Notes under the pieces: model-generated | What the model saw: only the letters and a program-made list of their open reading frames with translations | Told to the model about the DNA's origin: nothing | The model's database searches: none | Program-made: the position numbers and the translations under genes | Assembly (NCBI GenBank): GCA_963727845.1 | Contig: CAVSHI010000003.1 | Span: 787,764 to 851,763, forward strand | Direction: 5' to 3' | Origin: Ignavibacteriota bacterium | Lineage (GTDB): Bacteria > Bacteroidota > Ignavibacteria > UBA10030 > SZUA-254 | DNA: 64,000 nt | Part shown: piece by piece, positions 1 to 64,000 of the stretch | Numbering within the stretch: position 1 is the first letter of the stretch | Layout: each line of letters begins with the position of its first letter

Positions 1-1876
1 CATCACATTCGTCGATGTCGTCGTCTTCGTTCCCCTGGCGCTCGTTTCGGGATTGATCGGGAATATCATGCGGGAATTCGCCCTCGTGGTCGTCTTCTCC
101 ACCCTCATGAGCCTCTTCGTCTCGTTCACCGTTACGCCGCTTCTTGCTTCACGCTTTGCGAAGCTGGAGCGTCTCACGAAAGGTACTCTTCTCGGAGCGT
201 TCGCTGTATGGTTTGAGCGGCAATTCCACACGCTCCAGGCCCGCTATCTTCAAGTGCTACAATGGAGTTTGCTGAATCGATGGAAAGTTGTCGTTAGCGC
301 CTTAGCCCTCTTTGTAACAACGCTAACTCTTGTTCCGCTCGGTTTCATAGGATCGGAATTTATGACACCCACCGACCGCGGCGAATTCACGGTAACGCTG
401 GAGCTGCCTTCCGGCGTCACACTCGAACGGACAAACTTTGTGACGCACCAGGTTGAGCAATTCGTTTCCACGCTCCCGGAATTGCAGAAAATGTTCGTCA
501 ACGTCGGTGTCTCAACCGAGGGGCTCATCGGACAATCCTCAAACTATGTTTCAGAACTCAATGTCACACTCGTTCCGAAAGAACAGCGAAAGCGGTCGAC
601 CGACGATGTGGGGTTGGAAATCAAACACTGGGTTCAACAGATTCCCGGAGTAAATGTCCGGGTCAGCCCCATCGGAATGTTTGGAACGGCCAACCAGTCC
701 CCGATTGCCATTGTTGTCGGCGGAACCGAGTACGAGGAGGTGCGCCAGACTGCCGAGAAAATTGCCGACCTCGTCAAAACCATTCCGGGCACTGCCGATG
801 TCCGATTGTCTTCCGAGGAAGGAAAACCCGAGGCGCGGATTGAGATCGACCGGGATAAAATGGCCGATCTGGGACTAACCCTGGGCGACGTTGGCGCCGG
901 CCTGCGCGTAGCGTTCAACGGGGACGACGACTCACGGTTCCGCGAAGGCGCCAATGAATATCCCATCCGTGTGGTGCTGGACCAGTTCGACCGTTCGAGG
1001 CCAAGCGACATCGAAAATCTTGCGTTTGTCAATCGAAAAGGTCAGCTCATCGAGCTAAAACAGTTCGCCCATGTGGACATCACCACGGGACCTACAAAAC
1101 TCGGACGCCAGGACCGCAATTATGCAGTTACGGTTTTTTCGCAAGCAGTCGCACGCCCGAGCGGCAACATCATCGGAGATTTCAAGGTGGCTCTTCAAAA
1201 AGCGGGGCTTCCACCCGGTATCAGGATAACTTATCTTGGCGACGAGAAGAACCGTTCCGAGTCGTTTTCCAGTCTGTTACTCGCGCTGGCCGCGGCGATT
1301 CTGTTTGTTTATATGATCATGGTTGCTCTGTACGATTCCTATATTTATCCTTTTGTTGTCTTGTTTTCCATTCCCGTGGCGGTCATCGGTGCCTTCCTGG
1401 CTCTCGCGTTGACGGCAAAGTCTCTCAACATCTTTTCCATGCTTGGAATGATCATGCTGGTCGGCCTTGTCGGGAAAAACGCAATCCTGCTCGTTGACCG
1501 CACAAACCAGATGCGGAGGGAGCTCCAGATGAACACTCACGATGCGTTGATGGAAGCGGCACAAACCCGGTTGCGCCCCATTCTCATGACAACAGCTTCC
1601 ATGATTGTCGGCATGTCGCCGATCGCGTTCGGCGTAAGCGCCGGGTCTGAATGGAAATCCGGTCTCGCCTGGGCTCTTATTGGCGGGCTCGCAAGCTCTC
1701 TGATGTTGACGCTCGTACTTGTTCCAGTTATATATGTGAAGGTCGACCAGTGGCGGGAAACCGTTCCCGCGTCGCTTGCGCGCATCCTCGCAAGGCTGAA
1801 AGCGCGCACGCCGGCCACCGCGCCACTCCCCGTATCAGGCACGACGCAGGAAATCGGCTTGAGTAAGACGAACTGA
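1..1876 (+). CDS. RND family efflux transporter permease (AcrB/CzcA-like), C-terminal ~620 aa; 5' end lies outside the window
   Basis: The frame-2 ORF is open from position 2. The translation shows a typical RND transmembrane bundle (VVVFVPLALVSGLIGNIMREFALVV...), a large periplasmic loop, then the C-terminal TM cluster (LLLALAAAILFVYMIMVALYDSYIYPFVVLFSIPVAVIGAF...), matching the AcrB C-terminal half. Confidence 0.85.
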   Translation, partial: ITFVDVVVFVPLALVSGLIGNIMREFALVVVFSTLMSLFVSFTVTPLLASRFAKLERLTKGTLLGAFAVWFERQFHTLQARYLQVLQWSLLNRWKVVVSALALFVTTLTLVPLGFIGSEFMTPTDRGEFTVTLELPSGVTLERTNFVTHQVEQFVSTLPELQKMFVNVGVSTEGLIGQSSNYVSELNVTLVPKEQRKRSTDDVGLEIKHWVQQIPGVNVRVSPIGMFGTANQSPIAIVVGGTEYEEVRQTAEKIADLVKTIPGTADVRLSSEEGKPEARIEIDRDKMADLGLTLGDVGAGLRVAFNGDDDSRFREGANEYPIRVVLDQFDRSRPSDIENLAFVNRKGQLIELKQFAHVDITTGPTKLGRQDRNYAVTVFSQAVARPSGNIIGDFKVALQKAGLPPGIRITYLGDEKNRSESFSSLLLALAAAILFVYMIMVALYDSYIYPFVVLFSIPVAVIGAFLALALTAKSLNIFSMLGMIMLVGLVGKNAILLVDRTNQMRRELQMNTHDALMEAAQTRLRPILMTTASMIVGMSPIAFGVSAGSEWKSGLAWALIGGLASSLMLTLVLVPVIYVKVDQWRETVPASLARILARLKARTPATAPLPVSGTTQEIGLSKTN

Positions 1877-1881
1877 ACCGC

Positions 1882-2277
1882 ATGAATTTTCATCTGAAAG
1901 AATATACAGCAACAACGGAGGACATCACCGTGACGGTGAGTCCCGTGTATCTCGATGGACAATCGGACATTATGGCAAGAAAGTTTACTTTCGCCTATTT
2001 CATCCAAATCCGGAACAATGGTCCGAACCCGGTGCAGCTTATACGCCGCCACTGGTTCATTCACAATTCTGCGGGAGAGACCAAGGAAGTCGAAGGCGAG
2101 GGTGTCGTCGGCAAGAAACCCATCATCCTGCCGAACCAAATGCATGAGTACAACAGTTTCTGCGTGTTGGAAACGTTCGAAGGATTCATGGAAGGAACTT
2201 TTCTCATGCAACGGCCGAGCGGCGGACAATTCAAGGTGACAATTCCCCGTTTTGTTCTTCGGGCGAAGTCGAACTGA
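1882..2277 (+). CDS. apaG: ApaG (DUF525) protein
   Basis: 131 aa; the motif FAYFIQIRNNGPNPVQLIRRHWFIHNSAGETKEVEGEGVVGKKP is collinear with ApaG. It lies 6 nt after the RND gene. Confidence 0.85.
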   Translation: MNFHLKEYTATTEDITVTVSPVYLDGQSDIMARKFTFAYFIQIRNNGPNPVQLIRRHWFIHNSAGETKEVEGEGVVGKKPIILPNQMHEYNSFCVLETFEGFMEGTFLMQRPSGGQFKVTIPRFVLRAKSN

Positions 2278-2311
2278 GTACCGGTGAATTCTCCCGGCGG
2301 AGAGGGCGCCT

Positions 2312-3322
2312 TTATCTCTGCCCTTGAAGAAATTCCTCGCACTTTTTCACATCCTCCTCGCTTCCCAGGAAAACGGGAGTATGTTGATGGAGCGACGCCG
2401 GCTTGACGTCGAGAATCCGCTGTTTTCCGTTGCTGGCCATTCCACCTGCCTGTTCAATAATGAAAGCAACCGGGTTGCATTCATACGCCAGCCGGAGTTT
2501 GCCTTCAGGGTTTTGCTTGTCGCCGGGGTACGCAAAGATTCCTCCATAGAGCAGTGTCCGGTGTGCATCCCCGACCATCGTCCCGATGTAACGCGAGGAA
2601 TACGGACGTCCGGTCGCTGTGTCTTGCTCCTTCAGGTATTGAAGGTACCGCTTCATTCCGATGTCCCAGTTGAAAACATTCCCTTCGTTCATGCTATAGA
2701 TTCTTCCCTTTTTCGGGATCACGATAGATTCGTGCGAAAGGAGAAATTCTCCGACCGTCGGATCGAGCGTGAAACCGTGGACCCCCCGTCCGGTCGAATA
2801 AACAAATATCGTGCTGGAGCCATAAATGATGTACCCTGCAGCCACCTGTTTGCAGCCGGGTTGCAGACAATCCTCCAGAGTCCCTTTGCCCCCGGGCGAT
2901 ACTCTCCTGTAGACGCTGAAGATCGAACCGATCGTAATATTCGCGTCGATGTTGGAGGAACCGTCGAGCGGGTCGTACAGAAGCACATATTTGCCTTCGG
3001 GATATTTGTCCGGAATGTGCAGGATATCTTCGTTTTCTTCCGACGCCATCACGCACAGGTGGCCGCCGTGATCCATGGCTTTATAGATCGTTTCGTCGGC
3101 AAATTCGTCCAGCTTCTTCACTACGTCGCCGCTGACATTCATCCGGTCGGTGGTCCCGAGAATGTTCACCAGCCCTGCTTTGCTGACTTCCCTCCACACC
3201 AGTTTTGCCGCAAGTGACATGTCGTGCAGCAGACCGGAAAAAGTTCCCGTCGCATTCGGAAACATGCGTTCCTGTTCGTTGATGAAACGCTCAAGCGTCA
3301 TGAATTTTGTTGCCGATGACAT
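2312..3322 (-). CDS. fbp: fructose-1,6-bisphosphatase class 1
   Basis: 336 aa; N-terminus TLERFINEQ...ATGTFSGLL, the LLYDPLDGSSNID metal-binding block and the GYIIYGSST/LLYGGIFAYPGD blocks are typical of FBPase I. Confidence 0.9.
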   Translation of the reverse strand: MSSATKFMTLERFINEQERMFPNATGTFSGLLHDMSLAAKLVWREVSKAGLVNILGTTDRMNVSGDVVKKLDEFADETIYKAMDHGGHLCVMASEENEDILHIPDKYPEGKYVLLYDPLDGSSNIDANITIGSIFSVYRRVSPGGKGTLEDCLQPGCKQVAAGYIIYGSSTIFVYSTGRGVHGFTLDPTVGEFLLSHESIVIPKKGRIYSMNEGNVFNWDIGMKRYLQYLKEQDTATGRPYSSRYIGTMVGDAHRTLLYGGIFAYPGDKQNPEGKLRLAYECNPVAFIIEQAGGMASNGKQRILDVKPASLHQHTPVFLGSEEDVKKCEEFLQGQR

Positions 3323-3484
3323 TCCGACACCTTCCTTGTGAGTGATTCGCGAATCCTTAATTTAAAAATGTACCAAAATGTGGATTAAGTTACAACAGAT
3401 TTCTTGCGTTTTTTGGGATTAGTGCCTATATTGACTGGTGAGTTCACTCAATTTCGCACATCGTTCAAATCTTCTCGGATAAAA

Positions 3485-4219
3485 ATGAAATTCGTTGTCT
3501 GTATCAATCACGTTCCCGACACGGAGACCAGAATCAAACTCGGGTCCGACGGCAAAACCATCGACAAAGCGGGAGTGAATTATGTACTGAATCCCCACGA
3601 TGAGTTCGCCATCGAAGCCGCGCTCCGGCTCAAGGAGAAATTGGGCGGAGAGACCATCGCCCTGTCGCTCGGTGGCGACGCACACAAGGAGACCATCCGT
3701 AAGGCGCTGGCAATGGGCATCGAGAAAGCCGTTCTGCTGAAAGATGATTCCGTCCGCGATTCCTATTCCGTGTCGTTTGCACTCGCGGAAGAGCTCAAAC
3801 GCTTATCGCCGGACTGCATTTTTTTCGGAAAGCAATCCATCGACTATTACGATGAACAGATTCCCGGGCTTGTTGCGGAATTTCTGGGATTCCCTTCCGT
3901 GTCGGTGGCCGTAAAACTGGATGTCGAGAATGGAAAGGTGGTCTGTGAGCGCGAGATTGAGGGCGGCCATGAGGTCGTTGAGACAACGCTGCCTGCCGTC
4001 ATTTCAGCACAAAAAGGCCTGAACGAGCCTCGATATCCATCTCTCAAGGGAATCATGTCTGCGAAGACAAAGCCGATAGAAGAACACCAGCCCGCTGCAT
4101 GCCCGTCGAAGGTTGAAGTCGTAGCAATGAGCAAACCCCCGGGTAAGCAGCCGGGTAAGATCGTCGGCTCCGTTCCCGAACTTGTGCGCCTGCTCCATGA
4201 GGAAGCAAAAGTCATATAG
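3485..4219 (+). CDS. etfB: electron transfer flavoprotein beta subunit
   Basis: MKFVVCINHVPDTETRIKL...VNYVLNPHDEFAIEAALRLKEK is the EtfB N-terminus. I chose the internal ATG at 3485 because the upstream in-frame extension has no homology. Confidence 0.85.
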   Translation: MKFVVCINHVPDTETRIKLGSDGKTIDKAGVNYVLNPHDEFAIEAALRLKEKLGGETIALSLGGDAHKETIRKALAMGIEKAVLLKDDSVRDSYSVSFALAEELKRLSPDCIFFGKQSIDYYDEQIPGLVAEFLGFPSVSVAVKLDVENGKVVCEREIEGGHEVVETTLPAVISAQKGLNEPRYPSLKGIMSAKTKPIEEHQPAACPSKVEVVAMSKPPGKQPGKIVGSVPELVRLLHEEAKVI

Positions 4220-4224
4220 AAAAT

Positions 4225-4439
4225 TATGAGTTGATGAGATTATGAATGGGAGAACGGGTGAAACGGAGATTGGGTGAAAGGTGGTAGGATGTAGGTGGTA
4301 GGAGATAGGGCGTGGGTGATAGAAGACAGAAGCAAAGAGCTAAGGGCTAGAGGCCATGAGATAGAAAAAGAAGCAGTTGTGATTTTGAGAAAAAGAGACG
4401 AGCCATTTCGCTTTTTAATTTTTCATTTTTAATTTTTAA
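4225..4439. repeat. purine-only (GA-rich) tract followed by tandem ATTTTTAATTTTT units between etfB and etfA
   Basis: About 150 nt of the plus strand has almost no C (gggtgaaacggagattgggtgaaaggtggtaggatgtaggtggtaggagatagggcgtgggtgatagaag...). It is followed by atttttaatttttcatttttaatttttaatt immediately 5' of the etfA start. Confidence 0.5.
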
Positions 4440-5420
4440 TTGATTATGAAATTACTGAGCTTTGCGGAGCAACGGGAAGGTAAGTTCAAGAAATCAGCGT
4501 TCGAGGTAACGCAGGCAGCACGGCGCATAGCCGATCAGCTTGGCGCAGAACTCGTCACTCTCGTCATCGGAAGCAAGATAGAAAACATCCTTCCAGAGCT
4601 TGGCAGCTATGGCGCTGCAAAGGTCCTGTACGTCGATGACCCCCGCCTGCATTTCTATTCCACAACCGCGTATTCAAAAATTCTCGCCGAAGTTGCGAAG
4701 CGGGAGCAGGCCGCGATCGTATTTTTGCCAGCGAGCCAGATGGGAAAGGACCTTGCACCCCGCATTGCCGCAAAGCTTGAAGCCGGCCTGGCGGCTGATT
4801 GTGTGGCAATGAAAGTTGAAGGCGGGGAAATCCTCGCGACGAGGCCGGCGTATGCAGGCAAGGCGCTGGTTGATGTGAAAGTCACTTCGGCAACAAAGAT
4901 TTTCTCGCTTCGACCGAACGTTTTCACGGCAATCCCGGCGAATGGCACCAAGATCGATGTGCAGTTATTTGCAATCGAGTTAACGGACGCCGATTTTGCT
5001 TCCCGGGGCGTGAGTGTAAAAGTCAGCGCCGGCCGGCCGGATGTGACTGAGGCGAGCATCATCGTTTCTGCCGGGCGCGGGTTGAAGGGGCCCGAGCACT
5101 TCCACATCGTCGAAGCTCTTGCGGATACGATGGGCGCCGCTGTCGGCGCGTCACGCGCGGTTGTCGATGCCGGGTGGCGCCCGCACGACGAGCAGGTTGG
5201 GCAAACCGGCAAGACGGTTTCTCCGTCGCTTTACATCGCCTGCGGAATTTCCGGCGCAGTGCAACATCTCGCAGGAATGTCCACCTCTAAATGCATCGTT
5301 GCCATTAACAAGGACAAGGATGCCCCTATTTTCCAGATTGCAGATTACGGTATTGTCGGCGACGTGTTTGAAGTCCTCCCGGCATTGACCGCAGAATTGA
5401 AGAAGACACTTGGAAAATAG
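4440..5420 (+). CDS. etfA: electron transfer flavoprotein alpha subunit
   Basis: 326 aa; N-terminal Etf domain and C-terminal FAD-binding region ([12 protein letters not shown]...[13 protein letters not shown]...[29 protein letters not shown]). Confidence 0.85.
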
Positions 5421-5480
5421 GTTCGCGGGTGGTACATTGTAGGAAGAATTAAAGGATTTGACCGAAACGAAATTTTTTCT

Positions 5481-6047
5481 GTGACCAAAATTCAAGTCGA
5501 AATATTAGGGTTATCATCAAGCCCCGCAAGCGGCGGAGCGTACGCCCTCATTCTCAAGGAGATGAACGGAGAACGCCGGCTGCCGATCATCATCGGAGCC
5601 TTTGAAGCGCAATCCATTGCACTTGAAATGGAAGGCATCAAGCCTCCCCGTCCTCTCACCCACGATTTGATGAAAAACATCATTGATTCCATGGGTATCG
5701 GGCTCTCTGAAATAGTCATCAACGAACTTCGCGAAGGGACTTTCTACGCAAAAATCAGTCTCGACGGTGAGGAAATCGATTCGCGGCCGAGCGATGCCAT
5801 CGCGCTTGCCGTCCGGTACGGCGTCCCGATCTTTGTAATGGACAAAGTCATGGACGAGGCGGGATTTTATCCGGAGGAAGAGCAGGAACCCGCCAGCGAG
5901 ACCGGTGTCGTCAAGAAAAGCAAGGAACAGAAGCTTACCAAACTCGAAGCGCTTCGCGCCCAGCTCCAGGAAAAGATCGAGCGTGAAGATTATGAACAAG
6001 CTGCGCAGCTCCGCGACGAAATCCGCAAACTCGAAGCTAAGTCTTAA
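5481..6047 (+). CDS. bifunctional nuclease family protein (DUF151/BFN domain) with C-terminal UVR motif
   Basis: The BFN-like core (LPIIIGAFEAQSIALEMEGIKPPRPLTHDLM...SRPSDAIALAVRYGVPIFVMDKV) plus a C-terminal UvrB/C-like helix (EREDYEQAAQLRDEIRKLE). Confidence 0.75.
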   Translation: MTKIQVEILGLSSSPASGGAYALILKEMNGERRLPIIIGAFEAQSIALEMEGIKPPRPLTHDLMKNIIDSMGIGLSEIVINELREGTFYAKISLDGEEIDSRPSDAIALAVRYGVPIFVMDKVMDEAGFYPEEEQEPASETGVVKKSKEQKLTKLEALRAQLQEKIEREDYEQAAQLRDEIRKLEAKS

Positions 6048-6083
6048 GCAACATTCAACGAGGAGGCTCCCGAAGAGAATCCT

Positions 6084-6117
6084 GTCATTCCCGAACGCTT
6101 CTATCGGGAATGACAAG
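6084..6117. terminator. hairpin with 12-bp perfect stem between convergent genes (DUF151 nuclease and truA)
   Basis: tgtcattcccga-acgcttctat-tcgggaatgaca sits in the 140-bp gap between two convergent stop codons. It has no strong U-tract, so it may be a bidirectional or Rho-assisted terminator. Confidence 0.5.
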
Positions 6118-6189
6118 CGGCCTTTGGAATTCATTTGTAATATCAATCGGTCGACATGTTGCTGAGTGAGGACACCAGCCTTCCCCGAT

Positions 6190-6984
6190 CTACCTTGAGC
6201 TGAAGCACGAGATACCCATCACCGGCTCAAGGCGTACGAGTTTTTCATCTCCCGGATAATATACGCGTTCGAGGAATAATCCGGACGGCGGGGCCGTCAG
6301 TTTGGCGGGGGCATCCGATCTGACGTTCAGGAATCTTTCGACTTCCTGAACAGGTAGTTTTCCGCGACCGACCTCGGCGAGAACGCCAACCACCTGACGG
6401 ACCATCTTCCACAGGAAATGGGATCCTTCGATACGCAACAGAATCAGCTCGTCCGCCTCCTTCAGCGTCAACCCTTCGATGAGCACCTTTGTCGATTTCT
6501 CCTCGGGGTCGTCGGCAGTGAATGACTGGGCGTTTTTCATTCCGACAAAGAGCTTCGCGGCATCTCTCATCCTGTTGATGTCCAGAATATCCTTGATCCA
6601 CCACACGTACCTTTTTCCAAAAGCAGTTCGCCTCCGCGAGATCTGGTAGAGATAGCTTCGCGATACCGCATCGTGCCGTGCGTGGAAGTTCCGGTGAGTT
6701 TTTTCTACTTCAAGGATGTTGATATCCGCCGGCAGGAGGTCATTGATCTTCATCCTGATGATTTCGGGGGCAAGGACCGTTTTCACATCGAGGTGGGCGA
6801 CCTGGCGGAGTGCATGAACACCGGCATCGGTCCTGCCGGCGCCGTAGAATTCAAGATCGCTTGTGTCGAACACTTCCCGCGCCGCATCCAATAGCTCTCC
6901 CTGGATGGTGCGGGCATTCTGTTGGACCTGCCATCCGCTGTAGCGCGTTCCTTCGTACTCGAGATAGATCTTAAACCGTGGCAT
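6190..6984 (-). CDS. truA: tRNA pseudouridine(38-40) synthase
   Basis: 264 aa; MPRFKIYLEYEGTRYSGWQVQ...FYGAGRTDAGVHALRQVAHLDV carries the catalytic Asp motif of TruA. Confidence 0.9.
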   Translation of the reverse strand: MPRFKIYLEYEGTRYSGWQVQQNARTIQGELLDAAREVFDTSDLEFYGAGRTDAGVHALRQVAHLDVKTVLAPEIIRMKINDLLPADINILEVEKTHRNFHARHDAVSRSYLYQISRRRTAFGKRYVWWIKDILDINRMRDAAKLFVGMKNAQSFTADDPEEKSTKVLIEGLTLKEADELILLRIEGSHFLWKMVRQVVGVLAEVGRGKLPVQEVERFLNVRSDAPAKLTAPPSGLFLERVYYPGDEKLVRLEPVMGISCFSSR

Positions 6985-7022
6985 TGTAATTATTCTTCAC
7001 TTGTGCGGGACTATTCATTCTT

Positions 7023-7226
7023 AGGCCATAACGAATTCCCCTCCTCCGGAGGGGACAAAGGGGTGGGTTGCTAAGGCACTTCGATTTGTAAATCGCACCC
7101 TGCGGACTCCTTCTCATTTACAGCAGTCACACACCCCTAAATCCCCTCTCAAGGGGGGACTTACTGGTTCCATTCACATGCCATTACAAATTCCCCTCCT
7201 CCGGAGGGGATACAGGGGTGGGTACA
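7023..7226. repeat. left arm of composite palindromic repeat cassette (U1-X-U1') flanking the DUF559 gene
   Basis: U1 = ccat[a/t]ac[g/a]aattCCCCTCCTCCGGAGGGGa[c/t]a[a/c]aGGGGTGGG, a 7-bp stem hairpin plus G-tracts. X = ~90 bp ending cagcagtcacacacccctaaatcccctctcaaggggggacttactggtt. Both recur 3' of the gene. Confidence 0.6.
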
Positions 7227-7585
7227 TTTTCATCAATCCAATCTTCAATGGCCATTACAACACCACGCAGATTGCTCTTCACATCAAGATCGTTGAATCT
7301 CAGAAATTCAACTCCTAACGATCGTAACCGTTTCTCTCGCTCCTTGTCGTGTTCCGTTTTTGCATCATGACTGCAGCCATCGACCTCAATGGCAAGGGAT
7401 AAGTCGCTGCAGAAGAAATCGACGATATAGTTATCAATCGGTTTCTGGCGATGGAAATCGTGCCCTCTCATCTTCTTCCCTTTCAGTTCTTTCCACAGTA
7501 TAATTTCAGCAAGCGTACTGTTGTTTCGCAAACTTTGAGCGAGTTGTTTCAACGCCGGATTGTATGGTATTATTTTCCTTCTCAC
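7184..7585 (-). CDS. DUF559 domain endonuclease-like protein (Vsr/restriction-endonuclease-like fold)
   Basis: LRNNSTLAEIILWKELKGKKMRGHDFHRQKPIDNYIVDFFCSDLSLAIEVDGCSHD is the conserved DUF559 core. The ORF extends to 7651, but its first ~22 codons are read through repeat unit U1, so the GTG at 7585 is the more likely start. Confidence 0.7.
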   Translation of the reverse strand: MRRKIIPYNPALKQLAQSLRNNSTLAEIILWKELKGKKMRGHDFHRQKPIDNYIVDFFCSDLSLAIEVDGCSHDAKTEHDKEREKRLRSLGVEFLRFNDLDVKSNLRGVVMAIEDWIDENVPTPVSPPEEGNL

Positions 7586-7624
7586 CAAATGATCCTCCCG
7601 AGAACACGCCCCTAAATAGCCACA

Positions 7625-7812
7625 ACAAATTCCCCTCCTCGGAGGGGACAAAGGGGTGGGTTGCTAAGCCATAACGAATTCCCCTCCTCCGGAGGGGATA
7701 AAGGGGTGGGTTCTCATTGCACTTTGGTTATTGAGCCGCACCCCAAGAACTCCTTTTCATTTACAGCAGTCACACACCCCTAAATCCCCTCTCAAGAGGG
7801 GACTTACTGGTT
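7625..7812. repeat. right arm of composite repeat cassette (U1-U1-X) flanking the DUF559 gene
   Basis: Two tandem U1 copies (7625-7668, 7669-7719) and a second X copy (7719-7812) about 90% identical to the left X (7075-7168). The cassette ends 7 bp before the pdxJ stop. Confidence 0.6.
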
Positions 7813-7818
7813 TCGGCT

Positions 7819-8538
7819 CTACTCCCCTCGTTTTACCAGCCGCACCATCTCGCGCACGGCCTCATCGAGTCCGACGAAGACGGCGCGCACCATGATAGCG
7901 TGTCCGATGCTGACTTCCTCAATCTCCCGAATTCCGGCAAACGGTTTGATGTTGCCGTAATCGAGCCCGTGGCCTGCATTGACGCCGAGCTCAAGGTCCA
8001 CAGCAAATTTCGCAATCGACCGCAGATGCCGGAGGAGATGTGTTCGCCGGTAGCTTGATCGAGCATTGGCATATTCGCCGGTGTGTATTTCCACCATATC
8101 AGCGCCGACCTCTTTTGATGCTTCAATTTGATCGACCCTCGGATCTACGAAAAGACTCACTGCAATGCCCCGCTGATGCAATTCCGCAACAGCCCGTCGC
8201 ACCGATGCCCTGCGCCGCACGACATCGAGGCCTCCTTCCGTTGTCAGCTCCCGCCGCCGTTCAGGAACGAGAGTCGCCAGCTCCGGCCTGATCCGGCGTG
8301 CAACGGCAATGATCTCCGGCGTTGCCGCCATTTCCAGATCCAGCTTTGTCGTCACCGCTTCACGCAGTCTCTTCACATCGTCGTCGCGAATATGGCGCCG
8401 GTCCTCACGCAGATGACAGACAATTCCGTCCGCGCCGGCTTTCTCGGCAACAAGGGCGGCAGCCACCGGGTCTGGAATATCCCCGCCCCGGGCGTTGCGC
8501 AGAGTAGCCACATGATCGATGTTGATTGAAAGCCTCAT
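7819..8538 (-). CDS. pdxJ: pyridoxine 5'-phosphate synthase
   Basis: MRLSINIDHVATLRNARGG...IVCHLREDRRHIRDDDV is the canonical PdxJ N-terminus; I chose the internal ATG over the longer ORF. Confidence 0.9.
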   Translation of the reverse strand: MRLSINIDHVATLRNARGGDIPDPVAAALVAEKAGADGIVCHLREDRRHIRDDDVKRLREAVTTKLDLEMAATPEIIAVARRIRPELATLVPERRRELTTEGGLDVVRRRASVRRAVAELHQRGIAVSLFVDPRVDQIEASKEVGADMVEIHTGEYANARSSYRRTHLLRHLRSIAKFAVDLELGVNAGHGLDYGNIKPFAGIREIEEVSIGHAIMVRAVFVGLDEAVREMVRLVKRGE

Positions 8539-8545
8539 GGTAGCT

Positions 8546-9469
8546 TCACAATTTTTTTCTGATGATGAACTGAAACCGCTCCGGAGTCCGGCGGATGACG
8601 CTGACTTCCGACGGCGCGGAAACAAGAGGTGTGATTATTCCGGTCGTGTCCTGAACCAGCGCCTCGTACGCTATACTCGCCTGGAAATCCGATGCGGAAA
8701 GTCGTGCGAGCTGGTCTATCCCACCGCGGACAATCAGATCAATTTTCGGGGGGATGAAGATCACTTCCCGGTTCGGGGGCAGCAAGGTCGCGGTGAGGGG
8801 AATTCCGGAAAATGTCTTCTCCGCGAACGGCTGCACATCGACCTGGAGATGCACCGTGGACGGGACCACGTTCAGCGAGAAATCGGTCGGCTCCTCAACC
8901 CCCAGCTCCTCATTGACGGGATTGTGCTGGTTATCGTATTTTCTGTAGACTGTTTGCCACCGTGAGATCGTCTCAATGAGATTGGCGGCTCCGCCGACAA
9001 GAACGCTGTCCGGGAAAATGTGCAACGGGCCGACCTGTCCGTACCCTTCCCGATAACTTAGAATGACCTGGGGGACCAGCGGCACGCGTTTTTCTTTGTA
9101 ATCCGCAAGCGCGAGCACGAGTGTCTCCGGCTTCACATCAACCGGTTGAACTGCCATCGGCAATTTCACATGCTCAAAAAAATCACGCTTTGTAACCATA
9201 TACTCTTCGATGCTCAAGGACAACATGTCGATGTAGTATCTGACATCGCTTGAAAAGTAGATGGCGGCAAGCTGCCAACCGCGCCCCTTAAAGCTGACGA
9301 CGATGGTCTTCGGAACAGCAAACTTAAGTGCCTTCCCTTCTTTTAAATTCTCCACCACCACCGGGACGTGCTTCACCAGCGTGTATTCCTCTGCCATGTT
9401 GATCGAGATCCAGACCAGGATGGCGAAAATTATCGAAGCGATGACGATATGGTAACGTTTTCTTTCCAT
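8546..9469 (-). CDS. YbbR-like domain-containing membrane-anchored protein (CdaR-like)
   Basis: N-terminal TM helix (HIVIASIIFAILVWISI), then repeated beta-rich modules with the spacing typical of YbbR repeats. The assignment is by architecture only. Confidence 0.5.
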   Translation of the reverse strand: MERKRYHIVIASIIFAILVWISINMAEEYTLVKHVPVVVENLKEGKALKFAVPKTIVVSFKGRGWQLAAIYFSSDVRYYIDMLSLSIEEYMVTKRDFFEHVKLPMAVQPVDVKPETLVLALADYKEKRVPLVPQVILSYREGYGQVGPLHIFPDSVLVGGAANLIETISRWQTVYRKYDNQHNPVNEELGVEEPTDFSLNVVPSTVHLQVDVQPFAEKTFSGIPLTATLLPPNREVIFIPPKIDLIVRGGIDQLARLSASDFQASIAYEALVQDTTGIITPLVSAPSEVSVIRRTPERFQFIIRKKL

Positions 9470-9561
9470 TCAGGATGGTAACAAAAAACTCCACTCATCT
9501 CGATGCTGTTCCGGCTGGCCGGAACAGCAAGACGAATGGAGTCATAAGCGACATACCCTTT

Positions 9562-10173
9562 CTATTCTGAAAATCGCGCCTTCAGAAGTTCCGCGATCAA
9601 CCCATCTCTGTTTGCCCGGGAAATTTCGCGGCCGACAATAGAGAGACCCTTCACTCCTCTCGCAAAACGACGCAGCGCGTGTACCGTCATTGCCTCAAGC
9701 TGGCGGCGATACTCCTGCGCATCGTCGCTCATCGCAATCTCCGGCGGCGGTTCGACCGGGGCGGAAATCTCCGGGAGTTTTTCCTCCTGATGACCTTCCG
9801 CGACAGCATGTTCGGCGACTTTTTCTTTCGGGGGTCTGCCGGATTTCCTTTTCACCGGCGGCGCCGTTTCTTTGGGCACACGTTCACTCGCTTTTTTCGC
9901 CGGGGGATAGATAAGAATCTCCGTTTCGTCATCGGGGCGTGGAATGACATGTGAAGAAACGAGCTCCCCGACACGTTGTGCGGCAGCAGCGCCGGCATCG
10001 ACGGCGGCGCGGACAGCGGCAACATCACCTCTGACCATCACGGTGATCAAGCCGGATCCGGCGCGCTCTTTGCCGATGAGCTCGACATCCGCAGCTTTGA
10101 CCATCGCATCGGCTGCCTCGATGGCGGCAACAAGCCCCCGCGTCTCAATTAACCCAAGTGCATACTCAAGCAT
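9562..10173 (-). CDS. bacterial microcompartment shell protein BMC-H (Pfam00936) with ~110-aa C-terminal extension (AT-hook-like linker + Rho_N/SAP-like domain)
   Basis: Residues 1-90 read [29 protein letters not shown]...[38 protein letters not shown], the canonical BMC-H fold. A P/K/E-rich linker follows with [11 protein letters not shown] (GRP AT-hook core), then [40 protein letters not shown], which resembles the Rho termination factor N-terminal helical domain. Confidence 0.8.
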
Positions 10174-10251
10174 GAAAATCTCACGATCGATTTAATCCCC
10201 TCGGCGGGTCGCAGGCAAAATCGCCGTGTCACCCGATCCCGGGGGTTGAAA

Positions 10252-10545
10252 TCAGTCTTTGGACCGCTTCGGAAGAATCATCTCAACGTCGCTGTGCGGG
10301 CGCGGGATGACGTGGACCGAGACCAGCTCTCCAACGCGTTGCGCGGCGGCAGCGCCGGCGTCTGTCGCGGCCTTGACGGCGCCAACGTCTCCGCGCACCA
10401 TCACGGTCACATACCCGCCGCCAATGACCTCCTTACCGATCAGCGTCACTTTTGCAGCCTTCACCATTGCATCGGCAGCTTCGATGGAACCGACCAGGCC
10501 CTTCGTCTCGACCATTCCAAGCGCATCAAGAGAAATATCTGCCAT
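10252..10545 (-). CDS. bacterial microcompartment shell protein BMC-H (PduA/EutM/CcmK-like)
   Basis: 97 aa; [76 protein letters not shown]. It is about 70% identical to the N-domain of the upstream paralog. Confidence 0.85.
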
Positions 10546-10882
10546 GTAGATTTACTCCTTTCAAAGAAAGATTATGGAAATTCTTTTCAAATAAACGTGA
10601 TTCGAATATACTGAAACGGGAGCATAATGTCAATCAACATTGGAAATTCCGGCGAAACCGGCCCATTTTCTCTTATTTTTTGTGCTCCCGAAAGGCCTGG
10701 GATTTTCTTCTTGACCGGTCTGGATCTGGACCTCCAAATCCTGCTGTAGATCCAGGGATTTAACCGGACTTGCCCGTCCGTCTGTCGTAATTTCATTCCT
10801 GGCGTTTCAGAGCCTTTAGGGCATGTTGGCATTGAGATTGATGGATGGTTTTACGATATTCCGAATAGAGTAAGAACGAGGA

Positions 10883-12220
10883 ATGAAACACGTACTGAGC
10901 ACAACAGTCCTACTGACCATCCTGCTTGGCATTTCGTGCCACAAGGATAATGGGCCCTGCCTTACCTGTCCGCCGCCATATACGCAGAGTATCCTTCTCG
11001 ATACCCTGAGCATTGAGCCGGCTGCCGTTGTTTTCCAGGTAAGCACGAGGGATTCGACGCACTTGGGTGTTGTTCAAATATATCGCGATAGCGTTTCAGT
11101 GTTCTCCAAAACGATTCTGAGCATTGACACGACGATAATTGACACGGCGCTTCTTCCAGCGCACCACTATCGGTACAAAGCATATCGAATCACGGGCAGC
11201 ACTCCAACTGACTCCAGCGCCGCGATCGTTCTCACTACGATGGACACTACAAGCCACAACTTCACGTGGGAGATTGATACACTGGGGGATGGCGCATCCA
11301 GTCATCTGTCGGATGTTGCTATTGTGAATGATACCTGCGTGTGGGTAGTGGGAGAAATTAACGTCCACGATTCTGTCGGTGGATGGAAGAATCCGCCGTA
11401 TAACATTGCCCGATGGGACGGTCATAGTTGGCAGCTATACACACTGAACTTTACTTATGATTATGGGACAGGGTACGCTCAAGCCGTGGCGGTGTATGCT
11501 TTCGGGCCGACAGACGTTCTCGTAAGTGCCGGTGCGAGCGTAATGCATTGGAATGGACAACACTGGACGAATCTTGATTACTTATACCATTCACAAGGTA
11601 ATATTCTGATCGGAAGCGTGTACAGGATGTGGGGGACATCAGTGAACGATTTGTACGGTGTTGGGTTGCAAGGGAGTATCGTGCACTGGGATGGTACGAG
11701 TTGGCAAACCATTGCAAGTGGCACGACACTTGATATACAAGATGTCTGGGGGTCCCGTAACCAGAAGACTGGTGAGTGGGAAATCCTGGCAGTGGCATCC
11801 GATAATGAGCTAAACGAGGGAAACAAAGTTCTAAAGATCAACAGCAATGGTGCTATGGCAATCCCGGATACTGGATTGCCCTGGAGTCTTACTGGAATCT
11901 GGTTTTCTTCAAGCCAGGCTTACTACATAGTCGGCGATGGTATCTTCTTTGAAAGATCCCTCAACCAACCATGGCGTTCTCTTCACCAAGGTCTAACAAC
12001 CTACTACACGGGTGCAGTTCAGGCTGCTAAGATAAATGATGTGGCCATTGTCGGGGCTTTTGGAGTTGTGTTGCATTATAATGGATCGACGTGGCGAAAT
12101 TATCAAAGCGAGACCGGCCTCACATCTGGATCCTGGACTGCTGTCAGGATAGAGGAGAATTTGCTGATTGCCGTTGGTGAAAATCTTGATAAAGCAGTAA
12201 TACTTATTGGCAGACGATAA
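10883..12220 (+). CDS. lipoprotein with beta-propeller-like W-x-G-x-x-W repeats
   Basis: Signal peptide plus lipobox (LLGISC). There are at least five repeats of the type ARWDGHSWQLY / MHWNGQHWTNL / VHWDGTSWQTI / LHYNGSTWRNY (BNR/Ycf48-like propeller blades). Confidence 0.6.
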   Translation: MKHVLSTTVLLTILLGISCHKDNGPCLTCPPPYTQSILLDTLSIEPAAVVFQVSTRDSTHLGVVQIYRDSVSVFSKTILSIDTTIIDTALLPAHHYRYKAYRITGSTPTDSSAAIVLTTMDTTSHNFTWEIDTLGDGASSHLSDVAIVNDTCVWVVGEINVHDSVGGWKNPPYNIARWDGHSWQLYTLNFTYDYGTGYAQAVAVYAFGPTDVLVSAGASVMHWNGQHWTNLDYLYHSQGNILIGSVYRMWGTSVNDLYGVGLQGSIVHWDGTSWQTIASGTTLDIQDVWGSRNQKTGEWEILAVASDNELNEGNKVLKINSNGAMAIPDTGLPWSLTGIWFSSSQAYYIVGDGIFFERSLNQPWRSLHQGLTTYYTGAVQAAKINDVAIVGAFGVVLHYNGSTWRNYQSETGLTSGSWTAVRIEENLLIAVGENLDKAVILIGRR

Positions 12221-12239
12221 AATGATTGGATCGCACGCC

Positions 12240-12396
12240 GTCTGAACCGCTGATGCTCATGATGGAATGATGAGTATGATAAAAAAAGAGAAGAGACGCC
12301 GAACGATTCTTGGATTATGTTTACATCACAACGCCTGAAGTTGCCATCATGATCATCATTGTATCAGATTTATCAGCGGTTCAGACAATGGGACGG
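12240..12396. repeat. MITE-like element: 15-bp perfect terminal inverted repeats (gtctgaaccgctgat / atcagcggttcagac) enclosing 127 bp with a nested inner inverted repeat
   Basis: The outer IR was verified base by base. The inner part contains ctcatgatgg...ccatcatgat and an A7 run. It lies in the 355-bp gap between the lipoprotein gene and asmA. Confidence 0.5.
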
Positions 12397-12575
12397 GGAC
12401 CCTTTCCCCAGGAATCTCCCGAAAACGATTGACATTCCTTCAAGATTTCGGTATATTTTTCCCTTAGCACACTATCTATTGAGTCATCAGCAAGAGAGAG
12501 CAGGCGCTGACTAAAACCAAGAAAATTTGGATTCTCGTTGTCTCGATCCCGGCGGTCATCATCATCGCCGGCGCC

Positions 12576-14999
12576 GTGGCTCTGAAGCTCTATTTTACGT
12601 CCGACCGTCTTAAGGCGCTTATCCTGCCCCGCATCCAGGAATCGACCCACCGTACCGTTGAAATCAGGGACATCTCGCTCACGCTCTTCCCGCGGCTTGG
12701 CATATCGCTCGAAGGGCTGAGTATCTCGAATCCACCGGGAGCGAAATTTCAAAACGAACAGTTTCTTACCCTCGACAAATTGCTCATCGATGTTAAGATC
12801 CTACCTTTGCTCGGGAAACGAATTGAGGTCAGCCGTTTAACTCTTGACCATCCAAAAATCAATCTTGAAAAACTGGAAACTGGTGCGAAGAACTACTCGA
12901 GTGGAGCCGTAGGGACTCGGGCAACTCAAAGTGCAGAAGGAAGCCCGGCCTCCGCCGGAGGCGCCCTCCTTCTCACGAACTTCGAAATCATCGACGGCGA
13001 GATCGAGTACGTCGACAGCAAGTCTAATTCACATGCGGTGATTCTCGGTTACAACCAGACTGCGAAGGCGGAAACCCGTCCGGCCGACAATTCAATCGCG
13101 ATTGAGCTTCATGCAACCGTCGACAAATTAAGTTATGGCTCTCTGAAGATGTCCTACGTGAGCCAGATTGCGGTCACAGCAACTGCGCGTTTGACGCTGG
13201 ACCTCCAGAAGTACCTTCTCACCCTCGACGACATCGAGATACGCTTGAAAGACCTGCCCTTGAAAGTCACAGGAACGGTTTCGCACCTGCAAACCGTCCC
13301 GTTCCTCGATATCGCCGTCTCGGCACCGGATGCACACATGGGGCAATTGCTGTCGCTTGTTCCTCCCGAACTGCTGAAAGCGGCGAAGGGCCTGACCAGC
13401 ACCGGCGACGTCAAGTTCTCCCTAACCCTCAAAGGCGACATGAGTGAGACGATGAATCCCGGTGTGCATGGGACGTTCAGCGTGACAAACGGAAAGATTC
13501 AGTACGCTCCGCTTCCGAAATCGATTACCAACATTACCATCAACGGATCGTTCGACAAACCCGCCGCACCAATCACTGCGATGGGAATCGGGTCGTTCAA
13601 CCTTGACCAGTTTTCGGCAAGCCTCGGGAATAATGACATCGTCGGAAAACTGCACGTGACAAACTTTGACGATCCTGATCTCTCCGCATCAATGTCCGGA
13701 ACATTGAACCTCACTGAGGTGAAGGACTTTTATCCCCTCGAACAGGAAACCGAGCTCAGCGGAGTCCTCCGGACCAATGTCTCTCTGCAAGGTAAGGCGA
13801 AAACTCCGGCCAACATGAAGGCGAGCGGCACGCTGGAGTTTCAAAACGTGACCGTAAAGACTGCAACGTCACCACGGCCGCTCAGGAACATGGCCGGCAC
13901 TATCACGTTCAATAATCAGCTGGTTGAATCGAAACAGCTTGCTATGAATATCGGCGAGTCGGATGTGACTCTCTCGTTTGTCCTGAAGAACTATCTCGCT
14001 CTCGTCGTAAAAGAAGCCGAAAAGGCCGGGAAGCCCGCCGCGAGCATCACTCTCTCGTCGAAGCAGCTCCGGACGGCGGACCTGCTTCCGGAATCCGCGG
14101 CGAAGAAATCTCCATCAAACAGTCCTTCGACAAAGGCGGGAACTCCGGTTGGTCTGCTTCCCGGGATCGACATCGACGCGAATGTTAACGTCGGCAAACT
14201 CGTCACCGAAAAATTCGAGTTTGAAAACGCCCGCGGATCCATTTCGATCTCCGGAGGTACCGTCACGCTCAAGAATTTCTCCGTCAATGCGTTTCAGGGA
14301 ACCGTTCTGAGCAAAGGAACTCTCGATTTTCGCGACCCTGCAAAACGGCCGTTCAACCTGGACCTCGCCATTGCTGGAGTCGACGCTCACGCGGCACTCG
14401 AGAAGTTTACATCCGTCGGGAATAACCTCTCCGGCAAATTCACGATGAGAACAAGATTGCAGGGCGAACTCGACGACACACTTGGTCTCAACCGGCAGAC
14501 GCTGGCCGGCAATGGAACCGTGCAGATGTCCGACGGCAAGATCGCTGGCATGGAACTCACCTCAAAGATTGCGGATGCCACCGGGCTCAACGAACTTCGC
14601 GAGGTAAGCTTTAGGAGTTGGTCCAACACATTTACGATCGCGAACGGTCGCGTCAACATTTCCGACTTGCGCGTGAATTCCGGATCGGCCGACATTCTGA
14701 TGAATGGCTCCCAGGGACTTGATGGCTCCCTCAATTATAGTCTGACCGTTAAACTACCGGCTTCTGCCTCCGACCGCCTGCGGATTTCCGGCATCGCCGG
14801 GGAATTGCTGCAATTATTGAAGGACAAAGACGGGCGCATCAGTTTAAGTTTTCTCGCGACGGGAACGTACGCCGAGCCGGTTCTGAAACTCGACACAAAA
14901 TCACAGGAGGATCTGGCAAAGAAGGCCCTGGAGCACAACGGGAATGATCTCAAGAAGAAGGCAGAGGACATCCTGAAGAATCTCTTCAAACATCCCTGA
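12576..14999 (+). CDS. AsmA family outer-membrane biogenesis protein
   Basis: 807 aa; AsmA-like N-terminus (ISLTLFPRLGISLEGLSISNPPGAKFQNEQFLTLDKL) and AsmA_2-type C-terminal region. The true start is probably upstream (see findings). Confidence 0.8.
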   Translation: MALKLYFTSDRLKALILPRIQESTHRTVEIRDISLTLFPRLGISLEGLSISNPPGAKFQNEQFLTLDKLLIDVKILPLLGKRIEVSRLTLDHPKINLEKLETGAKNYSSGAVGTRATQSAEGSPASAGGALLLTNFEIIDGEIEYVDSKSNSHAVILGYNQTAKAETRPADNSIAIELHATVDKLSYGSLKMSYVSQIAVTATARLTLDLQKYLLTLDDIEIRLKDLPLKVTGTVSHLQTVPFLDIAVSAPDAHMGQLLSLVPPELLKAAKGLTSTGDVKFSLTLKGDMSETMNPGVHGTFSVTNGKIQYAPLPKSITNITINGSFDKPAAPITAMGIGSFNLDQFSASLGNNDIVGKLHVTNFDDPDLSASMSGTLNLTEVKDFYPLEQETELSGVLRTNVSLQGKAKTPANMKASGTLEFQNVTVKTATSPRPLRNMAGTITFNNQLVESKQLAMNIGESDVTLSFVLKNYLALVVKEAEKAGKPAASITLSSKQLRTADLLPESAAKKSPSNSPSTKAGTPVGLLPGIDIDANVNVGKLVTEKFEFENARGSISISGGTVTLKNFSVNAFQGTVLSKGTLDFRDPAKRPFNLDLAIAGVDAHAALEKFTSVGNNLSGKFTMRTRLQGELDDTLGLNRQTLAGNGTVQMSDGKIAGMELTSKIADATGLNELREVSFRSWSNTFTIANGRVNISDLRVNSGSADILMNGSQGLDGSLNYSLTVKLPASASDRLRISGIAGELLQLLKDKDGRISLSFLATGTYAEPVLKLDTKSQEDLAKKALEHNGNDLKKKAEDILKNLFKHP

Positions 15000-15005
15000 G
15001 ATCCC

Positions 15006-15818
15006 GTGCCCGCAGGATATCTCGCAGTCAGACCGAAACGATCCCTTGGCCAGAATTTTCTGGTCGACGATAACATCGCCAGAAAGATCGTAGCGTCGTT
15101 ACATCTCCAAAAAAACGATGTTCTTCTCGAAATCGGCCCGGGGCATGGAGCTCTGACGAAATACCTCGCGCAGAACGTCCGGCATCTGATCGCCGTAGAA
15201 ATCGACGGCCGGGTGGTTGAACAATTGAGAGAGACGTACGGGTCATCCGCGACGATTTTGCACCAGGATTTTCTTGAAACCGACATTCATTCATTTGCAA
15301 GAAAGTTCAACACGAGGATTCGCATTGTCGGAAATATTCCCTATCATCTGACAAGCCCGATCCTCTTCAAGATTTTCGATGAGCATCGCTTTGTCGACGA
15401 CGCGACTATGATGGTGCAACGGGAAGTTGTCCGGCGAATCGTTGCAAAACCGGGAACCAAAAACTGCGGAATACTTTCGGTGCTCTCCCAGTTTTACGGA
15501 ACGCCGAAAGCTCTTTTCACCGTCTCGCCGAACTGCTTTTATCCAAAACCAAAGGTGACATCGACGGTTCTCCGGATGAAGTTGAATGAAAAGCCGCGGT
15601 CCGCCGTGAATGCGGATCTCTTGAGAACTGTTGTGAGGACTGCCTTCGGAAAGCGTAGGAAGACTCTGCACAACAGTCTAAAATTCCTCCCGTTCGATGA
15701 GGACGTCGTGACGCGAATATTTCCGGGCATCACGATTCCACTCAACAAACGGGCTGAGGAGTTGACCATCGAACATTGGATCAGACTCACCAATGAGATC
15801 GGAGTATGCCTGTCGTGA
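15006..15818 (+). CDS. rsmA: 16S rRNA (adenine1518/1519-N6)-dimethyltransferase
   Basis: KRSLGQNFLVDDNIARKIV...LEIGPGHGALT...IVGNIPYHLTSPILFKI are the KsgA signature blocks. The GTG start lies 7 nt after the asmA stop. Confidence 0.85.
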   Translation: MPAGYLAVRPKRSLGQNFLVDDNIARKIVASLHLQKNDVLLEIGPGHGALTKYLAQNVRHLIAVEIDGRVVEQLRETYGSSATILHQDFLETDIHSFARKFNTRIRIVGNIPYHLTSPILFKIFDEHRFVDDATMMVQREVVRRIVAKPGTKNCGILSVLSQFYGTPKALFTVSPNCFYPKPKVTSTVLRMKLNEKPRSAVNADLLRTVVRTAFGKRRKTLHNSLKFLPFDEDVVTRIFPGITIPLNKRAEELTIEHWIRLTNEIGVCLS

Positions 15819-15904
15819 ATATAATCGTTAACTTCTGCCGCGCCAGTGACCGGCCTTTCCACCTGAATTTCGAGAGTGTATCACTTCCATCCCTGAGTGC
15901 TGGT

Positions 15905-15990
15905 CCAAACTCCTCCTATAATCCTCCCCTGTTAGGGGAGGATGTGTTGACGCTCTCCCCAAATGGGCGAGAGTTGGAGAGGGGTTCAAA
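15905..15990 (+). promoter_or_regulatory. structured 5' leader of mgtA with two GC-rich hairpins (cctcccctGTTaggggagg; ctctccccaaatgggcgagag...agagggg)
   Basis: A perfect 8-bp stem with a GUU loop and a second palindromic unit lie 40-130 nt upstream of the mgtA ATG. There is weak local resemblance to M-box blocks (GUUAGGgGAGG, ACGCUcuCCCC). Confidence 0.3.
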
Positions 15991-16031
15991 TTGGACGACA
16001 CTCATCAATCTGGGACACTGGAGTTACTGAA

Positions 16032-18644
16032 ATGTCAGAAAATACAAAGAAAAATCTGTCGGCGGCCTCTCAAGATACTCGGGCCTCATCTGCCATCCTC
16101 CTCACCGAAGCTGCCCGTCAAACGCCGGCCGACCTCTGCGTCAAACTCGAGACGCAGCTGTCCGGGCTGCCACAGGAAGAAGCGGATCGACGGCTGGAGC
16201 TGCACGGCCCCAATGAAGTCGCGAAAGAGAAGCGACACGGGTGGTTGTGGCGGCTGATGATGACGACCAAGAATCCCCTCGTTGTTCTTCTTTCCGTTTT
16301 GTCGGTGATCTCGTTTGCAACCGGCGACATCCGCTCGGGTGTCGTTATGCTATTGATGGTGTGCCTCGGCGTTATTCTTCGCTTTGTTCAGGAGTCGCGC
16401 GCGGATACGGCAGCGGCCAAGCTCAAAGCCATGATCAGCGTGACGGCGACGGCCCTCCGCGACGGTCAAGCGGTCGAGATTCCGCTGAAACACATCGTTC
16501 CCGGCGACATCGTGAAGCTTGCCGCCGGCGACATGATCCCCGCCGATGTGAGAATCATGTCCTCAAAGGATTTATTCATCATCCAGGCATCTCTGACCGG
16601 TGAGTCACTGCCTGTTGAAAAATTTGACGCTCCCGAAGCCAGAGAAAACGCGGCCGTGCTCGAATTGTCAAACGTCTGTTTTCTCGGGACGAGTGTCGAG
16701 AGCGGCAGCGCCACGGCCCTTGTCCTCAACACTGGTTCCCAAACATACTTCGGCCAGATGGCCCACAGCATCGGCGGAACTCCTATTGAAACTGCGTTCG
16801 AGAAAGGCGTCAATCGCTTTACATGGCTGATGATCCAGTTCATGATGGTGATGGTACCGTTGGTATTCCTGATCAACGGCTTCACGAAACACAACTGGTT
16901 TGAGGCGTTCTTCTTCGCGCTTGCTGTTGCCGTTGGATTGACGCCGGAAATGTTGCCGATGATCGTATCGGTCTCTCTTTCAAAGGGAGCGATCGCGATG
17001 TCCCGCAAGAAGGTCATCGTCAAGCGATTGAATTCGATACAGAATTTCGGCGCGATGGATGTGCTCTGCACGGACAAAACCGGTACATTAACGATGGACC
17101 ATGTCATCCTCGAGCGGCACTGCGACGTGGTCCAGAAGGAAGACTATGAGGTGCTGCTCGACGCTTACTTGATCAGTTCATTTCAAACGGGTTTGAGGAA
17201 TGTTCTGGACAGGGCAATACTTCAACACAAGCAGATTCCCGACCAATCGGTCATAACCCAGTACGCGAAGGTTGACGAGATACCCTTCGATTTCTCCAGG
17301 CGGATGATGTCGGTGGTCGTGAAACTGCCAGCCGGAGAACCCCGGCTCCTGACCAAGGGAGCCCCGGAGGAGGTTTTTCTCCGCTCCACCCATTTTGAAT
17401 TGGACGGTGAAGTGCTCCCCATGGATCCGATTCTCATCCAGGATCTCAAGGATGAATACGAACGACTGAGCAGAGACGGCTTCAGGGTGCTAGCTCTTGC
17501 CTACAAGGACGTGGAGAAAAAAGCTGCCTACTCCAGGAATGATGAAGTCGATCTGGTCCTGAGAGGGTACGTGGCGTTTCTTGACCCGCCCAAAGAAACG
17601 GCCGCGCCCGCTATTGCCGCGCTGCAACAACATGGCGTCACAGTGAAGATTCTCACCGGCGACAATGATCTCGTCGCACGAAAGGTGTGCCATGAAGTCG
17701 GTCTTCAGGAAAGCAATGCCCTCGTCGGCGGTCAGATCGAACAAATGTCCGACGCGGAACTTATTGAGGCCGCAGAGAAAACGACACTTTTTGCGCGGCT
17801 CTCACCGGTTCACAAGAAACGTATCATCGAGGTATTACGAAAGAAGGGGCACGTCGTCGGCTTCATGGGAGATGGAATCAATGATGCGCCCGCCCTCCGG
17901 TCCGCCGACGTCGGAATCTCCGTGGATACGGCAGTCGATATCGCCAAGGAGTCGGCCGACGTCATCCTGCTGGAAAAGAGCCTCATGATCCTCGAGGAAG
18001 GCGTTCTGGAAGGGCGCAAGGTCTTCAGCAATATCCTGAAGTATGTTCGCATGGGCGCGAGCTCGAATTTCGGAAACATGTTCAGCGTTCTTGGAGCGAG
18101 CGCATTTCTACCGTTCCTGCCCATGGCTCCCATCCAGGTGCTGACGAACAACCTCCTGTATGACTTTTCCCAGGTTCCCATTCCGACCGACAGCGTCGAC
18201 GCCGAGCAAATCGCGAAACCACGGCCATGGACCATCGACGAAATCAGGAAGTTCATCCTGTTCATCGGCCCCATCAGCTCGATCTTCGACTATACGACGT
18301 ACTTTGTGATGCTGTACATTTTCAAATGCTGGGATCCCTCCCGGGCATCGCTCTTTCAAACGGGATGGTTCGTCGAATCTCTCATGACGCAAACGCTAAT
18401 CATTCACGTCATCAGAACCAACAAGATTCCATTCCTCCAAAGCCGTCCGAGCCTGCCGCTTATGTTAACAACAGGGCTTATCATGCTGGTTGGCATGTGG
18501 CTGCCGTATTCTCCTTTTGCACAATCGCTTGGCATCGTTGACCTCCCGGCTTTGTACTGGCCCATATTGCTCGTCACACTCTTATTGTACGTGACATTGA
18601 CGCAGTTCGTGAAAGCATTTCTTCTGAAGAAAGGCTGGATCTGA
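16032..18644 (+). CDS. mgtA: magnesium-translocating P-type ATPase
   Basis: The DKTGTLT phosphorylation motif, TGES (LTGESLPVEK), GDGINDAPAL, and MgtA-specific N-terminal and TM blocks are all present. Start is at the internal ATG (MSENTKKN). Confidence 0.9.
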   Translation: MSENTKKNLSAASQDTRASSAILLTEAARQTPADLCVKLETQLSGLPQEEADRRLELHGPNEVAKEKRHGWLWRLMMTTKNPLVVLLSVLSVISFATGDIRSGVVMLLMVCLGVILRFVQESRADTAAAKLKAMISVTATALRDGQAVEIPLKHIVPGDIVKLAAGDMIPADVRIMSSKDLFIIQASLTGESLPVEKFDAPEARENAAVLELSNVCFLGTSVESGSATALVLNTGSQTYFGQMAHSIGGTPIETAFEKGVNRFTWLMIQFMMVMVPLVFLINGFTKHNWFEAFFFALAVAVGLTPEMLPMIVSVSLSKGAIAMSRKKVIVKRLNSIQNFGAMDVLCTDKTGTLTMDHVILERHCDVVQKEDYEVLLDAYLISSFQTGLRNVLDRAILQHKQIPDQSVITQYAKVDEIPFDFSRRMMSVVVKLPAGEPRLLTKGAPEEVFLRSTHFELDGEVLPMDPILIQDLKDEYERLSRDGFRVLALAYKDVEKKAAYSRNDEVDLVLRGYVAFLDPPKETAAPAIAALQQHGVTVKILTGDNDLVARKVCHEVGLQESNALVGGQIEQMSDAELIEAAEKTTLFARLSPVHKKRIIEVLRKKGHVVGFMGDGINDAPALRSADVGISVDTAVDIAKESADVILLEKSLMILEEGVLEGRKVFSNILKYVRMGASSNFGNMFSVLGASAFLPFLPMAPIQVLTNNLLYDFSQVPIPTDSVDAEQIAKPRPWTIDEIRKFILFIGPISSIFDYTTYFVMLYIFKCWDPSRASLFQTGWFVESLMTQTLIIHVIRTNKIPFLQSRPSLPLMLTTGLIMLVGMWLPYSPFAQSLGIVDLPALYWPILLVTLLLYVTLTQFVKAFLLKKGWI

Positions 18645-18703
18645 TCGGATGAAGGCATGAGACCGATCTTTTCCAATAACGAGAATCCGGAATTCTTTTC
18701 CGC

Positions 18704-19666
18704 ATGGGTCAACTAGTGCGCCGTCTCCGATTCTTGCGCCCCGTCGACGCATTGACCATTGCCTTTGCGTTCTTCTTGTCGGCCATTTGCCTGGTCATCG
18801 CACCGCGCTTCAGCCTGTGGTTTTGGATCATCTGCATCAACGTACTCGCGAGCGCCGTCGTTATCGTGTTTGCCCGGATAGCCGCCGATGCGACGGGCAC
18901 TTCGAATCTCGGCGAGCACCCGCGGGAGAATGTTCTTCTGAAGATTATCTACGATTGGTACCCGGCGCCGATTGTTTTTCTCTCCTTTAAGGAGATTTAC
19001 CTCATTCTACAGGCCCTCGGATTACCCGACCGCGACAACGTCCTGATCGCCATCGACCGATGGATTTTCGGCGTTCACCCGACAGTCTGGCTGTATCAAT
19101 TTGCCACACCTGTGGTGACAGAAATTCTTGAGATCGCATACGCAAGCTTTTACATCCTGATGCTGATAACAGGCCTCGAACCGTACATGCGGAAGGATTA
19201 CGGAAAGTTCAATTTCATCATCTTCACATTCCTCTATGGTTTTTTCCTGTCATACATCGGATACCTGCTTGTCCCGGGAGTCGGGCCGCGATTCACACTT
19301 CACGATTTCTCGGCTTTGAAGAATGAATTGCCCGGCATTTTCTGCACCGATGCAATTCGCGATTTCCTTAACGCAGGGGAATCCATCCCCCGGAATGCGG
19401 CCAGTGCAATTGCGACAGTCCAGCGGGACGTGTTCCCGAGCGGCCATACAGAGATGACACTCATTGTCATCTATCTCGCAGCGAAATTCAAACTTAGAAG
19501 TCGCTATTTCTTGTTTATTTTGGGGACGTTGCTTATCTTTGCGACGGTCTATTTGCGATACCATTACGTGGTCGACCTGATCGCGGGCGCTCTATTCATG
19601 ATGTTTACTGTCTGGTCGGCTCCAAAATTATATGCCCGGTGGGAAAGATTCCGGACTCGCACTTAA
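18704..19666 (+). CDS. PAP2-superfamily-like polytopic membrane protein
   Basis: At least 8 predicted TM helices. The C-terminal motifs FPSGHTEM and RYHYVVDLIAG match PAP2 phosphatase motifs 2 and 3. Confidence 0.55.
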   Translation: MGQLVRRLRFLRPVDALTIAFAFFLSAICLVIAPRFSLWFWIICINVLASAVVIVFARIAADATGTSNLGEHPRENVLLKIIYDWYPAPIVFLSFKEIYLILQALGLPDRDNVLIAIDRWIFGVHPTVWLYQFATPVVTEILEIAYASFYILMLITGLEPYMRKDYGKFNFIIFTFLYGFFLSYIGYLLVPGVGPRFTLHDFSALKNELPGIFCTDAIRDFLNAGESIPRNAASAIATVQRDVFPSGHTEMTLIVIYLAAKFKLRSRYFLFILGTLLIFATVYLRYHYVVDLIAGALFMMFTVWSAPKLYARWERFRTRT

Positions 19667-19786
19667 CCATGATCTGTTGCGTCGCATCGACCCGATGATC
19701 TTAACAACCGGTCGACGGGGACCGGCGATTAAAGTCGTCAGTATTGAAATGATTCTGTTACAATTGCTTTGAAGGAGGAAGAACCC

Positions 19787-20320
19787 ATGCTTAGGAAGAA
19801 CTTAGCCGTAATTCTCGGTATCATCCTTATTCTCGCCGGATGGATGTTGGGGGGGTGTTCCACGAAGGATCCCGACAGATACTATAATGACCGTGAGGGT
19901 TTCTCCATTAAATTCCCAACGGCATGGGAGAAGCAGGAGGGAGTTTTGGCGATAAAAGTCATCGCCAAGGCGCCTCAGAACGGTGCGACGAATCAATTCC
20001 GGGAAGATGTCAATGTGGCCGTCGACAGACTGCTGAAAGCCATGACCATCGAAGAATACTTCCAGCAGAGCGTGACTAATATGAAGAAAGTGCTAACCGA
20101 ATTTCAAGATCTGGAGAAGGGACAGGGTTTCATCGACGACTACGACGCGAAGTGGATGGTTTACACCCACAAGATGGGCGCTTCGACCTTCAAAGTCCTC
20201 GTGTACATGATTGTAAAAGATAACCGGGGTTACGTGATTACTTGTACGGCTCTACCGGACCGGTTTTACACTTTCAGGAGCGAGTTCGAGGACATCGCGC
20301 AGAGCTTCCAGTTTGAATAA
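19787..20320 (+). CDS. hypothetical lipoprotein
   Basis: Signal peptide with lipobox LGGCS; soluble domain of about 150 aa with no recognisable motif. Start taken at MLRKNL. Confidence 0.5.
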   Translation: MLRKNLAVILGIILILAGWMLGGCSTKDPDRYYNDREGFSIKFPTAWEKQEGVLAIKVIAKAPQNGATNQFREDVNVAVDRLLKAMTIEEYFQQSVTNMKKVLTEFQDLEKGQGFIDDYDAKWMVYTHKMGASTFKVLVYMIVKDNRGYVITCTALPDRFYTFRSEFEDIAQSFQFE

Positions 20321-20387
20321 GACAGGGGGATTCTTCAATATTCTCAACCTCGGGGACGGCGCTCCGAGCCAGATCCCTAACTTGCAG

Positions 20388-21794
20388 TTATAGAAATATC
20401 CACCACACCAGCGCGAATACTGGAATCAAGATCGGTATTGAATACTTGAATATATAACCACCGAAGCTCGGACACCGGGCGCCCGCATGGTCGGCTATGG
20501 ATTTTACCATGAAGTTCGGCGCGTTGCCAATGTAGGTCATCGCGCCAAAGAAAACCGCGGCGATTGAAATCGCCTTCAGATACGCGCTGTGGTTACCGAT
20601 GAGATAAGCAGTTTGGATATAGTCAACGGGAACGCGTCCTGCGGATACGGGGCCGGGGTGGTTTGCCATCAGCGTCGCGACGGTGGCGCGAATTTCTTCA
20701 GCGTGGACGCCGGCGACATCCACGAGTCCGATACCGTTCGTTGAAATCACATGTTGCACCTGCTGGATGATGTCCCGGTCGACGAACAGACCCACGGACG
20801 CGCTGAGAAAATTGAGGTATGTCGGCGCATTGGCAAGCACACTCGATAAAATCCCCGTCCCCCAGTAAAAATTCCCGGCAGAAACGATCCCAATCTTCGC
20901 GGAATTCATTTCCAGCCATTCGAGGGCAGGGACCATTGTTGCAAATATCCCGAAGAACAGAATTGCAACCTCCTTCAGCGGCAGAAAATGGAACTCGTTC
21001 CTTTCATGAATCTCTCTCTTCGTCGTGAGGTATGATCCAAGCGCCGCAGCAGCCATGATGGACTCCCGGGCGAAGATCGGATGCTCTACGAAGACCGCGC
21101 CAAGAATTATCAGGAGAAAAAGAATATTATGAATCCCTCCGATTTCGAATCCGTCGCTGAGATCTTCTTCACCTGCCCGGGATTCCAAGGTTTCCGATCT
21201 TTGAAAACTCAGGTAGTCGATGATGAAAAAAACCGAGAGAATGATTCCCACCGCCAGCGCCCAGGCCTGCCAGACGTTTTCGAGGATCCAGAAGAACGGA
21301 ACTCCTTTGAGATACCCGAGAAACGGCGGCGGATCGCCTATCGGAGTAAGCACGCCCCCGATATTGCTGACAAGAAAGATGAAGAAAACCACGTGGTAGC
21401 CGCGAAGCCGAGAACGGTTCATACGGATGTACGGACGGATCATGATCATCGACGCACCCGTGGTGCCAAAGATATTTGACGCCACAGCGCCGGCAGCGAG
21501 GAATAATAGATTGGAACGCGGTGTAGATTTTCCGCCGAGGCGAATATGCATCCCTCCCGCGACTACATACAACGATCCTATTAGAACGATAAGACTTACG
21601 TACTCGTATCCCGCCGACCATATCCTCTGGGGATTCCGGAGAACGAAAAAGTAATATACAATGGTAACGGCACTTAATCCGAAGGCCACGAGCGGGTAAT
21701 TCCTCTCCCACCACCGCTTGTTCACAAGCGGCATTACAGCGATTGCGGATAAGAGAAGAACGAAGGGAATTATCATGCATGAACCCACAGGCAT
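20388..21794 (-). CDS. ArsB/NhaD-superfamily permease (putative Na+/H+ antiporter or anion permease)
   Basis: 468 aa with two homologous halves, each holding multiple TM helices and re-entrant G-rich loops (SNIFGTTGASMIM; GNAPNFMV), typical of the NhaD/ArsB/CitMHS ion-transporter superfamily. Confidence 0.6.
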   Translation of the reverse strand: MPVGSCMIIPFVLLLSAIAVMPLVNKRWWERNYPLVAFGLSAVTIVYYFFVLRNPQRIWSAGYEYVSLIVLIGSLYVVAGGMHIRLGGKSTPRSNLLFLAAGAVASNIFGTTGASMIMIRPYIRMNRSRLRGYHVVFFIFLVSNIGGVLTPIGDPPPFLGYLKGVPFFWILENVWQAWALAVGIILSVFFIIDYLSFQRSETLESRAGEEDLSDGFEIGGIHNILFLLIILGAVFVEHPIFARESIMAAAALGSYLTTKREIHERNEFHFLPLKEVAILFFGIFATMVPALEWLEMNSAKIGIVSAGNFYWGTGILSSVLANAPTYLNFLSASVGLFVDRDIIQQVQHVISTNGIGLVDVAGVHAEEIRATVATLMANHPGPVSAGRVPVDYIQTAYLIGNHSAYLKAISIAAVFFGAMTYIGNAPNFMVKSIADHAGARCPSFGGYIFKYSIPILIPVFALVWWIFL

Positions 21795-21868
21795 GACAAG
21801 CTTCGCGCCACCGGGGACCGGCGAAACCCGCGAACGACAGTCATCGACCGGGCATCAGAATGCCGGCG

Positions 21869-22504
21869 TCATCGTGGTCCGCTGATCTTGCGACGGACAA
21901 TGTTCATTACTTCTTCCGTTTTCATCTTGCTCGTCTTGAGCAACGATGCAACCTCTTCTGACTTCCAGCCGACAAATTCAGCATCCTTGATACCGCCCAG
22001 ATTGATTTGCACGTTGAGAGAAGCGCCCTCGGCGGCCGCATGCAGCATCAGCGCACTCACCCCCGCATCACTGAGGGAATTTGCATTACCTTTTTCCGCC
22101 ACCACTTTTGCCAATGCAAGCGCATCAATCACATGTTTCATGACTTCAAGAGGAACGAGGGCAGCTTCTTTCGTCGCCGCCTCGACAGCAGCCGCCCGGA
22201 GCGCCTTTTGGTCTTCCGTGTCCTTCGGCAACCCGAACGCTTCCATCACTTTATTGAACGCGACGGTGTCGCTGTCGACAAGCCGCGTAAAAGTCTGCCG
22301 CAACTGCTCTGATTGCCGCACGATATTCTTCATTTCAGGTTCAACGTCGGCGTACTTCTTTTTGCCGATCGTCAAATTGCAAACCATTGATGTCAGTGCA
22401 ACGCCCAGGGCACCCGACAATGCTGCGACACTGCCTCCCCCGGGTGCGGGGGAGTTCGATGCAAGTTCATCAAGGAATGTCGTGACTGTTTCTTCTATAA
22501 GCAT
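21869..22504 (-). CDS. formiminotetrahydrofolate cyclodeaminase (FTCD_C family)
   Basis: LASNSPAPGGGSVAALSGALGVALTSMVCNLTIGKKKY is the cyclodeaminase/cyclohydrolase family signature. Confidence 0.8.
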   Translation of the reverse strand: MLIEETVTTFLDELASNSPAPGGGSVAALSGALGVALTSMVCNLTIGKKKYADVEPEMKNIVRQSEQLRQTFTRLVDSDTVAFNKVMEAFGLPKDTEDQKALRAAAVEAATKEAALVPLEVMKHVIDALALAKVVAEKGNANSLSDAGVSALMLHAAAEGASLNVQINLGGIKDAEFVGWKSEEVASLLKTSKMKTEEVMNIVRRKISGPR

Positions 22505-22584
22505 GTTGATTCTCCTTCAATCCACCGCTGTTCGCCTTTGGCGGGATGTCTCTCGCGAGAGAGATGACAGCGAGAGGGTCGTTA

Positions 22585-23589
22585 CTAGATCATGTATTCA
22601 ATTATTTTTGTCTTTGGATCGAAAGGCTCAAGCTGACTGAGCCCGAGACGTTCAATCGCTGTATGAATTAGTTGTTCCTCACTCGTCGATGCGGCCGGGC
22701 TGCCGGCATAGAAGGTCCCTGCAAGCAACAGCGCTTCCTTGGGAATCAATCCCACCACCTCGCTTCCCGTCACATCGACCCCGAGGTTCTGCGCTTCCTT
22801 TCTCACTTCCTCATACGCACGGTGCGGCGGCGTAATGTCGTAATTCGTGAGATTGATGGAAACCTGGGCAATCTTGAAACGTTCGAGAAAAACTCCCATC
22901 GCTTTGACGGATTTCAAGGAACCGGGAATCTTTGTCGAATTTCCACTCGCATTCTTCACCGTTCTCCCGCTCTCACGGATCCGCACGGCGATTTCCTGGG
23001 CGATCTCCTTCTTGTCGGTTTTGAGATTGACATTGTAGGCAATCAGAAAACACCGCGCTCCAGTCACGGTTGCCCCGGATTTCTCGTTGAGAACGGGTTC
23101 TCCGTAGTCCGGCCGCCATGCAGAATCCTTGAGTTTATCCCGGAGTGCTTCATACTCGCCTTTTCTGACATTGGCAAGATTCCTTCTCTCGGGCATGCGC
23201 GCCGCTTCCTCGTAGAGATAAACGGGGATATGAAGCTCTTCGGCCACGCGCTTGCCGTATTCGTTGGAAAGCCGTACACAATCGGCCATAGTGACTCCGG
23301 AAACCGGCACGAACGGGACGACATCCGCTGCACCGATCCGCGGATGCTGGCCCTCGTGATGCCGCATATCGATCATATCTGCGGCAGTCTTTGTCGCCTG
23401 AAACGCGGCCTCTTTCACGGCCTCTGGCTCACCAACGAACGTCACGACACAACGGTTGTAATCCTTGTCCGGCTCAACGCCGAGGAGTTTCACCCCGCGC
23501 ACCCGACGGATGCTGTCGCCAATCGCTTTGATGGTGCGTTCATTCCGCCCCTCGCTAAAATTCGGGACACATTCCACAATTGGTTTCAT
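22585..23589 (-). CDS. ftcD: glutamate formimidoyltransferase
   Basis: MKPIVECVPNFSEGRN...RCVVTF..., the formiminotransferase N- and C-subdomains, is collinear with FtcD N-terminal-domain proteins. Confidence 0.85.
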   Translation of the reverse strand: MKPIVECVPNFSEGRNERTIKAIGDSIRRVRGVKLLGVEPDKDYNRCVVTFVGEPEAVKEAAFQATKTAADMIDMRHHEGQHPRIGAADVVPFVPVSGVTMADCVRLSNEYGKRVAEELHIPVYLYEEAARMPERRNLANVRKGEYEALRDKLKDSAWRPDYGEPVLNEKSGATVTGARCFLIAYNVNLKTDKKEIAQEIAVRIRESGRTVKNASGNSTKIPGSLKSVKAMGVFLERFKIAQVSINLTNYDITPPHRAYEEVRKEAQNLGVDVTGSEVVGLIPKEALLLAGTFYAGSPAASTSEEQLIHTAIERLGLSQLEPFDPKTKIIEYMI

Positions 23590-23593
23590 CTTC

Positions 23594-24226
23594 TCAAAAA
23601 GGCTTTCCCTTGTTATTCGATACAGGCACTACAATTGCGCCCTCTCTGAAATTGCCCAGCACTTCGGCTTTCCCCCGCAAGAACAAGTGTCCGACAAGAG
23701 CGCCCGTCACGGCATCAAGCTCGTCGCCGTTCATTTTCTTATCCAGACCTTTCGCTCCGAGCTTCCGCAGCCCTCTCAGGAGTTTTTCCAGCCCTTCCTG
23801 CTTCCTCGGAATTCCCCAGACATCCTGTGCCGCGCCCGGATACATTTCGATGACTTCATACCCTTTGCGCTTCAATTTCTTTTGCAGTGCAATGCCGCGC
23901 AGGGTCAGGGAGCGCATCGGACCGAGAGTAATCGGAAAGAACCGGATACCCCGCCTGAGCAATTCCCTGTCACATACGCGGAAATGCTGTCCGTTGCGGT
24001 CATCGATCGTTTTTCTTCCCGGCGGGAGATTCAGGGGCGCATCGATCGCCACGAGGTCCGGTTTCGCCTGCTCGACAAAATCGAAGATTTCATCGTCTGC
24101 GTAGACTGTGGTCCATGAAGTTATCGTTTTTCCTCTCAACGTACAAATCCCGGTGTTGCGCTTCGGACTCCCCGCAAGGTCTATACCGACGACAGTGAGA
24201 ATCCGGTTTTTCCTGTCAGAATTCAA
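23594..24226 (-). CDS. DUF429-like RNase H-fold protein
   Basis: ILTVVGIDLAGSPKRNTGICTL...DLVAIDAPLNLP matches the RNase H-like DUF429 pattern. Its start overlaps the hutI stop (ATGA), and it sits inside the hut cluster. Confidence 0.5.
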   Translation of the reverse strand: MNSDRKNRILTVVGIDLAGSPKRNTGICTLRGKTITSWTTVYADDEIFDFVEQAKPDLVAIDAPLNLPPGRKTIDDRNGQHFRVCDRELLRRGIRFFPITLGPMRSLTLRGIALQKKLKRKGYEVIEMYPGAAQDVWGIPRKQEGLEKLLRGLRKLGAKGLDKKMNGDELDAVTGALVGHLFLRGKAEVLGNFREGAIVVPVSNNKGKPF

Positions 24227-25461
24227 GAACGGTTCCTCGCTTGATTACCTGTTTCGGCGTGATTCTCCCCGAAATGATACGGGAGAAATTTATAGTCCGG
24301 GATGTTCAGGACCACCATGTCGGCCTTTTTCCCGACCTCGATGCTTCCCACTTCATCCGAAAGCCCGACGGCAGCGGCGGCATTGATGGTTGACGCGGTT
24401 ATTGCTTCCTCCGGAGTCATGCGCATTTGCGTGCAGGCGATTGTCATCATCAAAGGCATGCTGTACGACATACATGAACCCGGATTGAAATCGGTCGCGA
24501 TCGCGACGGGAACGCCGGCGTCAATCAGCGCTCGTGCTGGTGCATAGCGATGGTTGAGGAAAAATGAAACCCCCGGCAGCAGCGTCGCGACGACTCCCGC
24601 GCCGGCAATAGCTTGTATTTCACTGTCCGTTATGTGCTCGAGATGGTCGGCAGATATGGCGCCCAGTTTCGCAGCGAGTCCCGCTCCACCCGACGCGCTG
24701 AGCTCGTTCGCATGTATCTTCGGCATAAGGCCGAATTGTTTACCGTTCCGAAGAATTGTCTCGCTCTCCGCAACATCAAAATATCCGGCTTCGCAAAACA
24801 CATCACAGAAGGTCGCAAGCTTGTGAGAAGCAACGTAGGGGATCATACGTTCGTTGATCTCGCGCACATACTCCTTTTTGTTTGCCTCGAACTCCGGCGG
24901 GACGGCATGCGCGCCGAGAAATGTCGAGACAATCGAAATCACTTCTTCTTTTTCCAGCTCGACAATTGACTCAAGCATTTTGATCTCATTGTCCATGTCG
25001 AGCCCGTAGCCGCTTTTAATCTCCACCGTTGTAGTTCCGTGGTGCAGCATGTTGTTCAACCATTGCCGGGCTTGCTTCTTCAGCTCCTTCTTCGTCGCTT
25101 CACGCGTCTGCCGCACCGTATTCAGGATCCCGCCGCCCCGCTCTGCAATCTCCTGATACGTCATTCCTGCGCTTCGCATTGCAAACTCAGCCTCACGGCT
25201 GCCGCCGAATACCAGATGAGTGTGTGAGTCGACGAAACCGGGCATCACGACGTTGTTCATGCAATCAACCACGTCGGCTTCTTTGAGACTACCCAGCGCA
25301 AGATCTTCCATCCGGCCGACCCAGGTGATCGTGTCGCCCTCCACGATAACGGCGGCATTTTCGATCAAACCGACGTCGTTCATGTCATGACCGATCTTTA
25401 CTTTCTTGCCGTGCGCAGACACGGTGACAAGTTGCTGTATATCGAGAAGTGCAAGTTTCAT
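24223..25461 (-). CDS. hutI: imidazolonepropionase
   Basis: 412 aa; the amidohydrolase metal-binding blocks (GFVDSHTHLVFGG ... HANELSASGG ... DFNPGS) match HutI. Confidence 0.9.
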   Translation of the reverse strand: MKLALLDIQQLVTVSAHGKKVKIGHDMNDVGLIENAAVIVEGDTITWVGRMEDLALGSLKEADVVDCMNNVVMPGFVDSHTHLVFGGSREAEFAMRSAGMTYQEIAERGGGILNTVRQTREATKKELKKQARQWLNNMLHHGTTTVEIKSGYGLDMDNEIKMLESIVELEKEEVISIVSTFLGAHAVPPEFEANKKEYVREINERMIPYVASHKLATFCDVFCEAGYFDVAESETILRNGKQFGLMPKIHANELSASGGAGLAAKLGAISADHLEHITDSEIQAIAGAGVVATLLPGVSFFLNHRYAPARALIDAGVPVAIATDFNPGSCMSYSMPLMMTIACTQMRMTPEEAITASTINAAAAVGLSDEVGSIEVGKKADMVVLNIPDYKFLPYHFGENHAETGNQARNRS

Positions 25462-25591
25462 AATTCTATGATGTGCTTCATTCTGTGCAACGGTCTCAAA
25501 AGATACTCAAAAACATTCGTTCTTTCAAGGTGGACGGGGCTCCAAGTCGCGAAGCGAGCATCTCTAGCATACACCTGCATCGTTCAAGGGG

Positions 25592-25601
25592 GGGGGGCGT
25601 G
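25592..25601. repeat. G10 homopolymeric tract upstream of hutI
   Basis: caaGGGGGGGGGGcgtgg lies about 130 bp 5' of the hutI start, on the noncoding side. Confidence 0.6.
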
Positions 25602-25712
25602 GCGTCAAGAAAGCAACCATCAGAGGATTAAGTGGGAGGGGTGCACAGCGCCGGGGACAACAGCCGATCTTGCCCGCGCGTCACTTAACCGTATGCGCTG
25701 CAAACTGATGAA

Positions 25713-26168
25713 TCAAAGCGTTATTCGATAGAGATTCCATTCCTTCATATGCTTCGCCCCGAGCTTTTCATAGAAGCGGATGGCAGACGTATTCCAGCCG
25801 AGCACCGTCCATTCCATGCGACCGCACCGGCGCCGGCGCGCCACACCCCAATAATACTTGAACAACTTGATCCCGACCCCTTCCTTCCGGTATTCCCTCA
25901 AGACGAATATGTCTTCGAGATACAGGGTTGGCAAAGCAAGAAAAGATGAATACGTTTCGAAAAAAATTGCATAGCCGACTGCCTTCCGGTCGACAAAAGC
26001 GATCAACGCTTCAAAGCGCTTTCGTTTACCGAACGCGTCGCGGAGAAGTCGGCTGCGAGCCGAACGGGACGGTTTCTTCAATTTCTCGTAATCTGCCAGA
26101 GCATCGACGAGTTCCAGGAATTGCTTGCCGTCTTTCTTGCCGGCCGGTCGGACAATGATGGATTTCAT
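25713..26168 (-). CDS. GNAT family N-acetyltransferase
   Basis: The acetyl-CoA-binding motif REYRKEGVGIKLF and the MKSIIVRPA start; the longer upstream ORF extension was discarded. Confidence 0.75.
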   Translation of the reverse strand: MKSIIVRPAGKKDGKQFLELVDALADYEKLKKPSRSARSRLLRDAFGKRKRFEALIAFVDRKAVGYAIFFETYSSFLALPTLYLEDIFVLREYRKEGVGIKLFKYYWGVARRRRCGRMEWTVLGWNTSAIRFYEKLGAKHMKEWNLYRITL

Positions 26169-26169
26169 C

Positions 26170-26370
26170 TCAGTGTTCTTTCTCGACGTGGGAAAATCGT
26201 TGTGTGTAACCATTACATCGCACAACGGGCAGTGACGGGTACCTGGGGAACGACGGATCAGTTTTAGACATCAGGCAGAGCACGAATGTCGAACCTTTTT
26301 CATTCTGAATACATTTAGCGTACTTGCACTGTGTGCATAAGCCCGCACCATCAGGAATTTTTCGGTTCAT
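26170..26370 (-). CDS. small Cys-rich ORF (66 aa; C-x2-C-x4-C ... C ... C) immediately upstream of and coupled to the GNAT gene
   Basis: MNRKIPDGAGLCTQCKYAKCIQNEKGSTFVLC...VRC; the stop TGA is 1 nt before the GNAT ATG. No family could be assigned from memory. Confidence 0.3.
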   Translation of the reverse strand: MNRKIPDGAGLCTQCKYAKCIQNEKGSTFVLCLMSKTDPSFPRYPSLPVVRCNGYTQRFSHVEKEH

Positions 26371-26373
26371 GAA

Positions 26374-27516
26374 TCATTCGGCTGCGATGATGTTTCCGAT
26401 GGCGCGACTGAACCGTGGCAGGTTGCTATCCTCATCGGACAATTTCAAATATTTCCTGAAGAAATCAACTGGCCCCCGGACAATGGTTTCAACGAGTGCG
26501 GTTCTCCCCATCCTGAGGTCGATTTCTCTCGCCATGACCATGCCGGCCATTGCTCCGTAATTATCCCGGTATCCGCTCAGGTTGGCCGTTCGAATAAGTT
26601 CCGATGCCCGTGATGGGGAAAGGTTGTCAGAGAGCAGTTCCGTCGCATTCGCGTTGAACGTCGAAAAGACCTCCCTCGTTCTATTGTACCAGTCTCTGGG
26701 CAGGTTCCCATGTCCGAGTTGGTCGAGAGAAAGATAGTAGGCGATGCCTTCATTCTGCGTCAGATCGATTAACTCATGGAACGGCCTGTTGTGTGTCGCA
26801 TAGTAACGCTTCCACGCTGACGAATTTTCTTTGTAGGCACCGAAGGCAGCGTGAAACACCTCGTGCGCCGTTACGCCCAGAAGGGAAACGAAACGTTCAT
26901 TGAGCGTCTGGCCATAATTGACAGCGTGGGCAAGATTGATGACGATGGTCAACTCACCCTCCCCACCGCCGACAAATTGGGGCACATCTCCGTGCCAGAT
27001 GATCCGGCGGACATACGCATCGACGTTTTCGTGGCCGAACCCAACGACGTAGACCGGGATAGTCAAAGAAATATCCGCATCCTGCGGGAAGATCTGCTCG
27101 ACAGTAGCAACAACTCTGCGATTAAAGTTTTGCTTCTTCATTTCCCCGAGAAGCTCCTTGATGCTCACGATGTTCTTCCGCGCTTCTTCAAGATGATAGA
27201 TGTTGTCCCGCATGAAGTCGTGGTATCTCAGCGAATCGAGGGATGATTGGAGCCGCGCGGTTACGGAACCGCTGTTTGCGATTAATCCCGTTGTCGACGC
27301 GGCGACTAGGCTGCCGCGCAGGCCTGCCAATTCCTGTGTGCTCACGAAGCGATCTTCGTAGAGTTCGACACACTGTTCAGCGACATCAAAATTCAATCGC
27401 AAGTCGACATTGAACTTTGGGTTGGTTTGGGCCATAGCAATGGGCCCAACCATGTGCCCCAACAGAATAAGCAAAGCAAGCAGACAAAGAGCCAAATTCA
27501 TTGGGGGATAAATCAT
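26374..27516 (-). CDS. secreted putative zinc metalloprotease (HExxH)
   Basis: Signal peptide (MNLALCLLALLILLGHMVGPIAMAQ) and a single HEVFH motif (LGVTAHEVFHAAFGAY). The N-terminal about 55 codons of the maximal ORF are read through REP hairpins and are not coding. Confidence 0.6.
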   Translation of the reverse strand: MIYPPMNLALCLLALLILLGHMVGPIAMAQTNPKFNVDLRLNFDVAEQCVELYEDRFVSTQELAGLRGSLVAASTTGLIANSGSVTARLQSSLDSLRYHDFMRDNIYHLEEARKNIVSIKELLGEMKKQNFNRRVVATVEQIFPQDADISLTIPVYVVGFGHENVDAYVRRIIWHGDVPQFVGGGEGELTIVINLAHAVNYGQTLNERFVSLLGVTAHEVFHAAFGAYKENSSAWKRYYATHNRPFHELIDLTQNEGIAYYLSLDQLGHGNLPRDWYNRTREVFSTFNANATELLSDNLSPSRASELIRTANLSGYRDNYGAMAGMVMAREIDLRMGRTALVETIVRGPVDFFRKYLKLSDEDSNLPRFSRAIGNIIAAE

Positions 27517-27547
27517 TCTGCAAGTTGCCAGTGACATGAAGTCTGAG

Positions 27548-27700
27548 TCGTTTCCCTCAACTTTTAGCCTGTGAACAAACGCAGCGGCGTCTCTCGAATT
27601 GAAAACCGGATTGTGTCCCACGAGCTTTAGCTCGTGGACGAAGGCGACGCCATGTCTCGCACGGAATTTTGAATCGCACTTCACGAGTCACCTGTATCCT
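27548..27700. repeat. REP hairpin cluster 3' of the RAYT gene (1.5-2 degenerate units)
   Basis: Contains cccacgagctttagctcgtgg (9-bp stem) and ctctcgaattgaa..., homologous to the units at 28360-28486. Confidence 0.6.
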
Positions 27701-28344
27701 TCTTTTACATAGCTCCATTTCCACTCTTCGGGCGTACTCGTTATCCCTGCAACGACGGAATTGTACAACACGTAATCAATAATTCGTCTCAATTCCTGGC
27801 CGCAACGCACGACATGGTCGTAACTTTCATGGTGCCAGAAGCTTCCACTCCTGTCAAGCAACTGATTTGCCCGACGTGAGGTGCGTCCCTTCAGGAGTCG
27901 CAAGATGCGCGTCAACCTGAATCGATTGTTCTGGGTATTGCCCTGCGGTTCAGACGTTGGCTCAAACCCGCGCAGATCAATCACCATGTGGACATGATTT
28001 GGCATAATGGTATAAGCTATCAAACTATAGAGTTTATCATCCATGTCGTGCATCTCCTTTGCAACCAATCCCGCTACTGCAGGATCGTTCAACCAATGCG
28101 GACCGTTCTTAGCCTTCTCCAGGAACGCAGTATATCCATCAACGTACTTCTTCGGCAACTCTCCCCGACACCGACCATGCATCCCGTTTATGAGAACTCT
28201 TCTCTTCTCCACCGGATCGTCGACCAATGCCTTGAGGACATTCTTCGGTAACGATTCCGCTAATCGGAATGTGACGAAGAAAACTGCTTCAGCCGGCTGA
28301 TAGTGCGGCAAATGCCGCCGATAATATGTGTTGTCCTCCCCCAT
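27688..28344 (-). CDS. IS200-like / REP-associated tyrosine transposase (Y1 HUH transposase, RAYT-type)
   Basis: YYRRHLPHYQ...FFVTFR, the HUH motif in AYTIMPNHVHMVI, GRTSRRANQLL, and the catalytic Tyr in SFWHHESYDHVVR. Start set at the ATG (MGEDNTYY) just outside the REP array. Confidence 0.8.
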   Translation of the reverse strand: MGEDNTYYRRHLPHYQPAEAVFFVTFRLAESLPKNVLKALVDDPVEKRRVLINGMHGRCRGELPKKYVDGYTAFLEKAKNGPHWLNDPAVAGLVAKEMHDMDDKLYSLIAYTIMPNHVHMVIDLRGFEPTSEPQGNTQNNRFRLTRILRLLKGRTSRRANQLLDRSGSFWHHESYDHVVRCGQELRRIIDYVLYNSVVAGITSTPEEWKWSYVKEGYR

Positions 28345-28359
28345 ATCGCAACCCTGTGT

Positions 28360-28486
28360 CACGAGCTTCATCTCGTGAACATGGCCAATTGCATCCTCTC
28401 GAACTGAAGTTCGAGACACATCTCACGAGCTTCATCTCGTGAACATGGCCAATCGCAACCCCTCGAACTGAAGTTCGAGACACATC
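28360..28486. repeat. tandem REP units (2 x 62 bp) 5' of the RAYT gene
   Basis: Each unit is cacgagcttcatctcgtg (6-bp stem) + aacatggccaat + ctcgaactgaagttcgag (7-bp stem) + acacatc. The two copies differ at about 5 positions. Confidence 0.75.
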
Positions 28487-28493
28487 CTTCGAG

Positions 28494-30170
28494 CTAAGAT
28501 TCGGGATGCATCGGGATTTTCACCCCGAACTTCTTGGCGTTTTCAATCGCCCGATCGTAACCTGCATCTGCATGCCGCACAATACCCATTCCGGGGTCGT
28601 AGGTTAACACCCGCTCCAGCCGTCGTTCGGCCTCTTTAGTCCCGTCGGCAACAACCACCATACCCGCGTGAATCGACATCCCGATGCCGACACCACCGCC
28701 ATGGTGTACGCTTACCCAACTGGCGCCGCCAACAGCGTTGAGCAGCGCGTTCAGTATGGGCCAATCGGCAATGGCGTCGCTTCCATCCTTCATCTTTTCC
28801 GTCTCGCGGTTCGGCGATGCAACCGAACCACAGTCGAGATGGTCTCTTCCAATAACAATCGGGGCTTTAATCTCACCGCGGGCGACGAAGCTATTGAAGA
28901 TTTTTCCCATCTTCGCCCGTTCGCCGTAACCGAGCCAGCATATGCGCGAGGGCAGACCCTGGAACTTCACTTGCTTCTGCGCCTTCTCAATCCATCGGCA
29001 GAGGGGCTTGTTCTCCGGAAATGTTTCGAGAATAGCACGATCGGTTCTGTAGATGTCTTCCGGATCTCCGGAGAGCGCCGCCCAACGGAATGGACCTTTC
29101 CCGTCGCAGAACAGGGGACGAATGTATTCGGGCACGAAGCCTGGGATCTCGAACGCGTTTTCCACGCCGCTCGCGAGCGCTTCGCCCCTGATATTGTTGC
29201 CGTAATCGAACGTCACAGCGCCGCGTTTCTTCAATTCAAGCATGGCCCGCACATGTTCGACAATGGAAGCTCTCGCCATGGCAATGTATTTCTCCGGTTT
29301 CATTTTTCGAAGCGCAAGCGCTTCATCATACGGAATACCGTGCGGGACGTAGCCGTTGAGAGTATCATGAGCCGAGGTCTGGTCGGTAAGAACGTCCGGT
29401 GTGATTCCCCGACGAACAAGCTCCGGTAAGACGTTGGCTGCATTCCCGAGAAGAGCAACTGACACCGGTTCTTTCTTCAATTGTCCATCGTTAATCCATT
29501 GAAGCGCTTCATCGAGGCTCTTCGTTGTCTTATCGACATACTTTGTATCCAATCGCTTTTCAATTCTCAGGGGATCCACTTCAACCGCGAGGCACGCCGC
29601 GCCGTTCATTGTGGCCGCGAGCGGCTGTGCGCCACCCATGCCTCCGAGGCCGGAAGTGAGTAAGAATCTTCCGGCGAGCGAACCATGGAAGTACTTTTCA
29701 CCCGCAGCCGCGAATGTCTCGTATGTTCCCTGCAAAATCCCCTGCGTGCCGATGTAGATCCAACTGCCCGCTGTCATCTGTCCGTACATCGTAAGGCCCA
29801 GCGCTTCGAGCCGCCGAAATTCATCCCATGTTGCCCAGTGGGGAACCAGCATTGCATTGGAGATGAGCACGCGCGGCGCATCGGGGTACGTCTTGAAAAC
29901 GCCCACGGGCTTTCCGGATTGGACGAGAAGAGTTTCATCGTTCCCAAGAGTTTTGAGAGTTCGGACGATGGCCTCGTAGCATTCCCAGTTGCGCGCTGCT
30001 TTTCCCGTGCCGCCGTATACTATAAGTTCATCCGGCTTTTCTGCGACTTCAGCATCAAGATTGTTCATCAACATCCGCATCGCCGCTTCCTGCAGCCAGC
30101 CTTTGCAACTGAGTTGGGTACCGTGTGGGGCTTTGATATTAGTGTGGTGGTCTGTCATTGTTTCTCCCAA
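28494..30170 (-). CDS. hutU: urocanate hydratase
   Basis: [45 protein letters not shown]...[12 protein letters not shown] matches the HutU N-terminus and NAD-binding region. Confidence 0.9.
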
Positions 30171-30237
30171 AGGTCATTGCGATGGCGCCGACCTGTCCGC
30201 CGTCTTTTGGGCGGAAGGCGCCAGAAGCAATCCGATG

Positions 30238-30525
30238 TTATAATTCATAGTACAAATCTCTCCAGTTCTTGTTCATTCGCTCCACGAGCTCAATCTTATC
30301 CTTCCGGGAACCGGCTTTGATTTGTTTCTCTCTCGCAATCGCATTATACGAGTCTCGAAAAACTTCGTAGTAAACCAATTTGGTTATATTGTAACGTTTT
30401 GTAAAACCATCAACCATTTTCTCTTTATGCTCAAATACTCTTTTCAGCAAATTACTCGTCACGCCGGTGTATAGGACACTATTATGCTTGTTGGTCATGA
30501 TATACACGTAGTACTGCTTGTCCAT
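30238..30525 (-). CDS. GIY-YIG nuclease superfamily protein (stand-alone, 95 aa)
   Basis: YYVYIMTNKHNSVLYTGVTSNLLKRVFEHK carries the GIY-YIG motifs plus the conserved Arg and Glu. Confidence 0.75.
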   Translation of the reverse strand: MDKQYYVYIMTNKHNSVLYTGVTSNLLKRVFEHKEKMVDGFTKRYNITKLVYYEVFRDSYNAIAREKQIKAGSRKDKIELVERMNKNWRDLYYEL

Positions 30526-30678
30526 AATCGTGCTCTCAACAGGCCGTCAGATTGTGAGCGCCTTCCGCCTACGCTTCGGCGGACAAGATGGCGCCATGGC
30601 GCGCCGCGCCACTTCGTCATCCACCTCCCGCCAAGAACATGGCGACCAAGTCGGTGGATTCCTCGCAATGACACTAGG

Positions 30679-33306
30679 CTACTCATCCGCCGTCATAGTG
30701 ACGTTTCGAATGCTCGGCATCAACAAAACGCTGTTCAGAAATACCTTGTTAAGGCTTTCCCAGAATAGCCGGAAGTTCGGGTCATCGGCGAACAGGATAA
30801 TATTTCCCGAGCCGAGCTGTTCGTGAATGAGGAATGGAGTATCTTCCAGCTTCTTCTCGTTCTCCTTCGACATGTACCCGCTCAACCGCGGCGATTTCGT
30901 ATAGATGCCTACATTATACCCTTTTCCGCTCAACTCGAAGGCCGTACCGGATGTCTTGAAAACTGCTATGCTCGTATCATAGCCAAACCCCAGGGGATGA
31001 GAGATATCCAGTTTTACACGCACCATCGTCCCCGGGATGGAGGCCAGTCGATTTTTTCGTTCGCGTTCTTCGACCGTCATACGCTTCTGCAATTCCTCCT
31101 CGGAGAGCTTTCCATCCTTGCCTCCGGCAGTATCCTTCTTCTCTTCCTTGAACTTTACGCTTGCGATTTTTCCTACGCTCGCCGAAGCAAACGCCGCCCC
31201 TCCTTCAATGCCGATAAATGCCCCGCCGCCCGCGATCCATGTCTTGATTTTTTGAATCACATTTGAATCAAGCTGATTTTGATATCCTTTTCCGTCTGCG
31301 TTGTTGTCCGGGGCAACGAGCGCCGTGTAATCGTGAAGGTCCGCATTCCGGAGTTGAGCAACCTTCATGGGAACAAAATCGATCCCGTACTGCATGTCGA
31401 ACATTGCCCAGATTGCGCCGTATGATTCGGAATTCACCGGTGAGCCGGTAAGGACAATAATTCTCGGCTTCTTCAACTTCACGACCCGGTCCGAACCGAG
31501 ATTGATACCGCTTTGAGTGAAACCACTATTTGACGAGTAGACCTTCAGCGAGAACTTCTGTGAAAGTTGTTTCATGCGCTCGTCAAGGTCGGGTTTATTT
31601 TCATGTACAAAGACAACGATTGTTCCGCGCGAAAACGAATCGCCGTTCAGGCTGAATGGCTTCATTGACACATGCGCTTTGTAATCATTCTGGAGCAGCC
31701 AGGCCAGCGCCCTGACAGCATCGTTGGAATTCCACTTGAAGAGATAGGCATAGGACGCTGTTCCGCCGATGATATCGCCGCGGGGGAACTCAATCTCCTC
31801 GACTTTTTTTGTCGGCACGTTTATCGATTTCCCGCTCCAATACGCTTCTACTCCATATGCAACCGGGAGCGCCCAGGCTGAGATATCATAAAAAAAGGTG
31901 TCGCTCATCGCCGGTTCTTGCTCCATCAGCGCCATAATCAAGTGCTTTGCGGGTTGATCGAGCGGGATGATGTAGCTTCCCTGCGGAAATTTCCTGGTGA
32001 CCGGCTTCGCCGAGAAGTATGTCGACACACCCTCCGCTGAGAACTCTTTTTCTGATTGCAGCAGTTCAATACCCTGGTCTTTCAGGAGCGAAGCCACTCG
32101 GGCCGCCTGAGCCGGGCCGGAAGTCGGGTCGACAATGAAGGATCTCACCGGTCCCGATTTCCCCTCCTCAATACCGTCTTTGAAGAATTGATAAAAATCG
32201 CGGAGGCGTTTTTCCTTCTGTTCCGATGTGGCTTTCAACGTCGCGAAGGATGTTGTCGAATGGTGTTCGAGTCGATCCTTCAACGTCAGAACGGTCTCGT
32301 CGGTGCGTTTGACCCTGACGCCCACATTCCCTGCCTGCTCGTAGGTCATGCCGATTGCACCGCTCAGTGAGGGCCAGGAATCCCCGTACCCCGGGTAAAA
32401 AAAGTCAAATTCTTCACCTGTCCAATAATTCCACCCCTTGGCATCGAAGGCTGCGGCATTTGCCTTGCCGTAAATTTCACCCCACTCCACGGTGCTCTTT
32501 GGAAAATTCTTGTTGATCGGTTTGAAGGAGGGGAAGAAGAAGTACGAGCTGTTGTATCCCATCTCATGAAAGTCGACAACCACTTGCGGCTTCCATTCCT
32601 GATATACTTTGACGCGCGCCCGGCTCTCCTTTTGCGTCAGCCAGGCCCAGTCACGATTGAGGTCGAAAAGGTAATGGTTCGTTCTGCCGGACGGCCAATC
32701 TTCATTATGTTCGACGGCGTTCCTGTCCTCGACCGGCCGCGCGCCCGAATGCGTCAATTCAAAGTTGACATAACGCTCGTGTCCGTCCGGATTCAACAGG
32801 GGGTCGATCACGATGACCAGGTTCTTTAACAACGATTGAACCTCTTCGTCATTGCGTGAAACGAGCTGGTACAGCACGTTGAGCGCGGCTTCCGAGCTTG
32901 ACGCTTCATTCCCGTGGACTCCATAAGAGAGCCACACAATAGCAGGACTTGATTTGATGATCCTGTCGGATTCCGCCTCGGAAATTATTCTCGGGTCCGC
33001 TAACTTCCGGATATCCGACTTGATCTCCTGAAGCCGGGCGAGATTCTCCGGAGAGCTGACCACCGCCAGATAGAGTTTTCTGCCCTCGTAGGTCTCTCCG
33101 TACGAAAGCACCTGTAATCGATCCTTCGCTGCATCGCGAAGGGCAAACAGATATTTCTCGATGCCCGCGTGAGATGTATATTTGTGACCGAGTTCGTACC
33201 CGAGAACTTGTTTTGGCGACGGAACAGCCTGGTTCGCCGGCGGCTGCGCAAGCAGACTGCCGTACACAAGCGCGAGAAGCAGGAGAATTTGTTTCATTCG
33301 ATTCAC
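30679..33306 (-). CDS. secreted M14-family zinc carboxypeptidase-like protein (875 aa)
   Basis: Signal peptide; LSYGVHGNEASSSEAAL holds the HxxE zinc ligands of M14, followed by a long C-terminal extension. Confidence 0.8.
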   Translation of the reverse strand: MNRMKQILLLLALVYGSLLAQPPANQAVPSPKQVLGYELGHKYTSHAGIEKYLFALRDAAKDRLQVLSYGETYEGRKLYLAVVSSPENLARLQEIKSDIRKLADPRIISEAESDRIIKSSPAIVWLSYGVHGNEASSSEAALNVLYQLVSRNDEEVQSLLKNLVIVIDPLLNPDGHERYVNFELTHSGARPVEDRNAVEHNEDWPSGRTNHYLFDLNRDWAWLTQKESRARVKVYQEWKPQVVVDFHEMGYNSSYFFFPSFKPINKNFPKSTVEWGEIYGKANAAAFDAKGWNYWTGEEFDFFYPGYGDSWPSLSGAIGMTYEQAGNVGVRVKRTDETVLTLKDRLEHHSTTSFATLKATSEQKEKRLRDFYQFFKDGIEEGKSGPVRSFIVDPTSGPAQAARVASLLKDQGIELLQSEKEFSAEGVSTYFSAKPVTRKFPQGSYIIPLDQPAKHLIMALMEQEPAMSDTFFYDISAWALPVAYGVEAYWSGKSINVPTKKVEEIEFPRGDIIGGTASYAYLFKWNSNDAVRALAWLLQNDYKAHVSMKPFSLNGDSFSRGTIVVFVHENKPDLDERMKQLSQKFSLKVYSSNSGFTQSGINLGSDRVVKLKKPRIIVLTGSPVNSESYGAIWAMFDMQYGIDFVPMKVAQLRNADLHDYTALVAPDNNADGKGYQNQLDSNVIQKIKTWIAGGGAFIGIEGGAAFASASVGKIASVKFKEEKKDTAGGKDGKLSEEELQKRMTVEERERKNRLASIPGTMVRVKLDISHPLGFGYDTSIAVFKTSGTAFELSGKGYNVGIYTKSPRLSGYMSKENEKKLEDTPFLIHEQLGSGNIILFADDPNFRLFWESLNKVFLNSVLLMPSIRNVTMTADE

Positions 33307-33797
33307 TTCGATTTATAGGCAATTGCTGAAATCTCGACATGCGCCTCGCGCGGCAACGCGGCCACCTGCACGGTCGCCCTTGCAGGATAGTTTCCCGCCT
33401 GGAAGTACCCGCCGTAGGTTGTATTCACCTTCGGGTAATCCGCGATATCTTTCAGATAGATTGTCGTGGACACGACATCGCTGGAATCGAACCCGGCGTT
33501 ATGCAATACCATCATAAGATTTTCGAGGGCCTGGCGGGTTTCAACTTCAATGTCTTTATTTTCCAGCAAGCCCGTTTGTTGATTAAGTGCGATTTGTCCC
33601 GAGACAAAAAGAAGGTTGCCGAGCTTCTGCGCAGGACTATAGGGGCCAACGGTATACGCATCCAGCATCGCCGTGCGTTTCATAGCGGAGGCAAGTTCTT
33701 CTTTCACAATTACACGTATGCGGTCATCGTTGGTCTGGCACCCCTGAACAACGATACTCGATAACAACGCCAAGAATATGAGGCTTCTGTTGATCAT
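33303..33797 (-). CDS. RidA/YjgF family protein with N-terminal signal peptide/lipobox
   Basis: PYSPAQKLGNLLFVSGQIAL...ATVQVAALPREAHVEI is the RidA fold signature, and the N-terminus LLSSIVVQGCQ indicates export. Confidence 0.75.
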   Translation of the reverse strand: MINRSLIFLALLSSIVVQGCQTNDDRIRVIVKEELASAMKRTAMLDAYTVGPYSPAQKLGNLLFVSGQIALNQQTGLLENKDIEVETRQALENLMMVLHNAGFDSSDVVSTTIYLKDIADYPKVNTTYGGYFQAGNYPARATVQVAALPREAHVEISAIAYKSK

Positions 33798-33828
33798 AGC
33801 GGTCTCCTATACTTTAAGAAGTGATGGT

Positions 33829-34311
33829 TTACAATTTGTATCCTATCTTCCTCAAGAATTCTTTTCTCGATTTGATATCGGCTTCCGTTTCGATCCCTTT
33901 CGCTTTCACCCCGTCGATCACACCCATGATCCCCCGGCCCCGGTCCGTCTCTGCTACGACGACTTCGACGGGATTGGCGGTTGCACAGTAGATCGTGCAC
34001 ACCTCGGAGAGATTTTTGATCGCGTTGAGAATGTTGAGCGGGAATCCGCCCTCCATGAACAAAATAAAACAGTGCCCGCAGGAAATATTCAGCGCATTCT
34101 TCCTGGCGATATCCATGAGATTGCCGTCGTTTCCCGTAAATCGTACAAGTGCCGGCCCCGACGATTCGCAAAACGCAAGACCGAATTTCATACCGGGATT
34201 CGTGGCGACAACCGCTTCATGCATGTCCTCGACCGTCTTAATAAAATGTGCCTGACCGAGAATGAAATTCATATCGGTTGGTTTGTCTACGTCGACAATT
34301 TTCAGTTCCAT
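33829..34311 (-). CDS. conserved hypothetical protein (possibly adenosine-specific kinase family, PF04008-like)
   Basis: 160 aa; MELKIVDVDKPTDMNFILGQAHFIKTVEDMHEA. The family assignment is from memory of that family's N-terminal pattern only. Confidence 0.4.
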   Translation of the reverse strand: MELKIVDVDKPTDMNFILGQAHFIKTVEDMHEAVVATNPGMKFGLAFCESSGPALVRFTGNDGNLMDIARKNALNISCGHCFILFMEGGFPLNILNAIKNLSEVCTIYCATANPVEVVVAETDRGRGIMGVIDGVKAKGIETEADIKSRKEFLRKIGYKL

Positions 34312-35019
34312 ATCATGCTCCTGTGTTCGTGATATCCCTGCTTATGCCGGAAGATTTTTCTCCTGGACCGGTTGTGCCATGCCTCAGCTCGATGAAGCCG
34401 CCCTAGAGCCAATCGAACATCACCAACTGCGGGTCGAAACCGACGGTTACAACTCTGAACGCCATTGGAGAAAACACCGAGTGAGCGGGCCGGCAGTTGA
34501 GATCCCCGGTGAGGCTCTCTGCGATGGACCACGTTTGATTCATTAAGTCCGACGCCTTCAAGGTACGAATTTTTTCTGCCCAAAATCAAGCCGAATATTC
34601 GAATTTTCCGCTATTTTTCGGGAATCCCAGGGAAACGAAGGGAATTGACTTGCCTCTGGCGGGGAAAATTCGTATGTTTACAACACAAATAACAGTACAC
34701 CGTTTTTGTCCCAAGGGCTCCATTGGAGCGTGTTGGGAGATGGTTTTGCCAATCGGAAAGAAGTGGTAAGGCCACGCTTTTAAGTTGTAGCTGCAGATGT
34801 AATTCCCGTGTTTGGTTCAGTCCTGCCTGAGGCGGGACATTCTTTCGTTGAACACTCCACGAGATTCGTCATCGCTAGCTGAAGTACCGCTGACAGGCGA
34901 TATTCCTGTTCAGAATTTCCGCACGTATGAACGCGCACCTACAGCGGAGCTAATGAGTTAAAAGCCAAAAAGTTCTGGCGCGAAGCCTCGGGTACATTTT
35001 TATTGATCTATCTGAAAGG

Positions 35020-35214
35020 ATGTTTTTCATGGAACAGGGAACTGTGAAGTGGTTCAATGGAGCCAAAGGTTACGGCTTCATTACGCGTCAAAATGGAGAA
35101 GACGTGTTCGTTCACTTCAAGGCGATTGTCGGCGAAGGCTACAAAACCTTGAGTGAGGGCGACAAGGTCCAGTTTGACGTTCCAGCAGGGGCCCAAAGGA
35201 TTACAAGCAGCTAA
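35020..35214 (+). CDS. cold-shock protein (CspA family) with apparent 1-nt frameshift altering the last ~13 codons
   Basis: RNP1/RNP2 motifs (KGYGFI, VFVHF) are intact. The canonical C-terminus [15 protein letters not shown] is encoded in the -1 frame from about 35182. Confidence 0.7.
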
Positions 35215-35250
35215 TGTAACGAAGATATAGCGTAACTCTTGAACATCAAA

Positions 35251-35288
35251 CCCCAGTCGCCTGCTACTGCGGACTGGGGTTTTTTATT
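35251..35288 (+). terminator. Rho-independent terminator after csp1
   Basis: ccccagtc-gcctgctactgcg-gactgggg followed by TTTTTTATT. Confidence 0.6.
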
Positions 35289-35308
35289 AATCATGAAAAG
35301 GAAGAACT

Positions 35309-35512
35309 ATGCAGCAGGGTGTTGTTAAATTTTATAATTCAACAAAAGGATTCGGATTTATCACGGCAGAAACCGGCGAGGATATTTTCTTTCATAAAAG
35401 CAACGTGAAGAACACGGGATTTCGCGATATGCTGGTCAAGGGAGATAACGTTCAGTATGAATTGAAACAAGACCAGAAGGGAAAGCGAGCATACAACATC
35501 GTGCGTGTGTGA
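35309..35512 (+). CDS. cold-shock protein (CspA family)
   Basis: 67 aa; VVKFYNSTKGFGFITAETGEDIFFH...GDNVQYEL. Confidence 0.85.
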   Translation: MQQGVVKFYNSTKGFGFITAETGEDIFFHKSNVKNTGFRDMLVKGDNVQYELKQDQKGKRAYNIVRV

Positions 35513-35542
35513 GCACGATGAGTCGATCGCCAGAAAAACAAA

Positions 35543-35575
35543 AACGCCCCGACTCACTTCTGGGGCGTTTGTCTT
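35543..35575. terminator. bidirectional terminator between csp2 (+) and serS (-)
   Basis: aacgcccc-gactcacttct-ggggcgtt with T-rich flanks on both strands (tttgtcttt on the plus strand; the reverse-complemented aaaaacaaaaa tract on the minus strand). Confidence 0.55.
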
Positions 35576-35600
35576 TACAGCCGGAATGGTAACACCTCGG

Positions 35601-36866
35601 CTACCCGATTACTTCAAACCCGGTGTACTTATGGAGGACCCTGGGAACAAGAACCTTTCCTTCCGGAGTCTGGTACAGTTCCAGTAACGCGGCGAGAACC
35701 CGGGGCAGGGCAAGTCCGGAACCGTTGAGAGTGTGGACAAATTCCGGCTTCCCCGCTCCTGACGGACGGAACCGAATGTTCATACGGCGCGCCTGGAAAG
35801 CTTCAAAATTGCTTATCGAGGAAACCTCCAACCAACGCTTTTGACCGATTGACCACACTTCCAGGTCATACTTTTTTGCCTGCGTGAATCCCATGTCCCC
35901 GCTGCACATCAGCAGCACATGGTACGGGAGACCCAGCAGGCGGAGCGCATGTTCCGCATCTTCCCGGAGACTTTCCAGCTCATTGTACGAAACTCCCGGA
36001 TGAACAAATTTCACGAGTTCCACTTTGTCAAACTGATGAACTCTGTTCAAACCTCGGACATCTTTTCCGTAGGAACCCGCCTCGCGCCGGAAACACGGTG
36101 TGTACGCACAGTATTTGACCGGCAGGTCGCCCTCCGCCAGCACTTCATCACGATGGATGTTCGTCACCGGGACCTCAGCGGTGGGAACAAGATACAATCC
36201 ATCCCGTGCCGCAACGTACATGAGGTCCTCCTTGTCCGGGAGCTGGCCCGTTCCGGTAGCGCTGGCTTCGTTGACCAGGAGCGGGGGCTGGACCTCCTGG
36301 TACCCGCGGGCAGAAGCTTCATCTAGGAAGAAATTGATAAGCGCCCGTTCAAGTTTCGCTCCCTTGTTCTTGTACACGGGGAACCCTGCCCCGGCAATCT
36401 TCGCGCCTCGCTCGAAGTCGATAATGTCAAGCTTCTCCGCAAGCTCCCAGTGCGGCTTCGGCTTGAAATCGATTACCGGTAGCTCCCCCCATTTTGCGGT
36501 CTCAACATTGTCTGCGGGAGTTTTTCCGACTGGAACGGACGGGTGCGGGACGTTAGGTATGGTCAGGAGCAGCTTGTTCAGTGCATCCTCGATCTTGTTC
36601 ACTTCATCGTCGAACGTTTTGATCTGAACTTTCACGGTTTCCATTTCGGCAATCGCCGACGAGGCATCCCCTCCGCTTTTCTTCAACTTTCCAATCTCCT
36701 CCGAAACGATATTCCGTCTATTCTTTAACAGCTCCCCTTTCTGCAAAAATTCGCGCCGCTGCGCATCGAGCTTCAGAACTTCGTCAATGCAATCATCCGC
36801 ACCTTTCTTGCGAATCCCTTCTTTGACAAGATCGGGATGATCGCGAATAAATTTTATGTCAAGCAT
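35601..36866 (-). CDS. serS: serine--tRNA ligase
   Basis: N-terminal coiled-coil and class II aaRS motifs (FRREAGSYGKDVRGLNRVHQFDKVE ... GSGLALPRVLAALLE). Confidence 0.9.
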   Translation of the reverse strand: MLDIKFIRDHPDLVKEGIRKKGADDCIDEVLKLDAQRREFLQKGELLKNRRNIVSEEIGKLKKSGGDASSAIAEMETVKVQIKTFDDEVNKIEDALNKLLLTIPNVPHPSVPVGKTPADNVETAKWGELPVIDFKPKPHWELAEKLDIIDFERGAKIAGAGFPVYKNKGAKLERALINFFLDEASARGYQEVQPPLLVNEASATGTGQLPDKEDLMYVAARDGLYLVPTAEVPVTNIHRDEVLAEGDLPVKYCAYTPCFRREAGSYGKDVRGLNRVHQFDKVELVKFVHPGVSYNELESLREDAEHALRLLGLPYHVLLMCSGDMGFTQAKKYDLEVWSIGQKRWLEVSSISNFEAFQARRMNIRFRPSGAGKPEFVHTLNGSGLALPRVLAALLELYQTPEGKVLVPRVLHKYTGFEVIG

Positions 36867-36884
36867 GATGGTGTTCTCAGGTCT

Positions 36885-37854
36885 TTATGATGGATACGTA
36901 TGGCGCTTTAACGAGCCGTCGTACTCAACGGAATTTTTCGTCCGGACATCGAGTTGATTCTTCAGCACTTCCAACCCATGGTCAATGCCGGATAGTTTTG
37001 CGCCGAGTTCTGTTTCCGCCTTGAGCGTAATGAAACCGGATTTCAGCGGGCGGGGTGCGAGTTGCTTCAATGCAGCGGTCTTAACGGGGGAAATGAGGCT
37101 TTTATCGAAGTTGAATGTCCGCGCAAGCGCCTGGGCAAAATCGAACCGGCTGACCAGATCCCGCCCGGCAATATGGTAAAGGCCCTGCCGGTCTAATTCG
37201 ACGATGTTCAGAATCGCGTAGGCCAGGTCATCGACGAGCGTTGGATTACCCATCTGATCATCGACAACCCTAAGGGGCTTCCCTTCGCCCAGATTCTTGA
37301 TCAGCCACAGTGCGAAGTTCTGCTTTACAGCGAGACCGGTACCGTAAAGAATCATTGTCCTCACGAGAGTGTACGGGATTTCGCTCGTGCGGAGGACATT
37401 TTCGCTTGCCAGTTTGGTTTTCCCGTAATATCCCAGGGGACTCGGGCGCGCCGATTCGTCGTAAGGACCATTCTTCCCGTCAAACACATAGTCAGTCGAA
37501 AGGTGTATGACATTTGCTCCGACCAGCTTGGCAGCGTACGCCAGATTTTCCACACCGCTGACATTCACTTTCCAGGCAAGTTCACGTTCCTTTTCGCAGA
37601 GATCAACATCCGTCACCGCGGCGGCATTGATGATCACTCCCGGTTCCAGCTCATCCACTACCTTCAGGACGTTCCTGCCTGCGAGTGATATCGAGTTGAA
37701 CATAGGGGAGAACCTCGTCGGGGAACACGGATTGTTCCTCCTGCGAAGCCAGAAGAACATCAAAATGTCCGCAGAGCGTAAACAACTCGGAGAGTTTCTG
37801 CCCTAATAGTCCGTTGCAGCCGACAATCAGGACGCGCTTCACGGGGGTTTTCAT
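36885..37854 (-). CDS. rfbD: dTDP-4-dehydrorhamnose reductase, interrupted by a single-nucleotide frameshift near 37690-37700
   Basis: The N-terminus (MKTPVKRVLIVGCNGLLGQKLSEL...VQLDIT) is ORF 37651-37854. The rest (NVLKVVDELEPGVIINAAAVTDVDLCE...STDYVFDG...) is ORF 36885-37763 in the +1 frame, and the junction lies inside cgcaggcaggaacg. Confidence 0.75.
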
Positions 37855-38684
37855 CGCAGGCCTTCTTCGAGCACGGTGGAAGCATTAGTCTTCTCGTCAC
37901 GGTACTTGATGATAACAGGGGTGTACATCGAGAGATTATGTTCTTCCGCAAACGGGTGCTTGATGGTACGACTCCCGGCTATGACAACAGCATAGGGGGG
38001 AATAACGAGCGATTGATTTCCAGACCTTCGGTAAATGGTCGTCTTGACAAGGTCATACACGGGCGTCGAGCCAGTGAGAAGCACGCCGGCGCCGATAACA
38101 GCATGATGTCGGACAATCGCGCCCTCATAAATCCCGCAATTGCCCCCCACAAAAACATCGTCTTCGATAATGACGGGAAGCGATCCGACCGGTTCCATCA
38201 CGCCCCCGATCTGGGTGCCGGCGCTCAGGTGAACGCGTTTCCCCACCTGTGCACATGAGCCGACAAGAGCATGCGAATCGATCATCGTGTGCTCATCGAC
38301 GTACGCACCGATATTGACGTAGGATGGAGGCATCATTACCACGCCCGGCGCTACGAATGCCCCGTCTCGGATGGCACTGCCGCCGGGAACAACACGGACA
38401 TTGTCCTCCACGCTTAGATTTTTCAGCGCCATCGTATCTTTGTCAAAAAACTGAGGAGTGCCACCGTCGGGAAGTCGTATGAGGTTACCGACCCGGAACG
38501 CGATGAGAATTCCTTTCTTCACCCATGCGTTTACGTGCCATTCTCCGGACATATGCTCCGCGGCGCGCACTTCACCGCGATTGAGCAACGACTTGAGCTG
38601 TCCCACCGCCTCGAGGGCCTTGGCCCGGTCTATGTTCCCGGGAGGAATTTCATACAGCAGTTCGATGGTCTGTTCGAGATCCAT
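37851..38684 (-). CDS. dapD: 2,3,4,5-tetrahydropyridine-2,6-dicarboxylate N-succinyltransferase
   Basis: Left-handed beta-helix hexapeptide repeats and DapD-like N-terminal domain; adjacent to dapA and dapB. Confidence 0.85.
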   Translation of the reverse strand: MDLEQTIELLYEIPPGNIDRAKALEAVGQLKSLLNRGEVRAAEHMSGEWHVNAWVKKGILIAFRVGNLIRLPDGGTPQFFDKDTMALKNLSVEDNVRVVPGGSAIRDGAFVAPGVVMMPPSYVNIGAYVDEHTMIDSHALVGSCAQVGKRVHLSAGTQIGGVMEPVGSLPVIIEDDVFVGGNCGIYEGAIVRHHAVIGAGVLLTGSTPVYDLVKTTIYRRSGNQSLVIPPYAVVIAGSRTIKHPFAEEHNLSMYTPVIIKYRDEKTNASTVLEEGLR

Positions 38685-38685
38685 A

Positions 38686-39597
38686 CTAATCGACCAGGTC
38701 CAGATCTTCGAGGATTTTCTTCAGCTTCGGACGATGTTTCTTGCTCATCGGAACCATGGGCAAACGATAGTGTTCCTGTATCATTCCCATCATGGCGAGC
38801 GCGGCTTTGACGGGAATAGGGTTCGATTCCACAAAGTTGATATTCATGAGGGGCAGCAACCTATTATGGATCGTCAGGGCACGGTCGAATTTTCCTTTGA
38901 GGCACAGCCGGACCATGTCAGAAAAAAGACCGGGGACCTCATTCGACACGACCGAAACGACGCCGTCCGATCCGAGCGCCACAAGCGGCAGTGTAACCGC
39001 ATCATCGCCGGACCAGACACCAACTCCCTTGGGCCGATGGCGGAGAATTTCCATTATCTGTCCGAAATTCCCGGACGCTTCCTTCACGCCGGCAACATTC
39101 GGAATTTCTTCAGCCATGCGCAACATGGTTTCCGCCTCGATATTACTCGCCGTCCGTCCCGGAACGTTGTAGACCACGATCGGAGCATCAATCGCCTCGG
39201 CAATGGCCGCATAGTGCTGAAAGTAACCCTCCTGGGTTGGCTTGTTATAGTACGGTCCGACAATCAACACTCCATCCGCCCCGGACGCGATGACCCGTTT
39301 CGATAGAGAGATTGCCTTCTTCGTATTGTTGCTCCCCGCACCGGCAATGATTTTTACGCGGCGGCCGCTCACCCTGCGGCGGGCCTGCGCAACCACAATC
39401 TCGACAACTCTAGCCTGCTCGTCGTCGGAGAGCGTTACACTCTCCCCCGTCGTTCCGGTTGGAAGCAACGCCTCCACGCCGTTCTTGATTTGAAAATCTA
39501 CAAGTCTTTTCAGCGCAGCTTCGTCGACCTCACCGTCACCCCGAAATGGTGTAACGAGCGCTGTTCCTGTCCCGCGGAATAAGAGTTTTTTAGTCAT
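38686..39597 (-). CDS. dapA: 4-hydroxy-tetrahydrodipicolinate synthase
   Basis: GTALVTPF...LLPTGTTGESVTLS...Y(134)/K(162) region is conserved. Internal start MTKKLLF was chosen over the ORF extension, which overlaps dapB. Confidence 0.9.
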   Translation of the reverse strand: MTKKLLFRGTGTALVTPFRGDGEVDEAALKRLVDFQIKNGVEALLPTGTTGESVTLSDDEQARVVEIVVAQARRRVSGRRVKIIAGAGSNNTKKAISLSKRVIASGADGVLIVGPYYNKPTQEGYFQHYAAIAEAIDAPIVVYNVPGRTASNIEAETMLRMAEEIPNVAGVKEASGNFGQIMEILRHRPKGVGVWSGDDAVTLPLVALGSDGVVSVVSNEVPGLFSDMVRLCLKGKFDRALTIHNRLLPLMNINFVESNPIPVKAALAMMGMIQEHYRLPMVPMSKKHRPKLKKILEDLDLVD

Positions 39598-39599
39598 AG

Positions 39600-40331
39600 T
39601 TATACCAGCACGTCCTTCATTGTGAAAATGCCCTTTTTCCCCTTGAGCCACTCGGCCGCGAGCAGAGCGCCGAGGGCGAAGCCGCTCCGGCTTTTCGCCG
39701 TGTGAATCAACTCGATACAATCCGCTTCCGAATCGAACATCACCCGATGCGTCCCGACGACATGCCCGACTCTCGTCGAAGTGATGTGCAGCTGGTCGGG
39801 CTTCAACATCGCATTCGGGGTTTCATGCAAGACCTCTTTTTTCCGATGAAGATGATGGAGCAGAAGTTGACCGAGCGTAAGGGCTGTTCCGCTCGGACTG
39901 TCGGCTTTTCCACTGTGATGAATCTCCGAAACGGCTGCGTCATAGTATTCAAACTTGTCGATGAGATGAGCCGATGATGACACAATCTGGTAGAATATAT
40001 TCATCCCCAGAGAAAAATTCGAGGCGTACAGCAGGCCGATTTTTTTCGCTTTGACGATCTGCTTCACTTCCTCGAGTTTATCGTACCATCCGGTAGTTCC
40101 GACGACTATATTCTTGCCGCAATCGGCAACCGATTCGATGTTATCAAGCACCGCTGTCGGAGTGGAAAAATCGATGCAAATGTCGACATCCTTCAGCGAC
40201 TGTTTGGTAATGCCAATCCCCTGCAGATTGTTTTCGTCGGTGAAGATCTGTTTGACAACTATATTACGGCTGGCGGCAATCTGTTCGATCTGTTTGCCCA
40301 TTTTCCCATGGCCGATGAGTGCTATGTTCAT
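39600..40331 (-). CDS. dapB: 4-hydroxy-tetrahydrodipicolinate reductase
   Basis: MNIALIGHGKMGKQIEQ... is the NAD(P)-binding N-terminus, and EIHHSGKADSPSGTAL the DapB catalytic block. Confidence 0.9.
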   Translation of the reverse strand: MNIALIGHGKMGKQIEQIAASRNIVVKQIFTDENNLQGIGITKQSLKDVDICIDFSTPTAVLDNIESVADCGKNIVVGTTGWYDKLEEVKQIVKAKKIGLLYASNFSLGMNIFYQIVSSSAHLIDKFEYYDAAVSEIHHSGKADSPSGTALTLGQLLLHHLHRKKEVLHETPNAMLKPDQLHITSTRVGHVVGTHRVMFDSEADCIELIHTAKSRSGFALGALLAAEWLKGKKGIFTMKDVLV

Positions 40332-41266
40332 GCTTTTTGCCCCTCCTGTATTGGCTCTTCCAGGCGAAACGATGACAATTTGTCGATTTCCCGGGATCCT
40401 GGAAGTCCTGCGTTTCGCGCTGCAACACGATTTGCAAAACTCGCTGATGCCCGGATATTTTTTGACTTAAGATAATGAGCGCAGTAGGCCGCGCCAAAAA
40501 CATCACCGCAGCCGGTCGAATCGACCGCTAGGTCGCCGGCTATTCCCGGCTCGTCGATCCGCTGCGTTTGCTTGTGCTCATCGATAAAAGCAGTATATCC
40601 CTTTGATCCGCGGGTGATAAATATCGCCTTGGTATTCAGCGCCAGAGTCTGCTTGGCAAGCGTCATTTCATCAAATCGCTCCGGCGTGAGTACTGCAGCT
40701 TCCGTTTCATTCATCTGCGCTGCATGAAGCCAGAAAAGCCATCGCCGCCAATCCACGACCGGACGGTGGAACCGTTTCGCATCGGCCGAAATGCCCAGCG
40801 TTAAACTGTGGACATCCATGTACACGGGAATATGACCTTCGCGCACCTCCATCCGCAATGCATCGAGCGTCTCAAGCGTTATGTCGAAGCCGGAAATCAT
40901 ATTTACCAGCACCATATTGGTCTCAAGAGACGAGTGGATTTTTTTCCACGGAATCGGCTCGGCAATGTATTGAGAACATTCTGTTCGTTCATGTTCATCC
41001 TGGTACAGGAGATCGACCTGATTGGTCGGTCCATTGAATTTATAAATACCCGACGGATCTATGTTGGAATATGACTGTATCCGCTCGATGAAAGCGTCAT
41101 AATCGGATTTGCCGACGCCGAACACCGGAAGAATTGAGTCCTTCGGACCCAGGAGGTTGGCCAGTGTCACAAGAGTAAAGAAGATTCCACCGTAGCTCCT
41201 GGTTTCTTCTCCATTCGAATGATGGATAACGTCAAGACAAAGATGCCCGACGACGGTAATGGTCAC
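40328..41266 (-). CDS. PfkB-family carbohydrate kinase
   Basis: Ribokinase-like fold; C-terminal DSTGCGDVFGAAYCAHYL is the ATP/anion-hole motif. Its stop overlaps the dapB start. Confidence 0.75.
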   Translation of the reverse strand: MTITVVGHLCLDVIHHSNGEETRSYGGIFFTLVTLANLLGPKDSILPVFGVGKSDYDAFIERIQSYSNIDPSGIYKFNGPTNQVDLLYQDEHERTECSQYIAEPIPWKKIHSSLETNMVLVNMISGFDITLETLDALRMEVREGHIPVYMDVHSLTLGISADAKRFHRPVVDWRRWLFWLHAAQMNETEAAVLTPERFDEMTLAKQTLALNTKAIFITRGSKGYTAFIDEHKQTQRIDEPGIAGDLAVDSTGCGDVFGAAYCAHYLKSKNIRASASFANRVAARNAGLPGSREIDKLSSFRLEEPIQEGQKA

Positions 41267-41328
41267 AGTGACATTCCTGTTATAAGCGAAACTTTCTTCT
41301 TATCGCCCTATTTCCAACATATCCAATA

Positions 41329-42081
41329 TTATACTTTCGCCGTATACGGAAAATTCCCCGCCTCGCACAAGCGCCACAATCCCTGGCATGAGAATTGGTT
41401 CTCATACAACGCCCTTCCGATCACCACGGAATCCACACCAATCGGTTCCAATTCCTGCAGCTTCAAAAGATCATCCAGCCCCGATACGCCTCCAGAGGCC
41501 GTCACGCTCATGCCGGTCTTTTCTGCCAACATTCTAATCGCAACGAGATTCGGCCCGCGCATGGTCCGGTAGACCAGGACATCGGTATAGACAACTCTCC
41601 TGAATCCCAGTTGCTTCGCGTTCAGGACCGCACTGATCGCTGTGAGTCCGGAACCTACGTTCCTGCCCTGGATCTTCACGATTCCATTTTCAGCGTCGAT
41701 ACCAAGAACAACCTTGCTTGCCCCGTATGCATCGATAGCTCGTTTCGCCTGGTCGGGCTCATCAATGAGCATGGTACCGATGACCACCCGATAGATCCCG
41801 CACTCCAGTGCTTTTCGCACTTCGTCAAATGTCCGCAGACCGCCTCCAATTTCGATCGGGATGTCGACGGCTTTTACCATTCGTCGGATGATATCAAAGT
41901 TCACCATCCGTCCGGCAATCGCACCATCGACATCTGTTACATGAAGCGCCTTGGAGTTTTCCTTGCGCCACAATTTTGCGCGTTCAACCGGGTCATCCGT
42001 GTACGAAAATCCTGCGGCGCCTTGAACCGGCCGCAAGCACTTTCCATCTTTGATTTCAATCGAAGGTATTACGAGCAACAT
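41329..42081 (-). CDS. hisA: 1-(5-phosphoribosyl)-5-[(5-phosphoribosylamino)methylideneamino]imidazole-4-carboxamide isomerase
   Basis: IPSIEIKDGKCLRPVQG ... IEIGGGLRTFDEV ... ASGGVSGLDD are HisA (beta/alpha)8 signature blocks. No other his genes lie nearby. Confidence 0.8.
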   Translation of the reverse strand: MLLVIPSIEIKDGKCLRPVQGAAGFSYTDDPVERAKLWRKENSKALHVTDVDGAIAGRMVNFDIIRRMVKAVDIPIEIGGGLRTFDEVRKALECGIYRVVIGTMLIDEPDQAKRAIDAYGASKVVLGIDAENGIVKIQGRNVGSGLTAISAVLNAKQLGFRRVVYTDVLVYRTMRGPNLVAIRMLAEKTGMSVTASGGVSGLDDLLKLQELEPIGVDSVVIGRALYENQFSCQGLWRLCEAGNFPYTAKV

Positions 42082-42224
42082 CGAATGTTTAAATTCTATA
42101 ATCCAAAATGCGAATTTTTTCCGTCAAATTCAAACACCGGAATGGTAGCGATTCCTCGTGTGGGGCACTGGTTGTCAGGAAAATTTTGTATCTTGTGACT
42201 TCCGTTCCACTATTGAGAGTACTT

Positions 42225-43886
42225 ATGAACAGAACCACGTGCATTTTTCTTATCGTCTTTGGCGGGCTTTTCCCCCGGTGTGCCGCAGGACAGCCACCCG
42301 ACGTGCAGGGCCGTCGGCCTCAGCTTATAGTCGAGATCGTACTCGACCAGGTGCCGTACGATTACCTGGCCCGTTTTCAGCCGTACTTTTGTGATAGCGG
42401 ATTTACGTACCTTCTCCGGCGCGGGGCTGATTTCACGGATGCGCAGTACGGCTATGCCTACACGAAAACAGCGCCGGGGCATGCGGCAATCGCCACCGGG
42501 ACATACAGCCACATCAGCGGCATTGTCGGCAACCGCTGGTACGAAAGAGCTAGGAAGAAAGCAATCGATTCTATTGACGACGACTCGGTGAGCATGGTCG
42601 GAAGGAACGGAAAGGGTTGTTCTCCACGCTGGCTCATGGTCAGTTCGTTTGGCGACATGCTGCGCAAGACAAACAATTTCCGGTCAAAAGTCATCGGCAT
42701 CTCGAACAAGGACCGAAGCGCAATCATGCTGGCGGGAAAATCGGGGACGGCATATTGGATAGAGGATTCGACGGTTGTGTCATCCACTTATTATATGGCG
42801 GATTTACCATCGTGGGTAAGGGAATTTAATGAATCGGGAATCTTCCGTCGCAATTTCGGGAAATGGTGGACAGAGCTCAAACCCGATGTTGCCGCCTCCA
42901 TCTGCGATATCGACGATGCTCCGTACGAAGCCGACGTTCCCGGATTCGGGAAGGCCTTTCCCCATCACATCGTCGGAAATGACAGCCTGCACCTCACCTC
43001 TTCGTACATCGAGGCGCTTGACACTTCGCCTTTCTCGACGGAGATTTTGCTCCAACTCGCACGACGCGCGTTCCTGGAGGAATCACTGGGCGTGCGCGGC
43101 GTGACGGACATGCTCTGCATCAGCATTTCCGCGACGGACATTGTCGGACACGCTTTCGGACCGAACAGCCACGAGGTCTTCGATAACATGCTCCGCACCG
43201 ACAGAATGATCGCCGAATTCCTGGCGTTCCTTGAGCAGAGAATCGGGCTTGACAACTGTCTCATTGCCGTCTCGGCCGACCACGGTATCGCTCCGATACC
43301 CGAATACAAGATGAAAGAGTCCCCGGATGTGCGAACTGCCCGCATCAGCGCCAAAGAAATAACCGCGCGGGCGACCCGGGCGCTCGATCATACGTTCGGA
43401 AAATCATCTTCATCGTGGGTGACTCAAACCATCGACGCGCAAATTTATCTGAATGAGAACGCCGCGAAGGAAAAGGGACTATCTCTTCAAAAGATTCGAA
43501 GCGTGTTGAAAGACTCTCTCACCGATTCATTCCCCATCGATAAAGCGTATACGTCCGACGAACTTTTGAAGGAACAAGACGACGGCTGCTTCTGCGAACG
43601 GGTGAAACGCTCATTCTATCCTTCGCGCAGCGGCGATATTCTCATCCTTGTCAAACCATTTTCTATTATTGACAGCGCTCAGAAGGGAACCAACCACGGA
43701 ATGCCCTATACCTACGATACGCACGTCTTGCTCATCCTTGCAGGAAAGGGTGTGAAACAGGGAGTCTATAATGATGCCGTCAGCCCCATCGATATCGCAC
43801 CCACGCTCGCGGCGTTACTAGGCATTCAGGCCCCGCCACAGTGCGAGGGGAAAGTGCTGGACGAAGCGATCACCATTGCAAAATGA
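42225..43886 (+). CDS. alkaline phosphatase-superfamily protein (type I phosphodiesterase/nucleotide pyrophosphatase-like)
   Basis: Signal peptide, then the ENPP/AlkP-core metal-ligand blocks (DQVPYDY, TAPGHAAIATGTY, SADHGIAP). Confidence 0.7.
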   Translation: MNRTTCIFLIVFGGLFPRCAAGQPPDVQGRRPQLIVEIVLDQVPYDYLARFQPYFCDSGFTYLLRRGADFTDAQYGYAYTKTAPGHAAIATGTYSHISGIVGNRWYERARKKAIDSIDDDSVSMVGRNGKGCSPRWLMVSSFGDMLRKTNNFRSKVIGISNKDRSAIMLAGKSGTAYWIEDSTVVSSTYYMADLPSWVREFNESGIFRRNFGKWWTELKPDVAASICDIDDAPYEADVPGFGKAFPHHIVGNDSLHLTSSYIEALDTSPFSTEILLQLARRAFLEESLGVRGVTDMLCISISATDIVGHAFGPNSHEVFDNMLRTDRMIAEFLAFLEQRIGLDNCLIAVSADHGIAPIPEYKMKESPDVRTARISAKEITARATRALDHTFGKSSSSWVTQTIDAQIYLNENAAKEKGLSLQKIRSVLKDSLTDSFPIDKAYTSDELLKEQDDGCFCERVKRSFYPSRSGDILILVKPFSIIDSAQKGTNHGMPYTYDTHVLLILAGKGVKQGVYNDAVSPIDIAPTLAALLGIQAPPQCEGKVLDEAITIAK

Positions 43887-43998
43887 CCGCCCCCGAACTT
43901 GATCCGAATTCTTTACGATCAAAAATGGCGGGCAGACCACCGGGCTGACATGTGAATGCTCGCCGGTGGGAAGACCGGAATTTACATGCGTTCGCCGG

Positions 43999-46389
43999 TT
44001 ACTTGCCGAACACCCACGGGATGGCGTCGGCGATTTTCTCCACACAGATAATCTTCAGACCCTCCTTCACCTTTGCGGGAATTTCCACAAGATCCTTTTC
44101 GTTTTCCTTCGGGATGAGAACCACCTTCATACCGTTGCGCTGTGCCGCAAGGAGTTTTTCATTCAATCCTCCGATGGGGAGCACATTGCCCCGCAGGGTG
44201 ATCTCTCCCGTCATGGCGATGTCGCTGCGTGCCCGGCGATTGGAGGCGGCCGAGACCATGGCCATTGCCATCGTAATTCCGGCAGAAGGTCCATCTTTGG
44301 GAATCGCACCCTCCGGCAAATGAATGTGAATTTCCTTTTTCTGATAGAAGTTCTGCGGTACGCCGAGCGCCCTCGCGTTCGAGCGAATGTAGCTCAGCGC
44401 CGCCTGCGCTGATTCCTTCATAACTTCGCCAAGTTGACCCGTCAGCGTGAGTTTCTCATGACCGTTCATGATTGTAACATCGACATTGAGAATGTCGCCG
44501 CCGACGCTCGTCCATGCGAGTCCTATCACCGATCCAACCCTGCGTTCCCGTTGAGCGGGTCGCTTTCGGATCTTCGGAACACCCAGGTACTTCTCGACCT
44601 TCTTTTCATCGACGCGTATGAGTTTCGGAGCCGATCGTTTGCCGTTCTTCTGTCTCGCAAGAACAATTTCCTTCGCGACCTTCCGGCAGATCGAAGCAAT
44701 TTCCCTTTCCATATTCCGCACGCCGGCTTCACGCGTGTACTCCTGAACAATCTTCACAATGGCATTCTCGGTTAGATGCACCTCGTTGCTCTTCAGGCCG
44801 TGTTCGGCAAGCTGTTTCGGGATGATGTGGCGCTTTGCAATCTCTCGCTTGTCGTATTCGAGGTAACCGGGCAACTCAATGATTTCCATCCTGTCCTGCA
44901 ACGGGAGAGGAATATTGTACCGCACATTCGCGGTCGTGATGAACATGACGTGCGAGAGGTCGTAGTCCACGTCAAGATAATGGTCGTTGAACGAAACGTT
45001 TTGTTCGGGGTCGAGAACCTCCAGGAGAGCCGACGAGGGGTCGCCGCGGAAATCCATGCTCATCTTGTCGACCTCGTCCATAAGGATCACCGGATTGATG
45101 ACGCCGGCGCGTTTCATGGACTGGATGATTTTCCCGGGCATCGAGCCGATGTAGGTACGGCGGTGTCCGCGGATCTCGGCCTCATCGCGTACGCCGCCGA
45201 GCGAGATCCGGACGAACTTCCTTCCAAGCGCCCGGGCGATGGATTTTCCCAGGGAAGTTTTTCCCACTCCCGGAGGGCCGACAAAGCAGAGGATCTGGCC
45301 CTTCATTTCCTTCACCAGATTCAGCACGGCGATGTGTTCGAGAATTCGCTCCTTCGGTTTTTCAAGTCCGAAGTGGTCCTCATCCAGGATCTGCTGCACA
45401 TGCTTCACATTGAGATCATCGTTTGTCCGTTTATACCACGGCACAGCGATCAGCCAGTCGAGGAAGTTCCGGCTGACACCAAATTCCGGTGATTGCGGCG
45501 GAGTTTTCTTCAACTTGTTGAATTCTTCCATCGCTTTCTCGTACACATCCTTCGGCATTTTCGCTTCATCAAGCTGCTTCTTGAGCTTCAGCAATTCCGG
45601 AGACGCTGCCTCCTCTTCGCCGAGCTCGTCCTGCAGCACGCGCATCTGTTCCTGCAAGAGGAACCGCCGCTGCGATTTCTGAATGCTCTCGTGAACTTTC
45701 GAATCAATGTCCTTTTGGATTTTTAATACGTCGATTTCCGAACTCAGCATGCGAATGAGTTCCAGGTATTGTTCCCTGAGCGTCGTGAGACGCAGAATCT
45801 TCTGTTTCACGTCAACAGCCTGTGTCATATTCGCGGCAACATAGTAGAGCTTGCGCCGGGGATCCTTGATGTTTTCATACGCCACCATCACTTCGCTTGC
45901 CACATTTCGATTCAGATGGACGTAGTCCGTAAACAGTGATGAGACATGGCGGACAAAGGCATCTATTTCCGGCGTCATCTCGACCGGCTCACTGATGACG
46001 GTTACGTCGACTTCGAGGAACTGCGGGTTGGGAACGAATGACGTGATGAACGCCTGTGCGACTCCATCCACAAGAATCTTCATCAAACCATTGGGCAGTT
46101 TGAGCGTTTGTACGATCCTGCCGATAGTGCCCTCGACGTACACGTCATCTTTCGTCGGCTCTTCGGTGGAGGCGGTCTTTTGCGTGACCAGGAAGATGAA
46201 TTTGTCCCGCTCAACGGCGGCAGCCGCGGCACGAAGCGATGACTCCCTTCCTACGAGCACGGGAAAGATCATGAATGGAAAAATAACCGTATCCCGCAGC
46301 GGGAGCACGGGGAGACGGGTTGGGATTCGATCGGGTGGCACCGGGCTGATTTCTTCCCGGTTTACTGAAATGGTTTCTTCTTCTTTCAT
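43999..46389 (-). CDS. lon: ATP-dependent Lon protease
   Basis: LON N-domain, AAA+ Walker A (GPPGVGKTS), sensor motifs, and proteolytic domain with [12 protein letters not shown] (catalytic Ser). Start at MKEEETIS. Confidence 0.9.
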
Positions 46390-46685
46390 GTTCGAGATAG
46401 AAATGCCCCGACAGCCGGCTCTTCCTCGCATATCGGGACGGATGAGTGAATAATGTGGAGGTTTATGTATACAATATACGAAGATTTCAAAAGTGATGCA
46501 ATGGAACGGGTAACCGGCGCATTGAGTCAAACCCAGCGTCAATACAACATCCCGTCCTCCCGCCCGACACGGGAAAAAATCGAACCACTAAGGCACAAAG
46601 GGTTTTCTCCAGACCAAGTCGTATGTCTGCGCCGATGGTTCGGATTGCACAAGAACGGGATTTTTCTATATTATGAAGTTCAGAC

Positions 46686-47834
46686 ATGAAGAATGAAACG
46701 TATTTGACCTTTGCCTCGCGGCTTTTCAGACAATACGAGTTCTATCGGAATGACGCATTCCCTGCGCGACGGTTCACTCCCGAAAAGCTGCACTGCGTGA
46801 TCGATTCCCTGGCGAACGACTCGGGCGGGCTGGTCGCTATTCGGGATGTCGGAAAGTCGTTTCAGGGAAGACCGCTACGGCTGCTGACGGTCGGCAAGGG
46901 CAAGACCACTGTGCTTCTATGGTCGCAGATGCACGGCGACGAGTCTACCGCGACTCTGGCCATTCTGGATATCCTCAGCTATTTCAATAAATTGAAAGAC
47001 ACTCCGCCGGCCCGCCAGATACTTTCGTCGCTCACAATGCACTTTCTCCCGATGCTCAATCCCGACGGGGCGGCGTGTTTTCAGCGGCAGACGGCTCAGG
47101 GGATCGACATGAACCGGGATGCGCTTGCCCTTCGTACTCCCGAAGCACGCATCCTCAAATCGCTTCAGCGGAAGCTCCGCCCGCACTTTGGGTTCAACCT
47201 CCATGACCAGGAATTAAGCACGGTCGCAACTTCGAAAGAACTGACGGCTCTCGGACTCCTGGCCCCGGCGTTCGACGTCAGACGCTCGGATAACCCGATC
47301 CGAAAACGAGCCAGACTTCTTGCCGCGAGCCTGGTGGCGGCCATGAACTGCGTCGGCCAGCGCCGTCTGGCAAAATACGACGACACGTTCGAGCCGCGGG
47401 CGTTCGGCGATAACATGCAAAAGTGGGGAACGAGCACCGTGCTGATAGAATCCGGGCATACCATGAACGACCCGGAAAAACATTCGGTGAGAAGACTCAA
47501 TGCCGTTGGCATTCTTGCGGGCCTGTATGCCCTCGCGACGGGAGTGTATGCACATGCAAACGTCTCTCTCTACGAGGATCTCCCTTTCAACGGCAAGAAA
47601 GCATACGACCTCATTGTTCGAGACATTCTTGTCGTGCACAGAAAGAACCGTACGACTCTTGCCGACATCGGTATCTCTTACCAGGTCGACACGCATCCGG
47701 AATCGATTCCTGTGCTTGTTGACCTCGGAGACCTTCGTTCGTTCATCGGACTTCGCGAGGTTGACGGGAAACGGGCAAGACTCCCGCAGAGCAAGTTGAT
47801 TCTCGGAAAACCTTTTTCGTTCAGACGATGGTAA
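46686..47834 (+). CDS. M14-family zinc carboxypeptidase-like protein (cytosolic)
   Basis: LLWSQMHGDESTATLA is the HxxE zinc-binding motif, and NPDG the substrate-binding motif. Confidence 0.7.
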   Translation: MKNETYLTFASRLFRQYEFYRNDAFPARRFTPEKLHCVIDSLANDSGGLVAIRDVGKSFQGRPLRLLTVGKGKTTVLLWSQMHGDESTATLAILDILSYFNKLKDTPPARQILSSLTMHFLPMLNPDGAACFQRQTAQGIDMNRDALALRTPEARILKSLQRKLRPHFGFNLHDQELSTVATSKELTALGLLAPAFDVRRSDNPIRKRARLLAASLVAAMNCVGQRRLAKYDDTFEPRAFGDNMQKWGTSTVLIESGHTMNDPEKHSVRRLNAVGILAGLYALATGVYAHANVSLYEDLPFNGKKAYDLIVRDILVVHRKNRTTLADIGISYQVDTHPESIPVLVDLGDLRSFIGLREVDGKRARLPQSKLILGKPFSFRRW

Positions 47835-47944
47835 ACTCACTGTTTCACGTCAGAGTTCTACCCTACCGCCCATTCCTTCCTCCAGTCAGTGACAACACAC
47901 GATATTAAACCACGAAGGCACAAAGGACAGTCAGCCCTGAACGA

Positions 47945-48020
47945 TGCGACTTCGAACTGAGGTCAAGCGACACGGAACCTGTCGCACTGTGCGCTTACCC
48001 ACGACTTTAGTCGTGGGACA
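47945..48020. repeat. dispersed REP copy of the RAYT-associated family
   Basis: cgacttcgaactgaggtcaagcgac ... cccacgactttagtcgtggg matches the ctcgaactgaagttcgag / cccacgagctttagctcgtgg hairpins at 27.6-28.5 kb. Confidence 0.5.
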
Positions 48021-48043
48021 CGAAAAATCAAGAAGCAAAACAG

Positions 48044-48061
48044 AAACCGCTTCAGCGGTTT
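48044..48061 (-). terminator. terminator hairpin for the Yip1 gene
   Basis: aaaccgc-ttca-gcggttt; on the minus strand it is followed by ctgttttgcttcttgattttt. Confidence 0.55.
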
Positions 48062-48163
48062 AAATCCTCCCCGGGGTATTCGCGGCTGGCACAGCCGAAG
48101 GTTACCTTCAACTTCGTCATTGCTTCGGAGAAGGTAACCTTCTTGCAGGCGAGGGTTGTTCTC

Positions 48164-48922
48164 CTATCCCGATATCCACCCGATGAGCGAGGTTGCCAGT
48201 GTGTAGAGTGCCCACAGGCCGAATGCCGTCCCCATAGCAACACCATTAGACTTCCCGGAGATTTTCGCCAGTCCGATTCCAACAACCGCGGTCTGCCAGA
48301 GGGTGAACACGTTGAGCGACGCGAGCAGATTATGACCGATATTGTGCGGGTCGAACGAACCCATGAGCAGCAACGAACCGCCGGGAGTTGCATGTATCGA
48401 ATCGAGCGCATACATCATGAGCACCGTCACGATGGAGCCCAGAATTCCGATCATCGACGCAAGCCCGGATATCTCAAGAAGTTTCTTATAATCTCCCCGT
48501 GATTTGAAGCCCAGCTTCACGATGAGCCATAACACGAGCGGACTGGCAAAGAATATAACCGACGTCCAAACAGCCGCACCGACCGTTCCGGTAATCATCA
48601 TCAGGGGACCGGATTCTGTGAATTGCATTGCCTGCTCCATCTGTTCCTGCGTCATTTTACCCGCATCAACTTTCTTCTGCATTGCCTGCCGGGTGGGTTC
48701 GAGCACCTGGTCGCGCAATGTCGGATTACTGAAAAGAGCAATGGTCGTCAGCACTGCCAGGAGAAGCATGCAGATGTACGGCACAAGCCACGATGTCGTC
48801 TGAACGTCCGTTTGAACGACTTCGCCGTACAGTTCTCCCGGCGAAGCAAAGACATTGGTTGCTCTCGTAAGAAACGAAGATACCTGCGAAGGGACTTCCC
48901 CGGTTTGTTGTTCCTGTTCCAT
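48164..48922 (-). CDS. Yip1-domain membrane protein
   Basis: Five predicted TM helices after a soluble N-terminus, in a Yip1/YIF1-like topology. Confidence 0.7.
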   Translation of the reverse strand: MEQEQQTGEVPSQVSSFLTRATNVFASPGELYGEVVQTDVQTTSWLVPYICMLLLAVLTTIALFSNPTLRDQVLEPTRQAMQKKVDAGKMTQEQMEQAMQFTESGPLMMITGTVGAAVWTSVIFFASPLVLWLIVKLGFKSRGDYKKLLEISGLASMIGILGSIVTVLMMYALDSIHATPGGSLLLMGSFDPHNIGHNLLASLNVFTLWQTAVVGIGLAKISGKSNGVAMGTAFGLWALYTLATSLIGWISG

Positions 48923-49012
48923 GGTAGACTCCTTTCTTTCTAGAAGTTAGACAATTTTCTGTTTTATTTCAATGCGCTTCTTCCCCGGGATTCCAACCCG
49001 GGTACCTCGAAA

Positions 49013-51013
49013 TTATTTCATCTTCGAACGTATTTCGGCCAACCGCTCGCTCGCGACGCCGTCAAAGTTCGTTTCCAGGAACCTCTGATAACAATACGCG
49101 GCCCTCGTATAATCTTTCACCTGGAAAAAATAATGACCCAGGTTATAGTATGCCTCCGGACACGGGACCGTGCTGCGCAGAAGTCCGTTCAGTCCGATTT
49201 GAATTGCCGCACCAAAATCGTCATCATAGTAGCAGAAAGTCGACACTGCAATTTCCTTCTGCGGGAAGTACCACTTTTTCAGGAGATAGAATGGAGGAGC
49301 CGCCGGATACGGTCTTTTCAGGATGCTGTCGATCCGTGAGGTGTCGATCCTCTCATAACCGCTCAGCAGGTCTCCGGTATGGAAGGGGGGAATCTTTTCG
49401 GCGTACCCGTTTTTCAAGTAGACGGCGGCTAGCTCGTCGACGTACGAGAGTCGCCACGTGGTATCCTCCGTGAAATAGTGCACCCACAGGAAAGCGTTTT
49501 GATACGGAAAAATCACGATCTTCGGGTTAAACTCATCCAGCAGCGGTTTCTTGTTGACGGGCACCCAGTACCGGAAGTACGCCGTGACGAGCGATTCACC
49601 CATGACTTCGTTCCTGCCGTCGATGAACACCTGTTGTGGAATCGCGTGGATGAGAAATCCTCCGAAGCTGAAATGGTTTACAATTCTTGCATCCAGTTTG
49701 TTCTCGCGGATAAAGCTGGCAGCTTTCGTCGGAACAATATAGTTATTGAAATGATATCCAAAACGGAAATCGGAGCGGAAGTTGATGTAGTATGCGTCCG
49801 TCACGATCGCCAGCATGAGAACAATGGCCGCACCGATGGTGAGAATATTCACAACGGCCTGCGCGCGCGCCGAGGTCCACGATGTCCACACAGACCGTAC
49901 CCACCGCACAAGGAATTTCCCGGGATTTGCCCCGCCCGACAAACCTCCCGCCGATTGAAGTCCTCCAACTGTGGCCGGGAGTACCGCGAACACAAAGAAG
50001 CCGATATTTTTAACAGCATTGATCCCGATGTAAAGGAAGAACCCATAGATCAGGAGATCGTGCAGCGCTATGCGACGCAGCCGGCGCAAAAAAGCAACCG
50101 CACTCAGCACGAAGAATATATGAAAGCCAAGCAGCGGCTGGAATAAATAGAAGTGACCGTTGTAGAAATAACTGCTGACATTCAGGGGAGAAACGTATTC
50201 GGTAATTACGCTCTTGAATACGTTGTACCGCTGGAGAAATTGAAACTGGTAGAACGGCATCCACACTCCCTTGGCAAAATACGGATTCACGAAGGAAACA
50301 GCGATGGACAGAAGCGCGTATTTCGTCACCGGCGTCCAGAGTTTGTTCTCTCTCCATGCAATGCCGGCGGCATACGACCCGACAACAATCCATCCCAGGA
50401 TGAACAGCGTATGCGTGTTCGTCCATAGCACCATCACCACGGGAAGCAGATAGAGATGGTTTCCCCTGCCGTGGGAGAAATCATCAAGAACGAGAAGGAT
50501 GACGTTGAGAAAAATCCAGGAGAGCACGTGTGGTCGTATTCCGAATTGAAAAGCCATGGCCATGATGGCGATCAGGAGCAAAAATTGCCAGTTGGCTGTC
50601 TCGGCAAGTTTCCGTTGACGGCCGATGCGTACAAGCACGATAAGGAAACTCGCGGCGATGAGAAGAGCATTGCTCGCTACCAGTCCGAACTCGCCCCCGG
50701 ATTTGTTGATGACGGAGAGCACGACCTGGTAGAGCCAGTACATATCGACATAATCATGCGTACTGGCAGTGTATGTGAAAACGTCTTTGCCTGGAAATTT
50801 CAGATTCTGGAGAATCCACTCTCCGGCCCGGAGATGGAATCCCAGATCCTCGCTGTAAATCTCACAGAATGAAAAAGCGACAACCAGAGCCAGCAGGACG
50901 AAAGCGACAATCCTGTTCGTCACGGAGTAGAACCCACTTCCTGCCGGGACGAGCATATTCTGCGGATTTAATTCCACACCGCTTCCTATCGTCGTTGAGT
51001 TTTGATCCTGCAT
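49013..51013 (-). CDS. polytopic membrane protein (GT-C-like / 4-amino-arabinose-transferase-like core) with C-terminal TPR repeat
   Basis: About 12 TM helices in the N-terminal 400 aa, with an extracytoplasmic acidic loop. The C-terminus is a TPR-like helix pair (AYYNLGHYFFQVKDYTRAAYCYQRFLE). Confidence 0.55.
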   Translation of the reverse strand: MQDQNSTTIGSGVELNPQNMLVPAGSGFYSVTNRIVAFVLLALVVAFSFCEIYSEDLGFHLRAGEWILQNLKFPGKDVFTYTASTHDYVDMYWLYQVVLSVINKSGGEFGLVASNALLIAASFLIVLVRIGRQRKLAETANWQFLLLIAIMAMAFQFGIRPHVLSWIFLNVILLVLDDFSHGRGNHLYLLPVVMVLWTNTHTLFILGWIVVGSYAAGIAWRENKLWTPVTKYALLSIAVSFVNPYFAKGVWMPFYQFQFLQRYNVFKSVITEYVSPLNVSSYFYNGHFYLFQPLLGFHIFFVLSAVAFLRRLRRIALHDLLIYGFFLYIGINAVKNIGFFVFAVLPATVGGLQSAGGLSGGANPGKFLVRWVRSVWTSWTSARAQAVVNILTIGAAIVLMLAIVTDAYYINFRSDFRFGYHFNNYIVPTKAASFIRENKLDARIVNHFSFGGFLIHAIPQQVFIDGRNEVMGESLVTAYFRYWVPVNKKPLLDEFNPKIVIFPYQNAFLWVHYFTEDTTWRLSYVDELAAVYLKNGYAEKIPPFHTGDLLSGYERIDTSRIDSILKRPYPAAPPFYLLKKWYFPQKEIAVSTFCYYDDDFGAAIQIGLNGLLRSTVPCPEAYYNLGHYFFQVKDYTRAAYCYQRFLETNFDGVASERLAEIRSKMK

Positions 51014-51279
51014 TGCCTTTTCGGTTATGAAATTGAAGAGAAAAGTAAGGAATTAATACTGGAGAAACAACAGGCTGGGGAGGGAACTTCTCCCCCTTTT
51101 TTAAGGGGGAGAATACAAGAGGGGGTCAGGCGTGGACGAAACGGCGTCAAACTGAGACACTACAGGGTTTTCAACGCATGAAGCGGCGGATAGTGGAGGG
51201 AAGAGATCTTGTGTACGGAGTTGTGGCTCATTTTCGATTCTTGTCGCTGTTAGCCGTCGTTCACCTTTGTTGTCTGAAT

Positions 51280-51375
51280 CAGAATTCTCAGGATTTCAGA
51301 ATGAACAGAATGGATTCTACTCAAATTCTGGAAATCCTATAATTCTGTGAATTCTGATTCTGACTTTCCACTCAC
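51280..51375. repeat. array of at least 8 CAGAAT/ATTCTG hexamers in both orientations in the 480-bp upstream region of the membrane-protein gene
   Basis: ctgaatCAGAATtctcagga tttCAGAATgaaCAGAATgg ATTCTactcaaATTCTGgaaatcc taATTCTGtgaATTCTGATTCTGac; the local GC drop is marked. Confidence 0.4.
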
Positions 51376-51498
51376 ATACCAATAGCCAGTGAACAAAACT
51401 GTTGAGTGAGGATTTTCATTCGCTGACCATACCAGCGTCGTTATTTTGCGTGCTAGCTGCAGTTGGTTCTCCATTTGGGGGACAATGAGTAAAACTTC

Positions 51499-51969
51499 TT
51501 AATGGCACACGAATCGGTTAAGCAACATTAGAATTGCAATCGTAAGTATGGCAAAAAAACGTTTTTGGACTTGCACATAGGATTTGTCAATGTCTATAGG
51601 CCTTGGATTAGGCAGCAAGTTTGCAACTTGATTCAAAATCTTTTTGGTCCCACCTAGGACGCCATAGTAACCTAACAGTTTGCCATCTGCGAAAAACGCT
51701 TCTCGAGTTTGACCGTTTTCCTCGAACTCAATATGTACCCAGGCATTGAGGCCTTTGCCGCCAGCGAGCCCATAACTCACTTTCAGGATTTTCCTTATGA
51801 TGAAATGGTTATTCTTGCTTGTAAATTCAACTTGATTATTTTCAATCCGAAGTCTGCCTCGATCTCTGTTGAATGCTTCCGCAAGAGAAACCACTAACAT
51901 CGGCTCCGAACGGTACCAAACACCATGTATTGTCATTTGTGACAACCCTTCCATTTGGAGGAGAAACAA
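51499..51969 (-). CDS. hypothetical protein with C-terminal TM anchor (156 aa), low-GC
   Basis: Soluble N-domain plus the C-terminal hydrophobic helix FFAILTIAILMLLNRF. GC is about 42% versus about 55% in the surroundings. Confidence 0.45.
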   Translation of the reverse strand: MFLLQMEGLSQMTIHGVWYRSEPMLVVSLAEAFNRDRGRLRIENNQVEFTSKNNHFIIRKILKVSYGLAGGKGLNAWVHIEFEENGQTREAFFADGKLLGYYGVLGGTKKILNQVANLLPNPRPIDIDKSYVQVQKRFFAILTIAILMLLNRFVCH

Positions 51970-52574
51970 TTGCAGTTAAATCCCTCCATTTCGCAGTGCG
52001 TCATTCCAAACAATGGGAGAGGTAATGACGCAGATATGTGTGCTGTGGTTTCTTGTAAGTGCCAACCGGGGTATGTTGAAGCCAATCGTAAGTCTGCCAA
52101 TTCCCACACCTTAAATTTACTTCGGAAATCTACAAAACTTCTCGCGGATTGTCAACTCAGGGGATCGCTAATATGGCCAGAAAGGATTACCGAGAAAACA
52201 ATACGAAATGCGTATCTCCGGCTCCTAGCAGAGTGTTGAAAAACACAAAAGAGAGTGTCTCTGCGAGCAGTTTCATCGCGAAGCAGTCTCATTTTTTTCT
52301 TGAAAAGCGAGATTGCTTCGTCCCCTTCGCTTCGCTCAGGGTCCTCGCAAAGACAGGGGAAGTTCTTTTTCGACAGCCTGCTAGTGGTACTGTTTCCTAC
52401 CAGAAAACCTGCGCTTGGTCGGGTTGGCGGTCAATCGGAGAGTCTGTCGAGAGACTCGATTGCAAGGGAAGCTATTGTCGGTTACTGTCCGCTGGGGCTT
52501 TTTCAACTCATCCTTGCCAAGCGCGGAAGAATCGGTGGTGGGGCGCGCAGGTTCGTCCAGGTCGTATTGGCATT

Positions 52575-53681
52575 CTAATCTGTCGGCTGCCCATAAAAGT
52601 CGGCCAGAACATTTGTGTAGTAGCAATTCTCGATCTTCATTTGAATTTGGAATACGGTCGGTTCTTTTGCACCGACAGGCACCAACATCAACCTTGATTT
52701 CCCTTTGGCATCGAAGTCCGGGCCGGAGTTGGTTTCCGTGTTGTCAAAAGCCATGTCGAGGTAATACAGATACGGGTAAATCCACTCCATGTAGGCTTCT
52801 CTGTCAACATCCGAATAACTCCTTATCTCCAGCTTCGCAGAATGCCGGGCTATTCCTTCCTGGAGTTCCACAGCATTTAATGGAATACCGTCCAACACCG
52901 GCATAACATCCCACTGCCCATCCACGAATGCCCATTTGCCGATGTCTCTGAGGAAAACTTCCACCGCAACGTGTCCCGCTCCGGATTGCGTTGTTTCAAC
53001 CTCTCTTGTTTTCAACGCAACCGTTCTTGCTTTCAGTCCTACTGCATTCAGACAGGCTGTTGTCACAATGGAATACTCCACGCATCTGAAATTCTTCCCT
53101 TCTTTGGCTTCCTCCAAGATGGACAGCGCATCATTCTTCCTCGGCTCGTTCGATCCATTGTGTTGCCACCGCTGGTGAACCCAATGCAAAATCCTACTTG
53201 CTTTTTCAGCGTCTTCCTTTGAATCTTTGATAAGAGCTCTCAGGCCATATTTCTCTCTCAATGTCTTTAAGTACTCATTGTCTGCATTGTGTTCGTACTT
53301 TATTCTAAAGAGAGACTCCCTGTTCGAACTGTCGTAGTGTACCACTTCATAAGGAACAACTTTCAGTTCTGTCAATGCGTAATTGCTATCCCGAAGCAAT
53401 ACATAGAACCGGACAGAGTCATTCATTCCCGCCTTCCAGACGATCGAATCCTGATCTGTGTAGAACGCAACTTGTGTGCTATCCGACTGTGGCCGGATGG
53501 TGAGAATATCCGGACTGAGCGGCGGGGAAATCCTCCAACGACCTTGAAAAAGCCTGTTTCCGATTCTGTAATTTGCGCTACTTGCGGTGGCTTTTACAAC
53601 CGGGAGGCCGTTATGTACGGTCTTACCGAAAAGCAGTAGTGGAAAGATTAATGTTACTAATGGTGCGAGCGCGTTCCTCAT
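52575..53681 (-). CDS. secreted transglutaminase-like (papain-fold Cys-His-Asp) domain protein
   Basis: Signal peptide; GKNFRCVEYSIVTTACLNAVGL has the catalytic Cys context, and GHVAVEVF...FVDGQWD the His/Asp context. Confidence 0.6.
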   Translation of the reverse strand: MRNALAPLVTLIFPLLLFGKTVHNGLPVVKATASSANYRIGNRLFQGRWRISPPLSPDILTIRPQSDSTQVAFYTDQDSIVWKAGMNDSVRFYVLLRDSNYALTELKVVPYEVVHYDSSNRESLFRIKYEHNADNEYLKTLREKYGLRALIKDSKEDAEKASRILHWVHQRWQHNGSNEPRKNDALSILEEAKEGKNFRCVEYSIVTTACLNAVGLKARTVALKTREVETTQSGAGHVAVEVFLRDIGKWAFVDGQWDVMPVLDGIPLNAVELQEGIARHSAKLEIRSYSDVDREAYMEWIYPYLYYLDMAFDNTETNSGPDFDAKGKSRLMLVPVGAKEPTVFQIQMKIENCYYTNVLADFYGQPTD

Positions 53682-54031
53682 ACGGATTCCTCTAATGTCC
53701 TCATTCGTTGGATACGTACCAATCCGCTCTTGGTTACTCCAGAATTATACGACAATCGAATGAATCGGTTTCACATCACGGGCCGGGGCGCGCCGGCCAA
53801 TGTGTCTTCCCGAAAAGTTTCTCGTTGGGATCCGACGCGAAGCGTGGTCCCGACATCCCGACCGAAGTCGCAGGATGCTCCTAGTCGGGATCCATGAACT
53901 GCCAGCTTAATTCAGATGCTGACTTAGAACGTGTCAGCAAGACGGGTTCGGTTGGGACTTAGATATGAGGATTTGTGATTTGTTAGAAGTTAGAGATTCG
54001 AATTTGAGACATCTGGAAAATCAAATAGGCT

Positions 54032-54122
54032 TGTCATTCTGAGGAGCGAAGCGACGAAGAATCTCCTTCTTGCCTCATATTGAATAGTCAGATTCTTCGC
54101 TCCGCTCAGAATGACACTCTGA
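54032..54122. terminator. long imperfect inverted repeat (about 26-bp arms, 30-nt loop) downstream of ptb
   Basis: gtcattctgaggagcgaagcgacgaagaatct ... agattcttcgctccgctcagaatgac, located 90 bp past the ptb stop. Confidence 0.5.
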
Positions 54123-54208
54123 TTATTATTTTTCAGACGTCTTGATTTAGGATTCTCGCGCCGATCTATCCCTCGGGCGAAACATCACTGGGCAGATATG
54201 ATGACGGG

Positions 54209-55135
54209 CTAGGCTGTCTCTCCCTTGTAGTATTCGCTCATGAGCACCCCGAGCGCAACAGAGAGTAACTTAGCATCACTCTTGTCGGCACGGGAAGGGA
54301 TGAGGATGGGGACTTTTCCGCCGACAATGACATGCGCCAGCCGGTATCCCGCAAAGATCGTCGTACTCTTGGCAAGCATGTTCGCCGCCTCGATGCTCGG
54401 AGCGACGAGAATCTCGGCCTTCCCGGCCACCGGCGAATTAATGCGTTTTTCATTCGCAGCTTCGGCGGAAATTGCGTTGTCGAGAGCAAGAGGTCCGTCA
54501 ACCACGCATCCCTTTATTTGTCCCCGCTCATTCATCTTGGACAACGCGGCGGCATCGGTGGTCGACGGAAGTCCTGCCGACACCATTTCCGTCGCGGAGA
54601 GAATCGCCACGTTGGGCTTAACATTGCCCAGCGCATGCGCGACCTCCACCGCATTATTTATCAACTCAATCTTGTTCTTAAGATCCGGGGCAAGCGTTAA
54701 ACCGCCATCGGTGATCATGATAAGTTTATTCTCATCCCGGCCGGGATATTCAAAAATGAAAACATCCGAAAGAAGGCGTCCAGTGCGTATTCCCGAATCT
54801 TCGGCCAGCAGAGCCTTCATCATTGTTGAAGTATCCACCCCGCCTTTCATGAGAATATCGGCCTGGCCCTCTTTCACCAGCTCGACGGCTGCCTGGAGGG
54901 CATTCTGTGTATGCGGCTGGAGGATGATTTCGAGCCCCTCGGTGCTTTTTCCGGCTTCCTCGAACTTGCTGCGAATGGTCCGCTCTTCGCCGATAAGAAT
55001 GAATTGCGCCAGTCCCGATTCCTGTGCCGCGACGACCGCAGCGATAGTCTCGAGATTATTCGGCAGGATAACCGCTACCTTTTTCCCGGGAGTTCGCGAT
55101 GCCGCTTTGAGTAGTTGTTCAAAATTTTGAATCAT
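54209..55135 (-). CDS. ptb: phosphate butyryltransferase / phosphate acyltransferase
   Basis: Phosphate acetyl/butyryl transferase fold (GKKVAVILPNNLETIAAV...; C-terminal SRADKSDAKLLS). The start lies 1 nt after the buk stop. Confidence 0.85.
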   Translation of the reverse strand: MIQNFEQLLKAASRTPGKKVAVILPNNLETIAAVVAAQESGLAQFILIGEERTIRSKFEEAGKSTEGLEIILQPHTQNALQAAVELVKEGQADILMKGGVDTSTMMKALLAEDSGIRTGRLLSDVFIFEYPGRDENKLIMITDGGLTLAPDLKNKIELINNAVEVAHALGNVKPNVAILSATEMVSAGLPSTTDAAALSKMNERGQIKGCVVDGPLALDNAISAEAANEKRINSPVAGKAEILVAPSIEAANMLAKSTTIFAGYRLAHVIVGGKVPILIPSRADKSDAKLLSVALGVLMSEYYKGETA

Positions 55136-55136
55136 G

Positions 55137-56198
55137 CTAGTACTCCTTTGCCTGCTCCTCTCCCCGCAGCACGCGGAGCGCTCCCTGGGCGAGCGAGCAC
55201 ATTTCATCTTCACCGGGATACACTTTCACCCGGGCGATAAATTTTACGCGTTCTTCAATCCATGAAGTCACCTTCGCGGACTGCGCAATTCCGCCCGTCA
55301 GCACGATGGCATCGACCTTTCCGTTGAGAACAGTTGCCATCGCCCCGATTTCTTTTGAGATTTGATACACCATTGCACGGTAGACTTCGAGGGCGACGGT
55401 ATCTCCGGCCTTGATACGGCCTTCGACATCCTTCGTGGAGTTCGTCCCGAGATACGCGGAGATGCCGCCTTTGCCCATCACGAGGTTACGAAGCTCCGCT
55501 TCGGAGAACTTCCCGGAGGTGCACAGAGTGATGAACGGCTGGAGCGGAAGTCCCCCCGTGCGTTCGGGGGAGAAAGGCCCGTCGCTCGCCGCATCGTTCA
55601 CGTCGATGATCCTGCCCGACCTCACCGGCGCGATCGATATTCCCCCGCCTAAGTGTCCGATCACAAATGATGATTCCTCCAGCGGAATTTGCAACTCTTC
55701 TGCTGCCCTCCGCGCAGCGGCATGAATATTCAACACGTGGGATAAGCTTCGTCGCTCGATGAGAGGGTGACCCGAATAGCGGGCGAGGGGTTCAAATTCA
55801 TCAACCGACACCGGGTCAACGACATATGCGGGAACCCGGTACCGGGATGCGAGATCGTGAGCGAGCGCGCATCCGAGGTTGGAAGCGTGTTCACCCTGAA
55901 GATTCGCGCGTGCGTCTTTCAACATCGTTTGATTGACGAGATAGACTCCGCCTTCCACCGGTCGCAGCAGGCCCCCCATCCCCACGACGGCGGAACACTC
56001 TTTGACATTTTCTTTCACCCATTGTCCGCAGAGTTGCAGCCGGTAGGGATACTGTTCCCACGCTGTCGAAAACCGGCGAAGGTCGCCGACTCCGTGCGCG
56101 ATCGTCTCTGAGCGGACAGCATGGTCGTCGTGGAACAGGGCAACCTTTGTTGAAGTTGACCCCGGATTCAGAACGACAATGCTGAACGGAGCGCTCAT
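55137..56198 (-). CDS. buk: butyrate kinase
   Basis: FSIVVLNPGSTSTKVALF is the ASKHA-family N-terminus, with GGG ATP-binding loops (HLGGGISIA). Confidence 0.9.
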   Translation of the reverse strand: MSAPFSIVVLNPGSTSTKVALFHDDHAVRSETIAHGVGDLRRFSTAWEQYPYRLQLCGQWVKENVKECSAVVGMGGLLRPVEGGVYLVNQTMLKDARANLQGEHASNLGCALAHDLASRYRVPAYVVDPVSVDEFEPLARYSGHPLIERRSLSHVLNIHAAARRAAEELQIPLEESSFVIGHLGGGISIAPVRSGRIIDVNDAASDGPFSPERTGGLPLQPFITLCTSGKFSEAELRNLVMGKGGISAYLGTNSTKDVEGRIKAGDTVALEVYRAMVYQISKEIGAMATVLNGKVDAIVLTGGIAQSAKVTSWIEERVKFIARVKVYPGEDEMCSLAQGALRVLRGEEQAKEY

Positions 56199-57671
56199 TC
56201 AGGTCGGAACGGATACTTCTTCAATATCCTTGACGAGAGATGCCTGTCCGGACTTGGTGAGAAGGTACTTATGGATTGCAGCGGCGGCCTGTTTGCCGTC
56301 CCTCATGGCAAGGATCACCGTCGCACCGCCGCGTGAGAGGTCTCCTCCCGCAAAAATTCCTTCACGACTCGTGCGCTGGTCCTCGTTGACGACAACCGTT
56401 CCGCGCTTGCTCGTTTCCAACCCTGGCGTAGTTGCCTGGATGATGGGGTTCGGTTTCTGCCCCACCGCCTCGACAACCGTTTGCACGGGAATGACAAACT
56501 CCGATCCTTTGATAGCAATCGGTTTGCGGCGCCCCGATTCATCGGGCTCGCCCAATTCCATCTTCTGGCACTCAATACCGCGAACCCAGTTGTTATTGTC
56601 GCTCAAAATTTTCACGGGGTTTGTCAGCAGCATAAACTCGACGCCTTCTTCTTCCGCGTGATGGATTTCTTCCTCGCGCGCAGGCATTTCCTGGCGTGAC
56701 CGCCGGTAAATGAGATAGGCATGTTCCGCCCCGAGCCGTCGCGAAACTCGTACGGCATCCATTGCGGTGTTGCCGCCGCCGATGACGGCCACCTGCTTGC
56801 CGATTTTGATGGGCGTGTCGTAATGAGGAAAATCGTACGCCCGCATCAGGTTTATCCTTGTGAGGTATTCGTTCGCCGAGTAGACTCCGCTTAAACTCTC
56901 TCCGGGAATGCCCATGAATGTCGGTGTTCCCGCACCCGTTCCGAGGTAAATTGCGCTGAAACCCCACTCGCCGAACAGTTCATCGATCGTGGCTGTCCGC
57001 CCAACGACAAAGTTCGTATATATTTCCACACCCAGTTTTTTAATGCGTTCGGTTTCGAGGTCGAGGATCGTTCGCGGCAACCGGAACTCCGGAATTCCGT
57101 ACCGGAGCACGCCGCCAACCGCGTGCAACGCTTCAAAGACTGTTACTTTGTAGCCCAGCTTGGCAAGCTCCGCCGCGCAGGTGAGTCCGCCGGGTCCCGA
57201 GCCGACAATTGCAACCTTCTGCTCCCGCCGTTCCGTAATGGTTGGCAATTGAAACAGGTTGTGTTGCATTTCGAAGTCGGCGACAAAGCGCTCAAGCTTT
57301 CCGATTGCAACGGGAGAATGCTTCTTTCCCAGGGTACAGACCTCTTCGCACTGCGATTCCTGAGGGCAGACACGTCCGCAGATTGCCGGAAGGTAGTTGG
57401 CCTCACGGATCTTGTTCACTGCCCCGACAAAATCCCCCTTCATGGCAAGTTGAATGAACGCCCGAATATCAATACCGACGGGGCATCCTTCGACACAGAC
57501 AGGGTTCTTGCATTCCAGGCATCGGGTGGCCTCGACGCTTGCGCGTTCCTGGTTCAGGCCCAGGGATACCTCAAGAAAATTTCTGGATCGTTCTCCGGCG
57601 TTTTGTTCGATAGACTGTTGACGCGGAATTTTCATCCGCTCCGATGGTTTGAGAGCGTTAACGTAATTCAT
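56199..57671 (-). CDS. nfnB: NADH-dependent reduced ferredoxin:NADP oxidoreductase large subunit (glutamate synthase small-chain-like; NfnB/SudA)
   Basis: Two N-terminal [4Fe-4S] Cys clusters (CLECKNPVCVEGCPV...CGRVCPQESQCEEVC) and FAD/NADPH Rossmann folds (VAIVGSGPGGLTCA...VAVIGGGNTAMD). Confidence 0.85.
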   Translation of the reverse strand: MNYVNALKPSERMKIPRQQSIEQNAGERSRNFLEVSLGLNQERASVEATRCLECKNPVCVEGCPVGIDIRAFIQLAMKGDFVGAVNKIREANYLPAICGRVCPQESQCEEVCTLGKKHSPVAIGKLERFVADFEMQHNLFQLPTITERREQKVAIVGSGPGGLTCAAELAKLGYKVTVFEALHAVGGVLRYGIPEFRLPRTILDLETERIKKLGVEIYTNFVVGRTATIDELFGEWGFSAIYLGTGAGTPTFMGIPGESLSGVYSANEYLTRINLMRAYDFPHYDTPIKIGKQVAVIGGGNTAMDAVRVSRRLGAEHAYLIYRRSRQEMPAREEEIHHAEEEGVEFMLLTNPVKILSDNNNWVRGIECQKMELGEPDESGRRKPIAIKGSEFVIPVQTVVEAVGQKPNPIIQATTPGLETSKRGTVVVNEDQRTSREGIFAGGDLSRGGATVILAMRDGKQAAAAIHKYLLTKSGQASLVKDIEEVSVPT

Positions 57672-58524
57672 ACATCATCCCCGTATGCAAGTCAATAGAT
57701 TCGTGGTGGGCTGCGGCGGCGTCCGAGATATGTTCGAGATCGACGTACGTTCTGTTGCGCATAATGAGTTCGTCAAAATCGACCTTGTGACCGTCAAATT
57801 CTGGTCCGTCCACACAGGCGAACTTCATCTGTCCGTCGATGGTCACCCTGCACCCGCCGCACATTCCGGTTCCGTCAACCATAATGGCATTGAGACTCAC
57901 ATAGGTTTTGGTCCCATAACTGCGCGTGAGATTAGAAACAGCTTTCATCATCGGGAGCGGTCCGATGGCATACACCGTCGAAATGCCGGCAGGCGACTCA
58001 ATGAGGTCTTTCAGCTGGTCTGTTACAAATCCCTTCCGGCCATACGAGCCGTCGTCGGTGGTAATAAAGATACTGTCGGAGAAAGCACACATCTCGTCTT
58101 CAAGGATAATCAGGTCTTTGGAGCGGGCGCCCACGATGGAATAGAGTTTATTCCCTGCTTCCTTGAGCGCCTTCGCTATCGGATAGAGCTCGGCCGTCCC
58201 GACTCCGCCGCCGACGCATGCGACTGCGCCGTGATATTCAATGGGGGTGGGAATGCCAAGTGGACCGACTACGTCGACCAGCGAGTCTCCGGCCTTCTTT
58301 GTCAATAGCAATTTGGTTGTCTTTCCGATTCCCTGGACGATCAGCGTGATGGTGCCCTTCTGCGGGTCGCCGTCAACAATCGTCAGTGGAATTCGCTCGC
58401 CAGTTTCTAACACACGGATGATGACGAAATTCCCCGCCTTGCGTTTCCGTGCGATGAAGGGAGCTTCAATCACAAACTTACCGAGCGTTGGCGCCAGATC
58501 CTGTTTTTCTAGAATTGTATACAC
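57658..58524 (-). CDS. nfnA: NfnA / sulfide dehydrogenase beta-like (PyrK-type FAD/NAD-binding electron-transfer subunit)
   Basis: Ferredoxin-NADP reductase-like fold with the C-terminal [2Fe-2S] motif (CGGCRV...C). It overlaps nfnB by 14 nt. Confidence 0.8.
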   Translation of the reverse strand: MYTILEKQDLAPTLGKFVIEAPFIARKRKAGNFVIIRVLETGERIPLTIVDGDPQKGTITLIVQGIGKTTKLLLTKKAGDSLVDVVGPLGIPTPIEYHGAVACVGGGVGTAELYPIAKALKEAGNKLYSIVGARSKDLIILEDEMCAFSDSIFITTDDGSYGRKGFVTDQLKDLIESPAGISTVYAIGPLPMMKAVSNLTRSYGTKTYVSLNAIMVDGTGMCGGCRVTIDGQMKFACVDGPEFDGHKVDFDELIMRNRTYVDLEHISDAAAAHHESIDLHTGMMYELR

Positions 58525-58613
58525 CCGTTCTCCTGAATAGTTATTCGTGTTTTTACTTACAACCTGTCTCCATCATCCCTGATACAATCCATGATGAATG
58601 CAATCAATCTCCG

Positions 58614-59150
58614 CTACGAAACCAGCGGGGGCAAATTCGCCATGCTCTCACGCAGCTCATTATACTCCTCTTTCGTGAGCATTTGTTTTGCCGTGGGGAA
58701 AACCACTTCATTTTCTTTTGTAATGTGACCGGTCAAATGATCGACGACAGCTTTTGCAGACTGGACCAGCTCGACGATTGAAGTCCCATGCAATCGCCCT
58801 TCTTCAATATCTTCGACTGTTCCGATCAGTTGTTTGAACGCAATCCATAACTCCCGGTGTTCATTCCGCATCACCTGCGGCGCCCCGGTGACATGGCGGT
58901 CCATCATCGAAAAGAGATATTTTTCTTCCCTCTCATCGTGTTGCCGCATGACGGTATCGATGAATCTGATGGCTTCGGCAATTTGCGTATATGCCTCATG
59001 CGAAAATCCGTTGGTTTGGATATACTCCGCCGCATTTTCCATCCGTGCCAGATGGTGGAGGCACTCCTCATGTTCCTTTACCAGGATTTCGATCGGGTCG
59101 AGCGCGCGTCCGGTGGAATGCTTAATTGTATGTTGTTCGTTGTGTTTCAA
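58614..59150 (-). CDS. hemerythrin HHE cation-binding domain protein
   Basis: Two H-x3-E / H-x3-H helix pairs (KEHEECLHHL ... RNEHRELW...HITKENE). Confidence 0.75.
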   Translation of the reverse strand: MKHNEQHTIKHSTGRALDPIEILVKEHEECLHHLARMENAAEYIQTNGFSHEAYTQIAEAIRFIDTVMRQHDEREEKYLFSMMDRHVTGAPQVMRNEHRELWIAFKQLIGTVEDIEEGRLHGTSIVELVQSAKAVVDHLTGHITKENEVVFPTAKQMLTKEEYNELRESMANLPPLVS

Positions 59151-59175
59151 CCTCGTTGGACCTAGTTCTCATGCA

Positions 59176-59685
59176 TCATGAGTTGTGAATGTGTAAATCC
59201 CATTCCACATCATCCTGAGTGATAAGCTCGTCGACGAATGCTTTGGGCTTGACCGTAAGAACCGGAACGGGCGAAAGGCGAACAATCTTTTCGGCGATGC
59301 TGCCCATCAGCATGTGCGCGACCCCGGTGCGCCCGTGGGTTGCAATGATGACAAGGTCAATCTTCGCCTCCCGCGTGTAACGCAGAACCTCGCGGTGCGG
59401 GTGGCCGTGCCGGATTATCAGGCGAAGAGATTTATGGTCGACACCCTGCTCCGTCAGGAACTTTTGCATTTTTTTCCTGCGCGTCGCTTCGCGAATTCGA
59501 TACGATGCTGCTGCCCGCTTCACAGAGGCCTTCTTCGATCGCTTTGAAACCTCTTCGATGACGTGAATAAGATGGACTTTCGCTCCCGTCAGCAATGCGA
59601 GAGTCAATGCGTGTCCAAAAGCAACGGCAGAAAGCTCAGACAAATCTGTCGTTACAAGGATGTTTTTTATACTGTACGGGGTCAT
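59176..59685 (-). CDS. usp: universal stress protein
   Basis: ILVTTDLSELSAVAFGHAL ... IDLVIIATHGRTGVAHMLMGSIAEKIVR is the UspA ATP-binding motif. Confidence 0.8.
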   Translation of the reverse strand: MTPYSIKNILVTTDLSELSAVAFGHALTLALLTGAKVHLIHVIEEVSKRSKKASVKRAAASYRIREATRRKKMQKFLTEQGVDHKSLRLIIRHGHPHREVLRYTREAKIDLVIIATHGRTGVAHMLMGSIAEKIVRLSPVPVLTVKPKAFVDELITQDDVEWDLHIHNS

Positions 59686-59933
59686 TTTCAGCAACTTTCT
59701 GTTCTATATTAATAGCAACTGATATGCCACCATGCTTCCTCCTCGATACGCGCATCAAAGCCAACGGGAATTCAAGAATTGCTGAAAATCATTCATTCAG
59801 AAGAGCTTAGAGCCTCTTGCCGGAGTGTCATTTCTCAATGGTGAAAAACAGCCATTTTACTCCTCGCAGGTTTGAGAAATGAAAAAATCAGGCGGGGATT
59901 TTCCGGACAATAATTCCGTCCGGAGAAAACAGA

Positions 59934-60437
59934 CTAATTGCTCATTTTTTCTGTCAGCTTCTTTCTCGTGAACGGAATCAGCCCTCCTGCGTCGACGATG
60001 GCTTGTCGCGCCAACGGTAATTGGACGACCGGATAGGTCTTCCCCGTTGTAACGTTTGTCAGTTTGTCCCGCTCGACCTTCAACTCATCTCCTTCGGAGG
60101 CCTCGACGCCGCGGGCTTCCACCAGTTTCAGCCCGAGATTGACGGAATTTTGGAGAAAGATCCTGCCAAAACCTTCCGCGACCACAACGAGATCGTATCC
60201 CTTTAGTGCCGATACTGCCTGCTCGCGCGATGACCCGCAGCCGAAATTCTTCCCTGCAACAATGACGCTGCCCGCAAGAATTTGTTTAGCTTTCAACTTC
60301 GCGTTAAACTCAACAAGGTCTGTAAACGCGTACTGCGGTGTTTCGGTCGGCAGGACGGTCGCCATGTACCGTCCGGGATATATTACGTCGGTCGAAACAT
60401 CGTCACCCAATTTCAATACTACGATTGCCATTTTCAA
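59934..60437 (-). CDS. leuD: 3-isopropylmalate dehydratase small subunit (archaeal-type LeuD / aconitase-X swivel domain)
   Basis: 167 aa; GDDVSTDVIYPG...VAGKNFGCGSSREQA is the LeuD type 2 signature. It overlaps leuC by 4 nt. Confidence 0.8.
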   Translation of the reverse strand: MKMAIVVLKLGDDVSTDVIYPGRYMATVLPTETPQYAFTDLVEFNAKLKAKQILAGSVIVAGKNFGCGSSREQAVSALKGYDLVVVAEGFGRIFLQNSVNLGLKLVEARGVEASEGDELKVERDKLTNVTTGKTYPVVQLPLARQAIVDAGGLIPFTRKKLTEKMSN

Positions 60438-61723
60438 TCTCCTTTCCGTGGGTCAGTTATTACTCCCGTCAGCGCCGAGGCCGCGGCGACTGCCGGAGAA
60501 CACAGATAAACCTCAGAGTTGGGATTTCCCATCCGTCCTTTGAAGTTCCGGTTGGTCGTTGAGAGAGCAACTTCACCATCCCCCAGCGCACCTTCGTGGA
60601 CACCGAGACACGGACCGCAACCAGGATTCATCACAACGGCGCCTGCCGACATGAAATCCAGGATGTATCCCAGATCAAGCGCCTGCCGGTAAATCTTCCC
60701 CGAGGCGGGAAAGATCAGCATGCGCGCGCTCTTTGCAATCCGTCTCCCCTTGATGATGCGTGCAGCAACGGCCAGATCATCCAGGCGGCCATTCGTGCAC
60801 GACCCGATGACGACCTGGTGAATTCTCTTGCCGGCAACCTCGTCGATCGACTTTACATTATCGACAGTGTGCGGGCATGCAATTTGGGGCGTGAGCTTTG
60901 ATACATCGATGGTGATCGTTTGGTCATAGGGTGCGTCGGGGTCGGGTTGAATCAACTCCAGCTTTTCCTTCACTCCCGCCTCTTCTCTTAGATAGCGTTC
61001 AGTTTCAGCGTCTGCCGGGACGATACCGGACGTCGCACCGGCTTCAACAGCCATGTTGCAGATGACGAGGCGACCCGATGTCGGCATGCTGCGAATGGTC
61101 TCGCCCTGAAACTCAATCACCTTGAAGTTCGCACCTTCGGCGGTCAATTTGCCGATGAGATGGAGGATGAGATCTTTGGGGCCGACAAAATCCGGAAATT
61201 TCCCGACGACGTTCACACGAATTGTGGCGGGAACCTCAACGTTCAGAACCGTTCCCAGCGCCCAGACGCTTGCCATCTCCGTCGCGCCAATACCGAAGGC
61301 GAAAGCGCCGAGCGCCCCATGGCTCGTGGTATGCGAATCCGTTCCTACAACCACAGAGCCGGGCCGCACATATCCATTTTCCGGAAGAATCTGATGGCAG
61401 ATGCCGCCGACGTCACCGCGGATGTCATGAAATTTCACGATGTCGTTGGCAGCGACAAACTCCCGGATCTTTTTCTGATTCGACGCGGTTTTGGGAGACT
61501 CCGCCGGAACGCGATGGTCAAAAATGATCGCAATTCTCGACGGATCCCAGACTTTCTGCCGGAGTCCAGTTTCCTTGTAGATCTCCATGAATTGATTCAT
61601 GACCAGAGCGCCATTTTCGTGCGACATGGCAAGGTCGACTTTCGGCTCCAGCACATCGCCCACTTTGACCGATCTCTGTCCGGTCGCCCTCGCCAGGATT
61701 TTTTCAACGACTGTCATTCCCAT
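60434..61723 (-). CDS. leuC: 3-isopropylmalate dehydratase large subunit (type 2)
   Basis: MGMTVVEKILARA...VDLAMSHENGA...IFDHRVP, with the aconitase-family Cys ligands (GSCTNGR, CGPCLG). Confidence 0.85.
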   Translation of the reverse strand: MGMTVVEKILARATGQRSVKVGDVLEPKVDLAMSHENGALVMNQFMEIYKETGLRQKVWDPSRIAIIFDHRVPAESPKTASNQKKIREFVAANDIVKFHDIRGDVGGICHQILPENGYVRPGSVVVGTDSHTTSHGALGAFAFGIGATEMASVWALGTVLNVEVPATIRVNVVGKFPDFVGPKDLILHLIGKLTAEGANFKVIEFQGETIRSMPTSGRLVICNMAVEAGATSGIVPADAETERYLREEAGVKEKLELIQPDPDAPYDQTITIDVSKLTPQIACPHTVDNVKSIDEVAGKRIHQVVIGSCTNGRLDDLAVAARIIKGRRIAKSARMLIFPASGKIYRQALDLGYILDFMSAGAVVMNPGCGPCLGVHEGALGDGEVALSTTNRNFKGRMGNPNSEVYLCSPAVAAASALTGVITDPRKGD

Positions 61724-61796
61724 AGTTTCTTCCCTTAAGATAGTTGCAATAACTCCTTGGGTCATTATGCCACTCGTTACCCTCTCCTCTTCAATT

Positions 61797-61822
61797 CCCC
61801 TCTCCCGCAAGCGGGAGAGGGG
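61797..61822. promoter_or_regulatory. perfect 11-12-bp GC-rich hairpin with GCAA tetraloop about 75 nt upstream of leuC
   Basis: cccctctcccg-caag-cgggagagggg; same CCCCTC/GAGGGG style as other intergenic hairpins in the window. Confidence 0.4.
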
Positions 61823-61879
61823 ACAGGGGTGAGGGTTAACAGCCGCAAGACTTGACCAATCTATTTCGGAGAAGGTACA

Positions 61880-63074
61880 TTAGATGATTTTCTTCTCTCT
61901 GAATTTCTTAATCTCTTCCTTCGTGTACCCTGCTTTCTCGAGCACTTCGTCCGTGTGCGCTGACAGACGCGGCGGGGGGGCATCGAGCGCACCGGGAGTT
62001 TTATCGAACCGTGCAGTGAGATTGAACAATTTCACATTCTCCGATCCCATCGACGTTGACCGATTGAATCGTCCTGCGATGTTGAATCTGCGGGGCGGTA
62101 AGGGCTTCTTCCAGCTCCAGAATTGCACCCGAGGGAACATCTTTCGCGTTAAGCGCTTCCACCCAGTAACTCGTCGTGTTGCGCATCAGTTGTATTTCCA
62201 GAAGTGGTGTGAGGAGCCGGCGATTTTTCTTCCGCGTGTCCCGTTCCTGAAATCTCGGATCCGATTTGAGTTCGGGGACGCCAAGAACGTCGGCCACTGC
62301 TTCCCACTGTTCCTGTTTGTTGGCCGCTATGTTGATGTGGCCGTCTTTTGTCTTAAATGTTCCCGACGGCGCCGCCGTGAAGTTGTCATTTCCCATCAGG
62401 ACGGGTTGTTGGCCGCCGATGAGGAGATTCGCCGCCACCCAACCCATCAGCGGCATGATGGAATCGAGCAGGGCGACATCGATGAATTGTCCTTCGCCGG
62501 TTTTCTCTCGATGATAGAGCGCCGCCATAATAGCGAAAGCCGCGTTGAGTCCGCCGACAGTATCGCACACGGGGAAGCCGGCGCGGAGCGGACTTAATTG
62601 CTCGTCACCGTTGATTGCCATCTCGCCGCTCAAACCCTGAATGATCTGATCGTACGCAGGTTTCATGGCATCGGGTCCCGTCTGGCCGAATCCGGAAATC
62701 GCGCAATAAATAAGTCGTGGATTGATCTCAGATAACACTTTATACGATAATCCGAGACGGGACATGACGTCGGGGCGGAAATTCTCCACGATGACATCGG
62801 CAGTTTTCGCCAGTCTCTTGAAAATCTCTTTCCCTTCGGAGGCTTTCAGATTCAGAGTTGCCGATTTCTTGTTGGCATTTTGCGCAAGAAAGCTCGTTCC
62901 CAACAGCATTTGATTGTACTTCGGCACACAACCGAGCTTGCGCGCAAGATCGCCATCCGTCGGATTTTCGATTTTGATGACGTCTGCGCCGAGCAGGGCA
63001 AGATGCAATGTTGCAAATGGACCCGAAAGCACGTTGGTCAAATCAAGGACACGGACACCCTGGAGTATTTTCAT
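61880..63074 (-). CDS. CoA-transferase family III (CaiB/BaiF) protein, interrupted by a single-nucleotide frameshift near 62055
   Basis: ORF 62001-63074 holds the family-III core (MKILQGVRVLDLTNVLSGPFAT...; catalytic Asp in PVCDTVGG). The canonical C-terminus (NVKLFNLTARFDKTPGALDAPPPRLSAHTDEVLEKAGY) is ORF 61880-62140 in the +1 frame. Confidence 0.75.
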
Positions 63075-63117
63075 GTATGACCTCTATCGCAGAAATGAAT
63101 TCATCGCCGGTTCTCTT

Positions 63118-64000
63118 TCACGATGCGATCGGTCCGGTCTTATACACAACTCCAGACATGTCCCGGGCAAAGAATGTTGTCACATCGTTTGCGAGACCGA
63201 TGAGTTTTTGCAGATCGATATCGGGTCGAAGGTGCATGCGGTGGATCATGTGGACAAAATCTTCCGTGCACACATTACCACCGGCAATTTTTGTGAACGG
63301 GCAACCTCCGAGACCGGCAACGGAGGACTCGAAGTTCTGTACCCCTGCATTCATTGCGGCGTAACAGTTCGCAAGGCCGAGACCATACGTATTGTGAAAA
63401 TGGCATGCGCATTCAGCCGAACCGTCGAGTTTGAATATCGCTCCGTACAATTTCTCAACCTGGTCGGGCGTCGCGTGGCCTGCGGTATCCGCAAGACTGA
63501 TGTTCTTCAATCCGGCATCAAGGTATTTCCGCACGACGCCAAGCACGCGCTCCGGCGGCACATGCCCTTCGTATCCGCAACCAAAAGCAGATTGCACGGA
63601 AACCTGCACCTTCCTGCCTGCGGTGACTGCTCTGCTTGCCATAGCGATGATTCGTTCGGTCGCGTCGGTGATGCTCATGCCGGTATTCTTCTTGCTGTGT
63701 GTTTCGCTCGCCGAAACACCCATACAAAACATTTCCACTCCGCAATCAAACCCGCGGTCAAGACCTTTCTCGTTCAGAACCAGCCCCGAGAGCGTGACAT
63801 TTTTCTTCTTTTCCGGGTGTTCTTTGAAATAGGAAAACATCTTATCGGTGTCGGCCATCTGGGGGACCTTCTCGGGATGCACAAACGACCCCACCTGGAC
63901 GATGTCGACTCCGGCCTCGATAAGACCTTCAATCCACCCGAGCTTGCGATCGGTGGGGACAATTGCTTTCTCCATCTGGAGTCCATCCCGCATCCCAACT
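63118..64000 (-). CDS. hydroxymethylglutaryl-CoA lyase; 5' end lies outside the window
   Basis: VGMRDGLQ... at the window edge, with DTAGHATP, HFHNTYGLGLAN and GLGGCP metal/catalytic blocks. The frame stays open to position 64000. Confidence 0.85.
   Translation of the reverse strand, partial: VGMRDGLQMEKAIVPTDRKLGWIEGLIEAGVDIVQVGSFVHPEKVPQMADTDKMFSYFKEHPEKKKNVTLSGLVLNEKGLDRGFDCGVEMFCMGVSASETHSKKNTGMSITDATERIIAMASRAVTAGRKVQVSVQSAFGCGYEGHVPPERVLGVVRKYLDAGLKNISLADTAGHATPDQVEKLYGAIFKLDGSAECACHFHNTYGLGLANCYAAMNAGVQNFESSVAGLGGCPFTKIAGGNVCTEDFVHMIHRMHLRPDIDLQKLIGLANDVTTFFARDMSGVVYKTGPIAS

Follow-up and report, generated by a model that had tools for sequence, protein, structure and literature searches.

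The insert between truA and pdxJ

The window analyzed here, a 64,000-nucleotide stretch of DNA, carries a 790-bp insert between the start of truA and the stop of pdxJ, in which an intact DUF559 gene lies amid short repeats. The question raised by this locus is whether the gene and the repeats belong together, as was proposed in a preliminary description that saw a nuclease gene flanked by its own hairpin repeats, in the manner of RAYT and REP. The left boundary is formed by truA (tRNA pseudouridine synthase; 6190-6984, minus strand; Pfam PF01416, E=2.6e-32) and the right one by pdxJ (7819-8625, minus strand; Pfam PF03740, E=2.8e-98), whose real start is probably near 8538, since its Pfam match begins at residue 31.

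The repeat order first described, U1-X-U1'-[gene]-U1-U1-X, proved correct. U1 is present in four direct copies (7016-7068, 7171-7223, 7610-7662, and 7659-7711) that are mutually 85 to 96% identical, the third having a 1-nt deletion in the loop, while the U1 core is now restated as a module of 32 nt. The 148-nt U1+X unit occurs twice (7022-7169 and 7665-7812; 86% identity), and the two copies of X alone share 82% identity and not the roughly 90% estimated earlier. The palindrome that ends X, previously taken for a second, separate one, is an inverted U1 (7129-7159 and 7772-7802), and X therefore consists of a 60-nt spacer with an inverted module behind it and does not count as a repeat of its own. 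In other words, U1-X is a 123-nt miniature inverted-repeat unit (7037-7159 and 7680-7802).

Starting from truA, unit A opens with module M1 (7037-7068, plus strand), in which a Y arm (CCCCTCC), a loop (TCC), an R arm (GGAGGGG), and a linker (ACAAA) precede the G/T tract GGGGTGGGT; this module scored 7/7 with the fold-back triplex detector. After a noncoding interior of 60 nt that makes up the body of X (7069-7128), unit A ends with the inverted module M2 (7129-7159, minus strand), which is of the CT/TGT flavor and has one T.G in its stem. The DUF559 gene follows (7184-7585, minus strand), its 3' end overlapped by module M3 (7192-7223, plus strand). Upstream of the gene we found the remnant of an inverted module (7604-7617, minus strand; ACACGCCCC-TAAAT), at the place where the relative L002 has a full module, and then M4 (7631-7661, plus strand), a solo copy with a loop shorter by 1 nt. 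Unit C consists of M5 (7680-7711, plus strand), a 60-nt interior (7712-7771), and the inverted M6 (7772-7802), which reads CCCCTCT-TG-AGAGGGG-ATTTA-GGGGTGTGT on the minus strand.

All six modules of the window fall within 7037-7802. Matches to the 19-nt hairpin core with up to 3 mismatches were likewise confined to this locus, a 20-nt core pattern matched six times in the 64 kb (four on the plus and two on the minus strand) against 0.02 expected, and a generic fold-back triplex detector returned 0 modules in 20 shuffles of the window. Rfam gave no family at gathering thresholds for the whole window and only chance-level matches for 6950-7850. Around unit A there is a possible 5-bp CATTC duplication, which recombination between U1 modules explains equally well. 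We also considered whether the interior of X could be an internally deleted DUF559 gene and rejected this for the window, the only match being 9 nt long (TGAGAAGGA) and equaled in 76 of 500 shuffles.

The DUF559 protein is a predicted nuclease

The DUF559 open reading frame (7184-7651, minus strand) matched PF04480 with 99.7 bits (E=1.1e-28; gathering cutoff, 20.6), confirming that a DUF559 gene sits in the repeat cassette between truA and pdxJ. Its true start is the GTG at 7585, as had been suspected, because 22 of 22 aligned homologs begin with MRRKIIPYNP; the product has 133 residues. The M3 module, the U1' copy, supplies the codons of the C-terminal tail (PTPVSPPEEGNL), and PTPxxPxxEGNx tails are common to the homologs. 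Residues D56, E67, D69, and H73 are invariant in 22 homologs and present in the window protein, and this D/E/D/H core aligns with the VDF...E-DG--H segment of 3HRL.

An AF2 model of the protein (pLDDT, 84.5) was matched by Foldseek to 3HRL (3e-7; TM, 0.83), to the homing endonuclease I-Bth0305I (3R3P; 1e-3; TM, 0.81), and to 1VSR (probability, 0.92), and a profile search retrieved the catalytic domain of I-Bth0305I (PDB 3R3P) with E=0.027. Taken with the conserved core, the model suggests a Vsr-like alpha/beta fold of the PD-(D/E)XK type, and the protein looks functional as a predicted nuclease. Pfam assigned DUF559 plus a weak MTES_1575 match and no Vsr family, while PADLOC yielded only a weak match to mREase_II. 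With NCBIfam PRK09767 (YcjD) the score was 62.7 bits against a cutoff of 218, so the window protein is no YcjD equivalog. More than 2,300 relatives were recovered in one search. No DUF559 relatives were found in viral contigs. One DUF559 protein, P0001, is 99% identical to that of the window.

The modules follow a fold-back triplex rule

Each module is about 32 nt long and consists of a C-rich arm, a loop, a purine arm, a linker, and a G/T tract. The tract mirrors the purine arm, G standing with G and A with T or A, in at least five sequence variants, and five of the six window modules scored 7/7 with the fold-back triplex detector. A perfect 7/7 mirrored third strand lay within 30 nt downstream of 366 of 932 hairpins, compared to 13 of 932 when the downstream sequence was shuffled, and the commonest linker before it was 3 or 5 nt. 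The three segments of the module covary in line with this rule: AGG occurred with TGG 53 times, AGA with TGT 39 times, G5+AAG with G5+ATG in 8 of 10 cases, G4+AAG with TAG in 2 of 2, and G6 with G6. In the contingency table, A-T was counted 51 times and G-G 77 times, the sequences being related and the counts therefore not independent events. When the arms of a hairpin differ, it is the purine arm that the G tract matches.

The module sequence obeys the rule expected of a putative fold-back purine-motif triplex, that of the BoxC/PIT/TMECO class (class II C-G-G), whose intrastrand triplex repeats are found in Enterobacteria and Cyanobacteria (Holder et al. 2015, PMC4666352). Within this class, the window module stands outside the TMECO family; the TMECO/BoxC consensus CCCTCNCCC-N3-6-GGGNGAGGG-N3-GGGNGAGGG had 0 matches in the window. 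The G tracts had been described as G-quadruplex capable. We found no canonical motif (four G3+ runs with loops of 1 to 7) on either strand of 6991-7830, and a quadruplex would leave the A-to-T mirror covariation unexplained. Nor could the G tract be paired with the C-rich arm in Watson-Crick fashion: tried by hand on the variant sequences, this fitted only the CC/TGG flavor.

The same layout recurs at other DUF559 loci

We surveyed a sample of 80 metagenomic DUF559 loci. With a strict module detector, density reached 6.8 modules per kb within 130 nt upstream of the gene, 56 of 68 pointing into it, and 4.5 per kb at the 3' end, where 56 of 66 were inverted; more than 500 nt away from DUF559 it was 0.03 to 0.15 per kb. 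A sequence-agnostic detector gave 5.1 (upstream) and 3.3 (3' end) against 0.03 to 0.15 per kb and was positive at 50 of 72 loci. Within a locus, the two module ends are more alike (0.753) than ends taken from different loci (0.694; permutation P<1e-4). Most of the 80 loci are bracketed in this fixed inverted orientation, and across phyla this DUF559 subfamily shows, as a rule, the arrangement module-gene-inverted module.

The genomic contexts vary. The DUF559 genes of L094 and L097 share 84% nucleotide identity in unrelated neighborhoods, that of L023 (71% amino acid identity to the window protein) is flanked by xanthine-dehydrogenase-like and amidohydrolase genes, and a Synechocystis plasmid has a DUF1156 methylase gene interrupted by a DUF559 gene whose modules are lineage specific. 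The modules also occur without the gene. Solo modules and gene-less pairs with spacers of 11 to 15 nt exist, L050 has gene remnants beside its modules, and L030 carries 12 modules in 3.3 kb. In L030 an N6/N4 methylase gene is also module flanked, and other non-DUF559 genes are so in some genomes. Far from any DUF559 gene, modules were found in 19 phage-like contigs and in a Verrucomicrobiota contig, the latter being the one match of an exact 33-mer against 185,579 species genomes, a query that is too strict. Since modules exist without DUF559, the association runs in one direction only, like that of RAYT with REP. The RAYT/REP-like view of the locus is thus borne out for the bracketing and the locus specificity and has to be qualified for the modules that lie far from DUF559.

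Our literature search on DUF559, ycjD, and Vsr-like genes found no paper tying DUF559 to repeats. The repeat class itself was already described (BoxC/PIT, PMC4666352).

Filled, decayed, and empty sites in relatives

The truA orthologs of relatives are 86 to 93% identical, and pdxJ is again the neighbor. We examined this junction in relatives, which carry the repeats, and included the empty-site comparison that had been called for. In L104, whose truA is 89% identical, pdxJ and truA are separated by a 58-bp spacer without module or gene, and the existence of this empty site identifies the cassette as an insertion. Empty and filled spacers have diverged too far for the junction to be defined. 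L002 and L003 have an intact gene and lack unit A. Unit A is missing from L057 and L105 as well. The gene of L057 has an internal in-frame deletion, and in L105 there are two gene deletions and mutated module stems, the generic detector finding no fold-back motif in this locus. The cassette thus decays in some lineages.

Between the window and L002, synonymous differences numbered 12 in 134 codons of DUF559 and 64 in 260 codons of truA. Having fewer such differences than truA, the cassette is younger than the divergence of its hosts or has been exchanged. It is probably selfish.

E. coli ycjD lies next to BoxC

The DUF559 gene of E. coli, ycjD, lies 167 nt from a full BoxC/TMECO, one of 23 in MG1655. 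Its stop codon is overlain by a degenerate inverted BoxC hairpin, and the gene is followed by an incomplete duplicate of its 3' end. By our own estimate, the chance of such proximity between ycjD and BoxC is about 0.0025. The same generic detector picks up the window modules and the E. coli BoxC. TMECO counts are 19 to 30 in genomes with ycjD against 1 to 15 in those without, which is suggestive and confounded by phylogroup; phylogroups D and E are without ycjD and yet have 11 to 15 BoxC copies. We did not find ycjD fragments beside other E. coli BoxC copies, nor a clean empty site, as the ycjD-negative strains have the eefRABCD island instead.

From the window to ycjD and BoxC, this recurring layout points to a nuclease-repeat partnership that would not have been described before.

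A selfish cassette and its alternatives

Our preferred reading, to which we give an even chance, is that the 790-bp insert is a small selfish nuclease-repeat cassette. Its core would be the DUF559 nuclease gene and its ends the inverted modules of about 32 nt, one strand of which would fold into a hairpin on which the G/T tract is laid as a third strand. The DUF559 protein may recognize or cut the folded or palindromic module, after which host recombination or repair could copy, rearrange, or maintain modules and gene. Spread would presumably be homing-like or RAYT/REP-like and not that of a classical cut-and-paste transposase, and the gene-less U1-X pairs and solo modules would be non-autonomous or decayed relatives of the cassette. 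A point against this reading is that a hydrolytic PD-(D/E)XK nuclease alone is incapable of strand transfer. Also against it are the modules that have no DUF559 gene near them, the genes of other kinds that modules flank, the BoxC copies of E. coli phylogroups lacking ycjD, the failure to find ycjD fragments at other BoxC copies, the lack of an established target-site duplication, and the X interior of the window, which bears no significant trace of the gene.

More tentatively, we consider it possible that DUF559 proteins are the missing cognate enzymes of BoxC/PIT-type repeats, that is, structure-specific triplex nucleases that would cause these repeats to spread, to be maintained, or to be rearranged. 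Such nucleases would accept different sequence flavors at the two ends of one cassette. This wider proposal would span Bacteroidota, Ignavibacteria-like lineages, Cyanobacteria, and Enterobacteria and would parallel RAYT/REP with another fold and another DNA structure.

The modules could instead be independent repeats of the BoxC/PIT type that spread and bring about local instability on their own, and in or between which DUF559, a free selfish gene, preferentially lands or survives, the nuclease having no role on the repeats. That modules are common without DUF559 is in agreement with this, and the gene-less pairs with 11- to 15-nt spacers could be "empty" targets; a parallel exists in the insertion sequences that target REPs. 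The differences among the window, L002, L057, and L105 resemble module-module recombination and can be explained by it alone, which counts against the selfish cassette, and Holder et al. tie TMECO sites to rearrangements with no enzyme associated (PMC4666352). Nevertheless, independent repeats leave unexplained the 50- to 100-fold enrichment of modules at this gene family, their fixed orientation, and the overlap with the coding 3' end. In the window lineage, moreover, modules occur only with the gene, and a nuclease that targeted modules for its own insertion would still act on them. We regard this alternative as rather unlikely.

Less probable still is that DUF559 is a domesticated host nuclease that processes or repairs repeat triplexes or hairpins, policing them and not spreading them, its adjacency to the repeats being historical or regulatory. 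The family's founding member, Vsr, is a repair nickase. At the cysS-ispG site, the cassette has been kept over the long term across a group of diverged relatives whose flanks are only about 70% identical, which also fits a host-beneficial gene and is a point against the selfish reading. Furthermore, conservation of ycjD is high in E. coli phylogroups A, B1, and C, and the DUF559 genes of the window and L002 differ by 9 nonsynonymous and 12 synonymous changes (raw counts), which suggests purifying selection. On the other hand, ycjD is missing from 38% of E. coli genomes. Close relatives of the window have lost the gene or carry decayed copies, and nothing in the loci read looks like compensation; similar genes also turn up in unrelated contexts, including the insertion that splits a methylase gene.

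We think it quite improbable that the modules are expression signals of DUF559, acting as a 5' hairpin by the ribosome-binding site and a 3' stabilizer or terminator, or as ends that pair in the mRNA like rRNA intervening sequences. That the modules closely precede the start codon and cover the stop codon would suit such a function, the inverted ends could pair across the open reading frame, and the strands fold better than shuffles (z of about -3.7). But the distance between module and start codon ranges from 2 to over 40 nt, no U-tract follows the module hairpins, and both gene-less pairs and solo modules are retained and increase in number. The mirror covariation of G tract and purine arm is not of the Watson-Crick type, and Holder et al. 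state that RNA does not form purine-motif triplexes (PMC4666352).

Finally, a RAYT-like open reading frame does lie about 20 kb away (27688-28419, minus strand; weak Y1_Tnp match, E=2.4e-4), but U1/X can hardly be its REPs with DUF559 as a bystander, as the hairpin flanking it is a different one (TCACGAG-CTTCAT-CTCGTGA in 64-nt tandem units, 28359-28486), no U1-like sequence is found near it, and the DUF559-module pairing recurs in the genomes sampled regardless of RAYT.

If the selfish nuclease-repeat cassette is real, it would represent a novel kind of selfish element and perhaps a source of structure-directed nuclease tools, with a natural protein that uses a DNA triple helix as substrate. 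BoxC/PIT repeats would gain a candidate enzyme, and the link to repeats would suggest a role for DUF559, a very large family without a known one. The reproducible, oriented association of DUF559 with modules, from uncultured Bacteroidota-like genomes to E. coli, makes both questions testable at the bench.

Comparison with known systems

E. coli Vsr belongs to the same superfamily group as the window protein (VSR/DUF559/DUF2726), 1VSR being a distant fold match. Unlike Vsr, the window gene has no adjacent cytosine methyltransferase gene, its neighbors being truA and pdxJ, and nothing points to T:G mismatch repair. The U1-X units, which are 123 to 148 nt long and noncoding and share terminal inverted repeats of about 32 to 45 nt with the gene-bearing element, recall MITEs; the differences are that the element has no DDE or other transposase and that the U1-X interior is not demonstrably gene derived.

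The catalytic fold of the protein is related to that of I-Bth0305I, one of the Vsr-like "EDxHD" homing endonucleases, which are free-standing or intron borne (PMC3239194). As with homing endonucleases, intact (window and L002), empty (L104), and decayed (L057 and L105) alleles are found at one site, and the module pair is palindromic, like the I-Bth0305I target, which is pseudopalindromic around the cleavage site (PMC3239194). In contrast to these enzymes, the window protein has only 133 residues, lacks a NUMOD or HTH DNA-binding domain, is not encoded within an intron or intein, and is flanked by repeats that are also found dispersed.

The intrastrand-triplex repeats of the BoxC/PIT type date from the 1990s as an observation; triplex formation in vitro and a tie to genomic instability have been reported for them (PMC4666352), and they are the subject of Hoyne et al. 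(2000), as cited in PMC4666352. Holder et al. demonstrated triplex formation for TMECO only, and neither a mobilizing enzyme nor a means of spread is known for BoxC/PIT (PMC4666352). The window module shares with BoxC/PIT/TMECO the succession of C-rich arm, loop, G-rich arm, short loop, and mirrored G-rich third strand, and with BoxC/PIT an intergenic position at locally rearranged loci with no transposase or integrase nearby. It differs from TMECO in its sequence and in its stems of 7 instead of 9 nt, the triplex being a predicted one here, and from BoxC in having T.A:T triples in place of some G.G:C. Most of all, the window modules bracket a nuclease gene, whereas BoxC/PIT repeats are without a linked enzyme.

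The REP/REPIN-RAYT system was described by Bertels and Rainey (2011, PMC3116915). The two enzymes cannot share the same chemistry, DUF559 being a predicted hydrolytic PD-(D/E)XK nuclease and RAYT an HUH/Y1 transposase, and the window repeat has a third, triplex-type segment that REP does not have. The DUF559-repeat unit also appears horizontally mobile and decays, while RAYTs are typically vertical. In their architecture, the two systems nevertheless resemble each other: one enzyme gene lies between inverted short hairpin repeats, the repeats far outnumber the genes, doublets form miniature units, and a single-stranded DNA structure is probably what matters.

Results

Between truA (start at 6984) and pdxJ (stop at 7819), the insert carries a minus-strand ORF matching Pfam DUF559 (E = 1.1e-28) and several copies of a 32-nt module, composed of a C-rich arm, a loop, a purine arm, a linker, and a G/T tract. 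This module is the core of the repeat U1; the four direct copies of U1 reported in the preliminary description are present, and there are two 148-nt units joining U1 to the repeat X. Within the 64-kb window, the 19-nt hairpin core is confined to this insert, as is the 20-nt core pattern GAGGGGAYWHAGGGGTGKGT, found in six copies (four on the plus and two on the minus strand) against 0.02 expected. Both minus-strand matches fall where the X units end; what was initially taken for a separate palindrome there is thus an inverted U1. The insert comprises unit A, in which a 60-nt spacer separates a module at 7037-7068 from an inverted one at 7129-7159; the DUF559 gene (7184-7585, minus strand), whose 3' end is overlapped by a module at 7192-7223 that encodes the C-terminal tail of the protein; what is left of an inverted module at 7604-7617; a module standing alone at 7631-7661; and unit C, in which the module lies at 7680-7711 and the inverted one at 7772-7802, again with a 60-nt spacer. 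Copies of U1 are 85 to 96% identical and those of X 82%, instead of the 90% or so first estimated. The GTG at 7585, already proposed as the start codon, is fixed by the beginning MRRKIIPYNP common to all homologues. The cassette is a real, nonrandom observation.

In a profile search, the nearest solved structures were 3HRL (NGO0050; E = 2.4e-21) and, from the homing endonuclease I-Bth0305I, the catalytic domain 3R3P (E = 0.027). The AlphaFold model (pLDDT 84.5) matched these same two structures, followed by PvuRts1I, TnsA, and Vsr, and the acidic/histidine core (D56, E67, D69, and H73) is invariant among aligned homologues. Compared with its 95% identical copy in L002, a JGI metagenome locus, the gene has 12 codons with synonymous and 9 with nonsynonymous changes; a number of the latter fall in the module-encoded tail. 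On this count, the gene looks functional.

We then compared the truA-pdxJ junction among relatives. L002 and L003, both JGI metagenome loci, contain a module, the intact gene, a full inverted module, and a truncated unit, and the gap between the gene and truA is only 42 bp, indicating that unit A is missing there. In L057, the gene has an in-frame internal deletion and the module array differs. In L105, the gene has suffered two deletions, the module stems are mutated, and the generic fold-back triplex detector found no fold-back motif; this single case hints at joint decay of gene and modules. The two modules beside the L105 pseudogene (2700-2960) are both stem-broken (TTCCCTCC...GGAGGGG and CCCCTCC...GGAGGAG). 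Finally, the empty-site comparison suggested at the outset yielded L104 (GCA_049515655.1; truA 89% identical), where pdxJ and truA are separated by 58 bp holding neither gene nor module. The cassette is therefore a discrete insertion that some lineages keep intact and that is decaying elsewhere. The DUF559 genes of the window (7184-7585) and L002 (5379-5780) are 94% identical at the nucleotide level, compared to about 85 to 87% for the flanking housekeeping genes, and synonymous differences affect 12 of 134 codons in DUF559 but 64 of 260 in truA, which suggests recent cassette exchange between the two lineages.

A protein search with the window DUF559 retrieved 2,332 relatives, the best 120 of which share at least 58% identity; Bacteroidota, Ignavibacteria, Kryptoniota, Patescibacteria, and Gammaproteobacteria are among the source names. 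In L023 (71% identity), located between xanthine-dehydrogenase-like and amidohydrolase genes, TCCCCTCTTGAGAGGGGATTTAGGGGTGTGT lies two bases 5' of the ATG and the inverted module ACCCACCCCTACCCCTCCAAAGGAGGGGA spans the stop codon. We surveyed 80 further metagenomic DUF559 loci. A strict module detector found an upstream module in 54 of 78 loci and an inverted 3'-end module in 42 of 76, the latter being an undercount. In the 130 nt upstream of the gene, module density reached 6.8 per kb, with 56 of 68 modules pointing into the gene, and the 3' end had 4.5 per kb (56 of 66 inverted), compared to 0.03 to 0.15 per kb more than 500 nt from the gene. A detector making no assumption about the sequence, positive in 50 of 72 loci, gave 5.1 and 3.3 per kb, respectively, against 0.03 to 0.15 per kb. 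Spacing between a forward module and the next inverted one peaked at 356 to 472 nt, corresponding to the gene, with a minor class of gene-less pairs having spacers of 11 to 130 nt. Similarity was higher between the two ends of a single locus than between ends taken from different loci (0.753 versus 0.694; P < 1e-4). The proposed link between nuclease and repeat holds as an association, and oriented inverted modules are the rule for this DUF559 subfamily. L094 and L097 harbor DUF559 genes that are 84% identical in nucleotide sequence in unrelated neighborhoods. Distant DUF559 genes carried by cyanobacterial plasmids are accompanied by analogous modules of a hairpin plus a G tract, specific to their lineage; on the Synechocystis sp. 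B12 plasmid CP101712.1 (L107, 19334-21858), such a gene lies inside an apparently split DUF1156 methylase gene, annotated as a 175-aa N-terminal fragment and a 434-aa "hypothetical protein."

From one module variant to the next, the G/T tract is the mirrored counterpart of the hairpin's purine arm: AGAGGGG is accompanied by GGGGTGT, GGAGGGG by GGGGTGG, GGAGGAG by GAGGTGG, GAAGGGA by AGGGATG, AAGGGG by GGGGTA, and G6 by G6. Among C/G hairpins from all loci, 366 of 932 had a perfect 7/7 mirrored match at most 30 nt away, compared to 13 for shuffled downstream sequence and 113 for a non-mirrored register, the linker being mostly 3 or 5 nt. In a run-anchored contingency, A stood opposite T in 51 cases (A, 8; G, 9) and G opposite G in 77 (T, 6); because the modules are kin, these counts are not independent events, and the case rests on several distinct variant types, which agree in behavior. 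When the innermost pair of the hairpin is mismatched, it is the purine arm that the tract matches. Judged from their sequences, the modules show co-variation of the triplex type. Purine-motif triplexes follow the rule G.G:C, T.A:T, and A.A:T, in which the third strand runs antiparallel to that of the purines. Since the mirror pairings are those of this rule, one module strand could fold into a Y-R-R triple helix, and the published description of intrastrand triplex motifs is consistent with the same rule (PMC4666352). Each 123-nt window unit combines a CC/TGG-flavor and a CT/TGT-flavor module, both of which obey the mirror rule according to the generic detector. In the upstream modules of L060, L068, L075, L082, L086, L092, and L095, an extra GC-rich hairpin of 12 to 24 nt, e.g., GCCTCGTGTAACGAGGC, takes the place of the 3- to 5-nt linker and would leave the G tract adjacent to the stem.

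Intrastrand triplex motifs are plentiful in bacteria, above all in Enterobacteria and Cyanobacteria (Holder et al. 2015, PMC4666352). Among them, TMECO, also known as BoxC or the PIT element, has the pattern CCCTCNCCC-N3-6-GGGNGAGGG-N3-GGGNGAGGG, forms a triplex in vitro, is intergenic, and marks unstable loci; transposase or integrase remnants were "never found" nearby (PMC4666352). In Escherichia coli MG1655 (L109), the 3' end of the DUF559 gene ycjD lies within a degenerate inverted BoxC hairpin, CCCTCTCCCTGAAAGAGCGAGGGGG. Next come a second, partial copy of the ycjD 3' end and then a full TMECO (7206-7240). The whole arrangement spans L109 7206-7761 (NC_000913.3, about 1351205-1351760). 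In Table S2 of Holder et al., this TMECO is listed, with no remark, as lying 164 nt from fabI on one side and 167 nt from ycjD on the other (PMC4666352). With 23 copies per 4.64 Mb, we estimate the chance of proximity within 250 nt at about 0.0025. No ycjD fragments were found beside other BoxC copies. Of 5,426 complete genomes, 3,378 have ycjD. In phylogroups A, B1, and C, the gene takes the place of the eefRABCD operon, and the same replacement occurred independently in ST69 and ST182 (PMC12817139). Published TMECO counts are 19 to 30 per strain in ycjD-bearing phylogroups, with the exception of UMNK88 (13), compared to 1 or 2 in B2, 6 in IAI39, 11 in O157, and 12 to 15 in 042 and UMN026. 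The higher counts with ycjD are suggestive, although confounded by phylogeny, and the counts in strains lacking ycjD show that BoxC persists without it.

Discussion

We propose that the DUF559 nuclease may recognize or cut the folded or palindromic module, and that host repair or recombination could then copy or rearrange gene and modules. Two sequence flavors often flank one DUF559 gene, as in the window and L023, so recognition would have to be structural rather than sequence specific.

Alternatively, the modules could be independent structural repeats merely targeted by DUF559 genes, a reading we consider unlikely but give roughly one chance in five. The association from module to DUF559 is weak: complete modules without any DUF559 gene occur on 19 phage-like contigs and one Verrucomicrobiota contig. 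The phage-like L006 (IMG/VR 2681813420_000004) carries about 20 modules at 1929-9894, among them four inverted pairs that enclose no gene and have conserved interiors of 112 to 130 nt, and no DUF559 gene was found in the 10 kb read. On L030, a 3.3-kb contig with 12 modules and one DUF559 gene, an N6/N4 DNA methyltransferase gene (PF01555, E = 3e-51; 810-1881) lies between a forward and an inverted module; modules can hence flank other cargo in repeat-rich genomes. That DUF559 is a repair nuclease serving the host seems less likely still. The cysS-ispG junction holds the cassette in the Bacteroidota-like loci L029, L038, L043, L044, L046, L055, and L056, with flanks 68 to 76% identical, a retention unusually stable for a selfish element. 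That the modules are mRNA signals is improbable, and RNA is described as unable to form purine-motif triplexes (PMC4666352). As for a RAYT/REP origin, the repeats of the RAYT-like ORF (27688-28419, minus strand; weak Y1_Tnp match, E = 2.4e-4, under the Pfam cut-off) are a REP family unrelated to U1, with two 64-nt tandem units at 28359-28486 bearing the hairpin TCACGAG-CTTCAT-CTCGTGA, and this origin is excluded.

We found no published description of the nuclease-repeat association, nor any link between DUF559 and triplex repeats in PMC4666352 or in literature mentioning DUF559. With this association, both where triplex repeats come from and what DUF559 does become directly testable. The TMECO consensus has no match in the 64-kb window, but the generic detector picks up the window modules and BoxC alike, and the window repeat, first described as G-quadruplex capable, belongs instead to the BoxC/PIT structural class. 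Together with its gene, it forms a cassette of the same general kind as known enzyme-plus-miniature-repeat systems.

What the first reader, a model, noticed from the sequence alone, without database searches (positions are those of the whole stretch)
9562..10545. Orphan pair of BMC-H shell-protein genes, one with an AT-hook + Rho_N/SAP-like putative nucleic-acid-binding tail
Two adjacent Pfam00936 shell-protein genes are present. None of the usual BMC partners lies within 20 kb on either side: no BMC-P vertex protein, no aldehyde dehydrogenase, no PduL/PTAC, no encapsulation-peptide enzymes. The closest catabolic partners are ptb-buk-nfnAB about 44 kb away. The larger paralog (203 aa) appends a Pro/Lys/Glu-rich linker containing [11 protein letters not shown] (AT-hook-like GRP core) and a C-terminal domain matching the Rho_N helical fold ([37 protein letters not shown]). 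The only shell protein I know with a comparable arrangement is EutK (BMC-H plus helix-turn-helix). A different DNA/RNA-binding module on a shell hexamer, in a satellite locus, suggests either a nucleic-acid-associated compartment or tethering or regulatory function, or a non-canonical use of BMC hexamers.
Basis: partly seen in the sequence, partly recalled or inferred. Interest (0 to 1): 0.75.

Follow-up and report, generated by a model that had tools for sequence, protein, structure and literature searches.

The report
Shell-protein pair of a scattered microcompartment
These two genes encode the hexamer tiles of a bacterial microcompartment type (FRAG1) already catalogued in Ignavibacteria. 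One tile carries a flexible tail ending in a small, probably nucleic-acid-binding domain, so the case is a known oddity and not a new system.

Summary
Window 10252-10545(-) encodes a canonical 97-aa BMC-H. Window 9562-10173(-) encodes a 203-aa BMC-H followed by a ~60-aa disordered Pro/Lys/Glu linker and a ~55-aa folded domain. No other BMC gene lies in the 64 kb.

It is not an unexplained orphan. Sutter et al. 2021 (Supplementary Data 2) describe the FRAG1 type, found mostly in Ignavibacteria.

What I add:
- It shows no detectable similarity to the C-terminal domain of EutK.
- The AT-hook-like GRP motif is clade-specific (37 of 118).
- The same tail sits on BMC-H proteins in 444 species-level genomes, including a full EUT-type locus in Carboxydothermus.
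- The pair is a discrete unit with a conserved promoter and terminator.

Most likely role: the tails project into the cytosol and tether or position the compartment on nucleic acid, as reported for EutK. This is inferred, not shown.

The parts
10605..10633 (-). Promoter-like site TTGACA-17-TATATT upstream of the 97-aa BMC-H gene
   Evidence: Matches 11 of 12 consensus positions. Hexamers and spacer are conserved in at least 70% of 80 related loci, and a GAAAGGAG Shine-Dalgarno follows. This is a consensus match; function is not shown.
10252..10545 (-). Canonical BMC-H shell protein, 97 aa (the 'standard' FRAG1 hexamer tile)
   Evidence: Pfam BMC 100 bits. NCBIfam EutM model 137 bits, above its 133 cut-off. 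It is 100% identical to the L001 ortholog and 85% identical to a Carboxydothermus BMC-H.
9562..10173 (-). BMC-H paralog with C-terminal extension, 203 aa (whole gene)
   Evidence: Pfam BMC 108 bits over residues 5-80. More than 118 full-length homologs at 53-84% identity come from Ignavibacteria-like MAGs. The AF2 full-length model shows two ordered domains joined by a low-confidence linker.
9934..10161 (-). BMC domain of the 203-aa protein (residues 5-80)
   Evidence: pLDDT 81-97 for residues 1-80. The match to the Pfam model is non-permuted. The interface motifs read KAAD and PRPD, where Sutter et al. give KAAN and (P/A)RPH for basal BMC-H (read from the sequence).
9736..9918 (-). Disordered Pro/Lys/Glu-rich linker (residues 86-146)
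   Evidence: pLDDT 43-66. Length is 41-74 aa in close homologs and 12-333 aa in the wider family. A basic cluster of at least 4 K/R in 10 aa occurs in 108 of 118 close homologs.
9820..9852 (-). AT-hook-like motif [11 protein letters not shown] (residues 108-118)
   Evidence: The GRP core is present in 37 of 118 close homologs and RGRP in 27 of 118. Composition-preserving shuffles give means of 3.1 and 0.2, but the sequences are related. About 1 of 102 wider-family linkers have it. No Pfam AT_hook hit at E<=10.
9565..9735 (-). C-terminal helix-extended-helix (Rho_N/SAP-like) domain (residues 147-203)
9482..9543 (-). Intrinsic-terminator-like hairpin plus U6, directly after the 203-aa gene
   Evidence: MFE -47.5 kcal/mol, z -7.6. 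A hairpin with a run of at least 5 U occupies the same position in 47 of 50 related loci.
8546..9469 (-). Downstream neighbour: 307-aa YbbR-domain protein with an N-terminal membrane anchor. Conserved neighbour; membership of the system is uncertain.
   Evidence: Homologs carry precomputed PF07949 hits and are named 'YbbR domain-containing protein' by JGI. It lies directly downstream in 50 of the 87 related loci then held (L001-L087) and in the window, and in L089. Of these, L006, L007 and L089 are only 27-28% identical to the window's copy, and their flanking genes differ. It is absent there in I. album-like loci and is separated from the pair by the terminator.

Best explanation
The region is a self-contained two-gene unit: promoter, 97-aa BMC-H, 203-aa BMC-H, terminator. 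It encodes the two hexameric shell proteins of the FRAG1 (fragmented-locus) bacterial microcompartment of Ignavibacteria. In this type the remaining shell genes (a BMC-P triplet, often a PduS/PduT pair) lie elsewhere in the genome, and the cargo is unknown.

The 97-aa protein is the bulk facet tile. The 203-aa paralog most likely co-assembles into the same facets as a minority hexamer. BMC-H termini emerge on the concave face, and that face points to the cytosol. Each such hexamer would therefore display six flexible ~60-residue tethers, each ending in a basic helix-extended-helix (Rho_N/SAP-like) domain. In this clade the tether also carries an AT-hook-like basic patch.

These tails would bind a nucleic acid, either nucleoid DNA or RNA. 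That would anchor or distribute the compartments in the cell, which is the role recently shown genetically for EutK in Salmonella.

Shown here: gene structure, domains, fold, conservation, dispersal of the locus, and recurrence of the tail in other BMC contexts.
Inferred: co-assembly, outward orientation, nucleic-acid binding, and a positioning role.
For: Identity of the pair:
- Pfam BMC hits for both proteins.
- More than 118 full-length homologs in Ignavibacteria-like MAGs.
- 444 species-level genomes encode the tail.
- The FRAG1 description matches point by point.
- A PduS/PduT pair lies about 5 kb from the same BMC-H pair in L026 and L090.
- MAG RIFCSPLOWO2_12_FULL_56_21 carries the fusion (L079), and Sutter's BMC-P tree lists a FRAG1 BMC-P from that MAG.

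The tail:
- AF2 gives pLDDT 90.9 for the domain and 43-66 for the linker.
- Pfam Rho_N hits 52 of 55 family tails.
- The domain core carries a mean net charge of +4.2.
- Of the top 150 cluster representatives found with the tail profile, 102 are BMC-H fusions, so the domain subfamily is nearly BMC-specific.
- It also occurs in a complete EUT-type locus in Carboxydothermus ferrireducens. The role is therefore general to BMCs and not tied to one pathway.

Precedents:
- An isolated 40-aa C-terminal Rho-N motif binds RNA in gel shifts (RHON1, PMC3458557).
- In a Salmonella ΔeutK mutant the Eut BMCs collect at the poles and become static. The authors propose nucleotide binding by the basic tail of EutK (PMC12487888).
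- The concave face is cytosol-facing (PMC10902431).

The transcription unit:
- Conserved near-consensus promoter.
- Conserved terminator.
Against: - No binding data exist for this domain. HeH/LEM-type domains can also bind proteins.
- The window protein itself scores below Pfam's Rho_N threshold (16.5 bits against 24.9).
- Foldseek against the PDB gives no significant hit.
- The AT-hook-like motif is absent from most of the wider family, whose linkers are net acidic. DNA binding by the linker is therefore not general.
- The rest of this genome could not be read, so a BMC-P triplet in this organism is assumed from the literature and from a related MAG.
- Orientation and co-assembly are extrapolated from other shells.
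Confidence: 0.5

Rival explanations
1. The HeH domain is a protein-protein adaptor and not a nucleic-acid binder. It would recruit cargo, a partner enzyme or another shell component, replacing the encapsulation peptides that FRAG1 genomes appear to lack.
Against: The C-terminus of a non-permuted BMC-H lies on the cytosol-facing concave side (and established shell structures), so luminal cargo recruitment is topologically awkward. The domain is strongly basic. In Carboxydothermus the same tail sits in a locus whose enzymes (AldDH, PTAC, EutBC) are of the kinds that normally use encapsulation peptides.
Confidence: 0.2
2. The pair is not part of a closed compartment. The two BMC-H proteins would form sheets, tubes or a scaffold on the nucleoid or membrane, expressed constitutively. 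This is a non-canonical use of hexamers.
For: No BMC-P gene was found in the window (Pfam on the larger ORFs, collinearity with L001, and probe searches), nor within ±10 kb of the pair in the 87 related loci L001-L087. The context is housekeeping. The promoter is conserved and near-consensus, and no regulator is adjacent. A YbbR membrane protein is a conserved neighbour.
Against: FRAG1 genomes carry BMC-P triplets, by definition of the type. One MAG carrying this fusion is listed with a FRAG1 BMC-P. A PduS/PduT pair is linked in some relatives. The same tail occurs in a full EUT-type locus that includes EutN.
Confidence: 0.1
3. The tailed BMC-H is a transcriptional regulator or autoregulator. 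Free hexamers would bind specific DNA and report shell-protein supply.
For: The tail has a DNA-binding-type fold. The promoter spacer upstream of the pair is unusually conserved and could be an operator.
Against: SAP/HeH/Rho_N domains are generally non-specific or structure-specific binders. Linker length varies from 12 to 333 aa, which suits a tether better than a defined operator complex. No repeated operator-like motif was identified.
Confidence: 0.05
4. The tail is only a disordered linker without a domain.
For: The window protein alone gives only a sub-threshold Rho_N hit (E 0.063 in the 114-aa construct).
Against: Eight positions are invariant and about 13 more nearly invariant across 118 homologs. 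AF2 gives pLDDT 91. The domain is conserved down to about 45% identity in lineages whose BMC domain has diverged to 35%.
Confidence: 0.01

Closest known systems
FRAG1 fragmented BMC locus type (Sutter et al. 2021, Nat Commun 12:3809, Supplementary Data 2)
   Same: Same taxon (Ignavibacteria and relatives). Shell genes are scattered with no adjacent enzymes. [quoted passage not shown] A PduS/PduT pair is present in some genomes (matched).
   Different: Nothing contradicts membership. The catalogue does not name the fold of the ordered domain, its spread to other locus types, the promoter/terminator unit or the YbbR neighbour. The BMC-P triplet could not be checked in this genome.
EutK (Salmonella/E. 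coli EUT1 shell protein: BMC-H plus a C-terminal basic domain, PDB 3I71)
   Same: The architecture is BMC-H plus a linker plus a small basic C-terminal domain on a minor shell hexamer. EutK is required for spatial distribution of Eut BMCs and is proposed to bind nucleotides (PMC12487888).
PduK (Pdu shell BMC-H with a C-terminal extension)
   Same: A minor BMC-H with a long C-terminal extension, reported to influence the subcellular location of the compartments (cited in PMC12487888).
   Different: The PduK extension is described there as disordered. By my own recollection it also carries an Fe-S motif; that is not from the paper and was not tested here. Here the extension ends in a folded HeH domain with no cysteines.
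Rho_N / SAP / LEM helix-extended-helix domains (e.g. the Rho N-terminus, DEK and FAN1 SAP domains, the plant RHON1 C-terminal Rho-N motif)
   Same: Same fold and sequence pattern. As in RHON1, the motif sits at the extreme C-terminus after a charged region. In RHON1 the motif alone binds RNA.
   Different: Fused to a BMC shell domain, a combination not described in any paper I could find. The GR-x-IS-R-AN signature defines a subfamily almost confined to BMC-H proteins.
McdAB carboxysome positioning system
   Same: The proposed outcome is the same: a protein organelle distributed using the nucleoid as a matrix (papers listed).
   Different: McdAB uses a ParA-type ATPase and an adaptor. Here the shell protein itself would carry the nucleic-acid-binding module, and no ParA-like gene is linked.

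Membership tests
BMC-H (Pfam PF00936 single-domain shell hexamer) | One non-permuted PF00936 domain scoring above the gathering threshold | tested here: met
   100.4 and 107.8 bits against a cut-off of 24.5. Model positions 1-75 are matched in order.
FRAG1 BMC type (Sutter et al. 2021) | [quoted passage not shown] | tested here: met
   description.
FRAG1 BMC type (Sutter et al. 2021) | Shell genes dispersed, with no identifiable BMC enzymes next to them | tested here: met
   Only two BMC ORFs in 64 kb. Neighbours are housekeeping or hut genes.
FRAG1 BMC type (Sutter et al. 2021) | Occurs in Ignavibacteria and related FCB lineages | tested here: met
   Source names of homologs and of 80 genome loci are Ignavibacteria, Ignavibacteriales, Bacteroidota or 'Chlorobiaceae' MAGs.
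FRAG1 BMC type (Sutter et al. 2021) | BMC-P triplet (green/grey/orange clades) elsewhere in the same genome | not testable with these tools
   The rest of the 1.29-Mb source contig could not be read. Indirect support: MAG RIFCSPLOWO2_12_FULL_56_21 has the fusion (L079) and a FRAG1 BMC-P in Sutter's tree. No BMC-P within ±10 kb of the pair in the 87 related loci L001-L087.
FRAG1 BMC type (Sutter et al. 2021) | PduS/PduT homolog pair (present in 24 of 57 catalogued loci, so optional) | tested here: inconclusive
   Absent from the window. Present about 5 kb from the pair in relatives L026 and L090. No PduS among the best 120 hits lies on a contig of the window's length.
EutK (NCBIfam NF012010) | Full-length match above the curated cut-off, including the C-terminal domain | tested here: not met
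   98.4 bits against 218, covering only residues 4-109 and model positions 3-108 of 166. The tail profile does not find 3I71. The hhalign test was uninformative because the Rho control also failed.
Rho_N (Pfam PF07498) | Sequence match above the gathering threshold (24.9 bits) | tested here: inconclusive
   The window tail scores 16.5 bits, E 0.0084, below threshold. At family level, 52 of 55 tails match at E<=1, best 1.3e-6, and homolog P0117 carries a precomputed PF07498 hit.
Helix-extended-helix fold (Rho_N/SAP/LEM) | Two helices joined by an extended Gly-containing loop, superposable on solved HeH domains | tested here: met
AT-hook (Pfam PF02178 / SMART AT_hook) | R-G-R-P core flanked by basic residues, detectable by the HMM | tested here: not met
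   No Pfam hit at E<=10. The window has S-G-R-P, not R-G-R-P. RGRP occurs in 27 of 118 close homologs and 1 of 102 wider ones.

The most novel reading that the evidence does not exclude
The HeH-tailed BMC-H is a general, ParA-independent tether, independent of pathway, that couples protein organelles to the nucleoid or to RNA. It is present in at least 444 species and in at least three locus contexts: FRAG1, a Tmk-flanked trio with a YbbR gene (preceded by RuvX in L007 and L089), and a full EUT-type locus in a Firmicute. In Ignavibacteria it would belong to a constitutively expressed, housekeeping-embedded organelle and not to a substrate-induced metabolosome. That organelle is possibly linked to purine catabolism, because the PduS/PduT pair sits in xdh/ygeW-X-Y-like clusters in two genomes.
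Probability: 0.25. Interest if true: 0.6.

Novelty: new member of a known kind. Interest (0 to 1): 0.35.

Why it matters
FRAG-type compartments are among the least understood bacterial organelles. Their cargo and function are unknown and their genes are scattered. Naming the fold of the tail gives a concrete hypothesis that can be tested at the bench. So does the finding that the same tail recurs on shell proteins of unrelated compartment types. The hypothesis is that the shell protein itself tethers the organelle to nucleic acid, in parallel with the newly reported positioning role of EutK. For the scan itself, the main value is negative: this apparent orphan is explained by an existing catalogue entry.

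Tried and rejected
- The exact 203-aa protein is not on record in the contig index. The source contig could not be extended, so BMC-P in this genome could not be tested.
Nothing was found. Sensitivity for divergent BMC-P is limited.
- A PduS search was used as a contig-length fingerprint. None of the best 120 hits is on a 1,291,877-bp contig. One hit's longest contig (74,890 bp) matches that of fusion homolog P0118, and the copy actually read (L090, a 54.6-kb contig) carries the BMC-H pair about 4 kb from PduS.
- The tail profile against PDB sequences gave no hit at E<=10.
- hhalign of the tail profile against the EutK C-terminus was negative. The same test against E. coli Rho residues 1-53 was also negative, so this test is uninformative and I do not use it.
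- Foldseek against the PDB gave no significant hit. The afdb50 library was unavailable.
- Rfam on 9400-10950 found nothing meaningful, so there is no riboswitch clue to a substrate.
- The taxonomy of the AT-rich lineages L006, L007 and L089 could not be obtained.
- Co-transcription with the YbbR gene was considered and downgraded, because a conserved terminator separates the genes.
- No paper in the library links BMC shell proteins to SAP/Rho_N/HeH domains, and none follows up FRAG1.

Full report
OBSERVATION

- The 97-aa product of 10252-10545 hits Pfam BMC (PF00936) at E 5.5e-29.
- The 203-aa product of 9562-10173 hits it at E 2.6e-31, over residues 5-80.
- The 97-aa protein also passes the NCBIfam EutM cut-off (137 bits against 133). 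The 203-aa protein passes no equivalog model; EutK scores 98 bits against 218, over the BMC part only.
- A phmmer scan of all six frames finds no third BMC-domain ORF in the 64 kb.

The surroundings contain no BMC partner.
- Window 49-21776 is collinear, at 67-100% protein identity, with a related metagenomic contig (L001). Its genes are an RND transporter, ApaG, FBPase, ETF alpha and beta, a UVR-domain nuclease, TruA, PdxJ, AsmA, KsgA, a P-type ATPase, PAP2 and a citrate transporter.
- Window 21.9-33 kb holds histidine-utilisation genes, a GNAT, a DUF5700 peptidase and an M14 peptidase.

WHAT IT IS

The 203-aa protein belongs to a large family. More than 118 full-length homologs of about 200 aa, at 53-84% identity, come from MAGs labelled Ignavibacteria, Ignavibacteriales or Bacteroidota.

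The published catalogue of bacterial microcompartments defines a type called FRAG1, with 57 loci (Sutter et al. 2021, PMC8217296). The supplement's BMC-H tree lists a 229-aa FRAG1 BMC-H from an Ignavibacteria MAG.

I could not read the rest of this genome. Three observations tie the family to the other FRAG1 parts.
- In relatives L026 and L090, a PduS (RnfC-like Fe-S flavoprotein) and PduT (tandem-BMC) pair lies about 5 kb from the same BMC-H pair. It sits between the pair and AsmA, exactly where the window has a 445-aa lipoprotein gene.
- MAG RIFCSPLOWO2_12_FULL_56_21 carries the fusion (L079) and is listed with a FRAG1 BMC-P in Sutter's BMC-P tree.
- No BMC-P lies within ±10 kb of the pair in any of the 87 related loci L001-L087, as expected for a fragmented type.

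THE TAIL

Alignment of 118 homologs shows three parts.
- A conserved BMC domain.
- A variable linker of 41-74 aa, with about 12 Pro, 9 Lys/Arg and 9 Asp/Glu on average.
- A strongly conserved C-terminal block. V164, R168, A171, R172, G181, R182, I184 and S185 are invariant, and about 13 more positions are at least 90% conserved. The consensus is MSDDExTYRxQLExMTVHELRRYARSVxGLxIFGRQISRANRDxLIxELMKxKFPK.

AlphaFold2 on the full alignment gives pLDDT 81-97 for residues 1-80, 43-66 for residues 91-140, and above 90 for residues 150-200. The tail alone gives pLDDT 90.9 with four helices.

Pfam Rho_N (PF07498) matches 52 of 55 family tails at E<=1, with a best E of 1.3e-6. The window's own tail scores 16.5 bits (E 0.0084), below the gathering score of 24.9. 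One homolog carries a precomputed PF07498 hit.

- FAN1 SAP, YqbF, emerin LEM, PIAS1 SAP and Hcc-1 SAP.

The 40-residue core carries a mean net charge of +4.2.

THE AT-HOOK

The window has S-G-R-P within [11 protein letters not shown].
- GRP occurs in 37 of 118 close homologs and the canonical RGRP in 27 of 118.
- Composition-preserving shuffles give means of 3.1 and 0.2. The sequences are related, so this is not a probability.
- Among 102 more distant fusions the motif is essentially absent, and the linkers are net acidic.
- No AT_hook HMM hit was obtained.

The motif is a clade-specific embellishment. The HeH domain is the constant feature.

BREADTH

An exhaustive profile search with the tail finds 563 cluster representatives at E<=1e-3. 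Of the best 150:
- 102 are BMC-H fusions, with linkers of 12-333 aa.
- Most of the rest are fragments, short stand-alone copies, or proteins with a degenerate BMC-like N-terminus.

A scan of one genome per species finds 444 genomes encoding a relative. The best 80 are all Ignavibacteria-like MAGs.

One fusion (P0136, WP_034541818.1) is from the cultured Firmicute Carboxydothermus ferrireducens. There it sits inside a complete EUT-type locus: EutA/B/C, an EutL-like BMC-T, EutT, EutN, PduS/PduT, EutQ, a BMC-H, the fusion itself, then aldehyde dehydrogenase and PTAC.

The tail is therefore a recurrent appendage of shell hexamers across compartment types. This argues for a function general to compartments, not for a special nucleic-acid-metabolising compartment.

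TRANSCRIPTION UNIT AND NEIGHBOURS

Upstream of the 97-aa gene is TTGACA-17-TATATT, matching 11 of 12 consensus positions. Its hexamers and spacer are conserved in at least 70% of 80 loci, and a GAAAGGAG ribosome-binding site follows.

Directly after the 203-aa gene is a long hairpin followed by U6, with MFE -47.5 kcal/mol and z -7.6. An equivalent hairpin with a U-run is present in 47 of 50 relatives.

The pair thus looks like a strongly expressed bicistronic unit with no adjacent regulator. This is unlike substrate-induced metabolosome operons. These are consensus and energy predictions only.

The next gene downstream (8546-9469) encodes a 307-aa YbbR-domain protein with an N-terminal membrane anchor.
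- It follows the pair in 50 of the 87 related loci then held (L001-L087) and in the window itself.
- It also follows the pair in three AT-rich lineages (L006, L007, L089). There it is only 27-28% identical and the flanking genes are RuvX and Tmk instead of AsmA and PdxJ.
- It is absent at this position in Ignavibacterium album-like loci.

The linkage is old, but its meaning is unknown. The bulk of the protein is predicted, from the positive-inside rule, to lie outside the cytoplasm.

MECHANISM

The shown facts are given above. The inference runs in four steps.
1. Both proteins retain the hexamer-forming BMC fold, so the tailed paralog probably co-tiles with the 97-aa protein.
2. BMC-H termini lie on the concave face (established structural knowledge). 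That face points to the cytosol in solved shells (PMC10902431). The tails should therefore project outward, six per hexamer.
3. A basic HeH domain on a flexible tether is best suited to bind a polyanion. An isolated 40-aa C-terminal Rho-N motif binds RNA in vitro (RHON1, PMC3458557), and SAP domains bind DNA.
4. The functional precedent is EutK. Its deletion leaves Eut compartments clustered and static at the poles, and the authors propose nucleotide binding by its basic C-terminal domain. They note a similar positioning role for PduK (PMC12487888).

I therefore favour tethering or positioning on nucleic acid, at a confidence of about 0.5 for the whole chain. DNA versus RNA is unresolved.

The rivals are a protein-protein adaptor (0.2), a non-shell scaffold (0.1), a regulator (0.05), and "no domain at all", which is refuted.

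VERDICT

The locus is a new member of a catalogued kind, FRAG1.

The increments here are modest but usable for experiments:
- the fold assignment;
- the lack of detectable similarity to EutK's C-terminal domain;
- the clade-limited AT-hook;
- the recurrence of the tail across locus types;
- the promoter/terminator unit.

Noticed in passing
window 8546-9469 (-); also L006 1237-2151, L007 10805-11719, L089 11004-11915: A ~305-aa membrane-anchored YbbR-domain protein follows the BMC-H pair in 50 of the 87 related loci then held (L001-L087), in the window and in L089. In L006, L007 and L089 it is only 27-28% identical and the other flanking genes differ (Tmk downstream instead of PdxJ, RuvX upstream where readable). 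No diadenylate cyclase gene is adjacent. The reason for the linkage is unknown.
   Followed up: partly
L088 (Carboxydothermus ferrireducens ATYG01000016.1), gene at 10001-10552: A 183-aa BMC-H with the same HeH tail sits inside a complete EUT-type locus (EutABC, EutL-like, EutT, EutN, PduS/T, EutQ, AldDH, PTAC) in a cultured Firmicute. This organism could serve for experiments.
   Followed up: partly
L091 1-19413 and L094 3065-19954: In two genomes the FRAG1-like PduS/PduT pair is embedded in a cluster of xanthine-dehydrogenase-family genes. The cluster includes a PALP enzyme, an M20 peptidase, OTCase-like genes and an amidohydrolase, plus carbamate kinase (L091) or XdhC and molybdopterin genes (L094). 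It resembles the ygeW-X-Y/ssnA anaerobic purine-catabolism cluster and may hint at FRAG1 cargo. It was not shown that these genomes carry the tailed BMC-H.
   Followed up: no
window 10575-10640 (-) and the same region in 80 loci: The 17-nt spacer and the bases just downstream of the promoter-like site (…ATATGCTCCCxTTTCAGTATATTCGATTCACG…) are conserved far beyond the two hexamers. This may be an operator or an unusually constrained promoter.
   Followed up: partly
window 10883-12220 (+): A 445-aa predicted lipoprotein with no Pfam family lies between the BMC-H pair and AsmA. It is absent at this position from L001, L003 and L005. In L026 and L090 the same slot holds aminotransferase, PEP carboxykinase, PduS and PduT.
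   Followed up: partly
P0142, P0146, P0151, P0159, P0152, P0178, P0214: Long-linker variants of the fusion (250-460 aa) carry a second short conserved motif in the linker (TIxRLRREALG, in 19 of 102 linkers) and very acidic or Lys-rich low-complexity stretches. P0144, P0155 and P0168 have a degenerate BMC-like N-terminal domain and extra residues after the HeH domain.
   Followed up: no
window 22585-30170 (-): This is a histidine-utilisation cluster: formiminotransferase, a DUF429 protein, an imidazolonepropionase-like amidohydrolase and urocanase. It is interrupted by a GNAT, a DUF5700 peptidase and a 243-aa ORF with a weak IS200-like Y1 transposase hit.
   Followed up: no
P0024 and P0113: These 289-290-aa proteins appear to contain three BMC domains in tandem. 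They scored among the top hits to the 203-aa query. Their origin is unknown.
   Followed up: no
window 9562-10173 compared with its neighbours: Against the closest relative, the tailed BMC-H is the fastest-evolving complete gene of the block (78% identity, against 81-96% for the other complete genes; only the truncated ACR_tran match is lower, 67%). The adjacent 97-aa BMC-H is 100% identical. The divergence is concentrated in the linker.
   Followed up: partly

What the first reader, a model, noticed from the sequence alone, without database searches (positions are those of the whole stretch)
27548..28492. IS200-like/RAYT-type Y1 transposase flanked by REP hairpin arrays, inserted inside the hut cluster
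The gene encodes a Y1 HUH transposase with all catalytic signatures (HVHMV, SYDHVVR) but lacks IS200 terminal structures. Instead it is bracketed by two tandem 62-bp double-hairpin units on its 5' side and 1.5-2 degenerate units on its 3' side, the classic RAYT + cognate REP/BIME arrangement. The maximal ORFs of this gene and of the neighbouring protease are artificially extended through the hairpins (IGHVHEMKLV peptides). The insertion, together with a secreted HExxH protease and a GNAT, separates hutU from hutI-DUF429-ftcD-cyclodeaminase.
Basis: partly seen in the sequence, partly recalled or inferred. Interest (0 to 1): 0.55.

Follow-up and report, generated by a model that had tools for sequence, protein, structure and literature searches.

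The report
RAYT nuclease gene flanked by hairpin repeats
A single-copy, long-resident gene for a REP-associated tyrosine nuclease (RAYT) sits between hutU and a peptidase gene and has arrays of a 64-bp double-hairpin repeat on both sides; this is a known arrangement (a "REPtron"), seen here in an Ignavibacteria-like bacterium, and no scattered copies of the repeat were found in the sequence I could reach.

Summary
A 218-aa HUH/Y1 protein is encoded at 27688-28344 on the minus strand. Upstream are two tandem double-hairpin units (28351-28486) with a period of 64 bp, not 62. Downstream are two units (27610-27680 good, 27547-27607 degenerate). The protein is nearer to RAYT/TnpAREP than to IS200 transposases. 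The family profile hits PDB 4ER8 at E 4.7e-9 and IS200 TnpA at E 0.18 or worse. The predicted fold matches 4ER8 best. The top NCBIfam hit is REP_Tyr_transpos, but below its cutoff. Three related lineages (79-86% aa identity) carry the gene at the same hutU-RAYT-DUF5700 position. Its dS (0.58-0.84) is like that of its neighbours and dN/dS is about 0.12. It is therefore old, vertically inherited and under selection, not a recent IS insertion. Distant homologs at other loci are also flanked by GT[AG]-footed hairpin arrays, and in one genome these hairpins are scattered to other intergenic sites. The defining REP property, many scattered genomic copies, was not seen for this lineage. There are none in the other 63 kb of the window, no other reported match on a relative's 281-kb contig, and none in GTDB representatives. 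Verdict: a new member of a known kind, a low-copy or orphan REPtron of modest interest.

The parts
27688..28344 (-). RAYT/TnpAREP-like HUH-Y1 nuclease gene, 218 aa including the stop. HUH at residues 117-119, W170..H177..R180, and the putative catalytic Y191.
   Evidence: orthologs are all 218 aa; NCBIfam REP_Tyr_transpos 64.5 bits against IS200 19 bits; conserved motifs; profile against 4ER8, E 4.7e-9; model pLDDT 79; best fold match 4ER8
28415..28486 (-). Upstream REP-like doublet unit 1. Hairpin A is at 28461-28480 and hairpin B at 28423-28442.
   Evidence: covariance model R1 81.8 bits
28351..28414 (-). Upstream doublet unit 2, next to the RAYT gene. Hairpin A is at 28397-28416 and hairpin B at 28359-28378. 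Hairpin B ends 14 nt before the ATG.
   Evidence: R1 53.9 bits
27610..27680 (-). Downstream doublet unit 3. Hairpin A is degenerate. Hairpin B is intact (CCACGAGCTAAAGCTCGTGG, 27618-27637).
   Evidence: R1 68.8 bits
27547..27607 (-). Downstream doublet unit 4, with both hairpins degenerate, just upstream of the likely DUF5700 start (27537).
   Evidence: R1 18.2 bits, E 3e-4; sequence
28494..28515 (-). Remnant of a further hairpin A that overlaps the last codons and the stop codon of hutU (CCCGAATCTTAG). In relatives L001 and L004 this is an intact hairpin with the TAG stop in its loop.
   Evidence: R1 units L001 9924-9994 and L004 9861-9930 overlap the ends of hutU at 9942 and 9879
28494..30170 (-). 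hutU (urocanase), the upstream neighbour in the same orientation.
   Evidence: Pfam Urocanase_N/Urocanase/Urocanase_C
26374..27537 (-). DUF5700 putative secreted zinc peptidase (HEVFH), the downstream neighbour. The maximal ORF to 27684 runs through the hairpin units.
   Evidence: Pfam DUF5700 1.4e-25; ortholog lengths 380-387 aa

Best explanation
This is a REPtron. It consists of a domesticated, vertically inherited RAYT (REP-associated tyrosine transposase, TnpAREP) gene of class 2, flanked on both sides by arrays of its presumed DNA substrates. By its motifs it is most like Quentin subclass 2.4/2.7 (subclass 2.4 corresponds to Bertels group 4).

The substrate is a 64-bp doublet of two related hairpins with 7-8-bp stems, each with a short TGT/GT[AG]-type foot.

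Inferred mechanism, by homology with E. coli TnpAREP and IS608 TnpA: the HUH/Y1 enzyme binds the folded hairpin on single-stranded DNA, for example the lagging-strand template. It reads the foot nucleotides through the W..H..R region. It then cuts and rejoins the strand through a 5'-phosphotyrosine link to Y191.

In this lineage the visible outcome is local. The number of units in the arrays differs between orthologous loci: one, two or three upstream, and one or two downstream. A scattered REP population is either very small or absent.

Shown: homology, conserved catalytic residues, purifying selection, synteny, the hairpin arrays and their co-occurrence with RAYT homologs. Inferred: binding, cleavage, and any mobilisation.
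For: 1. Protein class.
- NCBIfam REP_Tyr_transpos is the best family (64.5 bits, E 9e-18) against IS200 at 19 bits.
- A 49-sequence family profile hits E. coli TnpAREP 4ER8 at E 4.7e-9, and IS200-type TnpA (2EC2, 2F4F) only at E 0.18-0.54.
- The AlphaFold model (pLDDT 79) matches 4ER8 best (Foldseek E 7e-7); IS608/ISDra2 TnpA follow at E 4.5e-3 or worse.
- The family motifs NHVH / FW[HQ]HESYDHV[VI]R / Y[VI]LNNP fit class 2 (Y...NP) and not IS200 class 1 (Y[IV]ENQ) in Table 1 of PMC6006769.

2. Domestication.
- Orthologs at 79-86% aa identity occupy the same hutU-RAYT-DUF5700-GNAT-...-hutI position in three other lineages.
- RAYT dS is 0.58-0.84 and dN/dS 0.12-0.13. Five neighbouring genes give dS 0.43-0.71 and dN/dS 0.06-0.13.
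- There is no GC anomaly.

3. Hairpins.
- Eleven units from four lineages align. In the two stems, 89% of cells are paired, against 23-46% when the partner is slid. Compensatory changes include U-A to C-G at three pairs.

4. The hairpins go with the RAYT, not with the hut genes.
- Homologs at 41-45% identity sit at unrelated loci: Melioribacteraceae L146, Bacteroidota L147, Ignavibacteriales L148 and MAG L025.
- All are flanked by arrays of similar ACGA-type hairpins. The L146 and L148 hairpins carry a [TC]ACA/TGTA foot, and each lineage has its own sequence.
- In L146 the same hairpins also occur at two other intergenic sites within 16 kb. This clade can therefore own scattered REPs.
Against: - No scattered copy of the unit was found for this lineage. 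The covariance model with filters off finds only the four flanking units in 64 kb.
- The hairpin-B 18-mer scan returned a single stretch from the 281-kb contig of the P0003 lineage.
- The doublet scan of 185,579 GTDB representative genomes found only one distant MAG. Its gap range of 16-36 was too narrow for some variants.
- The protein scores below the curated cutoffs of both relevant HMMs: NCBIfam 64.5 against 80, and Pfam Y1_Tnp 21.6 against 23.
- The foot is GT[GA]T or TGT rather than the canonical GT[AG]G.
- The window protein has YVLYNS where 94% of the family has ...NP.
- The relative orientation of hairpins A and B, direct or inverted, is ambiguous from sequence. By my hand alignment of the consensus, 19 of 27 positions match in direct orientation and 17 of 27 in inverted orientation.
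- No biochemical evidence exists for this clade.
Confidence: 0.7

Rival explanations
1. Orphan or local-only REPtron. The RAYT is kept by selection, but its only substrates are the hairpin arrays next to it. The scattered REP population is extinct or never arose. The enzyme would then serve a local or host function, for example remodelling the hairpin array between hutU and the downstream genes, or some other single-stranded DNA task.
For: There are no copies outside the flanks in 64 kb even with a sensitive model, and only one reported stretch on a relative's 281-kb contig. The gene is under purifying selection (dN/dS 0.12). The number of units varies between orthologous loci. Group 4 RAYTs have low flanking 16-mer frequencies, about 14 per replicon (PMC5581495).
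Against: Only about 2-10% of a genome was sampled. A family of 10-30 copies would easily be missed. A homolog in Melioribacteraceae does have scattered copies. No positive evidence exists for any host function.
Confidence: 0.2
2. An autonomous IS200/IS605-family insertion sequence that landed in the hut cluster. The flanking hairpins would be its left-end and right-end recognition structures.
For: The fold and chemistry are the same HUH/Y1 type. Similar hairpins lie in the same orientation on both sides, as at IS608 ends. Pfam's only hit is Y1_Tnp.
Against: The gene is syntenic in four lineages, with dS equal to that of its neighbours. There is no second copy in the window or the loci. Profile and fold both prefer TnpAREP over IS200 TnpA by several orders of magnitude. 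The Y motif is of class 2 type. The flanks are multi-unit arrays of variable length, not single ends. There is no tnpB gene.
Confidence: 0.04
3. The hairpins are ordinary operon elements, such as mRNA stabilisers, attenuators or terminators of the co-directional hutU...hutI cluster, and have no functional link to the RAYT.
For: All genes from 33306 to 20388 are on the minus strand, so the hairpins would be transcribed. REPs are known to stabilise upstream mRNA (general knowledge).
Against: There is no T-run or terminator-like site at the arrays and no Rfam match. The same type of hairpin array flanks RAYT homologs at loci unrelated to hut. Such a role would not exclude their being REPs.
Confidence: 0.04

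Closest known systems
REPtron of E. coli K-12 (tnpAREP/yafM flanked by BIME/REP; structure 4ER8; Ton-Hoang 2012 and Messing 2012, as cited in PMC6006769)
   Same: A single-copy HUH/Y1 gene with hairpin repeats on both sides. 4ER8 is the best structural and profile match. The W..H..R region that reads the REP foot in E. coli is conserved.
   Different: Sequence identity is only about 15%. The protein has about 45 extra residues between strand 1 and the HUH motif. The foot is GT[GA]T/TGT, not GTAG. E. coli has hundreds of scattered REPs; none was seen here outside the flanks.
TnpAY1 subclass 2.4 (Bertels RAYT group 4) and the small subclass 2.7 (Quentin et al. 2018, PMC6006769; Bertels et al. 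2017, PMC5581495)
   Same: The motifs fit: NHVH, W[HQ], Y[VI]LNNP. Length is about 200-220 aa. The family occurs in the Bacteroidota/Chlorobi-type and Chloroflexi phyla. [quoted passage not shown] The abundance of flanking repeats is low.
   Different: Assignment rests on motifs and traits only. The authors' HMMs and trees were not available. The window protein itself has no internal hairpin and has S instead of P in the Y motif. The canonical GT[AG]G foot and the three G-C pairs at the stem base described for 2.4 are not present.
REPIN-RAYT systems of Pseudomonas and Enterobacteria (Bertels & Rainey 2011, PMC3116915)
   Same: A two-hairpin (doublet) repeat unit next to a vertically inherited single-copy RAYT.
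   Different: REPINs occur tens to hundreds of times per genome and are clearly inverted doublets. Here scattering is not seen and the orientation is ambiguous. Those systems use group 2 and 3 RAYTs.
IS200/IS605 family (IS608, ISDra2 TnpA)
   Same: The HUH/Y1 fold and recognition of hairpins on single-stranded DNA.
   Different: The Y...Q motif, multi-copy occurrence, horizontal spread and defined left and right ends. None of these is found here.

Membership tests
RAYT / TnpAREP (class 2 TnpAY1) | HUH motif plus a single catalytic tyrosine in a Y...NP-type motif | tested here: met
   H117-V-H119 are invariant in the family alignment and Y191 is nearly invariant (99%). The family motif is Y[VI]LNNP; the window has YVLYNS.
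RAYT / TnpAREP (class 2 TnpAY1) | Closer to TnpAREP than to IS200 TnpA in sequence and structure | tested here: met
   The profile hits 4ER8 at E 4.7e-9 against 2EC2 at E 0.18. Foldseek gives 4ER8 E 7e-7 against IS TnpA at E 4.5e-3 or worse. NCBIfam gives REP_Tyr_transpos 64.5 bits against IS200 19 bits.
RAYT / TnpAREP (class 2 TnpAY1) | Passes the curated HMM thresholds (NCBIfam NF047646, cutoff 80 bits; Pfam PF01797, gathering score 23) | tested here: not met
   64.5 bits and 21.6 bits. The models are built mainly from proteobacterial RAYTs and from IS200. Many homologs do carry a precomputed PF01797 hit.
RAYT / TnpAREP (class 2 TnpAY1) | Gene flanked by palindromic repeats (REPtron arrangement) | tested here: met
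   There are four units in the window. The same is seen in orthologs L001, L004, L007 and L106 and in distant homologs L025 and L146-L148.
RAYT / TnpAREP (class 2 TnpAY1) | Cognate REPs scattered in many copies in intergenic DNA of the same genome | tested here: inconclusive
   There are 0 copies in the other 63 kb of the window. A relative's 281-kb contig gave 1 stretch in a capped scan. Scattering is seen for a distant homolog (L146).
RAYT / TnpAREP (class 2 TnpAY1) | Single copy and vertically inherited | tested here: met
   The position is syntenic in four lineages, with dS and dN/dS like the neighbours. There is one copy in the 64 kb. Genome-wide copy number was not testable.
RAYT / TnpAREP (class 2 TnpAY1) | 5' GT[AG]G tetranucleotide at the foot of the hairpin | tested here: inconclusive
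   The foot 5' of hairpin A is GTGT, GTAT or GT[GA]AT. On the other strand, hairpin B has TGT followed by 1-2 nt. The GT[AG] core is kept but the fourth base is not G.
Subclass 2.4 / Bertels group 4 | [quoted passage not shown] | tested here: inconclusive
   The motifs fit the family consensus. Internal hairpins are seen in homologs L147 (10419-10436), L148 (10398-10413, 10479-10494) and L025 (about 6150-6205), but not in the window gene. No reference phylogeny was run.
IS200/IS605 insertion sequence | Several near-identical copies, a class 1 Y[IV]ENQ motif, defined left and right ends, often tnpB | tested here: not met
   There is no paralog in the window or the loci. The Y motif is of class 2. 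The flanks are arrays, not single ends. No tnpB gene is present.

The most novel reading that the evidence does not exclude
A RAYT kept under purifying selection for a long time (dS about 0.6-0.8) whose only genomic substrates are the hairpin arrays flanking its own gene. This would be a self-contained REPtron with no scattered REP/REPIN population. It would imply that the enzyme is kept for a host or local function, such as array remodelling within the hut gene cluster or other single-stranded DNA processing, and not for propagating repeats.
Probability: 0.2. Interest if true: 0.5.

Novelty: new member of a known kind. Interest (0 to 1): 0.3.

Why it matters
REP/RAYT systems have been studied almost entirely in Proteobacteria. 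This is a clean example from an uncultured Ignavibacteria-like lineage. It has orthologous loci in four lineages, which allow array gain and loss to be followed. It also shows REP sequence forming the 3' end and stop codon of a housekeeping gene (hutU).

If a whole-genome scan confirmed that there are no scattered copies, it would bear on an open question: why are RAYTs of the REP-poor groups (Bertels groups 1, 4 and 5) maintained by selection? Otherwise it is an ordinary annotation point. The gene should be called a RAYT/TnpAREP-family protein of 218 aa, and the neighbouring ORFs should not be extended through the hairpins.

Tried and rejected
- Exact look-ups of the window RAYT (218-aa and 243-aa forms) and of the 100%-identical SerRS (P0121, on a 1.29-Mb NCBI/ENA contig) found no retrievable contig. 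The rest of the source genome could therefore not be scanned.
- The GTDB genome scan with the doublet pattern (gap 16-36) returned one distant MAG only. In hindsight the gap range missed 15-nt spacers, and the window's own species appears not to be represented.
It was dominated by a different, widespread hairpin family (…CCACGAGCTAAAGCTCGTGGCAAT…) and by GC-rich coding matches (the HELKLV peptide). Only 1 of 120 stretches carried a RAYT.
- A protein search with the six-frame peptides of the repeat array, meant to catch ORFs mis-called through scattered REPs, found nothing. This result is uninformative.
- Rfam has no family at the locus or in the related repeat loci.
- Promoter and terminator consensus scans found nothing at the arrays.
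- The viral-contig scan with the hairpin-A core gave 15 matching stretches; they were not examined further.
- I considered and rejected an in-frame REP insertion in the window's own RAYT. Model R1 gives only 5.5 bits inside the gene.
- I could not decide whether hairpins A and B are direct or inverted copies of each other.
Only its C-terminal part is confirmed by the 4ER8 alignments.

Full report
**What is there**

The region 27547-28515 holds one gene on the minus strand and repeat arrays on both sides of it. The maximal ORF (27688..28419, 243 aa, GTG start) is too long. The three closest homologs in public data are all 218 aa and start MGEDxTYYRRHLPHYQ, so the coding sequence is 27688..28344.

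Upstream of the gene, Tandem Repeats Finder reports two copies of a 64-bp unit (28359-28486, 95% match). On the gene's coding strand each unit reads as follows:
- a GTGTC foot;
- hairpin A (TCGAAC-TTCA-GTTCGA, extendable to TCTCGAAC/GTTCGAGA);
- an 18-nt spacer;
- hairpin B (TCACGAG-ATGAAG-CTCGTGA).

Hairpin B of the second unit ends 14 nt before the ATG. As single-stranded DNA the units fold better than shuffled sequence (z about -3 per unit, -4.5 to -5.7 for the array).

I aligned 11 such units from four lineages and built a covariance model from them (R1). Run over the whole window with filters off, the model finds four units:
- 28415-28486 (81.8 bits);
- 28351-28414 (53.9 bits);
- 27610-27680 (68.8 bits);
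- 27547-27607 (18.2 bits, degenerate).

Nothing else is convincing. The next hits are 12-13 bits, and the two I checked (60625-60669 and 23538-23573) lie in coding-looking sequence.

Both the RAYT ORF and the DUF5700 ORF are artificially lengthened through the hairpins. The maximal DUF5700 ORF is 436 aa against 380-387 aa in most orthologs.

**What the protein is**

Pfam gives only a sub-threshold Y1_Tnp hit (21.6 bits against 23). NCBIfam puts REP_Tyr_transpos first (64.5 bits, E 9e-18, cutoff 80) and IS200 far behind (19 bits).

A profile of 49 family members hits the E. coli REP-associated transposase structure 4ER8 at E 4.7e-9. It hits IS200-type transposases only at E 0.18-0.54. An AlphaFold model built with that alignment (mean pLDDT 79, pTM 0.74) matches 4ER8 best (Foldseek E 7e-7). 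The IS608, ISDra2 and IS200 transposases come next at E 4.5e-3 or worse.

The family consensus has four conserved blocks:
- YYRRxLPH[YW]Q...FF[VI]TFRL at the N-terminus;
- MPNHVH;
- GxFW[HQ]HESYDHV[VI]R;
- Y[VI]LNNPVKAGL.

In the classification of Quentin et al. 2018 (PMC6006769), the Y...NP motif belongs to class 2 (TnpAREP-like) and not to IS200 class 1 (Y[IV]ENQ). The combination NHVH / WQ / YIxNNP fits subclass 2.4 (equal to Bertels group 4) or the small subclass 2.7.

That paper describes this region as the one reading the GTAG foot. The catalytic tyrosine is Y191.

The family is large. In a library of 1.84 billion representatives, 6384 clusters at 50% identity match at E 1e-3 or better, and 2203 at 1e-10 or better.

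**How it behaves in evolution**

The three closest homologs are P0001 (86%), P0002 (84%) and P0003 (79%). All lie between hutU and the DUF5700 peptidase gene, followed by GNAT, hutI, DUF429, FTCD and FTCD_C, as in the window.

Nei-Gojobori estimates against the window give dS 0.58-0.84 and dN/dS 0.12-0.13 for the RAYT. Five neighbouring genes give dS 0.43-0.71 and dN/dS 0.06-0.13. There is no compositional anomaly.

The gene has therefore been inherited vertically with its neighbours and is under purifying selection. This is the behaviour Bertels et al. 2017 (PMC5581495) describe for RAYTs, as opposed to insertion sequences. It also means that 'inserted inside the hut cluster' cannot be demonstrated, because no relative with an empty site was found.

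SerRS from the window is 100% identical to a protein on a 1.29-Mb NCBI/ENA contig. Its nearest named relatives are Ignavibacteria/Ignavibacteriota MAGs at about 80%.

**The hairpins belong with the gene**

All orthologous loci carry the same doublet units on both sides of the RAYT and nowhere else in the 12-20 kb fetched. The number of units differs between lineages:
- upstream, there is one unit in L001/L106, two in L004 and in the window, and three in L007;
- downstream, there is one unit in those relatives and two in the window.

Across the 11 aligned units, 89% of cells in the two stems are paired, against 23-46% when the partners are slid. Three pairs show changes on both sides (U-A to C-G, A-U to G-C). 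The sample is small and the sequences are related, so this is supportive rather than decisive.

More telling are homologs of only 41-45% identity that sit at unrelated loci:
- **L146 (Melioribacteraceae)** has arrays of CACGAAAC-TTC-GTTTCGTG+TTACA alternating with TGTAAG+TCGAAAT-GTA-ATTTCGA.
- **L148 (Ignavibacteriales)** has CACGAGATAAATCTCGTG+[AG][TG]TACA.
- **L147 (Bacteroidota)** has GAACGA[AG]AT..ATTTCGTTC.
- **L025 (the MAG from the GTDB scan)** has GTCGAACTTYAGTTCG + GACGAGATGAATCTCGTC.

In every case the hairpin arrays flank the gene. The stem sequences differ between lineages, but the ACGA core recurs in all four. L146 and L148, like the window, also keep a short TGT[AG]-type foot.

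[quoted passage not shown] Quentin et al. report this oddity as unique to subclass 2.4.

In L146 the same hairpins also occur at two other intergenic sites within 16 kb (106-523 and 10806-11037). This clade can therefore own scattered REPs.

**What is missing**

A REP family is defined by many scattered copies. For the window's lineage I found none, in three tests:
- Zero copies in the other 63 kb of the window with a sensitive model.
- One stretch only from the 281-kb contig Ga0209777_10000022 of the P0003 lineage in the metagenome scan for the hairpin-B core.
- No hit in 185,579 GTDB representative genomes for the window-type doublet.

Taken together, about 345 kb without a copy suggests fewer than roughly 35 copies in a 4-Mb genome. 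This is my own estimate from a Poisson upper bound. It is compatible with the low repeat abundance reported for group 4 RAYTs, about 14 occurrences of the commonest flanking 16-mer. It is also compatible with no scattering at all.

The source genome exists in public data but could not be reached with the tools.

**Mechanism**

By homology with E. coli TnpAREP and IS608 TnpA (established knowledge, summarised in PMC6006769), the protein should act in three steps:
- It binds the folded hairpin on single-stranded DNA.
- It recognises the foot nucleotides.
- It cleaves and religates through a phosphotyrosine intermediate at Y191, with H117 and H119 holding the metal.

The varying unit number at orthologous loci is what such activity would leave behind, though replication slippage on 64-bp tandem repeats could do the same. 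None of this was tested biochemically.

Whether hairpins A and B are inverted copies (REPIN-like) or direct copies is ambiguous from the window. I aligned the two consensus hairpins by hand:
- Aligned directly, they share the ATGT-TC 5' flank and the GGG 3' flank (19 of 27 positions).
- Aligned inverted, they share the TTCA loop and a TGT foot (17 of 27 positions).

In L146 a 5-nt TTACA/TGTAA foot favours the inverted arrangement.

**Rivals**

- **An autonomous IS200/IS605 element** is essentially excluded by synteny, dS, lack of paralogs, the class 2 motifs and the array structure.
- **Operon hairpins unrelated to the RAYT** are excluded as the sole explanation. The arrays travel with RAYT homologs to unrelated loci. 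There is no terminator-like tail and no Rfam family.
- **An orphan REPtron**, a selected RAYT with only local substrates, is the one live alternative. I give it about 0.2.

**Verdict**

It is unproven on the genome-wide REP family and untestable on the 'insertion'. This is a new member of a known kind of system, in a poorly studied phylum. Interest is modest (0.3).

Noticed in passing
window 28494-28515; L001 9924-9947; L004 9861-9884; L007 958-1039: The last codons and the TAG stop of hutU lie inside a REP hairpin-A sequence (ccgaacttTAGttcgg in L001 and L004). In L007 the loop is TTCA, the stop is lost, and the called hutU ORF runs on about 19 codons through the array. The repeat therefore supplies the 3' end of a housekeeping gene.
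   Followed up: partly
L026-L145 (metagenome stretches), e.g. L125 1-420, L141 9730-9815, L029 5700-5910, L072 1-340: The 18-nt core of hairpin B (CACGAGCTNAAGCTCGTG) occurs in more than 120 metagenome stretches. About 70% share a longer motif, tcCACGAGCT[AG]AAGCTCGTGGC[AT]AT, in AT-rich intergenic DNA. It is usually paired with other stem-T[AG]AA-stem hairpins (GGGCTAAAGCCC, GGGTTGAAACCC) and sometimes forms inverted doublets about 150 nt long. Only 1 of 120 stretches has a RAYT nearby. There was no Rfam match in the four such stretches I scanned. This looks like a very widespread REP/REPIN-like family of environmental bacteria, and its owner gene was not identified.
   Followed up: partly
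window 7016-7812: A small minus-strand ORF (about 7184-7590) looks by eye like a DUF559/Vsr-type endonuclease (…DFFCSDLSLAIEVDGCSHD…LRSLGVEFLRF…). It is flanked by four copies of a 53-nt repeat with the hairpin CCCCTCCTCCGGAGGGG and by a 148-nt direct repeat (7022-7169 and 7665-7812, 86%). It appears to be a second 'small nuclease gene plus flanking hairpin repeats' module in the same window.
   Followed up: no
window 30179-30600; L001 7937-8281; L004 4517-8119: The 95-aa GIY-YIG gene (30238-30525, minus strand) is bracketed by 43-nt inverted repeats (30179-30221 and 30558-30600, 77% complementary), and the region has lower GC (0.45). The same M14-peptidase/hutU intergenic spot is empty in L001. 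In L004 it holds a cassette that looks like a diversity-generating retroelement (Peptidase_C14/FGE-sulfatase protein, bAvd, RVT_1). The site is a hot spot for small mobile modules.
   Followed up: no
window 12240-12386 and 51272-51364: Two inverted repeats with 40-41-nt arms that start GTCTGAA and end TTCAGAC, with spacers of 65 and 13 nt. They could be MITE-like elements.
   Followed up: no
L025 5845-6710 (JAMCQL010000017.1, Bacteroidetes MAG FK_Sedi_A_Bin.46): A RAYT homolog is flanked by A/B-type doublets and has a REP-like unit inside the reading frame (about 6150-6205). The N-terminal half seems to be in another frame or interrupted, so it may be a pseudogene.
   Followed up: no
L146 106-523, 4758-4938, 5950-6048, 10806-11037 (Melioribacteraceae GCA_037481715.1): The hairpins that flank this RAYT homolog (CACGAAACTTCGTTTCGTG+TTACA and GTCGAAAT/GTCGAAAC types) recur at two other intergenic sites within 16 kb. 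This is a clear case of scattered REPs for this protein clade.
   Followed up: partly
one search hit list (e.g. P0251, P0255, P0264, P0267, P0278, P0280): Several family representatives match the query in two stretches that break just after the HUH motif (query residue about 123-125) and are 240-330 aa long. This is consistent with in-frame insertions, possibly REP-derived, at the position where Quentin et al. describe them for subclass 2.4.
   Followed up: no
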